Shown: piece after piece, positions 1 to 64,000 of the stretch
Layout of the letters: the number at the start of each line of letters is the position of its first letter
Numbering within the stretch: position 1 is the stretch's first letter
Assembly (NCBI GenBank): GCA_017499595.2
Contig: CM038998.1
Location: 3,472,001 to 3,536,000 of the forward strand
Length of the DNA stretch: 64,000 nt
Reading direction: 5' to 3'
Origin: Psilocybe cubensis
Lineage: Eukaryota
Program-made: the position numbers and the translations under genes
Notes under the pieces: generated by a model
Databases searched by the model: none
Told to the model about the DNA's origin: nothing
The model's input: the letters and a program-made list of their open reading frames with translations, nothing else

Positions 1-428
1 TTGTGTCGGTTGCATACATATGAGTACTAAGAAGGGATCTGACCTTTGTACCACGCAGCAGAGACAGTTTTGAAAGTGACCCATGCAAGGATATACCGCA
101 AAGAGGATAAGAGAAGTAAGAAATGGCCAGAAGCCCAGAGATAGTGCTGTGAACAGAATCTGAGTGCTAGTTCAGATTAAGGTCATAACCTTTCTAAGAA
201 TCACCTGAGTAGTTGCCATCGAAAGGGCCGGAAACTTGTAAAGAAGTGACTGTACAGTTCAAGAATGCAAATAAAAGGGAGACCGGTGAAAACACAGTGT
301 CAAAGGGGGACCTCGGTGTAAAGCGCAGGGCGAGTTTTCCAACCAAATTAAACGTGGCGTCACTCTTAGTCACGTGCTCAGGACGTCACAACAGAAGTCA
401 TCATTCGGCGTCAAAGGTCAAAACATAA

Positions 429-2515
429 CTATCTACTCCAATTCTTGCCCAACTTCTTCATCTCCTGGCCTTTCCGGTACATATCCTTATCAACAGCCTT
501 CTTTCCCAGTGTCTCCATGCGTTTCGATTTTTCTTTCACACGCATTGGGCCCCGCACTGAACCATCTCCAACTTGACCGCTTCCCTTGTGCTTTTTAGGA
601 CTCTCCGAGTCTGACGCATCCTCGTCAGACACTGCACTGTCTTCGTCGCGACGTCTCTTATCTCCTACACGAGCCGATTGGCCCTTACCAGGACCAACAG
701 CAAGATTGACGCGAGGAGGTACTTTGAAGCCGAATGCTTTGGCAATTTTTGTCAAGTCCAATGCGTTCACATCGAAGATCTTTTTCAGAGAATACGAGGC
801 ATATGACTGCAAGTATGCGCGGTAACCACTTGTGGCTGATCGATACAGATTGTAGTTTTTCTCTAGGAGATTCTCCAACTATATCGGTAAATCGTCAATT
901 GTGCACAACTCTCCCATGACAAGACGAACATACCTGAGCTTGAACATTCTCGATTCGATTAGCTGGGAATACAAATTCGTTCAGAGGAACTTTGGATTCC
1001 TTGAGATATCTCAAGAACCCAAGCTCGCTCTCCAGGAGGAATAACAAACTTTTCCCGACTTTGCCTGCTCTCGCCGTTCGTCCTACTCTGTGAATGTAAT
1101 CGCGAGGGTCATCAGGAGGATCGTACTGGACGATGTAATCCACACGAGGGATATCAAGTCCACGGGCAGCAACATCAGTACATAGCAAGATTCCGGATTC
1201 CGCGTTGATAAATTCAAAGAATGTGTTAGTTCTTTTTTGTTGCTTTTGTTTGCCCTATAATAAATATGTTACATTCGTCGTTACCTTCAGTATATGATAA
1301 AAACGTACATGTAGATCCAGGACAGGTACATCGATATAGTTTAGCAATTCTGAATGATATTTTACAGAATTGCAACTGGAGAAGAAGACAATAACTTTCT
1401 TCTTCAGATTCTTTTTTAAGAAGGTGAAGAGGAGGAGGAAGCGGCGTTCAGAAGGACAAACGACGTAGCCTTGTGAAAGAGTGGCTACCGTGCTGGTAGC
1501 TTCCTCTTTGTCAACATCAATATGAACAGGTCCAGGTCGTAGTGATATCCGGGCAAGATCTGTGACTTTTGTGGTTTGTGTGGCAGAGAACAGCATTGAT
1601 TGACGTTCATCTGTGTAAAAAATGGTGTAAGGCTCAAGAAATTTAACCAAGGGACCAATGAACCTTTTGGCAGCATAGCAATGATATCCTTCATCTGCTG
1701 CTCGAACCCGATTTCCAATATCCGATCGGCTTCGTCGATGACGAGGGCTTTGAGATTTCTTCTCACAAATCCTTTTGTATCCTAGAGAAATATTACGGTC
1801 ATAAACAATGATGCCCAAATTTTGGGGTCAAACTCACTCTCAAATGATCCCAAAGACGTCCTGGTGTAGCCACGAGGAGATTCACTCCCTTGACCAGCTT
1901 CTCCTCTTCCGCTCTCCGATTTGCACCTCCAATTACAATTCCAAATGTTTGCGAATGATATTTCATGAGATCCCTGGCTACACCGAAGATCTGGAGAGCC
2001 AGTTCTCTTGTGGGAGTGATGATAATGATACCCGTTCCGTTCATAGGCTTGAATTTGAGGCGGTGAAGGAGTTCGACGGCGGGAATGAGGAAAGCTAGTG
2101 TTTTGCCGGATCCTGTGCGAGCAGCACCGAGAACATCTTTGCCTGCGAGCAGTACGGGGATAGATTTAGCTTGCACAGCAGTCATCGTAGTCATGCCCAT
2201 CTCCTCAAGTGCGCGAGAGGTAGGCGCGGAAAGGCCTAGTGTTGAGAATGGGATTCGAGCGGTCTTGGAGTTTGAATCGGAGGGGGCTTGCTCGGGGGCG
2301 GCCTTTGATTTGGAACTGGATTTTTTAGATTCTGAAGAAGCCTCGGTAGCATCAGGAGTAGCAACATCGGAAGTGGAGGCAGAAGTGGAGGCAGAGGCGG
2401 AGGCAGAGGCAGAAGTCGTAGGTTCATTCGCAGTTTCCTCTTGATCCTTGAGTTTTTGCTTGCTTTTCTTCTTGCTCAACTTTGAGCTACTAGAAACAGG
2501 CTCGTCCGGTGACAT
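429..2515 (-). CDS. HAS1: DEAD-box RNA helicase Has1/DDX18 (ribosome biogenesis), multi-exon
   Basis: Motif I ARTGSGKT, Ia [43 protein letters not shown]; Has1-type C-terminal [17 protein letters not shown]; pieces joined by GT-AG introns. Confidence 0.95.
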
Positions 2516-2764
2516 GTTGAAGTACTTTGTGTGCAGTATAGATGAGTAATATTCTAAGGGTATCCAGAAATAAAGAGAGATAGTGTCGTCGAAAAGGCCA
2601 GAATACTTAAGAAATGATGCTCAAGACAGAAAATTCCTTCGGCACTTGCCGAGTTTGTTTATGATATGGTTTCTTGATCGGGGTATGCACTTTCTCTATA
2701 TCCATGCCCTCCTCCGCCGCTCTAATATCTCAGAGCAAGTAGGCTTCGTGATTTCTCTGTTGCC

Positions 2765-3662
2765 ATGTCTGACGTTATACGTAAAGTTTTTCTGGGTCTT
2801 GTTCTCTCACTAGCGTCCGTTGGTGTAGGATATCAGGTTGGCGCGTTAACAACACGCGTCAAGTCGAATCCGAATCTTAAAGAGGAATTGAAAGAAAGTC
2901 CTCCAGCGATTGAAGAGGAGGAGGTTGACGAACAAGCCATATCCGATGGAGATCTCAAATGCCCAATCGGCTTCATGGAACCTTGCAAATTGGTATGTTC
3001 GAAGGCCATCATCAACGCTTAAAACCCTCATGACATGTAGGTACTCGTTGTTCGTACAGACCTTAAGTTGACCCCAGCCAGCATCGCTACTCAGTTGAGT
3101 TCATACTACGTCATGCTATCATAGAAAATTCTATTGATGTTTTCTTCTCTTCAACAGATGCTGGTGCGCGCCTACCTACTCTTTTAGAGCTGAGGAATAA
3201 CACATTTTCTAGCCATGCAACATTAGCATGCTATAAAGCTCTCAGCAAGAAGAATTCATCCGTTTGTATCCACTATTCTCTAGACGAACTCTGATTTGAC
3301 TTTTTCTCCTTCTCATCAGCTTGCGTATCAATGGGAGGTTTTAGGGTAATCGAACAATGCTATCTGTTCCAACGAGGAATTGACCGATGTACATCTTTCA
3401 AACTGCCAGACAGGCCAAAATTGCTCTCAAAGCTAAATCAGAAGACCAGCTGCTAGAATTGGAGGCGATTGCAAAAAGTTTGAACCTTTGTGCACGATAT
3501 GTAACAGATCCGTGCGTGTTGTTCTTTGTTCGCCTGTCAGTTTTTCTAATATCATGTTTCTGTGCCAATAGCGAGAGAGATAATGAACGCAGTATATTGG
3601 GAATAGGGCCAGGTCCAGTTGGACTTATAAACGAGGTTACTGGGAAACTGCGCCTTCTATAA
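2765..3662 (+). CDS. Peptidyl-tRNA hydrolase 2 (Pth2)-family protein with N-terminal membrane anchor; catalytic motifs degenerate
   Basis: N-terminal hydrophobic segment; spliced CKLVLVVRTDL..IATQCCHATLACYK, GQAKIALK, ILGIGPGP..INEVTGKLRLL; includes a 6-nt exon at 3158-3163. Confidence 0.85.
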
Positions 3663-3835
3663 CCTATGCAAACGGTTACTTGTCGCCAATATGTAACATA
3701 GCTCAGCGTTGAGTATTATATATATTACAAAGTAAAGTGGTATTAATTTCTAGGTACCAGCCCCATTGCGAAGATGGCGTCACATTCATTCATAAGTTCG
3801 ATCGTGTTGCCGGAGGTAACACACCGGACATGGAC

Positions 3836-4495
3836 CTACTTCGACCTCATGCGCACAACCCTAATTATTCTCGACTTTCCTAGTTTTCTGGTGGAGGTCG
3901 TCGTCGTGATGACTGGGCTCCCGGCAGACCCGCTGCTTGCACTACCGCCCGAGCCTGCGTTGTCTGTGAACGAAGGTCAAATCAACCATCGTTTATTCAC
4001 CTCTGTGAATTGCTAAAAGGATGTACCTGAAAACAGTTCGAGAAGGCCTCCAGAGGCTACTGTGTCTCCTCCTTTTGCAATCCCTCCTGCACCACTGTAC
4101 GTGTTGCCAACACTGTTGGCATTCGTTCCACCTGAAGAACTTCCATCCGTGTTGCTGCCTCCGACCTGCAGAGATGAAGGTAGGATAGCAGAAGCTGTGC
4201 CTGAGTTGGCAGATTTTCCATTTCCCCCATTTCCTATGAATGATAACTTTGAGTCTTTTTGGAACCGTTATTCATTGCTGAAACTCGTACCAGAAAATAA
4301 TTTGAGGAGGTTCCCGCCATTGAAAATACTTTTTGGAGCGTTGCTCTCGCTGAGGACACTACCTCCCGACGCGTCGCCGGCAGTTCCAGTATAGGCATTG
4401 TTGACTTGGTTGCTGTTATCCGGAACAGGCGCGGCAATAGTGAGATGGTAGGATGCGAAGAGAATGAGTACGGCGGCTCGTGTGTAAGAAGGCAT
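3836..4495 (-). CDS. Small secreted Gly/Ser/Asn-rich protein with an internal duplicated repeat, 3 exons
   Basis: Signal peptide MPSYTRAAVLILFASYHLTIA-APVP; two GT-AG introns give a continuous frame ending IIRVVRMRSK-stop at 3836. Confidence 0.7.
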
Positions 4496-5106
4496 AGCGT
4501 TCTTCCTTTCCAATTAGAGTAAGTAAACTTGAGAATAGATGTGGAATAGGGTGTTGTGCAGTGATAGTATTGTTGACAGTGCCCGCCTAGAAATGTAGAA
4601 TAGAATGTGCAGTGTAGTTTGAGAAAGAGATAGGGCTGTTATGATTTTACTTATACAAGGCATTTTGTACTTTTCCAATGGCGGCTGACTTGGAGGGCTG
4701 ACACTGGCAGAGGCTGACGCTGATCAAACGCTGATAGGACTTTAGACGCGTGCAGTTTCGCGCGTGCGCGCACGTCACGTGTCAGATCTTGCATTATGCC
4801 GCCGGTCTTGGCAGGTTCGGCAGATCTCCATCGAAATAAATCGAAATGCATTGACCAAGTTGAGTGGAGACTGCCTCCTCCTCCACTCCGATGACCTAAA
4901 ATTCTCCAAGGGTACGCACTCGTTTCTCTGACCTATAATACCCCACATTTTTGGATGTGATCGTTCAAAACCACAAAACCCCCAAGTTTCTCCTTTCCAA
5001 CGCATACCCACTCAAAGCTTTATTTCATATCGTACCCTTGTCTCGAACAACCCTTTCTAACCTGACCTACGAAGACATATAGTAAATCAATAGCTGCCCG
5101 TACAAT

Positions 5107-6111
5107 ATGGCAGCCCTTACTTTAGCACGCGCCTATCAGCACTCTTTCGACACCCATCCGTACTCCACTCTCGCAGTTACGGGAGGATGCCTGAATGCCC
5201 TTGGGGACGTTGTGGCCCAAGTCGCACAACGAACGGTCAGTTCATTTCCCCCATGATGCTTCATCTCATAGAAACTGACCAATACTACGCGATGCTACCT
5301 GCAGGTTGGCCGAGGAGAGAAGGAAGATGTTCCTAAATATGATGTCACACGAACTGCCCGTTTCTTCGCATATGGCGTTATGATAAGTGAGGATTTTGCA
5401 TCTTTGTGGTGTTTCTGTATGTGCTCATGAATTAACATCTCGACTTCAATAGGTCCATTCATGGGCCGGTGGAATTTGTTCCTCGAAAGACGCTTTCCGT
5501 TACGAGCTATAAAGGGAACAAATAAAGTATCCCTCAATGCTCTAGGGAAACGTGTCGCAGCCGATCAGCTATTCATGTACGCACCGCTCACAGCTCCTCA
5601 TTCCGTCTATGTTGGTGACTTACATTTGTGAACAATGCAGGGCTCCTTTGGGTGTACGTTTACCTTCGTGTGCAATTTCTTTGCGGAAGACTAACTAAAC
5701 ATGTAAACACAGTTGGCAATATTCTTAAGTTCAATGGGTATCATGGAAGGTCGTAGTCCCCGTCAGATAGGCAACCGGTTCAAGGATCTCTACAGCACTG
5801 CTCTTATAGCCAACTGGAGAGTATGGCCTCTCGCCCAGGTAGTAACAAAGCTTCTTTCGATCTCCATTACTCCCACTGATCTCTTCGGTTTTAGCTTATC
5901 AACTTCCGATACATGCCCCTGCCATATCGTGTCCCATTTTCGCAAGCATGTGGAGTGTTCTGGACACTGTATCTCTCCATCCTAAATTCCGAGTACGTCA
6001 TTGTGACTCGTTAACCGAAGTCAATTCTGATGGGAATGATTGCCGTGCAGAGAAGACGTGCGACAAGACAAAGAGCTTGCGGACCGGCGCCAAAAAGTTT
6101 TGAACTCATGA
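5107..6111 (+). CDS. Mpv17/PMP22 (Sym1-like) membrane protein
   Basis: Spliced protein MAALTLARAYQHSFDTHPY..LGDVVAQ..YDVTRTARFF..RVAADQLFMAP..ANWRVWPLAQLINFRYMP..FWTLYLSILN. Confidence 0.85.
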
Positions 6112-6513
6112 AACAGGTGCCATTATGGGGGACCTACGTCCTCAAACCCTCCTCAGCTTGCATCATATTGCATTAACATATATTCGTGTTGTATCATTTT
6201 TTACTGTTTACACTTACCTTATATTCTTACCTAGTCAGATATCATGACGTCATCGTGTAGCTTTAGAAACCATCAACATTTCATTTCATTTTTTTGCTGC
6301 AATTTCCCCCAATCCATGTTCGCCATTTAATATGTTATTAGTTGGGTGTAGTCTGTTACCTGCATTCCTTTTAGATACGTAGAATCACTTCGGGAATTAG
6401 ATTTTCGGTGCATTTCTCAATGATTCAAACACTTTTTTCTGTAAGTCAACTCGCGAATGATATGCAAGGGAAATGGCATTGAGTGATTGTTGATTATGTA
6501 TTGTTAACGACAA

Positions 6514-9500
6514 TCATGACGCGCCGTACTTGTGTTTGAAGTATGCAGGCGGTAGCGTCAACAGCACATCCACAAGCGGCCTTTCTACCACCACCAATTC
6601 ATCCTTTGCCAGGAAATCACAGCACAATAGCGGGCGGTACTGAGTGATCATTTTGTAGTCTCTCCACTGTCTTTCCTCTTCTGCACCAGGCACCGGCGCA
6701 ATCTCGCGTCGCCTCTTCTTAGCGCCGGAGCGCACGGTGGTATCGAGGCTCACCTTGAACATCCACGTCGCACCCCAGAAGAGCACGTACCGCGTCTTGC
6801 CCTGTTCATCAATGCCAGAGCTGGATGTTACAGCTGGATCGAAGGAGACGCCAAGCACAGGGTCATGTGCATGAGTGAATCGTTTAGGCAGGCTAGCGGC
6901 GAGTTCTTTTCCCCAGACAGGGAACTGGCGTGTCTCAACATCAAATATCTGGATAGAGTTGTCGGGGAAGGAGAGCAGGAGAACTGAAGGATGCATAGGA
7001 TCAAATGCGAGTGCTTGTGCGGAACGTGGGAAGGTTGGGAGGACGCAGTGATGCTGAAAGCAAAGTTAGACAGCGTCAAATTTTTCACAATCAAAAGTCA
7101 AAACTCACTGAAATCAAATCTAGGTTGAAAATGTGCGTTCTGGCACGGCTGTCGGTCGTCGCAAGCCATTGGCCGTCAGTACTCACAGCTATCCTATCAA
7201 CGCTGACAGTTGCAGATGTAGAGCTGACGTCCTGATCGTCATCTTCGTCATCAGATGCTTCGCTTGCTTCATTGGCCGGGGGAGGGGACTCGACATCTGG
7301 TTCAGCCATATCAACATCCATACTTGCGTCGCCATTGACATGCGTGTGTCCATTCACGAGCTTCTTCTCAGCACTATCGAGCGCTAGTGTTCGACCTTTG
7401 ACAACTCGATCGTGAACGATGGAATCTCGTAACCGGTGTTGATCGAAGCGGCGCATTACGCGTGGCTTGTCTCCTATTAGGTTGATGACCAGGACATAAG
7501 ATGAGAGGGCGGTGGACATAATTAGTTTGGATGAATCGGGGGTGAATTGGAAAGCACTGGCGCCAGTAGATATTGCATGACTTGGAGAAGCGGGGATGTA
7601 TGCTTGTAGAATAGACGAAAACTCTTTTATTCGCTTGAGGCCGATTTCACCCTTATCCTAAAGACAGACTTCAGCAAGAATCTTTAAAACATTTTTTGTT
7701 AATACTCACGTCTGTGGTAAGAGCGAAGAGCTTGCTTTCGTACAAGTCCGAAACGATAAGCCATCTACCGTCATCCGAAATTTCGTGGGTGGTTATATTT
7801 GTGTTGACTTTGAGGTCCATCTCAAGAACCTTTTCCCACCCACCAGCGTAAGGTTCTGTCTCCAAAGGATCGTCTGTGGGCCCCGATTGCATTTGCACAA
7901 CACCTGTACCCTCTTCCGGCTTTTTATGGATTCTCCAGACAGTGATTCCTGCTTCCCGTGCACATGATACCAAGCGAGTACTTCGAGCAACGCGCACAAC
8001 ACCTCTCGCGACAAAGGCCAGTTTACGGTGGTAGGAATCCTCAAAGGTAGATTCCGTGCTTGTATCCAATGGATTCGTAATTTTGACAACAGTACTCGTT
8101 GGGAGAGCAGCAGGAGTGAGCACGACGGACATATCGAGTCCCCCAGACGCAAGAATGGGAGCTACATCAATTGAAAAATGTCTCTTGTATGCTGTGGGTA
8201 GAGGAGTGTAGGGAGGCCACATAGCCAAGGCTCGCACGTCATGCGAATGCATACGACGGGAACACGTTTGTGTCCAACGCGACGTGGTGGGCCCGTTTTC
8301 AGTACTGGATGTCTTAACGAGGGAGAACTGAACGGTTTTTTGGTCAACGCCTGCAGTATAGATAGCCCTTCCTTCCTGGTTGAGAAATTATGATTAAGAA
8401 AATTTGCTAGAAGGATCGGAATAGACATACAGGACTAACGGCCATGCACAGAACATCGGCACCGTGGGCCTTGAAAGAAGACAATTGTGTGCAAGTCCTT
8501 GAATCCCAAAACTTGACCATTCCTAATGAGTCTCCAGATATTATTGTACCATCGCTGAGTGTGGACGATGAGATTTCAAAGTGGCCTAGAAATAGGGGGG
8601 AAAACATACCCAAGGACACCAACGGTCCAAACCAATGTGCGCTCTCCCCGTACTTTATCGACACCCATTCTCTCAATAACCCGTCCAGTTGAGATATCCC
8701 ATTTCCGTAGGCTGCTATCGGAGCATCCTGTAACTAACCATGAGTCGGTCCAATCGTCTTCTTCGTCGTCATCGCTAGAAGAATCGCCATCAAATTCCTG
8801 AGCTTTCTTAGCTTGCCGTTGTCGAGGTATGGGTGGTCCCCAGGCGATGCTCAGCATCCGGCACTTCACTCTATCGAACCGACGCGAGTGGGTCAAAGTA
8901 TCGTTCGCTATTGAGAGAATACGAACTGTGCCGTCTTCGCACCCCAGTGCGAGTGAAGAAGAGGATGGATTAGCGGCAATGGACCATATTGATCCACCTT
9001 GCGAATTTATGGTTCTCTGCGTCCAAAAAAATTTTTTTCAATATGTGCTCAAAGGGAAGTACAATCATCCTGCTCACGCGTATACACCCTCTTTCCAAGT
9101 CCCATTCAATTAATTCACTTCCTCCGCCTGAGCTAAACAGGCGAAGATCGGATTGCATAGGGACATCGTCGGGTCCCACGTCTTCTGGGTAACGCACAAC
9201 AAAGGCCAAAGAATCTACTTTTGAAGGGTACGGTCCAGGGAGAGTCTTGACATTATTGACAGGGTAAGCGACATGGAAGGAGTCGAGTTATTAAGTACAT
9301 ACTTTTCGCACCACCCAGGCCTGAGAACACTGAGACTCCCGTTCAGCACCCTGCCACTCGCATATGTCAATGTTCCCATTGGCATGGCCGACTGCGAGGA
9401 GGCCGAATCGTAGTGGCTGCTTCCCGGCGGTGGTTTTTTTCTTGCCTTTGACTGATGGCAAAGGGAGAGGCGGGTAGGCCAAGGCCGTTATGGCAGATGG

Positions 9501-9563
9501 AGCATAGTCGACGAAACGACAGCGATGGACGGAGAGTGTAGTGGTCTCCTTTCTCTTATCCAT
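6514..9563 (-). CDS. UTP4: U3 snoRNP t-UTP WD40 protein Utp4/cirhin
   Basis: N-terminal VHRCRFVDY signature, many WD repeats (SGDSLGMVKFWD, HGADVLC, HSHDVRA), C-terminal LVVVERP..LPPAYFKHKYG. Confidence 0.9.
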
Positions 9564-9753
9564 CTGCCTTTTAATATTTTAGAATAATGCAGGTGAGCAA
9601 TGAGCGAGCCCTGCGCGTCAGTACTTATGGATTGACAGAGTCCAAAACTTTTTTTCGGCTGCGAATCTGATCAAAAACGTGACCAGTCTAGTCCGGTTCG
9701 TGTCGCGCGGCGCGGCGTTCACCTTAACTCTTTGTCTCTACTTCATATTCACT

Positions 9754-10158
9754 ATGTCTTTCCTCAGAGGCAGTGCCCCAACGTCAGGTGGTAGTGGCGG
9801 CGTCAATGTCGACAAGATTGAAATGGCCATTACTGAGTGAGCTGCTCTGTTTCTTCCGACTCACAAACTCCCGAGTCTTATTTCATTCCATAGACTTGAC
9901 ACAGTGACGGATTTCTTCAACCGAATGGTCCAGTCAGTGGAGCGGGTATAGAGCACATGAATCCAACTAATCAGTATTCACAGATCGTGTCACACGAAGT
10001 GCATTGGTGCGCGCTATGCCGAGCCTGACCTGAATAAGGGAGAGAGCGCATGCATCGACCGATGCGTCGCAAAATTTAACGATGTCCAGAAGAAGGTCGG
10101 AGAGAAACTTCAAAGTCGCGGTGCTGCCAATGCAGCTGGCGGGTTCACACCTATGTAA
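9754..10158 (+). CDS. TIM10: Mitochondrial small Tim chaperone Tim10, 3 exons (absent from the ORF track)
   Basis: Spliced MSFLRG..EMAITELDTVTDFFNRMVQSCHTKCI..DLNKGESACIDRCVAKF with twin CX3C motif. Confidence 0.9.
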
Positions 10159-10337
10159 TCCCGCAAGTGGATGATACCTTCATACCAAGTATCATATACA
10201 TTCGACGCATCCACGAACGCCTTTCTATTACAATAACCGTCGAGAAAAGTATCACTCTTGCTGTAGACGATATAATCGATATAACATATACAATCAGACG
10301 GGCATCCAATATCCCCCCTCCTCCGAAAATGAAATCA

Positions 10338-10743
10338 TTACTTTCCGAAATTAGGGAAGCACTCTGCCATTGTCTTTGAGTGCTTGTTAGCAGAGTGTTC
10401 CTCGAGCCTATAGGTTTATATCAAGAGGCAAGACGTCAGAGTTCGTGTCAAATCCTAAATTTCTTGAAGCTTACGCAGGTGCGCGAGTTGTAATCAACTG
10501 GGTGCATATTCATATGTTAGTATTGAGAGGAGAGTAACACACAAAACTCACAAAATTCTGCCTGCAGACTCCACAGATGATGCTTTTAGCGGCCTCGTTG
10601 ATTTTGGCCTGACTTTTCGAGCCCTTGGGGGCATTCTTATCGGCATTGCGCTCACGCTTTTGTTGAGCTTTAGCTCCCTACACAATGACACGAAGATCAG
10701 TAGCCAACGATTTCTATCCACACTATTGACTCACGTTTCCCAT
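10338..10743 (-). CDS. Small SERF/ZNF706-like (DUF1909/At2g23090-type) C2H2 zinc-finger protein, 4 exons (absent from the ORF track)
   Basis: Spliced MGN|GAKAQQKRERNADKNAPKGSKSQAKINEAAKSIICGVCRQNF|LITTRAPA|LEEHSANKHSKTMAECFPNFGK-stop; first coding exon is 9 nt. Confidence 0.85.
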
Positions 10744-10983
10744 GATTAGTGTATAAAAGAAGGGGTATTGAGATATAAAGGAATATTAGGTCCGATAACG
10801 AAACGAGAGCAACGACAAGCAAGTGGAATGAAATCAAACAACCTCTGGACAGTCTCTCCAGAACAATCCAAAGTTTGTTCGCTTACCTAATATGATCATT
10901 CTCGATCCGGCTCCGGGACGACTATGCCGCCATCTCTCGTTGGAATTTGCTTTTCGTTAGAGGACAATGTGCAACTTTTATCG

Positions 10984-11000
10984 TGACTCTTTTTATATAA
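10984..11000 (+). promoter_or_regulatory. TGACTC (Gcn4/Cpc1-like core) plus TATATAA box upstream of threonine aldolase
   Basis: TGACTC at 10984-10989 and TATATAA at 10994-11000, just before the ATG at 11014. Confidence 0.45.
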
Positions 11001-11013
11001 GGGCGGGTTTCTC

Positions 11014-12711
11014 ATGACCTGCCGGTTTACTCTTTCCTTGCGGAACTTGACGTTACCAAGATCCATCATCAGTTGCAGAAGAACTATGTCTTCATTCGCC
11101 TCTATCGCAGATCAGCTCAAGTTCGACGTCGTCTCCAAGACTCATGCTCTGGACAATGCTAATAAGCGCAAGGACATAGCGCGTACTTTCATTTGTAAGC
11201 GATAAGCAAGTTTATCTCTTGAAGAGAAATTCTGATATTCTTCTACAAAGCCGATACTGTTACAGGTTGAGAGCTCTGATTTATTCAAATATGCACTCGG
11301 ATCTGAGTGCAGAATTCAGTGCCAACTGAGGAGATGTATTCTTACGCTACGCTCGCAACCTTGGGAGATGATGTCTACTTCGAGCCATCTACTGCGTTTG
11401 TCCACTCGGGTCAATTTTTTTCCACGAGCTGAACAAGACCCATTTCACAGTGCCCTGGAAGCCCATGTCGCAAAGATTACAGGCAAAGAAGCCGGTTTGT
11501 TCGTACCGTCTGGTACTGCATCAAACCAAATTGCACTGAGGACTCATCTTAAACAACCTCCATACTCTGTTTTGTGCGACCATCGTGCACATATTCACAA
11601 GTAAGGTCCATGTGTTTGATATCATTCTTTATATCAAACAATTTTAGGTACGAAGCAGGAGGTGCTGCCTTTCATTCCGGTGCTGCGGTAATTGCAGTTG
11701 TTCCGACTAACAGTATGAATGAATCATTACTCCACCCAGACGTCCACTATTAACGCGATACAGAGCATCATCTAACCCTCCAGGATGTCAAAGATAACAT
11801 CATCATAAGCAATGATACTCATTTGTAGGACATTGCTTACAATACTCTTTTGGAAAAAATACTCATATTTTTCAGTGCCCCAACAGAGGTTGTTGCTCTG
11901 GAAAATACTCTCAATGGGACCATCATCCCTCAGGAAGAGGTCATTGCTATCTCAGATTATGTCCATTCCTTAGGTTTGAAGTTACACCTTGATGGTGCCC
12001 GAATTTGGCACGTCGCTGCAGAAACATCGACCCCTCTAAAGGAATTGTGCGACCCATTCGACTCCGTGAGTCTGTGCTTCAGCAAAGGCCTTGGTACGAG
12101 CCCTTTTACGATATCATTCATGCAATGTTCCAACATTTATCTCTGGATTATAGGCGCACCTGTTGGATCGTGTCTAGTAGGCACTAAAGAGTTTATTACA
12201 AAAGCTCGATGGTTTCGCAAGCTCTTCGGAGGAGGCATGCGTCAGACAGGCATCCTTGCTGGCGCTGCCGCATATGCTTTGACACACAACTTTCCTCAAC
12301 TTCCACGGGTCCATGCTTTAGCCAAGCGGCTAGAAAGCGGTCTTGAAGAGATCGGGGCAAACATTTTAAGTAGGGCGGAAACTTGCATGGTTAGATTTTC
12401 GTTTAGGAGTGTTGTCATTGGTCTAACGAACATCTATGTTTATACAGATCTTCTATGATCCGTCTCCTCTTGGTGTTACTTATGACGAGATCGGTGACAG
12501 AGGATCGGCACTTCCTGAGCCCCTTTTCCTTGGTGGATCCCGCCTTGTAGTTCACATTCAAACATCGGACGCAGCCGTCGACGACTTTTTGAACATTGTT
12601 CGTCAACTTGCAGAAGAGAAGAAGGCCGCTGGTTTTGTCAGGCCTGAAGCTCAGGCCAACGGTGAGATCAAGGACGTCTATGTTAGACGTGTGCCAAAGG
12701 CGACAAAGTAG
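11014..12711 (+). CDS. GLY1: Low-specificity L-threonine aldolase (PLP-dependent)
   Basis: SDTVT, GDDVY, FVPSGTASNQIA, LHLDGARIW, SLCFSKGLGAPVGS (PLP lysine), RKLFGGGMRQ. Confidence 0.92.
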
Positions 12712-12918
12712 TGTACAAAGAGAAGGTTCAATCTCGACCTGAGTTACGTTGATAACTGATACATTCTGTATTTATTTAATATGTTTGTACCAGTAGATCT
12801 AGAGAAATATTTCAGTCTACCAAGAGAAAAATGGGTATAGATGATGGTTGTTGCTCGGAAGGTATAATATTACAATTGTTGTATTGCAGCAAAGAAATTC
12901 ATGGATTTAAAAAGACTG

Positions 12919-15900
12919 CTATGATATTGGTTCGTCGTCATCGACAACAAAGCTTCCCAGGTCGTATCTATCCAGCTCGTCGTCTGGCGGTGGTGGTGAA
13001 CTGGAGGACAATTCCTGGTATCGTGGACCATTATTTCTTCCAAATGGTCGTGCGCGTATGGGGTTGTTAGCAAATATGGGCCCTCCATGTTCCCCTGGAA
13101 CCTGCGTAAGCAAGCTGCGACGGTATATCTGGCTCTGTTCGTATGATGGAGACATTTGAGTGGCGGGTGAGTTCTTTATGAACATTCGATCCGACTCGCT
13201 CTCCTCGTCGTCTTCGCTGTTAGAATCTCCTTCGCTGACATCATCACCAGAGTGAGCTGCTTCTCCATCAAACAATGCGTTCGCATTTCGACCAAGAATC
13301 GTGGGCTTTGCCCGTTTTGATTGGGCCTTTTCTTTCCCCTTAGTTTTTGGTTTCTGTCGAATTGGAGTGGACTCGACACGATGATGCAGACGACGATTGC
13401 CTCGAGGAGAAGTCTCTACGATCGGAGACTCGGGTTCATCAAAAATAATTCGACGTCTCTTCGCCTGATTTCCGACAGGACGTACAGGGAAGGATGATTC
13501 TGGTATTGTGGGAGACACCAGCAGTCGTTTTGGAACAGGAGGAGGGAGCATTGATGCTTTGCGCGTCGTCTGTGCAGGAGATGTTGAATGACTAGGCGGT
13601 GAAGACAGTATTTCCTTGGAGTGGATTGGCAACGCTTGGCTAGAGCGTTGCTGGGTTTTAGTGGGCCTTACTTGAGTTGAAGTTGATCCGAGGAATTGAA
13701 TAGAATCGTCTTCCAATGCTTCAAGTGGATCTGATGTTTCCACATACATGTCCTCGTCTCTAGGAATAGGATGCGATATCTCAATGGATTCGTCTCCGAT
13801 TTGCATTCGCTCGAGAGCAGGAGGGTTTTTTAGTTTGGGACGGATGGGAGAAGAATCGACGATCTCAAAATTAAGATTGTCGTCGTCTTCGTCAACTAAC
13901 CACGACATGTCTTGATTGTGTTCCTCGTCAGGATTTTCTTGAGGTGGACTGGGAACCTGGACTGCGTCATCGGGTGTGTTCTCCGGGGTTGAGCTGCGAT
14001 TTCGGGGGAGAAACCTTCTTCGGATGGGGGAGGCATGGCTTTCACCAGATTCATCGAAAAGCTCTATCACAGAATCATCTAGCCTTTTCATCCGCTTTGG
14101 CGATGGCTCAGGTGTTGGTGACATATTCACAGGGGCTTTCGACTGGGTATTTGATTTACCTTTATTTGTGAGCGAGATAATACCAGACTCAATGTCCATA
14201 TCATCTGAATCATCCATTCCTTGCTGTGAAAATTGACTTGAGGTTGGTATCTCCATCGTCTTCTTTTTTACTGGTTTCGAAGCCTTTGTGCCACCAAGTG
14301 TGGCTGCTTTCCTGAGCTTGCCCTTAGCTGCAGGCTTTTGAGCCTTTGAAGAACCTGGAATAGCAGACTGCGTTCGACGGGGAAGGGGAAGGATGCTACC
14401 TGATTCTAGTTCTTCGTCGGTCTCATCGTCTTTCCCAAGAGCGTCAAAGTCCTTCGGTAAGGTGACCTTTTTTGTCTTCTTGGCACCTTTGACCACAAGA
14501 TCTCGTACAGAAACAAAACCAGTGCTAGCGCCATCAGGTATATTTCTGCCCACATCATCGTTTCGCTTCCTCTTTGTCGCAGCAGTTTTCTTTGGAGACG
14601 CTTTCTTACGTCCGTCTTCTCTGACATATTGCTGTATCTCGACAACCTTTTCGATACACTCCGGTTTTATATGGTCCGGGATGAGACGCTCAACGTCTTC
14701 ATATAGCTCGTACAGTTGTCCTTTGTTGACCATTTTCTGCACCTCCTTATACATTGCTTCTGCCTTCTCAACATTGTTTTCTTCACGTCCTTCGGCTAGT
14801 AAGACGTGAATGAATCCAGCGCGTTTGCGACCTGTTCGCCCAAAACGTTGAATCTAGAGCTTTTTTAGGACAACAAAAACTGGAGAAAGAATCGAAAGTC
14901 GTACCATTCGAGTGGGTGTCTTATCAGTATCATAACACACGGTTACATCGATTTCACCGATGTCAAGACCCTCTTCACCAATAGACGTTGCAACCAAGAC
15001 ATTATAAACACCTTGTTTGAACTTCTTGATAACCTTTACCCAGAGATGTCAATAAAAACATAGATTGAAAGGTAAATTAGACGAACTTCAAGCTGCTCTT
15101 TTTGCTGAAGACCCTTTTTTCCCTGTTTATCAGTACCTTGACCGATAAACTCCGTTGCTCGAATAAGAGGACTCTCTTTATTCAATTCGTTCACCAGCTC
15201 CTGCACGACCCCACGATAGGAAGAGAAAACCATGACTTTACTGGTATCCTCTTCACCGTTGTTGTCGGCTAATTTTGAGCCAAAGTGCTGAATTAAAATA
15301 GTTTTCAACTTTTCAATTTTGGGGTGAATGCCCCAACCAGCCTGTCGTTGTGCCTCAACCTCCTTCATGAGTGCAACATATCCTGGGTCGTTTTTGAATC
15401 GTTTACTGCTATTATTCTGCCTCGCAGCTCCCGGGATGTCCTTGTCGACCTCAGTTCGTAGTTCATTGAGGAACAAATAACAGGTCTCGAACGAACCCGT
15501 TAGCTGTAGCACAAAGATACAAAAAAGCTGTCAATACATGTATGAAATAAAGTGTTATACCCTTACAAGATACATCATTACTCTGGCAAGTTTAGACAGA
15601 GCAGACAAAGCAGTGAAATGTTGAGGTCCCGATTCCGACATCAGGGCCTGTGGTCGGAATGGGTGCATAGAAATTGCAGATTCGTTGGGCCGAAGCACAT
15701 TGAATTTGATTAGTTGTTTAATATGAGGCTAAAGGACAATAAATAACCCATAAACACATGTATAAGATAGACACTAACATCCATAACTTTGACCAAAAGA
15801 TCTCTGATTTTCATAAGATCTTCATTGGGTTTGATTATATGAGTTACTACTGTCTGATTAGAACATATCAGGGCATGCCTTGCATGAATAAATAATCAAT

Positions 15901-17448
15901 TAAACTCGCCTTTTTAAAAAGATATTTCTGGAGGTCAACACTTTCTTCATTACGGAGTTCAATTCGACTGATGTGCAATCCATCAATTAATGTCTGAACA
16001 GCTTCAACAGTGTTACCAGGGGTAGCAGTTAAAGCAAGGACCCTGAAATGAGGATTTTTGGCCATCAAAAACCGGACAACTTGGTTGTAGGCATAGTCTC
16101 CACTGGCACGATGGGCCTCATCTATAAAATGGTCAGTCATACCGAAGATACAGCACAAATGATGAACTGCGGACCTATAACCAGCAAGACAATTTCTCTG
16201 TGATCGCAGTTTTGTTTCACCAAATCATTCATCAAAGTCTGAGGTGTCATGAAGAACACCCGTTTTTCTCTCCACTATAGGCTACATCAGATTCTAGCTC
16301 CATAGTAAAGATGCATACTCACATATCTAGCCCGTGTGGCAGCTGGAACCTCTCCATTCAATTCCGCGCTGTCAATGTTTGGTATACCACAGGTATCATG
16401 ACAAGCTTCGATCTGTTGAGTAACTAGAGGTTTGGTAGGTGCGACAAATATTATCTTCCCATCCGGAAACCATCGGTAGTCTAGACGGAGAGATTTATTA
16501 TACAATTCACTACAACTTTAATTACTCACAATTAAGCATCACAACACCTGCGATGAAAGTTTTACCCAACCCAGTTGGTAGAGCAACAAGAGTATTCTCG
16601 AAAAGGGAGTTTTTGACGATATTATATTGATAGTCTCTTTTCGGCCGGTTTATAGGGTATATCCAGTGCTTGGCTTCGAGAAGGTCGGCGGTCACCTTCA
16701 TGGGAGGGGGCTATGGCGAATTGATCAGCAAACACAACCGTCAAATGCAACAAGGCATACCGGTCTGATAAGTTAACCCATTAGTATTTAATAGTGATCA
16801 CAAATGAAGCTACAGCAATGCTTACCCGGCTTAAATTGGATGGTCAGCTCGAACACTTGCTAGATGAGAATGATACTTACCTGAGATAAACGGAGCAGGA
16901 AATTGCTCAAATTCGACATTCTCTTCGTCAGAGTCATGATTTTCCTTCCCTTTCCCTTTACTCTTCCTCGTGCCACTCTTTGCATATGCAGTCTGATCCC
17001 ACCTTTTCGTCTTCGGAGCCTGCTGTCCAAAGAGGCGCCGTTCTGTCTGAGGTTTCTCTGCCTGAGATCTTGAAGGCTTATTAGGATTAACGGATGACGA
17101 GGGCGGAAGAACATCTCCAAATAGCGTGGTTTGTAACATGTTTTTCGAAGACGTGCGTGCAATCTTGCTAGGTCCAGCAACAGGCTGTGCCTTCCCAGCG
17201 TACGAATCTTCGATGAACGTATCTAGTTTAGCCAAATCGGTCTCGTCGACATCAAATGTCAGGTCATAGAAGGACGAATCGGAAGATGATTTCCTGGAGG
17301 TTTTGGCAGGGGGAATAGGGGATGTAGAAATATGTTGCTGTTGTTCCGTTTTGCGAGGTGAAAAATGAGCTGCTTCAATAGCATCTAGCTGCTGCAGAGC
17401 AGACAAGTCGAGGTCGTCGTCGCCTTCAAAGTACCCATCCGAGCTCAT
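12919..17448 (-). CDS. MPH1: FANCM/Mph1 DEAH DNA helicase
   Basis: [65 protein letters not shown]; long disordered C-terminus ending [12 protein letters not shown]. Confidence 0.93.
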
Positions 17449-17802
17449 CTTGGTCGTCGATATAGAATAGGATAGAGACCAAAGGTGGATTAGAATCGCT
17501 AAACAAGTCGCGAAATGCGTGTAGGTTTGGCGGTGCCACCTTGACGCGACTTGATCATGTGATACAATTACATGGTCCATGCCGCCACGCTGAGGCTACG
17601 GAGCCTTGACACTTTCAGCAGTCTAACAGCAACTTCGAAGATCGACGACGAAGAAACAAATTCTTATTTTTCGCGCTGAGACAGTACTAACAGACATCAA
17701 AATACATTAAGTGAGTAAGTTGGACCACTCAACTGTTGCGGAAATCCTTGACTAAACCCATTCTTCACAGTAAAGCCAGGGGAAGGGTTTTATCGGTTAA
17801 TA

Positions 17803-19612
17803 ATGTCCTCCAGCACAATCGCTCGTTGGAACGCAATTCCCCTTGAACGTCCCAGGGATGCAGACTCAGGATCTACCAGTCTGAAGGTACTCACCTCAAC
17901 TTCGCTCCGTTGATGGCCTTGGTTACTACTGCTTCTCTCTTTTTCTTTATCCTCTCCAGCGCGGAAGGCCCGAGGACGATGGGGCTCCCGATGCCGATGA
18001 CGACGACGACGACGTCTCACTTGTCTCTCGCTCGCCGTCACCTGTCCCTCAAGATGCTATGGACGTGGATGATTCCCATCTCCATAAATATGACGAATAC
18101 ATCCGAGGTCCGGCTCGGGAAGTCATCACTGTTGAGACAAAGATTAAGCCCACCAACAAAGGGTTCGCTTTGCTCTCGAAATTCGGCTGGGTCGAAGGCC
18201 AGCCAGTAGGCTTATCTGGCGAAGGTACGCGAGATATTATTCAATTCTTTCAGGGTCACGGAGTCCTTCTCTAATATTTTACTCTAACTCAACTCTAACA
18301 GGGCGAACGGAGCCTATTCCATTCCATATCAAGTCTGATTTGACAGGACTTGGGAAAACAAGCCAGGATGTTCGGATGATTGAAGAAACTGTTTCGCAAA
18401 GGCGAGAACTCGATTCAGAACGCCAGCAGAAAGAAAGTGAAGAACAACGTAAACTTCGAGAGGTGCGCCACCGCAAAACATCGTTCTTGCGCTTCCTCAA
18501 AATTGAATCAATTTACATATGAAACTATCTGACAGGACTCGGTTGCCCGCAAGACTGCACTAGAATCCGAAATTTCGTCGACCCTGCGGCCATTCTATTG
18601 CACTCTATGCGACAAGCAATTCAAAAATGTCGCTCAGTACGACGAACACACCAACTCATACGCGCACCACCATAAAGCCCGCTTTAAAGACATGCAAGCT
18701 AGCGCCCGCCTTAAACCCAAAGAGGAAGTCGACAAACGTAAAGAAAAAGAACGTAAGCGAGAGGAAAAGGAACTTCGCAAAATAGCCGCCGCAAATGGAA
18801 TCAAGATGCCCAAGCCAGCAGCAACACCAGCCGCCATGGCGCTGGTAGCGCAACCCAGTCCATCAGCTGGTCCCAATGCAACCGCGAACAACATGGATAT
18901 CGATGGCATTCCCATATCCACCGACTCAAAACGGTCTAATTGGGCATCGTTTTCAGGCGACAGCCATCAGGGTAGTTCCCAGGGCAGCGCTGGCGGCTCC
19001 AATGGTGGTTTCAGCAAGTCGGGGTGGGCAACTGTCGGAGGCCCCTCTTCAAACTCCAGTACCGCTGCTTCTAGCCGATTTGGTCCGCCCACGGAGTCGC
19101 ATTTGTTTGGATTGTCAGTTTCTCAACCGGCGGGCGAACAAACGAGCACTCGATCAGGCCATAACCCCACTTTTCGAAACGCCGGCTGGACATCCCTGGA
19201 TACAGGTAACTCGCAGTCTCAGCCTCCCCGTCCTCCTCCTCCTCCAGCGCCCACAAGCAACTGGCATCCACAGGATCACGCGCCTCCACCACCCCCTCCG
19301 CCTGCGGAAGCCCCGCCACCGCCGCCTGAACTAGGACAACCTACAGGCTTCAGCTCCTCGTCGTCCGCGCAACAGTGGCAGAAGAGTTCATTCGCGCCGG
19401 TATCATCGTCGACGTATGCCCCTCCGCCTCCGCCTCAACCTCCTGCTCCTCCAAATTCATTCGCATCGCCGCCACCCCCTCCCCCTCCATCTGCGTCTTC
19501 AGCGCCGCCGCCGCCACCTCCTCCGTCACACTCTGTACCTCCTGCCGCGCCTTCCGAACCTAAACCCGTCCGCTCAAGCTGGCAACAGTTCCAAAAAGGT
19601 AGACGAAAGTAA
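17803..19612 (+). CDS. G-patch plus C2H2 (matrin-type) zinc-finger protein, GPATCH8-like, with Pro-rich C-terminus
   Basis: G-patch TNKGFALLSKFGWVEGQPVGLSGEGRTEPI..TGLG; finger FYCTLCDKQFKNVAQYDEHTNSYAHHH; probable 5' UTR intron ~17711-17770. Confidence 0.85.
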
Positions 19613-19682
19613 CAGAAATCCAGAATGACAGTTTCTCTTCATTGTCAATGGCAACTGCTCATGTTATACCCGCTCCTTATCT

Positions 19683-19716
19683 TACTGTACTGTACTGTAC
19701 CGTACCGTACCGTAAC
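19683..19716 (+). repeat. Pentanucleotide microsatellite (TACTG)3(TACCG)3 in the 3' flank of the G-patch gene
   Basis: tactgtactgtactgtaccgtaccgtaccgtaac read directly. Confidence 0.8.
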
Positions 19717-20767
19717 ATCGTGCTTTGCTATCTGATTCTGACCAGTTGTTCTCGACCTTGGAGTTAAAAACTATCTTGTTTTACTTATTACCTATATCCC
19801 ATTACATACGCTCAAACTCAATCGCCAAACTCTAAGAAGGTTCAAACTCAACCTCGAGGGTGTCACAATAAAATTTTAAAAAACAATATCGCAATATCGC
19901 CTAAGAAGAAAAATTGAATAAAAAGGAAAAAAAACTTTCGTTTCTAGAAATATTGTACCGGTGCAGTAAACCCCCTCCACAAGCCTCAAGGTTCAAGGTT
20001 CAAGCAAAGAATTACGATGCACGAGGTTTTAAAAAATACTATTCTCGACTACGTAATATTTACGCGAACAGTGAGAGGCGCCAGAGAGACAAGTGTGAAA
20101 AATGTGACCCAAACAAACCAAACCCAAAGTCGGATTGAAAAAGACGAGAAATGAGTAAGACGAAATTGAGGAGTAAAAAAAAAAGAGACGAAAGGACACG
20201 AAAAATAAAAGACAAAGAATCATTGAAGTACTAATTAGCTACAAGTGGTGAGGGGGATGAGTGGAAATAACGACTACGGGGCTACTACGTTTCACGAATA
20301 AAAAAAAGGGGGAGAAGTTCGTTCATATGCGCGAATGGGGAGGAGAGGGCAAAGGAGGAACTTTTTTGTTGTTGATGTCAAAGTAGGTTAAAAAATATGA
20401 CTTTTGTGGACAACATCGAGGATTCGGAAGCAAGCGTTGAGAGAGGAAGTTGGCGTTTGATGATGACAAGAATAAAACGAGTGACTGCGTCCCACGGACA
20501 GGATGGGACAGTTGGAGATTGGTTGACGACGACGAGACGCGACGGCGACGTGCAAAAACAAAGTAAAATGACCAAAGGAAAAAGAGTTACGGGATATATA
20601 ATACGTGTAAGGCAGAGAGAAAATGGTGATGCGAGGACCACAGAGCGGAAAAGGCAGAGTAGAGAACAACAAAGAAAGAAAGAACAGACAGCAGCTCGTA
20701 AAATTGAACAAACTGTCGGTTCTTCCCTCTTGTTAACAAACAAAAGGCACTACACAGCAAATGGCTT

Positions 20768-23363
20768 TTACTCTGAATCGCTCCCGGAGCTGTCCGAACC
20801 AGAGCTCGAGTCCGATGAATGGTCACTGTCCTCGTTTCGTCGCGCGGGCGCTGCGCTCGTCGTGCCGTGGCCTTCAAACAGTGCCATACGCTCCTCCAAC
20901 TGACGGATCTTCTCCGCCTCCTTCTCCTCGTCCATGCTCTTGCGCCGGAGCCCACCCGTGCCTGTGCCCTTGCCCGTGCGATTGCGCTTAGGTTGGGCTG
21001 GCTGGCGAATTGGTCGCAGGACGAAATTATAGAGCTTGGTGAGGACAGCCGCTGGTAGTTGATCAATCTCCAGCTCAATCTCCTCTGTGCTCTGTTGGGA
21101 TTGAAAACGATAGGTCAGGGCCGGTGTGTGCAAGGGCAAAGCAAATAACGGAATAGAACATGGAAAAGAAAAACACTTACGTCTCGAATCTCAGGGACAC
21201 CCTCGTGAATGATCTGGATGACGCGCTCTAGACGGGCGCCGTCGAGTTTGCCAATAGATTCACTAAGATCCTTCTTCTGCTCAAATGTCAGAACGTCGTC
21301 ATCGGTGACGTTCTTCTTGGACTTCTTCTTGCTAGTAGTAGGAGCAGGTGCCTTGGTCTGCTTGGGCGGAGGTTTTGAGGTCGAAGCAACAGGGGCCTTT
21401 TCCTTCTTCTTCTCCTTTTTCTTCTCCTTGGGCAGTTTGGCTGTCTTTAGCGATTCGATGTTGTTTTTCATCGTCTCGATTTGACTCTCCATCATGGCAA
21501 TCGCGCCTACATGATACAAAGTGAGATTTGAAAATTAAATCAAAATGAGACGCAAACATACGTCGACGCTCCTCATCCGAATCATCTTCATCCTCTTCCT
21601 CGTCATCACTTGGATCCTGAGATTGCAGTGGTGGCAGACCCTTCCACTTTTCATCGAACACCTTCTGCAACTCCTGTCCGGCGAGGTTGACCGGTGTACC
21701 CGACGGATTAAACGTGAAACAGTTGCGTATCATTAATTTGAAATCATCGTAAAAGTTCTGGGCGGTATCGTATTCACCGCCATCTAGCTTTTTGCGGATT
21801 GTCGACAAATCCATGGGCCGCTTGATGATTTTCGGATATGAAGGAATCTCAAGCTTCTGCCAGTCTAAATCACGTGATTATTTAGAACATCAAAGAAGAA
21901 TTAGACTTTTGGGAAAATTTTTTTTGGCTTACCGACAGGCTCGTAGAAGGGGTACGCGTAGCTGGCATGGGTCTTTCTGTTGAGCTCCTGAAGAATCTTG
22001 CCGCAGTACTTGAGCTGCTCTGCAGTTCCGTCCGGCCTGGTCCTCTTGCCTTTCCGGTTCTTCTTCGGCGCGTCGGCATAGGGTAAATCTTTCGGTGGCG
22101 GAGGATGGATTTCGCGCTTTGGGCGGCCGACGACTTCCGCGTCTGATCGTCTGATGACGGGAACAGAGGTTGAAGCTCGACGGGCGGCGGGAGCGGCCTT
22201 CTTGGTGGCAGGCGGGCCCATGACGGGGGTGGGAGGAGCTGGCGGCGTTGTAGCCTTGCGGGGAACTGGAGCGGGCTTGGGTGCAGGTTTCTATGCAAAA
22301 AAAAAATTGTTGAATGGAGCAATCAGTCAATGACACGAAAAAAAAACCAACCTCTATTCTAGGAGGTAGATGTTTGATAGACTTGTCGTATACTTCCTGA
22401 ACTGTCTTTGCCATTATGGAAACGATGTGATCAGGACCGTTGAAGGTGATTGCGTTCTGTACCATGAGACGGATGTCAGCGGAGACGTCCTCGGCGTCGT
22501 AGTAACGCGGGTTGTGCGGGTTGGGATCTGGCCTGCTGGGATTAGAGGCGGTGAGTTTGCGCTCAATGGTGGAAAGGTCCATTGGGTGCTTGATGATAGA
22601 GGGGTAGTGGGGGACATTGAGAGCGATGGGGTCGACGGGGCGCAAAAAGGGGGCGCCGTCCTTCATCTTCCTCAGAGTGCGAATGGAGGACACGAGATAG
22701 CGATACTGATGGGGGGTGATGGTGCACTCGCGCTTGGGGCCCGGGGCTGAGGTAGACGCTGCTGTGGGCGGGGGAACAGAAGAGGGGGGCGGCGGGGTGG
22801 GGGCATGGGATGCTGGAGGTGGAGTGGCGGACTTTAGACGAGCGACGGAGAGCTCTATCAGCACGCCTGGAACGGCGCACAGCGAGAAAAAAGATACGCA
22901 CATGAGTCATGGAAGCCATGTCCGCGTCGGAATGGACACGGGCGCGCTTGGCGGGGGGCTCGCCCTGCTCGGCGTCGCTATCGTCGTGGTAAGCACGGGC
23001 AGCGCCATTGGAGGAGCCATTGGGAGCGATAGAGGCCATAGAAAAGTCCTGGGCCAGACCTGGAGTGCTGGTGTCGCCCATGACGACGTCGGCAGTGCCG
23101 TGGATGGCGATGGGTGCTGTAGAAGCGGGTAAGACAAAGGGGATGTGGGGCGTGGGAGACGCACCATCGAGCTCCTTGACTGGGAGCGGCTCGTGGCGGA
23201 CATCGCTCTCCTGCTCGTAGTCGATGTCGATCTTGACATCGGGAGCGTGGGCGGAGTCGACGGGAGTCGCAGGGGAGTCTGTGGCCGGGGAAGGAGGGTT
23301 ATCATTGCGCGCGTGAAACACTGTGTCCGATATACCATTCGTGGTGTGACCCGAGAGCATCAT
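20768..23363 (-). CDS. BDF1: BET-family double-bromodomain plus ET-domain protein
   Basis: BD1 PFLRPVDP..HYPSIIKHPMDLSTI..NAITFN; BD2 PFYEPVD..PMDLSTI..NCFTFN; ET domain LTFEQKKDLSESIGKL..EIELEIDQL; terminal SDSE tail. Start could be 23378, 23363 or 23360. Confidence 0.93.
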
Positions 23364-23505
23364 GTATGTGACAGTCACCCGCGTGACAGTTGGGAAGGCA
23401 AGGGAAGATTTTTGGGGAGTTAGGGGGATCCCATGCTCGCTAGGTCTTTATAGCTCAGAGAATTTAAGGTTCAGATCTCCCGCGCTGGGGCCATCCTCCA
23501 TAACT

Positions 23506-23558
23506 GCCCGTCCCCCGCCCCTCCGTCCCCGCCCCCGCCCCGCCCCCGCCGCCCGCCC
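23506..23558 (-). repeat. G-run tract (GC-box array, potential G-quadruplex) in the WDR70-BDF1 spacer
   Basis: Minus strand reads GGGCGGGCGGCGGGGGCGGGGCGGGGGCGGGGACGGAGGGGCGGGGGACGGGC. Confidence 0.75.
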
Positions 23559-23563
23559 ATCTC

Positions 23564-25929
23564 TCATCTCTCCTCCTCGCCGCCCTCCTCGTCCTGCGCA
23601 AACACCGGCGTCGGCTGCGTCGCCCTCCACGCTGGCAAAACAAGGTTTCGGACATTCCCGCCACGTCAGCAGCCAAACACCACCACACACAGCAGCACGT
23701 GCTCACCTTTCGTCCATTGCGGATCCTTGTCGTCTGCATATTTCAGGAGCGCTTCCCGCGGCTAAGGGCTTGTCAGCATCACGCATGTCGTCCAGCACAG
23801 GTCTGTTACTCACGTCCACATCCCGCGTCGTGTCGCGCACTAGGTTCTGCACCACGTGCTGCGTCGCGCTCGCACCCACCCGCCCGCCCCTCCCCGGCCC
23901 AGTCACTGGCAGCTCCGGCCGCTTGCTCTTCCGCGGGTCCATCCGGTCCTTCTCCCGCTTCCGCTTCGTCCCCCGCCCCGCGTCCATGTCTCGGAACATC
24001 GGCAGCGCGTGCGGCGTCAGGATCGTCGGCGCAGTCAGCGCGTCAGACACGTCTTCAATCGTCACCCGTCGCGGCGGCCCCTTGCTCAACAGCAGCTTCG
24101 CCCCGTTCAACGACGTCGCCGGCGAGTACAGTACAACTATCTGGCCGTTCGACAGCCCTGTCACAATCTGTCAGGCAGCCCGCCACACACGGATCCATCC
24201 ATGAGCTCCGTGCATGCTACCAATTCATGACCCGAACAACTCACCTGATTGATCTTGCCGTGCCAAGCAACTTTCACTGGTGTCGCATCCACCGCCAGCG
24301 ACTTGACCTCCTCCAGCCCATCCTTGTTCAATATTACCAGTCGTCCTTGTCCCCCCTTGCTCGTCGCACCAGCCCCTGTGATCACATACTTGTCGTCCGG
24401 ACTGAACACCGCATTCGTCCCCGGATACAGTGTGTTCAGTCCAGACCGTACCGCAAGGGGTTTTTTGAACGCTCGGAGATCCCACACTGTGTGTCCCTAG
24501 TCAGCAATCATGATAAGCCAGTCCTATTCAAAACACTTGCATTTCACCGTGTCATCCCCGCCGCGCGTAAGGACCGTTTGTCTGTCCACTGAAAAAACCA
24601 GCGAGCCAGTCTCCGTCCCCTTTACGTGCGCATTCTCGATGGTCATGTTTGGCCTCACAAAATTCGAGTTTGTCTGCCACATGTGCAGTGCCCCATCGAG
24701 ACACGCTGCGAGCAATGCATGAGAACAACAATGGTATTTTTGAACAATACAAGCGCACCTCCTCCGATGAGGTTGCCATCAGGTGAATAATTGCACGCTG
24801 TGACTTTTGTTCTGGCGCCTCTGTCTTTGGACTTGACAACTATAACCGTCTTTTGTTTTCGCTTGTTCTCTACATCCCATATTCTGGGAAAATGTCTTTC
24901 AGTTATTCCCCTTGTTCCATCAAAACGGGAAATTAACTACTGACCTGATAGTAGAATCTGCCGAACTGGTGATAAACAATTTCGGGTCTTTAGGGTGCCA
25001 GGCACAGCATGTCAGTTCTCCAACATGTCCTCTAGAATTCGAATTCGGTAAGATGTAGTTCATCGCCACTCTAAATGATATAACGTACGAGGTGTTCTTC
25101 ATGTCACGAATATAAGGATCCCCCTTCACAAAGGTAGCCCTAGGCAGTCAGGAATTGGTATCACACGTTCAGAGCCGAAGCGGAATGTACGCACTGTTCT
25201 TCTCCATCACGGTCGAATATTTTGGCTTGCGTAGTTCCTGATAGACACAGGAACTTCGAACCATCATTGGAATACTTCAGGTCGTTAACCTACCAACCGC
25301 CGCACTTAGTTACGGCCTATTAAAGAGCAAAGACGAGTAAAAAAGAACGCTACACACGTAATAAGTCCCAGCAGGCTCCCAGCTCTTGAACGGTTTACAG
25401 CGCATGTCCATCCCTCCAAAGTCCCAGAGCTTGCAGTCGTAGTCATGCGAGCCCGATATGATTCGGGCACCAGAAGGATCTAGTGCCAGTGCTGAAACAA
25501 CTTTAGAATGATCTTTTAGCGAAATCTCATGAGTGATGGGGAACTGAGGCAGATCTTCGTCGTCGTCTTCTCCGTCTGACGGCTCGAACTCAGGTTCTTC
25601 GAGTTCATTTTGGCCATCCTTGGGAGGAGGCGCAGGGCCTTGCTCATCATCGTCGTCCTCCCTGTCACTATTTTGATTTTGACTGCGTTTGGGCTGTGAA
25701 AGGGAAGAAGTGCCGGGGGCAGGCCCTACAGCCGGCTTCTCCGCAGGCTTTACTGCTTTCTGCGGTAAAAGGGATATGGTTTAGAAACTCTTTGTAATAG
25801 CCAAAATTGAAATGAACCCACCTCCTCGCGCTTGTTCTTGTCAAACCGCGCAGGATCTAACTCCTTCTTCTGGGTGGTCTTACCAAACCCAGAAATGCCC
25901 ATGGCCGCAAAAACGTCCATGTCTGCCAT
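23564..25929 (-). CDS. WDR70: WD40 protein WDR70/Gad-1-like
   Basis: AMGISGFGK N-terminus, SGSHDYDCKLWDFGGMD, KGDPYIRDMKNT, TRGGDDTVKLWDLR, ILTPHALPMFR, PELPVTGPGRGGRVG, DPREALLKYA; last exon AWRATQPTPVF..ER-stop at 23564. Confidence 0.9.
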
Positions 25930-26164
25930 CGTGCGCAGCGCTAGAGTCGTTCGATAATGCTAATACTAAAGTATGTGGTGTGGAGGGTGCACGCACGCCT
26001 TGCCAGACTCCAGTCAGTGCCACCACCCCGACTTACCTAATACTTGCAATTAGGCCGTAAACCCTAATTCGGCCACAAACTCTACTGCTACGCTCTCGCT
26101 CGCTGCCGGTTGTGGATGGCAGGACAATAGCACCCTTCACTCTCCACTTCCACCATCCAATTCA

Positions 26165-26885
26165 ATGCTCAAGCGACAGCGACCAGCGTCGCCCCCGATC
26201 CCCTCGTCCAGTGTGCCTGTGGTCAGCGACACCCCCGCAGATTTGATTGAACGACACACAAAGCGCAGACGCACTCTTCCGCCTGTGCTCGACGGTTCTC
26301 ATCGTGGCTGGGCCACGGAGCCGCGGACAAGCGCGGATGACGAGGACGAATATTACTCGGACGATGAGGAAGATGAACAGGAGTCCGACTTTCAAAGGCA
26401 ACAACAACAGCTACAGTCGGAATACAAATCAACGAATAATATGCTTCGCGAGCTGCATACCCTACACCAACATAGACTTTTGTTTTCACCGCAAGCTACC
26501 TCTGATACTAGAGCTTCACCTCTGACTGTGATCAAGCCTTACCAACACCAACAGCTGCTGCAGAGCCCAATCAAGGGTCTGATGCCACACCTTTCAGAGA
26601 GATTACAAACACCGCAGCAACAGCTTACATCCACATCTACGCCCGCCAGGATCGACAGCACGAAACGTACACACACAGACCCGCTCTCAGAAGAGCTCAC
26701 CCGTGTATCCGAACGATATGAAAGCACAAACAGGTACGTCACTCCCTCGCAAACTATATCTGCGTTCTGTGGGCCTTGTGATTGATCATTAGCGTCGTTT
26801 CGCTTCCCACAGGCTCCTAGGCTCCTGCTTTTTATCGCGCAGACGGGCATTGGGTGACTCGTCGGATGAGATGGCCGGTACTTGA
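26165..26885 (+). CDS. Hypothetical disordered nuclear protein with NLS and two YxxxNxxL helices (FAM104/VCF-like candidate)
   Basis: ATG ORF plus one GT-AG intron (~26733-26812) giving RYESTNR|LLGSCFLSRRR; basic MLKRQR and TKRRR, acidic tract. Confidence 0.7.
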
Positions 26886-27429
26886 CCGTGGTGCGTTCTT
26901 CTGATCTATATTTCATTTTGTCTTTTTTGCGCCATGGGCTCACACGTAATGAACAGGATGCTCAGATACTTTTGCCTGCATTATTCAGTCCCCTCCGCCC
27001 ATCCCCGTCCTTCCATGTCCATCCTTGAATCTATCACCGCGCTTCCTTTTCAGATCTCTAGAGACTACATTTACCGCACTTCATCCTTTCATTCCTTCTT
27101 GCATCACACCTATCCATCACCTGTACCACTAGGCAATTCCTTTCATCTCTTCCAACTGTCTGTTTTGATTTTGCTTCTTTACATCACTTCGAATATACTG
27201 TTTAGTCCCCCTGCATGTTCTTTTGGTTTGATTATTCATTATTTTTAACAAAAAATTGGCAGATAGATATAAATACACGTCTATGCTGGGATGAGCATAG
27301 CGATAGATGTCAAAAAAACCAAGTAATCTGGCTTCTTGACGGGAAGGAGCACCAATTCTGAGAACTGGAAGGAATATTATAAGCACGGACAGTGTCCACG
27401 ACCACGATAAGAGTCTATTGAACGTGAAT

Positions 27430-28161
27430 TTAAAGGGTGAACGACACCGGCTCCGAAAAGATATCGCTCAGCTCGCTTGAAAGGAGAGCTTCGATTGTAG
27501 TGTTGTCCCTGTTGTACACCCAAGACTTTGTGTCTTCGTGGTAATCGTACCGCTTAGGCCCGCTGTATATCCATCATTCAACATCGAACACACAGTTGGA
27601 ATCAGAAATCAGATTTCGACGGACCTCCGTGGCGAGGACAGCCATATCTGTTTGTTGGGCGGCTGTTTGTTGATGACATATGTGCCGTGCTTGCCTAGGC
27701 TTAGAGTAAGCACTCCACTCTGTGGTGTGAATGAAAAACACATTAAGTCAATAGTGGTTAGTCTCAGAGGTCTCTAGCTGGAGCAAAAGAGGGTTGGATC
27801 CACGTACGTGGTAGTCTACTTCATGGTCTGCGTCTCCGAGCTCTTCCACGAGTTCCTCCATAGTTTCTAGCATGCGGTCCATAGCTTTATCCGCCAAAAC
27901 ATGGTATTCCTCCGTCGACAAATGACTGTGAGTTTGCTCTTAGGATAAGAACTCCCAAGTCCGGTGGCCGAATGGACAACAGACGCACCTCTCGTTGACC
28001 TGGGGCGGAGGCGTGCTGAGCAACCGGCGTCGGACAAGCGCGTTGCTTGAGATCGTCGCCCCTGCTGGGCGGGTGATATGCCGCGAGAGTCGCTGGACAG
28101 GCAACCGGCGGATGGCAGTCGCCGAAGAGCGGGACAGAGCACGCAGCGTTTGCGAGAACAT
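27430..28161 (-). CDS. YFH1: Frataxin (mitochondrial iron / Fe-S assembly), 4 exons
   Basis: Arg-rich presequence; spliced [71 protein letters not shown]. Confidence 0.93.
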
Positions 28162-28249
28162 CTATACGAGAGTCAAGATCGTAAGAGCTAGTATAGGTAT
28201 TTCGGGATTTTTCTGCCCTGTAATTGCATCAAGCGTGAGGTATAATTAA

Positions 28250-28259
28250 GGTTAGGGTT
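28250..28259 (+). promoter_or_regulatory. Telomere-repeat-like promoter element GGTTAGGGTT
   Basis: Perfect 10-nt TTAGGG permutation about 90 nt upstream of the frataxin ATG. Confidence 0.4.
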
Positions 28260-28490
28260 GAGTCGCGCGTACTCGTCCAATAACGACGCGATTCTGATGG
28301 CGAGACACGCAATTTCTCAAAGGCTGGTACTCTCAAATCATTGGCAATCTTTTGCTAGGTTTTTGAAATAAGTTCTTCATCGCGTTCATCACATGTTAGT
28401 TAATCAGGTCATCTTTCAACTTGCAGCGAACTTAGTGTCAGGAAATGAAGATGAATCACAGCAGTCGAGTGAATATAATACAGAAGCAAA

Positions 28491-29179
28491 TTAAGAGGAA
28501 GGTTTGGGATTCTGCTTCTCTACCCACTCAAGCCATGATCCTTTATAGTTCAAGATGCTACGGGGGCAGTATAAGCACCAGCACTACTTCTCAAGATAGA
28601 ATAGATAAACTTACTTTGTGAATCCATTGCGTTTAGCAATGTCAGACGCGGTGGAACTTCTCTTGCCACTCCTGCAGTAAAACGTGACCTCTTGAGTGGG
28701 TCGTGGTTTTTCAAATCTGAATTTATTGAAGAACGCTTCCCTGTCCATATGGAGGGCTTCCGGGAGTACAGAGAGGGGAAGATTGACAGCAGAAGGGATC
28801 ATTCCCTGGATCACCTCGTCTGGTTCACGAACATCAATAATGTATGCATCCTATAGTTATACAGAGTGGCAGGTCAGCTCAATACACTATGAGACGCCGT
28901 GAAATGTAGTCTACACACAGCTGAAGGGTTTTCTGTTTTGGGAAGGAAGTCTTCGTAGGTGATGACTTTGGCATCCCAGTCTTTTTCCATTTTGTCTTGC
29001 AAGTCAAGTTGCTGTCTCCTCTCTTGCTCCTCGGGAGTTTTGAAAGCTTTAGTGGACGAGGGGGGTTGGGTCGAGTTGAAACGAACGGAAAGCGCAACTG
29101 CAGGTCTGACAGCAGTTACGGAAGCAAGGTTCGCCCTCGAGGCAGTTCTAAGGGTTCGGATGATAGACCTTTGGAACAT
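28491..29179 (-). CDS. Single-domain mitochondrial rhodanese (Rdl1/Rdl2-like sulfurtransferase)
   Basis: Presequence with RFNS cleavage-like site; IIDVREPDE, GMIPSAVNLPL, active loop FYCRSGKRS, NYKGSWLEW. Confidence 0.9.
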
Positions 29180-29949
29180 TTTGAGAATGAGATGTAGACA
29201 AGGCGCTCAGGCGGATGGAGTTTTTAGGCAGAAACTAAGATCAAGGGAACTTTGAGAGTTGGAATTGTGCACTTGGTAAGGATTGTCGTGATTATGACGC
29301 TTCGGTCACGGGATGAGTTATTTATACATTTATTTGATAACATGGGACTGTCAGGGGGCCTCTCCAATGCCCCGCGAAATTGCCGCAATAATTTCTTTCC
29401 ATGAACTTCCATCTTTCCTACCACCACCATCATCAACACCAGTCACTCATCCTCCCATTTATCATGGCGCCGGTCTATTCGTGTACTATGCTCTACTGGC
29501 TGGTGGTATACTGGATGTCTTCTGGAGGATCCGCACATGTTTCGTCGAATCGCTTCTGTTGTCCACGTTATCTCGAAGTCACCGCTGACTGCATTCATTT
29601 GCTTTGACGGTCGAAAAGCTGGTATCCTTTGGGTGGCGTGTCCTTTAACGCAATTCTGGCCCGAATCTGGCGTGTAAAATGCTATGTGAAGTCCTGGTGG
29701 TCTGCTAGGGGTTGACCCTTGCTTTGGTCCGCTTTGCTCTGCCACACTGCGGATATCGGCAATTGGCGAACATTCCAACTCTGCTTCAAGCTCCGATTCG
29801 TATACTGGCCTGCTCTTTGCCAAACTAGTACAAACATTCCGACTTCCATCACTGTTTATAAACATCGCCAATTAGAATCTCTTCGGACTTATCTCGACTT
29901 ACAACTTTGCTAACAGTCGACATCTGTTGACCAAACTGCTTAACCTGAC

Positions 29950-30645
29950 ATGGCTCACAATCACGGAACTCCATCTTCCTCTACTGGAGCTTCAGCTTCA
30001 GGTCATGACATGATGATGATCCCTTATCTGCACTTTACCGGTGGGGACTTCTTGTTCTTCGAGGAATGGCAACCTTCGTCGGCTGGAGCCATTGCGGGGG
30101 CCTGCATTGGCCTTGCATTGCTTGCCATTCTGGAAAGGTGGCTGGGTGCTACAAGAAGTGTCCTTAATGCCCACTGGCGCCGAAGGTACTTGCACTTTGC
30201 CATCCCGTTGCTCGTGTTAATCAACTAGCTTCCTTCAGAGCTTTGGAACAATCAGCTATTCGAGATAAGGCCTTTGTAGGACGTAACGTGTCCTCCGAAC
30301 GGCTTCATGAGTCAAATGACAGGGCTGAAAGTGAAGGGCCTAACGCTGCTGCGCAGCCTCCCGCAAAATCCAATGGTGCAATCAGTAAAACCCGCATTCG
30401 CACCATTGCACCCTTCATCGCTGCCTATGATATACCCCGCGGTATTTTATACGCACTGGAAATGCTTTTGATGTATTTGCTGATGTTGGCGGTGATGTAT
30501 GACTTTGCACGTCCTGGTTCCCATATCGTTCTAAAATCCCTCCAGGACATTTCAAGCCGCCTACATCATTTCGATTGTGCTCGGCTTGGGCATAGGAGAA
30601 ATTCTTTTCGGGCGCGCTGTGGCCATCGGAGGAGGGGGTCACTGA
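29950..30645 (+). CDS. Ctr (SLC31) copper transporter, 3 exons
   Basis: N-terminal His/Met motifs MAHNH..HDMMM; YLHFTGGDFLFFEEW; TM2 MxxxM (MLAVM); TM3 GxxxG (GLGIG); ends FGRAVAIGGGGH-stop; TATAAA at 29857. Confidence 0.92.
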
Positions 30646-31222
30646 TATGTCTAAATTGGAATTATTTTCAGTTATGTTTATGGTTCCATAACATATAAAT
30701 TGGATTGCTTGTTTGTTCCCCCAGAGTATAATATTACCTGAGGTGAATATGTGTATTCATTCGTCGAACCCCCTGCTGGTATACAAGGCGGACCGATTCC
30801 CGAATGTCTTTGCTTCGACAACATGTGTGCCAATGCGACTGGGAGGGACCTTTAGGAACAATATGTCCTCCTATGGATTGCTGCCTTGATTGACTAAACT
30901 TCTCCAACGATGTGGGGGGGTACATGGATTAGTAGACCTGATGAAGCGAGGAACTGGGCAATAAACATCAAGGGCCGATATTCCAGTTCAATTTCTTGGC
31001 ATTTTCGATCTCTTTGCTTGGCCAAGCTATTCAGCCATGGCGCAAAAAAGTTTTTCACTTGAGCACTGTGGAGGTCCTTGACTGTCCTTGAGGGTCCTCA
31101 TTGCCATTAGCGCCATACTATATAACGTGGCCTTACGAAATGGACAACTTTAGAGAATCCCGCCGTTTTCTCCCTTCGTCACGACCTCCTCTCTCTAAAG
31201 CCTTCCACGAGTTTGAAACATC

Positions 31223-32030
31223 ATGAAGTTCTCTACTGTTGCTTTCGTTATGGCCTCATTTGGTGCAGCTAATGCCCACTTCCGTCTAAACTATCCCGGC
31301 CCTCGAGGTGCATTTGTTGCCGACAAAGAGCCAGAATACTGTGGTGAGTAATTTTGTGGCTTTTGTCACTTCTTATAATCTGATGTATTATTCTAGGCGG
31401 ATACACTGATGTCACTACTAACCGTACGACCTTCCCACTTTCCAATGGGTTCTTCAAGATTGAAACTGGCCATCCTGGCTGGACTGGTACGTATAATTCA
31501 AATAAGATTCAGGGGGAATTTGTTTGCTGAACTATTTCTTGCAGCTGCTGTCATTATCTCTACCGCTGAGAACCCAAATTCATTCGATCTCTTCAGTAAA
31601 GATGGTGAAAGGCAGTTTGTTCGTCAATTCGCCAAGGAGGACGATGCTGGAGCTTTCTGCATTCCTTTAAATATCTCTGCCGCCAACATCGAGGGTGTCC
31701 GTGATGGATCGAACGTTACTATCCAAGTGGTGTTCGATGGTGGAGATGGTGCCCTGTACCAGGTACTTAGTACTCAAACCCTTGTTTTGCTTTCTGCGTC
31801 TGACTAGCCTTTACTAGTGCGCTGACCTTACACTATCGGCCAACCTTACCGAAGTTTCCCCCGACAGTACGTGCACCAATGCTACTTCGGACGGACACCA
31901 CCACAATGACGACGATGACGATCACAACCATGACGACGACAAATCCGGTGCTCTCTCTCTCTTGCATGGTTCTGCGGTTTACACCTCTCTGGCCCTTGGT
32001 GTGATGGGCGCTGTTGTAGCGCTTCTGTAA
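31223..32030 (+). CDS. X325/Bim1-like LPMO-fold copper-binding GPI protein, paralog 1 (His/Asp-rich tail)
   Basis: Signal peptide ending ANA then His1 (HFRLNYPGPRG); YCGG; second His in TGHP; FCIP; NVTIQ; DGGDGALYQCAD; DGHHHNDDDDDHNHDDDK; hydrophobic GPI-type C-terminus. Confidence 0.88.
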
Positions 32031-32474
32031 AAAATTCCTGTTTATACAGGTAGCATCCCATGTTCTCCTTCATGTGGACGATTTATTCGGAGACATTGCA
32101 AGATATCATGTCAATATTATACCACCTCAATCTATTGTAATTCATGTTCAAATACACAGATTTCATGCAAACTACCTTCTCTTGCGTCCAGACTTCAGAC
32201 TTCCTTTCCGGTTATCACAATGATCTATACATGTCGTCGCTCGTGTGTTCGCGATACCTACCCCAACGTCATCAAACAATGTTTTCCGGGACTGAACAAT
32301 CGTGGGCATCCCCCTCGTTGTGGCATGAGGTTTTCCCTCGGGCCATCAGGGTGATATAAAAATAGAATGTAAAAAACTTTTTCACCGTTTTGGTTTAGTG
32401 CGTATTTAAGGCTCGAAGCACTCTTCGATAACGTTCAGCTCACAGCTCAGAAATCTCGCAACGAAGAAACGATC

Positions 32475-33345
32475 ATGCGCTCTTCTGTAGTCCTCCTCGC
32501 TTGTTTCCTCACTCTCGTGACTGCCCACTTTCAGCTGCAATTCCCACCACCGAGGGGTCCTTTTGTGGAAGACGACGAAACGAATTTTTGCGGTATGGCA
32601 ACGCCTTTGGAATTTAACATTATTTAAATGCTCAGACGAATCGCCGTTCATAGATGGCTTCAATGAGGTTACCACCAATCGCACAGTGTTCCCATTGAGC
32701 GGTGGGTTCATCACGTTGACTTCGGAGCACCCCAGTTGGACTGGTGAGAAATGACAAGTTGATTTCAACCCCTGTCAAGAGGTTCTAATATGTCCATTTC
32801 GTCTAACCAGTTGGTTTCCAAATTGCTACTGCTGACGATCCCAACACTTTCGATGATTTCCAGCTCGTCAACAATTTCGCCGAAGTCAAAGGCGAAGGTG
32901 CTTTTTGCCTACCCTTGGATTTCAAGTCTTCGAACGCAACCGGGTTGACGAATAACCAAAATATTACTATTATGGTAGGGTGATGTGCAACTGACCTTGC
33001 CCGCACAACTTAACATCGTAATCTACAGATCATATTCTCTGGAGGGGATGGCAATCTTTTCCAAGTAAGTTCTTATCCATTGACTTTTCACAGTCGGACG
33101 ACTTATATCTGTAAAAATAGTGTGCCGATTTGATGCTGAGCGATAGTGAGAAGATATCCTCTGACGTTACATGCTCAAACGGTACATCTTCGTCCTCTGG
33201 CCCGAATTCGGGCACAAATCCCAGCAGCACTGGTACATCCGGCTCCAGTACCCCTTCCCCGACATCTCATGCTCTTCCCATCTCTTCACTTAATCTAGCT
33301 ATTCTGAGCATTCTGTCTGCTGTGATTGTGTTGACCTTTTTATGA
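32475..33345 (+). CDS. X325/Bim1-like LPMO-fold copper-binding GPI protein, paralog 2 (Ser/Thr linker)
   Basis: Signal peptide ending VTA then His1 ([11 protein letters not shown]); [24 protein letters not shown]; Ser/Thr stalk; hydrophobic GPI-type C-terminus. Confidence 0.88.
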
Positions 33346-35261
33346 AACAATAAGAATACATATGGAAGGCGTTTCGAATCCATTCCGTTCGGAACTCGTC
33401 CAAGTTTTACATGTATGCCCGCCCAGTAATGCTCATGGCAGCGAGGACAGTCATCAGCTTCGTGAATGATGTACTTTCACCACCTGTCAGAGCTCGTATT
33501 AACTTATGAGCTCGAGAAGGAGCATTGAGTGCATTAATCATATCTTGCTCCGGCAAGCTTGCTTCATTGGGGATCGAATGAGAGTCATGAGTGAAGTTTT
33601 TAATGAGGTATACATGGAGGTCGTAAATTTCATTACAACATTGAGTTAAACTGGAAGGATCACTGGATGGGTAATCTTAAGGTGTATTAAGCCTTTGATC
33701 CCATGTTGTAATTTACGATTACTTGTAGATGACATTAAATTTTGTAGAGCGCTAATTTGGGGTGAAATTTCTATAAATAGATTCACCTCTCTGGCGTCTG
33801 TTCCGGCGTTCGGGGACGTCGACGATCCATACGCGACCGAACTCGCCCTTGATGAACAAGTATAGGAGCGAGATAGAAGGTAACTAGAACGAGAAAGAAG
33901 CCAGCTGAAATGACCCAGTCAATCTTTGGCAGCAACTCGAGTCCCGGGACCCGGGCAGAGCAGCTTCTGCCAGTGGGAGCTAAAGTGCTCAGGCGTATGC
34001 AGGAGGATATAGAGTCAATCCTGTAATTCTTTAGCTTCTATTTGTGCAGGGAAATAAAAGATTTCTTCTCACCTACCATGAAAAAAGTCAGATCCTATGG
34101 GAATTCTGGGGGGATGGAATTGGGTTTTACAGACACAAATACTTCAAACTTCGGAAACTCGTTCCGGCCGACCTACGGAGTCATTCGAAAAACACCTACT
34201 ATCTGTCGAGAGTGAGTATTATGGGGTTGGATATTTTCGCTGCCGTCGGCGCTGACGCAAGTTCTAGCATAAGAATAATACTAAATAGATGTATGTGATG
34301 TCTTCACTATTTAACCCTATATTGCTCAATTTGTTGATTCTTTTGCCTTATATCGCAGACAAAGCTTTCAAAACTTTGTGAGAATTTTGGATAAATTGAA
34401 CAATGACACCGAGACTGCCCCTTTTAGTAAATTTTCCATCTCTAATTGATCATCCTCGTTCATAATTCTGTATAATCGTTAGAAACGGCTCTCAGCTGTG
34501 TGTCACCGTTTTTCTCTTCACCGGTTTTTTTAGTTGTCTGTGCTTTTTCATGAGAATATGCGGTCATGCCAATCTTGTCAGCGGAATGCACATTCCATCG
34601 CGAGGCTATCATATATTGCCTAGATGGGGATATGGCTTTTATGAGTCAGCCTAGATTCATCAGCAAAGTAGTATGTCACTGGCCGGCTTGTTCATGTTCA
34701 TCCACATCCACATCCTTCCATAAAGGTCCATCAACTGCCGATGGTATTCGCAACAACTCTACTTCAAAAGTTAATTGTGAATTTTCGAAACAGTGACGCT
34801 TGTCAATTAAAGCACCTAGGTCAGCGAACCGGCCAGTTGAAACACGTAATGTTTGAAATGTGAAGCCCGACAGTGTAGGCGACATGATAATAGGTATGGT
34901 CCCAGCGTTCGGTGTAATAGTCACATCCCGGTGCCCGATCCCCCAAGTAGATTGGGACATTTCCGGAATAGGCTTCTTTGCTACCCAATACCAAGCCTGA
35001 CAGAGCATTTGTCGAGTTACCGCGAGCAGAAAACTGCGCGAGTCATCTTCCTTCGCCTTTCGGTGGCGGTGTTACTACGTACCGCTTAGCTTGTCTCCCT
35101 AATCTGGATGATCCTGGATTATAATCTTATAAAGGTGGCACTTGCACCGGCCACGCTCTTGCAATGTGAAATAGCCCCGCGTTCAATCCCTGCAACAAGT
35201 CATTGTTTCTTCCCTCTCCTCCGCATACAACCTATTTTCAAAGCTAGCGCCCACTATCATC

Positions 35262-35838
35262 ATGCTATTCCGTCGAAAGGAGATTGCTTGGGAGGTCGTC
35301 GACAGTAAAAGCATTCAGCCTGTGCCCATGTTTTATGAAGATGAAGGTGCATATGCTCGACTGATACTACAGAGAGACAGAGCTGATAAAAGTGTCACAA
35401 CATTTTCTAGATCTAGAAGTTGTTTCAATAAAAGAGACAAATGTCCGAAGAACATATGTTCTTGACGTTAAACGCGACGCCAGAGAAAGCAACCAGCTAC
35501 TCCGAGCACTTATGTTTGCGCGAGAGCAATTACAGCAAGAAATCAAAAGAAACGGTTATAATGTCCTTCTTTCTGAGAGGTAAGTTTCTTGATAACTGGT
35601 ATTTTGAAAGGTCCTATTCAACTGACGGATAACATGCATGTAGTTGGAATGTAACTGTACTTCGGAAGGCAAAGTTGCATAGGATACAGGTGGAATACGG
35701 CGGTCGGCGTGCGTTTTTTGCTTTTCATTGTCGGTCAATAATTCAAGCTCATCATAATTAACTCTAGCTGCCCTCGCGCTCAATAAAATCCCTGAGCGAC
35801 ACCCACCATTCATGGCCATCTTACAGACTTCTCACTAA
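35262..35838 (+). CDS. Small hypothetical protein, 4 exons (possible YbjQ-like fold)
   Basis: Three GT-AG introns give MLFRRKEIAWEVVDSK..FYEDE|DLEVVS..RALMFAREQLQQEIKRNGYNVLLSE|SWNVTVLRKAKLHRIQVEYGGRP|ALALNKIPERHPPFMAILQTSH-stop. Confidence 0.7.
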
Positions 35839-36481
35839 TCATCGCATCTGTAGTACTCCCTACTTACACCCTCCATTATTTATTTGTAACTTAAACCTGG
35901 GTTAATATGTAGCATAGATTGTCACCCCTAGTAGTAGCACTGTACAGTATTTCTTGTAAAAGTAGAAAAATCAAAACAATATAAAAGCGTATTAACAATT
36001 GGATTACCTTTCCACCATAAATGTCACTATAACTGTGTACATATTATCAATGTTCTGGGCAAAAAAAACTTGAAATGAATTGAATACGTAACCGCAGTTA
36101 TGTGGCAGTTACAATGTGTACCAATTGGACAGCAGACTTACACGAGGACCCAGATACCGACATACATGGCTCGATAAGATCACAGAAACCAAAAAAGCCG
36201 AGATGTTGATCGCCTGAGGCCGCTCAAGGCAAGTCTTTGGCGTGTTTCAAGTAGACCATACTTGATAAGAATTCAAAATACGCCGGCACTTTGTACCTTT
36301 TGAGCAAATTTGAACTTGTTCATTCAATCGGCTGTAGCATTATTACCCTGTTATGCCGTGGCTTTCGGGACGATCTGAGGTTTAATTTATGAAGCAAACC
36401 AAGATAATCGAATGCCGAAATGGCAATGTAAGTCGATAGATCATCGAAGTACACCCTGGTACCAATAATAGCGCTTCCAAT

Positions 36482-37749
36482 CTATTTTTGGATCACACTT
36501 GAAGGTCGCATAGCGTAGCCAGTCCATGACTGAAAAAGTGCTTTTAAATAATTTAGAGTGGTAAATAATTACACGAAAACCTACCTCGTCGTATAATCCA
36601 ACCTTTTTGACTCCCAGAAGTTGCAATCCAAGCCACAAGACACCCGCAGTCATACCACTTCCGCAGCTAGTGACAACAGATCGTTCCCCTTGAATGATTT
36701 TGTGGGCTTCCGCAGGTCCTACTGCGCTTTCCAAGGCTTTGCGAATTTCAGATGGAGGTAAAAATGTGGTATATTCTTTACCATCCTTTGTTGTGTGTTT
36801 ATCGAGGAAAAGACTGAATGTCAGTGAAAAAGAGTGAGGTATATGCCCCGACGAGAGGCCCGCACGGGGTTCGGGATCACTTCCGTTGAACCTGCCAAAA
36901 TTATGGGTTACGGAGAGTAATCCGAGGAAGTCAAGGGAGATGCGCTTACCTTCCTTTGGGTCTAGCGTCGAGGACTATTTCTGATTTTGCTTCTGCTGCG
37001 GGGTCGAACTGCGAATTCGACACTATTTCATCATAACCTAAAACAATAATACATAAGACGGAGACTGGAAAAAAAGTCGAGGAAATGGCTTTACTCCTGA
37101 TAGATTTCTCATCGAATTCAGGGAGAGAATATTCAGTAGGCTGAAGGTCAGCAGGAGAAGAGGTCTCGACAGGCATGCCTTCGTCAATCCACCGAGGAAG
37201 GCCACCATCAATGATACTGGAGTTCTTATGGCCAAAGGATCTGAACATAAACAAAGCGCGAGGGGCCGAAAAGACTCCATGAGCGTCGTAGCTTTGCACA
37301 ACTTAGTGAAACCCTGGATGCTCAGTAAAAAGATTGTAGAGCCTCACATGATGACGTGAGTGGAAGGAGAGATCCCCAATCTTCCTGGATATGACCGCCT
37401 CAGAATAGCTGTATTTCGTCCGCTATTGTCGAACACACGTACCACATGCATGTGCAAAGGTTTGTCTGTCTGGCATCATGTGCTTGAGACCCAGTTCTGA
37501 AGAACTTGCAACCTCATCTAGATCGAGAAACTGAGATTTCGGTATCCTTTTGTCGAGGAATTCTAGTTTTGCATTCCTTGGGGAGTTTGGCATGAACCAG
37601 GTTGAGTCGAGTATCGAGACAGGTTGTCCACCCGATTTAGTGATTTCATTGACCTGAGCCGGAGAAAGCAAGAGAGGGGCGGCAGCAAAAGACATTCTTC
37701 TCGTTGCTACTAGAGATGATATATAGACCGTTGCTCTGAGAAGACCCAT
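36482..37749 (-). CDS. TUM1: Tandem-domain 3-mercaptopyruvate sulfurtransferase (Tum1/MPST)
   Basis: ILDSTWFMP, RIPKSQFLDLD, SAPRALFMFRSFGH, IDGGLPRW, VLDARPKGRF, SGHIPHS, active loop SCGSGMTA, LYDE|SWTGY. Confidence 0.9.
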
Positions 37750-37935
37750 TGCGACGAACTTACACAAATTCAAAAGCTCTTATTGCTTTGAAGGTAAAGG
37801 GAACTAAGTTGACAGTGGATCTACATTACCAAACTCAACAGCCTCAGAAGACAACAACAATCAACTTGTGATAATGCGCTTCAACGCTTGCCCCTGTGAC
37901 ATCCTCGCAAACTCGGATTGTCCATTTTCATCCAT

Positions 37936-39557
37936 ATGCCTTCAGACCAGAGTACCTGGCTTATAGCTGTTCCTCAGGGACACGACCCACAGGCTACATA
38001 TCAGAAGCTCGCCACTAAATTAGGGCAACAGGCCAAACTGCCCTCTAGGAATATCGGCCAACTCGCCATCCCCATATTCAAGGTCAACCGTTAGTTGCTG
38101 CATCGAAGAACATCGCAATGGCTGAACTAGTTGGATCTAATAGACTGGGACTCTCGATTCTCTCATTGCTCTATCGGAAGATTTGCCAAAGCAAGAAAGC
38201 TTCTTCACAGCGACTGTAGCAAAGAATGTGGAGACACTGCGCAACCTCTTGAACAACGATCCAGCAAAACTTGAACAGCATGTTCTAGTAGACGAACAGA
38301 GCGTTGATACCTATCTATTAAATGGCTGGAAGTGGAATGAGGATCGTTATGATGTGCAGAAGAGCTTGCGGGAATTGGTAAACACGTTACACAAGGTATT
38401 TGTTACATTTTTTCTACAACACCTCTTCTCAATAATTGCACTTTTTGTGTAAAGGAAATGACATCCATTGATAATGCGATGAAAGCGAAACTGAACAACT
38501 ATAACTTGGTAAAGGGATCCCTGACTCAAATGCAACGAAAGAAAGCGTACGCAGATGCTATCTTTCTTCCGCTCCATACCTGCTAATAGCTTGTAAAGTG
38601 GAAACCTCTCGATTCGGTCCTTGGCTGACGTAGTTTCCAAAGACGATTTCATCCAGGATTCGGAATACTTGGAGACCTTGCTCGTTGCTGTACCGAAGTA
38701 AGATGATCGCATATGTCATACAGTGTTGCTTTAATCAATCCTAAGGTCTCTTACCAAAGACTGGAACGACAAATACGAAAGATTGGCATCAATGGTCGTT
38801 CCTAGAACCTCAACGTGCGTGGCTTGCACACGAATATATGCGTGGAACCATCATTTACTTTCATTTGCTCTAGGCTCATAACCACAGATGATGAATACTC
38901 ACTGTTTAGTGTCGTGATTTTCCGTCGAGTTCATGATGAATTTGTACAGAAGTGCCGTGAACAAAAGTCAGCAATGATCCGTATTCTCTTGATAATAATG
39001 ACTTACTATAAAGTACCTCTGAAGGTTTATTGTCCGGGATTTTGTCTATTCAGAAGAAGAAATCGCAAAACAGCAACAGGAGCTGGAAATAGCAGGGACA
39101 ACCGCGAAGGAACTTTGGGTAAGCCCAAAGTCTGCTAAAATTGATATTTTATTTTATCATGATTCTCCGTAGACGGAACTCTTGCGATTAGCACGAACGA
39201 ACTTTTCTGAGTCTTTGCAGATTCTTGTTCATCTTAAAGTCATTAGACTATTTGTGGAGAGTGTTCTGCGATACGGACTACCAGCAGAATATATTGGCTT
39301 TGTGGTAAAGGTTAGCGTTTGGTTTATCCCATCGTGTATCGATTTGTTCTCACCTCCATCGTCGTTAGCCCGAACCAAAAAACGTTAAGAAAGTTTTCAA
39401 CATTCTCCAAACACAATTTGCATACCTCAGCTCCAGATCAAGCGTCGCTCAAGGTGGAAAGATTGGTGGTGAGGAGTTTATTGGAGAGTATCAGACTCTT
39501 ATGGATCAAGAATTCTTTGATTTCATTCTCTATGAGGTTCCTTGGATTGTCACTTAG
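37936..39557 (+). CDS. VMA5: V-type H+-ATPase subunit C
   Basis: [76 protein letters not shown]. Confidence 0.95.
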
Positions 39558-39956
39558 CTTGAAACGTACATCTTTTCCAGTTGCGAACACCTACTTCATA
39601 ACCAAATTAATTAGTAACGAATAAACTAAGGCCAACCTAATGCGGCGGGATAAGATAGTGTACATGACATGAAAGTTACTTGGGATGACAGAGAAAATAA
39701 ACTTGGTACAAGCCGTTGTCAGAACATTTGCAAACGCACGAGCAAAGGAGGGGATGCGAGTTGAGTTGAGTGAGGAGGGAAAGTGAAATAATGAGTTGGC
39801 AATAGATAATCGAAAGGAAGGTAGAGGCTATAGCAATAACAGTATATAAAACACAAACAAGCTCTTTATGCAGATACTTTTGTTACATCGAATGGGATAT
39901 AACGTCCAATTTTCTTCTTCGCGCGTAAATGACACCCGTCGACAATGTCCAAATAT

Positions 39957-42900
39957 CTACAATCCGAGGTTAGAAATGACCCGGGAAACTTCATCGACCC
40001 CATCATCGTCTAGGGTGGGTCTTGTCTGAGCCGGTTGGCCAAATACACCTGATGACCGAGCTGAAAGTGGGGGACCGTAAACACTGGGGAATGAAGGGGC
40101 AGTGGGGGAATTAGGGCTCGAATTCCCTCCAGTACCACCAGTGGAAGTTGTGGGTGATTCCGGTACAGCGTTGCTCGAACCCGATTCAGCGATTTTTGAA
40201 AGAGAATACCTCAGGTCGAGAGACTGAGCACGGTTATTCAGCGATCGAGGTTGTTTCGTGGCTTGCTCCTTGATCTTGGCTTCTAAAAGTGAGTCCGAAC
40301 CACGTTTAATCGCATCTTGTGAATGCCTAGAGCGATGTGGCATTCCGGTTCCCTAAGAAATGTGATGAGCACAGCACTAGTGCAGGTACGCCATAGAAGT
40401 GAAGAAAGACATACGATAGGCGGAAGAGGGGTCCAATAATCAACACCAGGCGCCGAGGGACCGGGAATATAGTTTGTTTCGACGTCCTCTTGTGCTTCAA
40501 TGTTATAAATATATGCAGGCGAGTTAAAGAGTGCTTTGACGTCCGGAGATGAATTAGCGAGTCTCAGGCGGCGGTCACCCATGACGTCGGAGCGTCCCAT
40601 ATCCATAGATTCTGAATAATACCCTTAAGACATGTCCATGGATACAGTGAAAGATAAAACATACCATGGCCGCGTGTCCTGGCTGCAGAAAGCACTTTGC
40701 TATCAAAATGGGGGAATGCCTCGGCAAACGAATCGTTCTTCTTGTGAGATTGAGCCGTCGGAGATGGGTAGACGTGAATATTGTGATTCTGCAAAAATTG
40801 TTCCAGCATCTCCCTGGCGGTGATCAAGAAATCACTATTGCTACGCTGACAGCGGAACTTGAAGGAATATTCTGTTGGAGTCTCGGTGCCTGTACTTCCA
40901 TTAGGAATTCCAGCCCTCCGGAAATTGGGAGAGATCGAGACTTGAAGCTCCCGTTTGACGTGCTCTACCATGGCATTGAATTCCGGAGAAGCACAAACAC
41001 GAGGCAGCTCGCTGCTGGGAGGAACAGCCATGTCCGCCTCGAACGGAACGTGATCCTAGAAGGGCGTGAACATACACATGTTGACGAAAGCAAATATTCA
41101 CGTACCAAAAGCATAGTAGCAGCAATTTGAACCTGGCTTTCTGGACCATAGATCGTGACAACATCAGAGGCTGTCTCTTTGTCGGGAAAGCGTACGCGAG
41201 AGTTGGTCTTCGTTTCGATGTCACGGATGAATATACTTTTCTCTCCAAGCAAGGTACGATGGTATCGACGTGGTATCGAAACCGTCTCATTGACGAAGTC
41301 CTTGTCCTAATGGATAGTAGGTCAGAAGTTGTAGTAGAATGCTGATGATGGAGTTCACCTTGGGATTGACAAGTTCCATGACAGATTGTTTGAGGTTATC
41401 CAAATTGATGGCATTTTTGGCAGGTGTTCGAGCAACAACGTTGTCGTCGTTGTCATTATATCCACCCAAGGCGGCAAACTCCTCTGCGTTCGAGAATTTG
41501 ACATATACGCCATACTTTTTCATAATGCGCTGAATACTCCTCCCTCCAACTCCTATGATACGTTTGTGATAGCCTTCTGGAACATGGAAGGAAATTTCGG
41601 CTGGAAGTTCCTCTTGAAGTAAAGTAAGTCCCTGAAGCACAGAGTTATCGGGTCCGGCGATATCGATAAGGAAATTATGGTCATTAAAAGTTTCGAATTT
41701 GATTTTTACGTTCGTCGTCTGCATGATTTTGTTGATTTTGCCGTTCTTCTTGCCACTGATGAAATCCCGGTGCTCGTTTGATAGTTCTATTTGAAACCGA
41801 ATCTCATGATGGAATGCCTGCCAAACAAGATGAAAAGGTGGTAACAATAAGACTAAAAACAAGGTACCTTGATGATGTCTAACTCCATTATCATATTAAC
41901 TGCCGCCCGTACTTCTTGTTCAAGCCCGTGCATCTCAAAGCACATACTCTTGAATACGACTTCCGCTCCCGTCGCGGTCGATATTTGCTTCAACAACGCA
42001 GTAATTGTTGAGCTATTAAGGTTTGCGGGGGGTAAAAGAGCATTGAATTGTACTGGCAAAAGCCAGAACGAACCGACGTAGTATTGGCAAGCCTAGACGT
42101 AAACACATATTGGTCATCAACTTTATAAACTGAAAGAAATATTACATACCAGCTGCATGATTGACCTAACGGTACGTTGGATGTTGACTCTATGGTCACC
42201 ATAGACGGTGATCAGGCTGGTGGAACTTCCCAGCGGAGGAAATTGAATGAAAGTAGCGTTGTCACTCATAATCGATTTGAGGTCCTCCGCTCGGTCGGTT
42301 ACCATCCAATCAAGCTTACGGGGTAGGATGGCCGTATCCCTCGAAATGACCGATTTACTCTACAATTAAAAATTAGTCTAGTGCAATCAAAAAGAAGAAG
42401 CCCTACTTTGGTGACGGAAACTTGGAAGAGCATGTCGCGAGCTCTCTGAACTCCAAAAAATTCCCCAGTAATCCAAATGACATTACTGTTGCGAGCACCA
42501 GTGGCTGAGTGCGCGCTGATATCCGGACCAATGAGGTCTTGCAGAGGAGAAGGATAATAGATGTTGGTCGCAGTTTCTTCCTGGATGGTTTGCAAAACAT
42601 TTCGTTTACGACCAGCCACGATGGCATGCAATTTGTGATCAATCTCGCACACTTCTGAGTGCAGACCGCTCTAAAATCGGGTAAGCTACGTAAAATGTGG
42701 AGAAAAACGACGCACTAATTCATCCAGCATTACCAATAAGCGTACACGAGCCAGGTCGACTGCATCCTCAGTCCCAGTGATGACCAACTCACAAACGCGT
42801 TCAGTTTCTAACCCAGACCAACCAGCACTGCTACTAATCCCATCAGGCGGCGTGCGGTTGGAAAGTGACAAAGGACTGTTGACGACGGCTATGTGCGCTA

Positions 42901-43413
42901 AAGTTTGGGAGGCAATGTCATCCAGCCTCCGCCGGACTTCAGGTTTAAGAGTAGGCTTCGAGAATGGGGAATCGAGAATTTCGGACCGCGTCACTTTGAT
43001 AGTTGCTCGGTGCTGTTTCGTTAGCTGTCAGTAAATTTCTTCATGAGGGTCCTAGAAAAACTCACTTGAATAGGACATTCTTTCAAAATCAAACCACGAG
43101 TTATCATAACCTGCTGATATGCTCCAGTGATATGAAAATTCCAGGCCCTGCCCTGATCAACCATATAATACGAGACATGGCAACCATGTACAGACATGGC
43201 CATCATGGCCAGTTTCTGGATTGCCTCCGCGTCTGCTGCGACAGAAACATCAGATAGCTTCGGGTTGGAAGGTTGAAGATGCTGCGCAGACGGGTATTGG
43301 TCTGAGAGAGAGGAAGACTTGAGGTCTGAGGATTGGAAGTCGAGAGAGGAAGCAGGAGAATGAATGTGGCGCGACCTGCGTGGATAAGTAAAAGATGTGG
43401 TGTAGACGTCCAT
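39957..43413 (-). CDS. Multi-KH-domain RNA-binding protein (Mug60/YLL032C/BICC1-like)
   Basis: Repeated KH units: LHAIVAGRKRNVLQTIQEET, HRDFISGKKNGKINKIMQ, YHKRIIGVGGRSIQRIMK, LLGEKSIFIRDIETKT. Confidence 0.8.
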
Positions 43414-43779
43414 GTCCGGTGGTTCGTATCGTAGATTATAGAAGTGGATGGGTAGAGAAAATGCTGGGATGGGAGGGTATGATGATTGTTAGGAGGGTAT
43501 TGACACAAAAAATTGGTATCAATGTTCAAATCGTCCTGCCCAGTCTTTTTTTGAGGGAAAAGATGAAGGAATAGACAATAGGTGGGACGAAGAGAAGATA
43601 GAAAAGCAGAGACAAGATATAAAAGAGGATATATAGGAGCAAAACGAACAATTTGCAACAAGTCCAACACCAACTCAAAAGAGTCTCAGCCGGTTTCGCG
43701 GACTCAAAACATACCGCGGGCTTTCAATTCCACAAATGACATAAACAATTTATTTCTGAAACATATATATAATCATCCA

Positions 43780-45484
43780 TTATTCCTCCAGTTCCCATTC
43801 TGCTTCAGGCACGTCAATGACGTCGAATAGCTGGTTGAAGCAGCCATGCTTTGGATTCGAAAAATGCGCATATGGCTGGTCCGGGTTCAGGCGTTCGCCA
43901 CAGCGATAGCAGAAATGCTGAGAGCACTTCCAACATGTCATCTAAATATGTTTAGTGATTTGAACAGCTTTGGTTCGCAGATGAGATAACCTACATGGTT
44001 GCAACCCATGTTCTTCTCCACATGACATTGGCATCCAGGGCACTGCATCGTAGACGAACTCAACCATTGCATGTTAGCTTTCTCTTCCTCGTACGTCGCA
44101 ACCAATCTGATAATATTGGCTTTTCCAAATCGGCGCTCCAGTTTGGCTCGCTCCGGGGATCCTTCTTCTGCACCGAGATATTCTAAGGCCAGGTGTTCAT
44201 ACTGAGCAATGGGGCACTTATCCAGTGGTCCATGCCTGAATCATTTATTAGTCTGCGCTGATTGATCTCCACAACATTCTCACCAGGTTCGTCTGCAAAA
44301 TGCACAGAAAGAGTAACCGCACCGAGGGCATGTTCGTAACCTGCTCCAACCTGGTGTTTCTTTGTCGGCATCGATGGGTTTTGGGACGGGGGCTTGACAA
44401 ACAGCGACTGGGCAGTGTACAACGGTCGGATCTGTACATGACAATCAAACGAGTAGTCTTCTGATGAAAGGAAAATTTACCTCTTTCAACATTGCGCTTC
44501 TCTCGTAGCCATTTCCAACGTTGCAATTCTGCTTCTGTCACCACTCTGGCCACTTCTTCTTCGCCAGCTTCATTTGCCTTCTTGACACACTCTGGGTCTG
44601 GACAACCCACACGGCTGATGTCACCTTCCGCAATGCACATTTTCCAGAAATCCTCTAAACAAGTACGGCAGAAAATATGTTTGCACTTAAGTTGCAAGCA
44701 TTTAGATCCTTTGAGCGACGTGAGGCACACAGAACAGGGATATGAATTCTGTGCAAATTGACTAGATTGTGCAGAACTGTCGTACTCCAATAGCAGAGGA
44801 GCGATCAAACGTGGGGCAGGATGAGGCAACCTTTTTGGAATGGTAGTTTGATTAACCTGAAGATGAGAAGACGTAAGAGCAATTTGGACGCACGCTATAA
44901 TATCACTATTGCCAGGGGATACCAAGTTCAACTTCTCTAGGAAGTCACCCGTACGTATGTACTCGATCCAATTAAATAAAACAGGTTCAGCGGTCTGCCA
45001 TAGTTCAATAAGCGTAGATTGTAGAACCTCGACCTCTGATAACCAGATGTGCGTTGCCCGTATCGAGGTTATTACAGGCGGTTTTTGGAGGGGATAGGAC
45101 CGTGGCAGGGTAATATTGATCAAGATGGGAGGTAACGTAGTCAGTGAGATTGACTGAAGGGTTTGTTTCTTTTCAGGCAATGATGCTATGCCAGTATTAC
45201 TAGGAGGAGGTGGTTCCGAGATCAAAACGGATTTAGTTGTTCCAAATTGTACCGGGATTTCTAGTTTGAGAGCATCGCCGTCTAGATTTCGACTCGATAC
45301 AAATTCCGGGTATATTGACTAGGTTTCCAGACATGATCATTCCATTAGTCTATGTTTAACGCTATTCAATAGAGGTATAGCTGACCTCTAAAACTCCAAA
45401 TTCGTCCTGTTGCATTGATGTGCATTGCTCAAGCTGGTCGGCATCTAGGACCAGAGAATATACTTCTTCGACAGGTTGAGTCAT
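43780..45484 (-). CDS. RWD-RING-IBR-RING (RBR) E3 ubiquitin ligase, Itt1/RNF14-like, paralog A
   Basis: QQDEFGVLE|SIYP and RWD SYPLQKPP; RING1 CSVC..CKHIFCRTC..CPDPEC; IBR; RING2 CPGC..KNMGCNH|MTC..HFCYRC. Confidence 0.9.
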
Positions 45485-46063
45485 TGTATTTACCGTTGAA
45501 TAGTTTGTCAGTTCGAAAGTTCACGTTGATTGGTGTGGATAATGACGTTGGCTATTGAGTTGAATCAAAAGGTTAGCAGTGGATAGAAGTCTGTGTGAAT
45601 GTGTTCGGTTAGCGTATTCGTTCGATTAATAGATGAAAGGCAAGTGCAAAGAGTATCAATTTTCTAAAACTCGAAATGCCCCTATTTGGCAATTAGTCAT
45701 GGCGAGTCATGAGACTAAAAATAACCGTTCAAATTTGATGGCCACAAATCCACAAATACCTACATAAACCGAACTTGCTCAAGATTTTGGATATTAAATA
45801 CCCATTTCAAGTCAGATTTTAACTCGACAACTAAATCACTATCAATCAACAATAAAACCACACATACAGTAATTTTGACAGACTAGTGACAGGCGAGTCA
45901 AAGACAGACTACTCTAGTTAACACCAGGACAGCATGCACAACAAATTCCTTCGATGAAAAGTGGCCAGTGTCCACAGATTTGACGCCCATACATACATAT
46001 TTCCGACAAATGAAGTGAATATTACCGAGGGTCCAGCTTTTTGCAGGTTCAGAGTCTGCGCAG

Positions 46064-47640
46064 CTATTGAAACTTTCTTCGCATGCGCGTGAACCATTCT
46101 GCATGAATGAGATGCCCTCTTTCTCGACGCAAGTAAACCAGGTACGAAGATGCTGCCGAGAAGACTGCTCCAAAGCTGATCACAGCTGTGTATTTAAATT
46201 CTGACGGTCGACTGACGTAGCAGATTGAGCTTATGCAACATGATTGAAGAAAATGATGCGCACGACAGAAAGATGACCATGATATAGCGTAATAAATCCA
46301 ATAAGTTTTGCAGAGAGAATTGGAGTCCATTAAGGGTGTTTCGTCGTGGATGATCTGCTAGGGTGAGCTGAAGTAACTTTAGTTGGCAAAGGTCAAAAGA
46401 CCACAGTCCAATGCGTGATATAGCCATGCCTCCAAAAAGAAGAGCCTGGTTCCATGCAGGTGCCTTTGCACCCTGTTTCGTACCAATGTAAAATGAAATA
46501 ACCACTGGTAGGAGTGAGAAATTCTCCGACCTTTCAGCGTTGAATATCTCGTGGTCAAATAAGACACTTCATTACTTACCAAATACTCCAACTTCCTGCC
46601 CTTGTCAAGCCAACCTTTTTCTCCAGCACAGGCATGATGGCGGTCCCAAGTAATCCCGTGCAAACCGCTATCCCCCTCATCCCGGAAATGAGTCCATCAG
46701 AATATGTGTTTGTCTTCAGCCAGGCAACCATAGTTCCGTCGAAGCTAAGGGTAGTAAAATACAACAAAGAGATCGACAATGAGCTTAGAAAAACTGGGCT
46801 ATGGATAAATAGTTTCCAATCCTCATACGAAACCATGGCCCAAGTTTTGATTGAACTGAATGATAACTTTGAGGAAGGCGGTACCACTTGAGAATCAAGG
46901 TGACTTGTTCCAGCATCAACGGGGTGAAGGCTATGTGCTTCACGGTTCTGATTATCTGAAAGAACTGGAAAGTGTTTCCAAACAACGTTAATCCAGAGCA
47001 ATTCAAATGATAATCCACCGAGCGCAATAGCTGCAATGATGATAAGAGTCGTTGTGTTTCCGACCGTGCTTGTCAACAGGCCTGTGAACAAAGGTGATAA
47101 AAGCTTGCAGCCTAAGTCGATGCGCCTTATCCACAGATTCAATCGTGTGAGACGCGCGTTAGAGTTGGCTGCGATCGTTGTGACCCAATCCCTTTCAATG
47201 GCAACTGACATGGAGATATCTGCTAGCTTCATCACGCTACCTGCAACAGCAGTCAGAGAGAATAAAGTCCATACGATGCCATGTCCTCCCCGCCCAATTC
47301 TCTGGCCCGCTTCTTTCGACTCCGCTGGGAATTTGACAAATAGGACAAGCAGGAATGCATAAAGACAAACGACTGATAACTTGGCGAGAAAGATATTGAA
47401 CCGAATGACATTGAGTCGTGAGGGATGATCTACCAGAGATCCCGCATTTCCGCCAAACAGGATACCCGCAAGAGTGGTCACGAATCCGTACAGAGCTGCT
47501 GGCAAAAGTGTGGTTGGGAATAGGTCAATAATAAATAGGTAGCTGGCGAATTCGGCTGTCCTCTGGGTCCACGTTACTGAGATATGTTGGGCTGCGAGAG
47601 AAAAGAGTGCAACAGGGGCTAATGTATCATCCACTTCCAT
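46064..47640 (-). CDS. Ferroportin/SLC40 (IREG-like) divalent metal exporter, 3 exons
   Basis: HISVTWTQRTAEF, SVAIERDWV, RLNLWIRRIDLGCKLLSP, LLYFTTLSFDG, SRIGLWSFDL, LNGLQFSLQNLLDLL; many hydrophobic segments. Confidence 0.92.
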
Positions 47641-48115
47641 GATTCTGCCAAAATGTTATTGGGTGGAATTGAAAAACTGGTACAGAAGGAATAAAAGCAC
47701 TTTTGTTCTTGGGGATAGAGACCGAGACCGAACTATAGATATAAATAGCCAGACACAAACTTTGGTTCCTGTAAGAGATGAAGGAGGCAGAGGAGGGTAG
47801 AGAGGAGGTCAGGTGATACTTTAATTTAATCAACTACACCAGTGTTTATGAGAAAGGGGGCAGGGATGAATTATCCCTCTTGGACCCTCATACCATTATT
47901 CAATACGAAAGGTTTTTAGCATCTACTCAATGGAAGTTTACAATGAGGCAGGTAATGACACAAATGAATACACATTGTTCATGAATCAGCTGGTATATTG
48001 AAACAGGTAGATAGCACATAAGAAACGATATGTTCTGCACTGTTCTGCATTGGGACCGTACTTCTCTCCAAACATAAAATCTACGTCAAAAAATATGACA
48101 AGCAAAAAAGAGATA

Positions 48116-49783
48116 TCATTGCCATCCATCGTCGTCGAAAGGCACAAAATCAAAGAGTTTCTTGAAGCATGGACTCCCTTCTTTCGAAAAGTGACTGTAT
48201 GGTGACTTTGAGTCCAGGAGACCTCCGCAACGATAACAAAAATGCTTGTTGCATCTAGTGCATGTAATCTAAAATGAAGAGCAGTGATGTAGAATCATAA
48301 ACGATAAATCGCCTGAAAAATTAACTTACATGATTGCAGCCCTCGCTTTTCTGTACGGGAGATTCGCAACCAGGGCAAAGAGTAGTAGAAGATGAAATCC
48401 ACTGTTCAGTTGCTTGATCTTGTTCATGTTGAGCTACAAGACGGAGAACGAACGATCGGCCATAGCGTAGTTCAATGGTTCTCCGTTCCACAGAATCTTC
48501 TTCAGCTGCAAGGTATTCCTGCAGAAGCTGTTGTTTATAACCGACAGCGCAAGGAGATACGGGACCATGCCTATGCTTTATTGATGAGTGCTCGATGAAG
48601 CTATGAGAGCTCATACTTACCATGTATTTTTGCACAGGGCGCAAAAACTGAATGAACATTCGCCACACTGCCTGAATCGTGCCCACCCAGTGTCCGGATC
48701 TGCGTCGCTCGGTAGGGATACCAGATTCTGACATTGAGGACGAGCACAGTGCATGATTGTTGGATCTGGATATTGCGTAAGCCCGGTGCACTGGACAATA
48801 AGACTAGTGGCCAATATTACCTCGTTCAAGCTCTCGCTTCATTTTCAGCCATCTCCATCGTTCAATCTCACAGACTGACACGACACTGGCAACCTCATCT
48901 TCGCATGCTTCCCTCCCATCCTTTATACAATCAGGATCTGGGCAACAAACACGGCCCACATCACCTTCTGTTATGCACATTGACCAGAAGTCTTCTAGGC
49001 AACCACGACAAAAGATATGCTCGCACTGCAACTTTACACAGTTCACACCTTTGAGATAGGTGAGACAAATAGAGCATGGGTAAGAATTTTGGGAGAATTG
49101 TGCTGAGCTAAAGGCGGCTTCGAAGTGACTTAGAGAAGTGACGAGAAACGAAGGGTCTGCATGGTGCAGCCTGTGAGTAGCTATGTCAGATAAAAGGTAA
49201 ATTGAGATATTCATATAATACGCACTCGACAGAAAGCCCATCATCCGGCGATAAAGCATGTAAATCTGCTAGGAAGCCTCCATTGCGAAGATACTCTATC
49301 CAATTATAAAGCACAGTCTCTCCTGAACTATATAATTTGAAAAGGGCATCTTTGATATCTTCAACGTTGCTAAACCATTTAAGGCTGACTTGCACCGAAA
49401 GGATGTCGGGCGGTGTATAAAGTGGGTAAGATGGAGGAAGTGAAATTTGCAAAACCACGGGAGGTAAAACGCTCAGTGAAAGCCCTTCCGACTTCCGCCT
49501 TGATGTGGTAGGCGACGAAGATGGTGAAGCAGAAGAGTTTGCATCGAACACGTTAACTACGCGAGGTGAGTCGAATTCGATGGATATTTCAAGTTTTAGA
49601 GTATTGTCCAATTTTCGACTGTGAATAAATTCGGGAAATATGGACTTGTAGCAAATTAGCCTGGTCAATTTTTGCAATAAGTTGACGACACACCTGCAGA
49701 ACTTCAAGTTCTTCATTTTGTAAAGTTAGACAAGTTTCAACATCGATGCTATTAGGAAGATTGATTAAGGATGGGATAGCCAT
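48116..49783 (-). CDS. RWD-RING-IBR-RING (RBR) E3 ubiquitin ligase, Itt1/RNF14-like, paralog B
   Basis: QNEELEVLQ|SIFP and RWD SYPLYTPP; RING1 CSIC..CEHIFCRGC..CPDPDC; IBR; RING2 CPGC..KSEGCNH|ITC..HFCYRC. Confidence 0.9.
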
Positions 49784-49888
49784 TCAAATGAGCTGTTGGG
49801 CGGCCTTATTAGATGGGTAGAGGTTGTTAAGTTTAGGGGATCACGCCTAGTGATATTAATAGCAGTCCCAATCTTGAGTTCATACTGC

Positions 49889-49899
49889 TATGAGTCATA
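49889..49899. promoter_or_regulatory. Optimal Gcn4/AP-1-type bZIP site TATGAGTCATA
   Basis: ATGAGTCAT at 49890-49898, about 107 nt upstream of the RBR paralog B ATG. Confidence 0.5.
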
Positions 49900-50387
49900 T
49901 CATGGTGCTCATGATCAGCCATTCTGACTACAAAGTCATTGGAACGCTCAGCTAGACAAACTCGAGAACTCGGCGGTGCAGATTAGTTCCTGGCGACATT
50001 GGACAGACCAAGGGAACAACAAGATTGTCCCTGACAAGCGCGAGTGCCTAGGAAAGATATACTGATATTTTAATGAACGCAATGACGCGATGATTCGGAG
50101 CATGAGTATGATGATGTGTGGTGACTCGAAAGGACCACGAAAAAATAAAAGCAGGCGCAGTGGCGGTGCCGAAGTCGGCAACTGGAAGTGTCCATCTAGA
50201 GCCAAGAGAGCAACGCCGACAGATACTGGCACTTTATCAAGATGTAAGACTAGAGGAAACCGGCGAATTATGCAGGACGGGGTGACTCAACGAAACAGCG
50301 CAGGTGAATGTTATGCAAAAAAGTGACTTGAGAACGAACTGAGACGAGTTCGACGCCTACCCACGCCTCAAGTTATAAAACCTCAGA

Positions 50388-50398
50388 TTAGGGTTAGG
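50388..50398 (+). promoter_or_regulatory. Telomere-repeat-like promoter element TTAGGGTTAGG
   Basis: Perfect 11-nt telomeric match about 60 nt upstream of the URB2 ATG. Confidence 0.45.
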
Positions 50399-50458
50399 TT
50401 TTCGCCTCATTCAGAAAAAAAGTAGCAACCTGAACTTGCTTATGCCTTGCACCCAAGA

Positions 50459-53400
50459 ATGTCTGAGCAGATACAACATTATAACTTAACGTCCTCTCAG
50501 GACTTTGTACGGTCTCTGAAAGCTTCATCTGATCCGCCAGTAACAGGAGGCCCCTTTAAAATAGACATTGCTCGACAATGCTGGAACAACACATCATTTT
50601 ACGTACCCAGCAAGGCAGAAGTCATCTCAGAATGGGTGTTCACCAAATTGATTAAGGATAAAGGGAAAGATTTGTGAGTAAGGTGTTCCCCTTGCTGTAA
50701 TCTTTAAAATGTATTTGGCGAACAGATCCTCGAATCCACTCTTTGACGCCCGTTACTGGGACCTCGTCGCATCCCTACTAAACACTCGAAATCCCCCTTT
50801 CAAGTCATCAGAAACGCGCTCCCCAAACGCGTGGTTAACACCACTTTTGCATCGCTTAGCATTTGGACCTGTAATGGTGGCGTTCTTGACCGCGTTTGGC
50901 GCTGTCGAGGAAAATCAGCAAAGGAAACTTGCAGGGCTGGTCAGCACTTGCCTCAACACAATTTGGCCCATAGTGGTGCAAAGAATGTCCGCTGAAAACT
51001 TACAAGAATGTTTTGGAGCACTTCTATGCGCACTGTCTTCTGTACAGGCGGATGATGGAATTATAGCAATCGGCCAGCTGGTGTCTGTATCTTATCGAAA
51101 CTCCTTGGCGAATTCGTCGAACAAGAGAAAGGTACTTTTTACGTTTTGGTGTGCCGGTATTTTACCAACTTCATCTATATATACAGCTGCATCAAATTTT
51201 TTTGCAATCTCATCTCAAACTGTGGGTTCAAAGTCTGGCGTTGAACGGATCGCAGAATGAAAAACTGTTGAAAGACGCCGTTCTCGAAGCTGGCATGGAA
51301 ACTCTTTTCAACCTTGATATCCTAAGGCAAAGTCAAGATTCAAAGGCCGGAAACCCGCTTATAGAACGACTTCTGAAACTAGTCCCGGAGAACAGAGACA
51401 TTGTTTATGGAATCCTGCCTGATTTATTTAGCCACTGCATCTCCGCGACGAAGAAAAACAGAGGAGCACTTTTTAGTCAAGGATCCCAGTCGCAGCCAGG
51501 AGCTTCTTTGGAGCAACTCCATGAAGCCTGTTTACGATTCGTTTTGGCCTTGTTTTCTTTGGTTGACCATGGACATCAAGATCATCATGCGTGGAGGACG
51601 AGGTTTGCGCTTCTGAACATAATTGACCAGGAAAACCTTTTCGATCGAACCCAATTAGAAGCTCAAATGACATTCAATGAAATTCTTGAACTCGTCATCG
51701 TAGCGTTGAACGACGGTTGGCAAGGTAAAAATATTTTTCACCAGTATACTGTGTTTTTTAAATTTTCTATACGAGCAGAAGAGCGAATTAAATGCACTAC
51801 AACAGCAGTTGAATGTCTATCGACAATATCCCGGATCGACTATGATATCGTAATTCCCTTTGTACCTCGCATACTGCCCCTCCTTCTCCAAGTATGCATT
51901 TTTCAGTCTCCGTGGCCTCCAAATTGACACTATGTGCTAGATTCCTATACTAAGTGGAGAATGCTTCCGCTTTTTGGATATCCAAATTGCCTACCACACA
52001 AAAACGAGGACTATGGGAACCCTAGTGCAAGACCTCTTTTCTTCCCTCTCGAACCAACCACCAAATCTTCATGGATCGCTAGAGCGATATCAACTTTTCC
52101 TTTCGAGTCCTGTCATGCATGATCAGTATCTAGGTAGACTCTCAAATGCTTTGCACATATTCCTAACCCAGAGCCAGTGTCTACCTGCTCTAAACCTAGT
52201 GCTTGACCTCGTAAAAGTTAAATGGGATACTTTGCTTTGCAGCACCACCCGAAGAAACACAGAATCCACCGAAGGGCCTCGCAAAAAGCGAAAATTATCA
52301 TCAGACCCCGAAACCAATCCTGACACAACGGCTGTTACATACTCACTCGTTTGTCGACTGGCTTCAGTTGTTTTGTCTTCCTTACCAGTTCCCTCGCTTT
52401 CTGCGGATGCGCTAGAAGATACACAACGATTGTTAAACGAGTTCAGGTCTGGTTTCCTTCATCAATCACTCGCAAAATCTATGAAAATTGTGAAGAAGCA
52501 AGGTAGTGCCAATGCATGGTGTTTGGAAATCGCCATTGCTGCCAATCTTCGCTTGCTATATGCTCTCAACGTTTCGAAAAATCTTTATCTTCCTCTGGCG
52601 CATGATGACAAGGTTGACAAAAGGGTGCTAGATTTAACAGCCAAAAGTGAGGTTTTGCCGGAATTGGTTCTTGAATTGGTATGTGTATTGAATGGGATTC
52701 CGCTCATAGACTGATTTCTACTCTACCTTAGTATCGGAATATTCTATACAATCTGTCTATACGCGACACATTGGATCACACACAACTTCTTGAACGGCTT
52801 TTTGAGTACCTTTCAAGACACTTCACTGCCAGCGACGTTCAATGGTCTGGTCAAGTTCATCATTTAACGAACGGAGAACCCGGAAGAGCAGAATCTTCGC
52901 TTGCTTTACTGCATTTGGTATTAGAAAGATGGCTTGATGTCATCGAGTAAGTGTTGAAGTTTAAAAGACATATTAATGCATTAATCATTCCTCTTGTAGT
53001 CGTTTGGCATCACCGGAACAGATCGAAAAGCTACTCAAAATTATCATCTCTATTAATTTGATACCTTCAAGTAGTTCAAGCCAGCAAGTAAAACCGGAAG
53101 ATATTCTTCTTGGTGTTTTGCACTCTGCCCAGTTTTGGGAGTTCCAAAACATTCGTGGTGAGTAACGTATGGCTACAAATCCCAAGTTGATACTCAGTCC
53201 AACGTAGCTGTGTTTTCAACCCTTCTTGATAAGAAAACCACATTTTTAGATCCTTCCAGCTCCAAAAGTCCGAAGCCGGCGTCATTGCTCGACAAATTGT
53301 CAATTTACCGTTATTTGCTCTTATTTCCTATGGAATACTTTCCCTGGAAATTGTTGAACGATCTGATGAAGCGTGCTCTAGCAGCGGATTCTATGATTAG

Positions 53401-55502
53401 TCGCTTGCTGCCTAGGAATGATATAAAAGGAATCAATACTTTGACAGTTCTTCGCGTCTTTTTGAAGCGAGCCTATATACACCGCGGTTTTATCTCGCAA
53501 GACTCCGTATGTCCTATGATGTCTTTTCCGCTGCTATTTTCTGACGATGGCTGTGGTAGGACCAAGAATCGACAGACTATTTGTTACACCTGTTACGACC
53601 AGCAGCAGTTAACAATCATTGCCCCATTGATTTTATCAAGGCTACTCTTGATCTAGTTGAATTATATTTTTCGTAAGTAGAATACAATCCAACTCATAAT
53701 TACAACTCATCATTTATCTCAGAAAAATGCTGAAAAACGTCAAAAACAATGGTTCGAAGTGTATTCTTGATGTTCTCAAAACATTTACACCCGATACCAT
53801 TAATACTTCCACGCTTCAGTCTTCAAGTTTTATATCCATTGTAAATTTACTGGAGCGTGAGTTCCCATCAAACAGTCTGCCAGAAGAAATACTGGCCACC
53901 CTTGTTACGATCCATTCTCAATTATCATCAACGTTGATTCCAAGGATCACTCATCTCGATGATAAGAATATCTCAACCGAGAGTATTAAAATATACAGCA
54001 ACCTGGTTTCTGGATGGTACAGCGTGCTCGGCCTGGGAAAATGGTTGGCACCAAGTGGACATACAGGTAAGATACCGAAATTTATTGGTTTTCGAGATAT
54101 CGACTTACCTTCAGGTAGTTCAACCCGAACCCACAATGGGAGAAAAAATTACCTCCAATGTAGTGAAATATGCAAAGCAAGATATTGGAAATAGGAATGG
54201 CGAATTAGATGGCCTTTGCTCCAATACTTTTGCTGTTCTCTTGCAAGAGCTCGGGTCTCGGCCATTAGCAGAACACGCAGGACATCTCGATGTCGTTCTT
54301 GCCACCTACATCTCTTTCTGCAACATAATTAGCCATTCCAGTGAGTTCTAAGCATTTATTTTCTGATAGTTATCATTAAGCTGAATGGCCAGATCGAAAT
54401 ACCATCGATTCATATCTCGCCAAGCACTCAAGAATGATGGAAATATCTGATTATCTTCACACTTTGTCACTCATCGCCGACTCACTTGCCTCAGATGTGC
54501 AACTGCTCTCCTCCAATCATTTGCTACACTTGGTTCATTTAGCATCAATCATGCTTCATGATCATCCAACTCGTGAGCTGACACCTGCCGATTTTAGCCT
54601 TGATTGCAATCGCATTGACCAAACTTTTACAGATGCTCTGGTCTATATACAGAAATTTACAACGCGGTGCATCAATATCTTTAATGAAAATCCTATCTTC
54701 GTCAAAGGTCCTATTGATCTGCGTCTGCAGGTGTTGGAATTGATATCACAGCATTGTTCAGGCCAGGTATTAAATTCAAATTTTTTGTGTACTAGAACAA
54801 TTATTGATAACGATGTGCTTTATGCAGCCAGCGGCATTGCGTTCAATAGACACCACTGGAGTTTGGCTGTTCCTGTTCAAGCATCTAGCTCCTTCTCAAG
54901 AACACGACGATACGACTGAACCAGCTATCTTCCATAAGATAGTTTCAATTCTGAGCTCGCTCATTCGCCTTCGTAGAGACCTTGTCACTCACGCTCTTCC
55001 TCATCTCGGTATGGTTCTACGCCGGCTGATCTTATGCACCCGCGCCTGCCGGTCGCAGCTCGGTGCAAAGCAAACATCGATAATCATGGCGACACAGCCT
55101 CGATGGGTCAGTGCCTCTCACCCGCTAGGTGGAGAAGAGGCTAAAGCGCTTGGCCGCCTCCTTGAGAACCTGAACACGAAGACGACAGTGAGGTCGTTTG
55201 CGTCGATATCGTCATCCATAACGACTGCGGAGCCACAGAAGGCAGAATCTCTTTCGAAGCCATTTTCAAAGCATGCGGCGTATGTTCTAGAGGCGTACAT
55301 TGAGGCGATGAACGACCCACTGTGTGTACTGTCGCTGGAGGTGCGAAAGGAATTGCAGCCGGGGATGTTTGCGCTATGTGGTATGATGAGTGAGCATAGT
55401 CGTGATGCGCTGATGGCTTCTGCGCTTGATACAGGTGGAAAGGCCACGTTAAAAGCGCTGTGGAAGGATTATGAAAAACAGAGATATGTTGGAAAGGGTT
55501 AA
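50459..55502 (+). CDS. URB2: Nucleolar pre-ribosome factor Urb2/Npa2
   Basis: Large helical multi-exon protein; C-terminal Urb2-type domain PFSKHAAYVLEAYI..ELQPGMFALCGMM..LDTGGKATLKALWKDYEKQRYVGKG. Confidence 0.85.
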
Positions 55503-55843
55503 TTGGCCTACCAATTTTCATGGGTATCTCGTTATTTTTTTTCTCGCGCTCATTAGTACATAAATGCTTTATTTAGAAATTGAATTGATGTCAAATGGCT
55601 TCCGAGAATGCACTGGTTATCATAGTCCATGGCATACTGATAACGACTTTAAAGTCATATTTCATGTCCTGTAATAACCACAGGTGCAAGCCCAATATCG
55701 ATTAAAGCTAGTTCTATACTTTTACCTGGCTATTAAACGCGATCGACTTGGTGTCGTGACGTCATACAGATCGAGAAGTCTCGACGCGACCACCAGGAGT
55801 CTAACAACACATTTCACCACGATAAACTCAGGTCGAGGCGGAC

Positions 55844-57099
55844 ATGAATAGGCAGATTTCCTCGCTATGCTTGAAGCGCCTTCCTGAGGCCAGCATTTTG
55901 CAGTCTGCTCGAAGGAGATGCCTTGCCACCGTTTCATCATCTTTGATTGTACAACCTCCGCCGCCGCCCCCACCCCCTGTCGAATTCCCAGTAGAGCGGA
56001 GCAGGGAATTACCAGAGAGCGTGCCACCGTTACTCGATCACAGAATACTCCAAGCTACCTCTAAGCCAGGACGAACGACTCTCACCAAGATCATCAAAGA
56101 ATACGTCAATACATCTGGAAAGGTTCTGGATCTTGCGTTGCCATATGAATCAAGACCTTCAGAGGCTCGACGGCCAGATTTTACCAACGAGATAGATAGC
56201 TGCAAAAATGTGGTTACTGTTGCACATTGCGCGCAGGTTGGCACTGAGCATAAGATAACGCTTTCGTCAGGCTTTGCGCTTAATATCGATGATCGCAAAG
56301 CTGTCGCGAAAGGCGAAACACTTATCGTAACTTGTGCTCATACCCTGGAGGAAGTGAGTTTGCGCTGTTATCGTTTGGCAGGTTCTGAGTTTTTAACAAC
56401 GATGGAATGAGTAGATTCGACAGTCGCCGCTATTGGTGACGCCTGTCCATGGGACGACAAAAAAGTACACAGGTTCATTCATCGTGACTGGAACTGGTGC
56501 TGCGCTGGAGGTCTACCCGGTTTCTCATGTGCTTTCAGCGCTTCCTCGTTCGGATTTGATTCTATTGTCTTGTCCATTGCCTCCAAATGCAATGAACAGT
56601 TTACCTCTGTCGCCCTATCCGGCCCACAAGGACACGCCCATTCGAGCGCATTTTGTGGCACAAGAGAAACCGGATGACACCGGATGGATGCCCTGGATTG
56701 GGGGTACTTGGGGTAAATGGCACCATGGAAAGGTGCTCGGATATCGCGACTTTGCTGGACGCGAAACCGAGGCGAGTTCTACTTGTGATGGACATGCGAC
56801 AAGAACTGAAAGAATGTTGTAGCCCGGCACTTACGATGCGTTGTCTCACCTTCTGTTTACACCTTTACCGACTGCTGGGTCAAGTGGCGGACCTATTGTC
56901 GACGAGGAAAGCGGGGCGGTGATTGGTGTCATGCTTGGTACAAGGATGGATAACAGGGTTGAAGGCGTCAGGGGCTGGGGTGTGCCTGCAGAATCCGTCT
57001 TTGAGGTTGGTAACAGCGACCAAATCTGTTTATCCTCTCAATTGACCACCAACTGTTTCCTAGATGTTCAGTTTGCCTGGCTTAGAAGGCAAAAAATAG
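55844..57099 (+). CDS. Trypsin-like (HtrA-related) serine protease with mitochondrial-type presequence and no PDZ domain
   Basis: Triad motifs VTCAH, RSDLILL, AGSSGGPIV; one GC-AG intron (56772-56822); ends VFE|MFSLPGLEGKK-stop. Confidence 0.8.
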
Positions 57100-57890
57100 T
57101 TAGAGAAGAATATATTAGATGCGATATAATTGAAAGGCAATGTAAAATATTTTTCTAGAGCAAGATTCGGAAAAATGCCTCAAGGTGATCGGGGTCCTTG
57201 GAAAAGCAACTGACCAATGGCAGAAATGCGTGACGCTTAAAGGCCTCATCACATCAAAAACGACGCAGTCACTCTATAAAAGCCTCAAGCACGCAACTCC
57301 ACCATGCTCTTGTGCTTTCTTTCCCTCCCTCCACCCTTTTCTCTCCATTCCCTCCTCTTTCCCCCGCTTTTACCCACTTTCCCCTGTGTATTTGGCCTAT
57401 TGCTATATCTTTGGTCGTACTTGTGTACTCCGGTTGCCTTTCAGGACTTGTATTGGAAGGGTATATGAATGTATTCATTGCTCTTCACTTTATCTAACTC
57501 CTTCATGGTGCGTCTCGCTATCCTTTTCTTCTCTCAGTTGGTTTTAATGTACCACCTAGTCATCTACTCTTCACCTCCTCACGTGAATCTCACTATCATG
57601 ACAGGGCTGCTCACTGCCGTCATGGACCGTGAATGTGTTATCTTTCCACTCACTGCCCTCTGTATACTCCTGCACCAATCTCGACGACAATTTTCCGGTC
57701 TCGGCTGAATGACTCCTCCGTGCTGACCAACAGGAGGCTTGTTTGTCATTTCTTCATCGTCATCAAGGGTCCATCATCACTTCTTGTCTGTTCCTCGTTG
57801 TCATCGATAGGCATGATGCGAACCGTCGCCAATCGCATGTGGCCCCAACCCAACATATCATTTCTCATGGGAGAGGTCACAAGGTCGTCG

Positions 57891-57942
57891 AGTTCCCGAG
57901 TCAAAAGCTGGCTCGGGAACCCTTGGCTCTGACTCGGGAACT
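57891..57942. repeat. Perfect 13-bp inverted repeat with a third internal partial copy
   Basis: AGTTCCCGAGTCA (57891-57903) and TGACTCGGGAACT (57930-57942); GCTCGGGAAC at 57911-57920 in the loop. Confidence 0.8.
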
Positions 57943-59300
57943 GCTAAGACGTTAAACCTGGTGGACAAATCGAAATTTCGGAAAATTGGGCCTGGGCAGC
58001 TGCAGGGTTAGAATCGAATGAGTAAGTTCCAAGTCCAGAAGGACTGGATTCCTGCCAGGCTCAAAATATGCTCGTAAACGTTGGTGGTACTGGATCCCTG
58101 ATAATACGCTGCACTTGTGGAAATTATCGCCGATTTTTTGCTATTCTCTTTTGGTCTTTATCGTGTTGTTCGCTGTATTATGTCTTGGCTCGGCGTGCAC
58201 GTTCGTTCTATTGATCTTCTTGTGACTTAACCGGTGCTCTGGTACTTACTCTCGTCATTTTTTCGTCCAACTGTACGGACACATTCACGTCATACTCCGG
58301 AAGACATGCCATTATTTATTTGGTGAAGAAAGAGGGGGTCTTTGCATCCCAGTCTTTTCATTTTTTTTTAAAAAAAGTGTATTTCCCGTTATCTTGTATC
58401 TTAATGTCGTTGTCAATTTTATTTCTTAATCATTCGGTTTTCGACTTTCCCTCTGAGTTAGAGCAAATCTATATTCCAACGATGGTTTGTTCCCTTGTAA
58501 TATCGTTAAGCAGCCTACTTCAAATCGTTACTATCTTCAATTTCCAAGAATATAAGCCAAAAGCTGTAAGCAAAAGTCATCGAATGTTTATTCATCTCAG
58601 TAAATCTTGCACAAACGCAATAACTTATCTCCGTACTTCACTATTCGTGGTGAACGGTGTGTACATTTGTGGAATCTTTAGGTTGAACGAGGACATTTCA
58701 AGTTAATAGAAGAGTACTAGTACGTAGACGGATGAAAGAAGGCCGCGTTGAAAGACTTCCGAGGTACAAGAACCCCAAGCGACGCAGATGACTCCAAATT
58801 TAGAGAAATAAAAATGGGTGTGGCACTTGTGTCGTGAGTGTAATTGGACTATTTGGCAGGCCCAGACGGACCGCCAGAGATGCAGCGCTAATTGTTTTGG
58901 ATTCGTTCGAAGAGGTAATTGTAATACTTGTGGGTCCAAGGTCTGTTGCGTTGAGTCAGCGTTAGGTTGAATGCCCAATGACTCAAAAGGTAGCTTGGTG
59001 AACAAATACGGGAACCGGTGCTTGTTTTGGAAATAGTTTGTACGGGATGTTTTTGGCCTGTGGACGACGGAATGAGCACGTTTCCGTCCTCAACCACAAG
59101 TGCGGCGGTTCCATGTACGGTGAAGACGGAGAAAAACAAAAGAGGGAAGATATAGTGACTTCATAGGCCTAATCAGGAAGCTGACCAATCACATTTTATG
59201 GCGCACCTCTGTTGGTGCAGCAAGCCTTGACTCTCGCGCAGTGCAGTCTTCTGACTCTTTCGACCACCTTTTGTGCTTGGAATCCTATACCTCATATCCT

Positions 59301-62300
59301 ATGGTGCTCGTCGATACAGAATCTGCCTCACATCTCAAACCATGGCTTGTCAGAACTCTTGAACCCATGTTCGTTTATTTATTCTTTCATTTTTCGCCTG
59401 TTCTTTGCTAATTTCATATGTCCTTGTTTTTAGATGCGATGCAGAGCCAGGCGCTTTGGCAGACTATATTCTTGCCCTACTGCAACACAATGTCCCCGAA
59501 AACGAGATGCGAGAAGAACTGGCTGTTCAGCTCGATGAATTTCTCGAAAAAGGTCTGTCTGGGCCGCTCAAATGAGCAATAGAGCGATGGTTTTGACCTC
59601 TTTTACCGCCTTTTTTTCCAAGCAGAGTGCAGCTCATTTGTTGATACGCTGTTCACCGTCATCCGCACGAAATCGTACATGCCCTACAGCGCCATTCCGT
59701 CCCCCAAACCACAAGATAGTGGAATCCCAATCCCATTAGACGCCCTGCTGCCATCGCCGTCAGACAGAATACGGAAGCGGAGTACGACCGATGATGAGCG
59801 TGATGGACGTCCGCCTGCAAAGGGCCCACGGCTGAATACCGACGGTCAGTTTTCGCGGTATGGCAATGGAGGGGACGGCCGTATGGGTGCTCAGTCTTCC
59901 GGAGCGTGGGGCCGCCCGCCAGTCGATAGGTTCGGCAACGGGGGAATGGGCATGGGTATGGGTGGATATCCTGGGCAGATGGTTGCAATGGGTATGAACG
60001 GGATGAATGGCATGAACGGTATGGGGCTCATGAACGGCAGGAGACCACAGGGATACCAACCGCCAGACCAAAAACGAGGTGTCTGTCGGGATTATCACAG
60101 TGCGTTTCCCTTTCTTCCCTGTTTTGTGATCACAGCTCATCTGATTGTATACTCAGATAACGGATACTGCGCGCGCGGTGCGACGTGCAAGTACAGCCAT
60201 GGAGATGACGCTGTCGTCCCAGGGCAACTATTCCCTGGTGCTGGCATGCCTTTCATGCCCATGTTCCCCGGTGGCCCTACTGGGATGCCTTTCATGCAAA
60301 ATGCTGCTTACGACCCACATGAAGCCAGAATGGATATGAGACCAATGGGCGGCCGTCCACCCCACCAGCGGGCGCCTTTATTGCCCAGAATACAGCAGGA
60401 AGATGGAAGCAGAGTGGTCCACCCCATTAATGCGTCCGGAGAGCTTCCTGTGATCCAAGATTTAACTCCAATCGTCCCTCAAGACGCCCCGTCGCTTGAA
60501 CCATTACCACACGGAGACGTCGACATGCACCAGGTCAATAACCAAGGTCCATCGGTGAACCCCCCTCACCTCGGAGGCGGCTACAATCCCATGATGAACA
60601 ACATGAACGGGGGATATCTACCAAACATGGACGTCGATAACAATGCGCATATGCCCGGGATGCGCCCACCGACGCTAGGTCGTGGTCAAGGGCAGTATCG
60701 TGGTGGGAGAGGTGGTCCTGGAGGAAGAGGACGAGGTACATTTGGCGGTGAAGTGCACAACTTCCGCCCAGAAAAACGTAACGACAAAACATTGGTCGTA
60801 GAAAAGATCCCTGAAGACAAGCTGTCATTGGAAGGCGTGAATGACTGGTTTAAGCGCTTCGGGACTGTAACGAACGTCGCGATTGACCCTACGAATGCAA
60901 AGGCTCTGGTGAGCTTCTCAAACCATGATGAGGCGCATGCTGCGTGGAAGTCAGAGGACGCTGTATTTGGGAATAGATTCGTGAAGGTGTTTTGGCATCG
61001 TCCGATGGAGGGACATGGTCAGATCGGGCAGCGCATGTTGGCTGCATCTGCGCCACTTGTAGCTAATATGACTTCGAAATCGGCCTCCCCTGCTCCTCAG
61101 CAGCAACCTCCATCTGCGGGACCTGTTTCGACTTCGACAACACCTGCCGCCGCCGCTGCAGGAGCGAGCGCGACGCCACGTAAATCTGCAACGCCGGCTA
61201 CCTCTTCAGCAGCAACCTTAGCGATCGAGGAGAAGCGGCAGCAGCTCGAGCAGACGATTGCTGAACAAAATGCGCTGATTGCATCGTATTCCACTGCCCC
61301 GGCAGATGAGAAAAAGGGAATCATGGCGCGATTAAGGAAGATAGATGAGGAGATGAAGGCGTTGAAGGAGTCGATTTCATCCTCTTTACCACCCGCGGCG
61401 TCCACATCCGCCAGTTCGAGTAGCACAGCAGCTGCATCTGCGAAGAAGTCCGTGAATACTACGGCAGACCGCGAGAGATTGGAACGCGAGCGGTTGGATA
61501 AAGAGTTGGATATGCCCAATGGTACGGGCACCAGTGAAGGTGGCGGAGAGACTACGGAGGATCTGAAGGCAAAATTGGAAAAACTAAAGGCAGAGGTACG
61601 TTTTGTCTGGACATTTTGGCCTTTTTCAGAGCGCTTATATTTATTCTATCTTTACTTTAGGCTGCCAGTCTAGGATTGGACTCTGCGCTGCCGTCATCAT
61701 CTTACAGAGGAGGATATCGAGGGCGGGGAAGAGGTGCTCCTCGGAGTTACTTCCGTGGGGCTACTATGCGTGGTGGCCCTCCTCGCGCAAGCATGAAGTT
61801 GGATAACCGTCCAAAAAAATTGCTCGTGAAAAATGTGCCTGAAGATTCCGCTCAAGCGTTGAGGGATTGGTATGAGGTACGTTGAGGTCTTCTTCCATAC
61901 TGTGAACCCTGTTCTGATCATTTTATTTTATCACTTAGACCACAGGTCAATTGGAGTCTGTTGAACCTGTAGATGGTGCTGGCGGAAGCACATATATTGT
62001 GTCATTCAAGTCTAGATCTGCGGCGGAAGCGGTAATTGAGTTGTTTAATCTTATCTGTTCATCTTGTTGATATTTTCCTCTCTATATAGGGTCTGTCAAA
62101 AGGTGCCAATATCCCAATTGTTGGTTCTGTACAGATATCGTGGTATACTGGAAAAGAGGGAGCTAGCACTGTGACACCAACACAAACAACGAAGGCCCTT
62201 CCTAGCGAGTCGAGTAGTAGTGCACCTGCTGCAAGTCATAGTTCTGAATATGGACATGAAGCACCACCACGATCGCCAGAAAGCCATGCTGCGCATCATC

Positions 62301-62371
62301 TACACGAGGAAGAGATTATTGCTAGCGGGTGGGGAGGAGGTGACGATGAAGATGGCATGGGTCTGCTGTAG
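59301..62371 (+). CDS. RBM26/RBM27 (Rmn1)-like PWI + CCCH zinc finger + RRM protein
   Basis: PWI LKPWLVRTLEPI|CDAEPGALADYILALL; CCCH CRDYH..GYCARGATCKYSH; RRM TLVVEKIP..FKRFGTVTNV..VFGNRFVKVFWH; second RRM LDNRPKKLLV; RGG tracts. Confidence 0.88.
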
Positions 62372-62942
62372 AATGACACTTTTATGTGGACATGTTTCCT
62401 ATTTTGCTTGTGCCTGCTGCTTCTTCGTTGGGATTCCCTTTCCTTTTCGTTTTATTTCTCTTCTATGCGTACAATCTTTGTAATACTTACATTTCCTCTG
62501 GAGGCGGTCGTTGCAATATTTTATTTTTTAAATGTGCGTCATGAATTTGACGACACTGCTGCCTCTTCAACTTTAAAGCAGCGCCCTATACAATTTGTGC
62601 GAGAGAGATATTTAAGATTCAAGTGCATATGAAGTCGTCTAAGAAATCTACAGCAGCCCACACACTATTGAAAATGAGAAAAAGCAAATTGAAATGCCAC
62701 AGAATAACCATCCTAATAGATATATATTTCTTTCGTTATGAATGAGAGAGATGAAAGAAGATATGTAACGCCAGTGTGTAGAAGAGCAAGTGAAAAAATG
62801 GGGAGATAACACCAGTCAGTAAGATTAGATGACCGCAATACCAAATGTTAGAATGGTCGGGGCGGGGCATCAGATCAGAAATCAAGAAATAGGATCTCCT
62901 GCCAGGATAGTGAGATGATGATGAGGGACAAGCCTTTGTCCG

Positions 62943-64000
62943 TTAGATAACGATGCTCCAGTCGCTTGGGATCTTGCCGGTTTGGCGACCGACGAGCTCG
63001 GTCCAGATGTGGCGCGAAAGTGGGCCCATGCCATCTTTGCCAACTGGGATGTGGACGTCTTCGCCTAGGTAGCCGATGCGGTCGACGGGGCTGATGATAG
63101 CGGCAGTACCTATATCGGCAGGACAAAAGTTTAGACAAGAGATGGGAGAAAAAAAAAAGCAGTTTTACGCACCAGCACCAAAGAGCTCAGCGAGCCGTCC
63201 AGATTCGGATGCTTCCTTGACTTCGGACATTGTTACGGGTCGCTCTGAGACTGTGATGTCCGTGGGGAGGCCTGCGACGGGTTTGACGCCGGATGCGTGC
63301 TCGCGCGCGAGGGTGAGGACGGAGTCGCGAGTGATACCTGGGAGAATCATGCCGTCGAGGGGTGGAGTGACAAGTTCATACCCTAGAGAGAATATGGTGC
63401 AGAGGCAGAGTTAAAATTTTGATAGTGTTGAAAAATGGTGATTTTGTTACCTCCTCCCTCTTTGTGGAACACGACGAACATGTTCATGGTGCCAACTTCA
63501 GTGAGGTAGTGTTCGGGCCCATGAAGCCACAGGTTCTGGGAGTATCCTTGGGCGGCGGCGTGTCTCTGGGGTAGGATTCCTGGGGCGTAGTTAACACCAA
63601 GCTTGAATGCACCGGTTCCTGATTGATGTTAATGTTAATATCTGCTATGTGTGAGTAAGGAGGGATTAGATGGGACGAACCTCCAGGGGCGGCCCGGACG
63701 TACTCCGTGGTACCGTAGAGTGCGATAGGTTTGAAGCCAGTGGGATAATACAAGCCTACGGGGCTCAGGATGACGAAGAGAAGAGCTTCATTGGGAGGGC
63801 TGACACCGATAGCTTTTTGTGTGCCAACTGTGTTGATTTGTGGTTAGTTGAGATAAATGACACTTGAATGCGGGAAGCGAAAACTCACTGAGGGTAGGCC
63901 GTACGTAAAGACTGTGGCCTGGCTCAGATGGGATCCAGTGCTTGTCGATGCGGATAAGCTGCTTGATGAGTTCCAGAAGAGCATCACCGTTGAATGTCTA
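62943..64000 (-). CDS. Branched-chain amino acid aminotransferase, 5' part outside the window
   Basis: [24 protein letters not shown] (PLP lysine), [34 protein letters not shown]; ends SDWSIVI-stop. Confidence 0.93.

Follow-up and report, generated by a model that had tools for sequence, protein, structure and literature searches.

Does the close linkage of a Ctr-type transporter gene with two genes for Bim1-like X325 proteins in Psilocybe cubensis reflect a dedicated copper-uptake unit, or have these genes simply remained neighbours? The locus lies in a window (the whole stretch of DNA that was analysed) of 64,000 nt from contig CM038998.1 of assembly GCA_017499595.2 (positions 3,472,001 to 3,536,000, forward strand), and its three genes, Ctr, X325-A and X325-B, stand in tandem on the same strand. 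As this arrangement is common to many mushroom-forming fungi and echoes a copper-related trio of a mould, a copper-uptake unit is its most likely meaning, and on comparative grounds we consider it reasonably probable that the Ctr and X325 genes constitute a conserved copper capture-and-import locus in these fungi. Gene order alone is insufficient proof of such a unit. Wood-decay and mycorrhizal fungi rely on copper enzymes, and the route by which copper is taken up therefore matters.

The Ctr gene (29950..30645, + strand; exons 29950-30185, 30239-30496 and 30546-30645) codes for a protein of 197 aa in three exons, X325-A (31223..32030, + strand; exons 31223-31343, 31397-31486, 31545-31762 and 31818-32030) for one of 213 aa in four exons, and X325-B (32475..33345, + strand; exons 32475-32592, 32654-32743, 32811-32974, 33029-33064 and 33121-33345) for one of 210 aa in five exons. 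All introns are GT-AG introns of 49-67 nt and the frames are open. The coordinates given in the earlier note proved exact, and the gaps that it put at ~580 and ~445 nt measure 577 nt (Ctr to X325-A) and 444 nt (X325-A to X325-B). Seven of the nine introns (both of Ctr, the third of X325-A and all four of X325-B) are confirmed by spliced contigs from two runs of one study, whose status as RNA is a tool's guess, none being on record as RNA, and which skip GT-AG introns. The spliced Ctr contig spans 29704..30791 along the + strand of the gene, reaching at least 246 nt 5′ of the ATG and at least 146 nt 3′ of the stop, although true transcript ends and strand cannot be read from such contigs. The Ctr model is identical, letter for letter, to the public protein P0288. 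A survey of the 46.6 Mb genome recovered three Ctr loci and found one X325 locus, which adjoins one of the three; the chance of a given locus touching a Ctr is about 1 in 2,000 if ~13,000 genes, an uncounted figure, are assumed.

Public annotation fuses X325-A and X325-B into one protein of 437/454 aa that carries PF20238, with fused models in both P. cubensis and P. cyanescens. That a single gene here codes for a two-domain protein is nevertheless scarcely credible: X325-A and X325-B are each equipped with an ATG, a signal peptide, a GPI-type tail, a stop and a promoter element of their own; the RNA contigs of X325-B start at 32400 and 32416, with none joining X325-A to X325-B; and the models are separate in Hebeloma, Galerina, Crassisporium, Hypsizygus, Laccaria and others. 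The locus thus corrects the fused X325 models of the public annotations.

The transporter, a member of what we term the Ctr-a subclade, displays the features of the Ctr/SLC31 family: three TM segments (hydrophobic segments with hydropathy peaks at 43, 147 and 159), an MxxxM-x12-GxxxG signature (M161xxxM165-x12-G178xxxG182) and a Met about 20 residues before TM1, together with a short Met/His N-terminus that lacks a signal peptide and a C-terminal His. The MAHNH/HDMMM, MxxxM and GxxxG motifs read by the earlier note are all present, and M23, M161, M165, G178 and G182 are invariant across 69 Ctr sequences. PF04145 is matched by all three exons (E 2.6e-12, 4.3e-6 and 1.9e-3), the ESM Atlas label is 'Ctr' only, and the NCBI name of the protein is CUF1-dependent copper transporter 1. 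Elsewhere in the genome, contig C10 carries a sister paralog, Ctr-b, which has a signal peptide where Ctr-a has none, and contig C2 carries a Ctr2-type gene, so assigned by a motif that we take to be that of yeast Ctr2. Directly after Ctr-b on C10 lies, in this one genome, a gene for a ferric/cupric reductase with PF01794 (E 4.6e-24) and FAD- and NAD-binding parts. It is one of eight PF01794 reductase loci in the genome; a PF01794 search of the 64-kb window gave no match, and the nearest of the eight is ~350 kb off on C1.

Were Ctr-a a vacuolar exporter of the Ctr2 type, a possibility raised in the earlier note, there would be no hand-off of copper at the surface. Many Ctr2 proteins have a short N-terminus and no signal peptide, and Ctr-a is like them in this respect. 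Afu6g02810 of Aspergillus fumigatus was moreover initially annotated as 'low-affinity' (PMC2481287). This identity is still highly improbable for Ctr-a: the distinct Ctr2-type gene on C2 is remote from it (43/167 identical, score 112), and Ctr-b is much closer (78/185 identical, score 356); its NCBI name speaks against the vacuolar type; CNAG_07701 of Cryptococcus neoformans has Met motifs within residues 1-10 and no leader (PMC2932688); and ctrA2, the product of Afu6g02810, has been termed a high-affinity importer (PMC8425704).

X325 proteins feature an N-terminal His exposed after the signal peptide, a second His and an Asp in a GGDGN loop (PMC11766592). X325-A has a signal peptide (residues 1-18), His19, His66, Asp138, four Cys and a GPI-type tail; X325-B has His18 after its signal, the second His, the GGDG Asp, the same four Cys, a Ser/Thr linker and a GPI-type tail. 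Both paralogs carry the full His-His-Asp ligand set, as the earlier note had seen, with the cleavage sites (A-x-A or V-x-A) placed by alignment to His1 of LaX325 from Laetisaria arvalis (PDB 6ibh/6ibi/6ibj). C40, C109, C144 and C162 of X325-A are invariant in 56 sequences. The GPI-type tails are hydrophobic C-termini, seen by eye in the sequence, preceded by the Ser/Thr linker in X325-B and by a His/Asp linker in X325-A. Exon 3 of X325-A matches PF20238 above cut-off (E 1.7e-6), three exons of X325-B match it below cut-off, and the remaining X325 exons show no match to it; both proteins fall within the X325 family tree. LaX325 gives a profile match over the domain (E 2.3e-47) with His1, His49 and Asp122 aligned; while the window proteins were compared by sequence, the predicted model of the Hebeloma X325-B ortholog superposes on it with a TM of 0.87 (by target) and an rmsd of 1.6 Å. 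The two paralogs are identical at 72 of 159 core columns, and on sequence relationships their duplication appears to date to the early Agaricales; the Ctr and X325 trees are quick ones with SH-aLRT support, weak at the deep forks, and unreliable in their rooting on Ctr2.

Uniqueness to this genome, a case against the module that the earlier note had allowed for, was not what we found. First, adjacency of Ctr-a and X325 recurs in four orders (Agaricales, Boletales, Polyporales and Russulales), with consecutive accessions in 9 of the 12 species for which both genes were looked up and consecutive locus tags in Hebeloma, Hohenbuehelia and Dentipellis fragilis; in T. polyzona the two accessions are 868 apart. 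Gene-caller fusions of Ctr with X325 appear in Sphagnurus and Hericium. Second, the linkage is specific to one transporter subclade: X325 occurs on the same contig for 22/22 Ctr-a rows versus 0/11 rows of the sister clade. Third, in metagenomes Ctr is directly upstream of X325 and co-oriented with it in 21/23 informative clusters, and loci L043/L045 have other DNA immediately before X325.

The pair sits within a collinear block, with bromodomain, WD40, frataxin and rhodanese genes upstream and sulfurtransferase, V-ATPase C and KH genes downstream. The other seven junctions of this block are kept in 54/66 informative cases (Fisher p 0.5 against the 21/23 of Ctr-X325). Since these neighbouring junctions of an old block are kept nearly as well, conservation by itself does not demonstrate selection, and we dropped it as proof of such after this flank control. 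The genes might thus have been brought together once, perhaps in an old copper cluster, and kept adjacent solely by a slow-rearranging segment, with Ctr and X325 independent. Besides the background retention, this account draws on two breaks of the adjacency (an inversion in L056 that inserts the rhodanese gene between Ctr and X325, and L036/L037, with no Ctr within 2.5-3.9 kb of X325) and on the promoters of Ctr and X325, in which no common element was found. Likewise, in C. neoformans the tags of BIM1 and CTR1 are unrelated (CNAG_02775 and CNAG_07701), on chromosomes that we presume to be different, yet the proteins cooperate. We nonetheless consider an explanation by inheritance alone unlikely: the pair survives the loss of both flanks in L023/L024 and was duplicated as a whole twice, in the Russulaceae-like loci L022 and L035; similar genes neighbour each other in A. 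fumigatus, Neurospora crassa (tcu-1/fer-1) and, by tag, Pseudogymnoascus destructans (VC83_03095/03096); and both Ctr paralogs of P. cubensis have a copper-uptake partner next door. It addresses the cause of the linkage and is compatible with a shared pathway.

The closest known counterpart is the A. fumigatus trio of Afu6g02800 (GPI protein), Afu6g02810 (ctrA2) and Afu6g02820 (metalloreductase), reported in 2008 as adjacent and co-induced, with normal growth of the triple deletion on low iron (PMC2481287). Afu6g02800 is the named best match of P. destructans VC83_07867, the Bim1-like protein BLP3, which is induced by copper withholding (PMC5810475; PMC12113139). By combining these sources, a Bim1-like surface-protein gene adjoins a Ctr gene in the mould too. 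The linkage, which the earlier note did not know as described, had therefore been printed as such in 2008, without the family name; the passages on the trio carry no recognition of a copper-binding protein (PMC2481287). In the basidiomycete locus, unlike the trio, there are two X325 paralogs, and the reductase gene neighbours Ctr-b on a different contig, an arrangement seen in N. crassa, where tcu-1 lies beside the ferric reductase gene fer-1; this likeness is by gene kind, and the relevant passages do not mention X325 (bioRxiv 10.1101/2025.01.22.633611). Cryptococcus Bim1/Cbi1 and Ctr1 represent the same two families, with a short, Met-rich Ctr N-terminus (PMC2932688), and are reported to interact physically and genetically (PMC9258870); there genetics establishes the functional pair, although the genes, by their tags, are apparently not neighbours. 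The PRA1–ZRT1 zinc locus also joins an extracellular metal binder to a transporter across Dikarya, with one transporter subclade linked, as described in parts of PMC3386192; it differs in its metal, in its unrelated families, in a divergent shared promoter and in a secreted binder. Judged as PRA1–ZRT1 was, the Ctr-X325 linkage is long-range and limited to one Ctr subclade, and it does not rise above local background; the genes are tandem, without a shared divergent promoter, and the binders have GPI-type tails.

A palindromic A5-S-T5 element precedes both X325 genes and the Ctr-b-linked reductase gene. In the window it lies at 31045..31056 (A-run, G, T-run; unstranded), 177 nt upstream of the X325-A ATG, and at 32372..32383 (A-run, C, T-run; unstranded), 102 nt upstream of the X325-B ATG and ~20-40 nt before the X325-B RNA contig starts. 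It occurs in 27/30 X325 clusters versus 0/75 votes for other genes, at 20 sites genome-wide, and offers a direct handle on co-regulation. Within 0.8 kb upstream of Ctr it was found in 0/17 cases. Mac1-type sites are not enriched (3/17 vs 8/45), and searches for Mac1-type, A. fumigatus Mac1, CuSE-type and Rim101 elements, using patterns that we take to represent them, gave no clear enrichment. We do not regard as a Ctr element a word that is enriched 500-650 nt upstream of Ctr, because it is closer to the start of the rhodanese gene and largely disappears where that gene is missing. The palindrome was also considered as the marker of a larger copper regulon, which we rejected: none of the 204 frames near the other 17 sites (frames of at least 52 aa directed away from the element) gave a copper-related Pfam match. 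The earlier note's use of linkage as evidence for a module accordingly holds in part: the Ctr-b/reductase pair, the element common to X325 and reductase genes and the A. fumigatus trio support it, while an adjacency not above background and the failure to find a promoter motif shared by Ctr and X325 detract from it.

Alternatively, the X325 proteins, or one of the paralogs, might serve the cell wall (wall copper buffering, loading of secreted copper enzymes, morphogenesis or host contact), with Ctr merely co-located. In nine species, X325 genes are under developmental control in the fruiting body, and a morphogenetic role was speculated for them (PMC10282164); a tandem X325 pair of Crucibulum laeve makes up a major part of the secretome and increases on sawdust (PMC11766592). 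Passages on cbi1 mutants describe Ctr1-independent cell-wall phenotypes beyond those of Ctr1 (PMC9258870), and retention of two paralogs since the early Agaricales suggests split roles. On the other side, several X325 proteins showed no polysaccharide-degrading activity in the assays covered by the relevant passages (PMC7924993), the promoter element of the X325 genes is common to a reductase gene, and Cbi1 overexpression is reported not to rescue ctr1 mutants (PMC9258870). We regard a purely wall-directed role as distinctly improbable.

For the favoured copper capture-and-import function, Cryptococcus Bim1/Ctr1 suggests a path in which the GPI-anchored X325 proteins would bind Cu(II) within the wall and keep it close to the membrane, a FRE-family enzyme, probably the reductase encoded on C10, would reduce it, and the Ctr trimer would import Cu(I) via its Met ring under copper shortage. 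The locus thereby names Ctr-a, rather than Ctr-b or Ctr2, as the paralog to pair with X325, and points to a probable reductase for the remaining step. It probably represents one half of an ancestral trio that came apart once Ctr had duplicated: an old X325-Ctr-reductase cluster, whole in A. fumigatus, would have been partitioned into Ctr-a with X325 and Ctr-b with the reductase. More tentatively, and on balance doubtfully, this cluster might predate the ascomycete-basidiomycete split, its separated accessory genes being co-regulated through the undescribed A5-S-T5 palindrome, as a copper counterpart of PRA1–ZRT1 with its own regulon. Finally, the linker of X325-A between the domain and the GPI signal (31890..31940, + strand), unusual relative to LaX325, holds 5 His and 9 Asp in 17 residues and is a possible additional metal-binding stretch.

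The window holds a real, intact and widely conserved locus of three genes on the + strand, where the earlier note had placed them: a Ctr copper-transporter gene, Ctr-a (29950–30645, 197 aa), and the X325/Bim1 genes X325-A (31223–32030, 213 aa) and X325-B (32475–33345, 210 aa), with intergenic gaps of 577 and 444 nt. All are spliced at short GT-AG introns, and seven of the nine are confirmed by spliced contigs that one study yielded in two runs; a third run gave unspliced contigs. The Ctr-a model exactly matches the public protein P0288 (NCBI name, CUF1-dependent copper transporter 1), and a Psilocybe cubensis record matches X325-A exon 3 at 100% identity. Public annotation joins X325-A and X325-B into one model (31223–33345), fused likewise in P. 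cyanescens; despite this, a single fused gene is scarcely credible, because sequence and RNA contigs favour two. Other public mis-fusions join Ctr with X325 (Sphagnurus, Hericium) or X325 with the next gene (Lyophyllum shimeji).

The Ctr-a exons match PF04145 and the X325 exons PF20238. A five-homolog X325 profile matched LaX325, the Laetisaria arvalis protein (PDB 6ibh), with E 2.3e-47, and its His1, His49 and Asp122 align to residues kept in both X325-A and X325-B. For the Hebeloma ortholog of X325-B, rather than a window protein itself, a structure model superposed on LaX325 with TM 0.87, as against a weak match to true LPMOs. In a quick tree of 74 domains, X325-A and X325-B fall in separate Agaricales clades (SH-aLRT 99 and 98), both of which include Psilocybe, Hebeloma, Laccaria and Lyophyllaceae; thus, their duplication is old. 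Genome search recovered just the window pair in P. cubensis, a lower bound for its X325 genes. The X325-A linker (31890–31940) is rich in His/Asp, with at least two His in this region in 10 of the 111 homologs compared, every one from the A clade.

The adjacency survey that the earlier note had called for showed that the Ctr–X325 pair extends beyond P. cubensis to Agaricales, Boletales, Polyporales and Russulales. From 329 X325 and 510 Ctr matches, we took the best 120 of each for comparison, contigs being identified by their length. Ctr-a and its paralog Ctr-b form two subclades across Agaricomycetes; of the 96 named rows in the Ctr tree, 33 come from assemblies with an X325 among the matches listed, and in these the Ctr lies on the X325 contig in 22/22 Ctr-a rows versus 0/11 Ctr-b rows. 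For 12 species we had accessions of both genes, which are consecutive in nine (Pholiota conissans, Leucogyrophana, Stereum, Dentipellis sp., Taiwanofungus, Rhodofomes, Trametes versicolor, T. pubescens and T. maxima); they differ by 3–5 in Somion, by 9 in Lactarius sanguifluus and by 868 in T. polyzona. Locus tags follow one another directly in Hebeloma, Hohenbuehelia and D. fragilis and lie 13 apart in P. cyanescens; in Sphagnurus and Hericium, Ctr and X325 were merged by gene callers. Given species kinship, these counts are not independent trials.

A metagenome scan with patterns derived from Agaricomycete sequences yielded 61 loci in 37 clusters, with best matches pointing to Agaricomycetes. 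Among the 23 informative clusters (14 were too short), 21 have a co-oriented Ctr immediately upstream of X325; adjacency is broken in L056, where an inversion placed a rhodanese gene between them, and in L036/L037. In L043/L045, unrelated DNA borders the surviving X325 upstream; along with L022, these were scored as kept. The pair lies in a block of about 12 genes (20600–43500: bromodomain, WD40, unknown, frataxin, rhodanese, Ctr, two X325, unknown, second rhodanese-type sulfurtransferase, V-ATPase subunit C, KH protein), collinear in Agaricales-like and as far as Russulaceae-like loci. The earlier note took linkage as evidence for a module; the pair is indeed widely kept, but the block's other seven junctions are kept comparably (54/66, some breaks perhaps being detection failures; p 0.5, not significant). 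Passive inheritance of the linkage, with which this background is consistent, is nonetheless rather unlikely. In favour of the pair behaving as a unit, the Boletales-like L023/L024 retain it with both flanks gone along 9 and 5 kb, and two entire copies of it, about 72% identical, are present in each of L022 and L035. In the Russula-like L022 (2250–7125), the first X325 and second Ctr look frameshifted, reflecting reciprocal decay or assembly errors. A single locus (L021:8855–14816, L049:68–1983) has three X325 copies, one inverted. Two conserved block genes (26054–26882 and 35175–35835) lack a Pfam match, and the flanking of the copper genes by frataxin and two sulfurtransferase-type genes may be chance.

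The three genes most likely form a copper capture-and-import locus. Its reasonably probable mechanism is that X325-A/B would retain Cu(II) within the cell wall, Cu(I) would come from a reductase and Ctr-a would import it. PMC9258870 and PMC7924993 describe Cryptococcus neoformans Cbi1/Bim1 as GPI-anchored, copper-binding, induced under copper shortage and interacting physically and genetically with Ctr1, some effects being Ctr1-independent. A role of X325 in the cell wall or enzyme loading, for which PMC10282164 and PMC11766592 provide a basis, appears improbable.

Component families, their cooperation and a comparable mould cluster are already known. According to PMC2481287 (2008), Aspergillus fumigatus Afu6g02800 (GPI protein) lies together with Afu6g02810 and Afu6g02820 (metalloreductase) as direct neighbours, all three are induced together, and deleting the whole trio caused no defect on either low iron or peroxide. 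Two papers taken together suggest that Afu6g02800 is Bim1-like: it is the best listed match of P. destructans VC83_07867 (PMC5810475), itself Bim1-like and induced by copper starvation (PMC12113139). Neurospora crassa tcu-1 lies beside fer-1 (bioRxiv 2025.01.22.633611), and PRA1–ZRT1 is a zinc analogue (PMC3386192, PMC11185503); PMC11509074, PMC10952591, PMC2932688, PMC8425704 and PMC8708209 were also consulted. The earlier note knew of no such linkage in print; we found none described as X325–Ctr linkage or in basidiomycetes, although the two founding papers of 2020 (Nature Chemical Biology) or supplements may comment on gene context, and the A. fumigatus trio is a precedent. New, as far as checked, are the spread over four mushroom orders, the restriction to one Ctr subclade, a complementary Ctr-b/reductase pair in one genome and an X325 promoter element.

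Genome search found three P. cubensis Ctr loci: Ctr-a, Ctr-b on contig C10 and a distant paralog on C2, presumably Ctr2-type by its motif; a vacuolar Ctr-a is very unlikely. Ctr-b shares both intron positions with Ctr-a and carries a signal peptide, a hydrophobic leader occurring in 20/23 Ctr-b versus 0/26 Ctr-a proteins examined. It directly adjoins one of the genome's eight ferric/cupric reductase loci, which starts 298 nt past the Ctr-b stop on the same strand; this pair (L015:4719–8018; G000:C10, about 168.7–172.0 kb) was seen in P. cubensis, one genome.

The palindrome AAAA[CG]TTTT, which we take to resemble the yeast RRPE element, occurs in 27/30 clusters in the 300 nt that precede the X325 match, versus 0/75 before other genes (Ctr 0/16 included). 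In L056 and L037, where Ctr has been inverted away or is missing, the palindrome remains beside X325; it is therefore an element of X325 rather than of the Ctr 3′ end. A search for an element common to Ctr and X325 found none, a result that argues against simple co-regulation. A 12-letter form has 20 sites in the P. cubensis genome (reversed control, 54): 177 nt before X325-A, 102 before X325-B, 179 before the Ctr-b-adjacent reductase, and 17 with no recognisable copper genes near. The divergent rhodanese–Ctr intergenic region is covered by a low-depth RNA-run contig (29380–29715), which has a 13-nt deletion and overlaps the Ctr leader by 12 nt; in the same region, a conserved word (29365–29385; equivalents in L021, L053, L063 and L075) lies closer to the rhodanese start.
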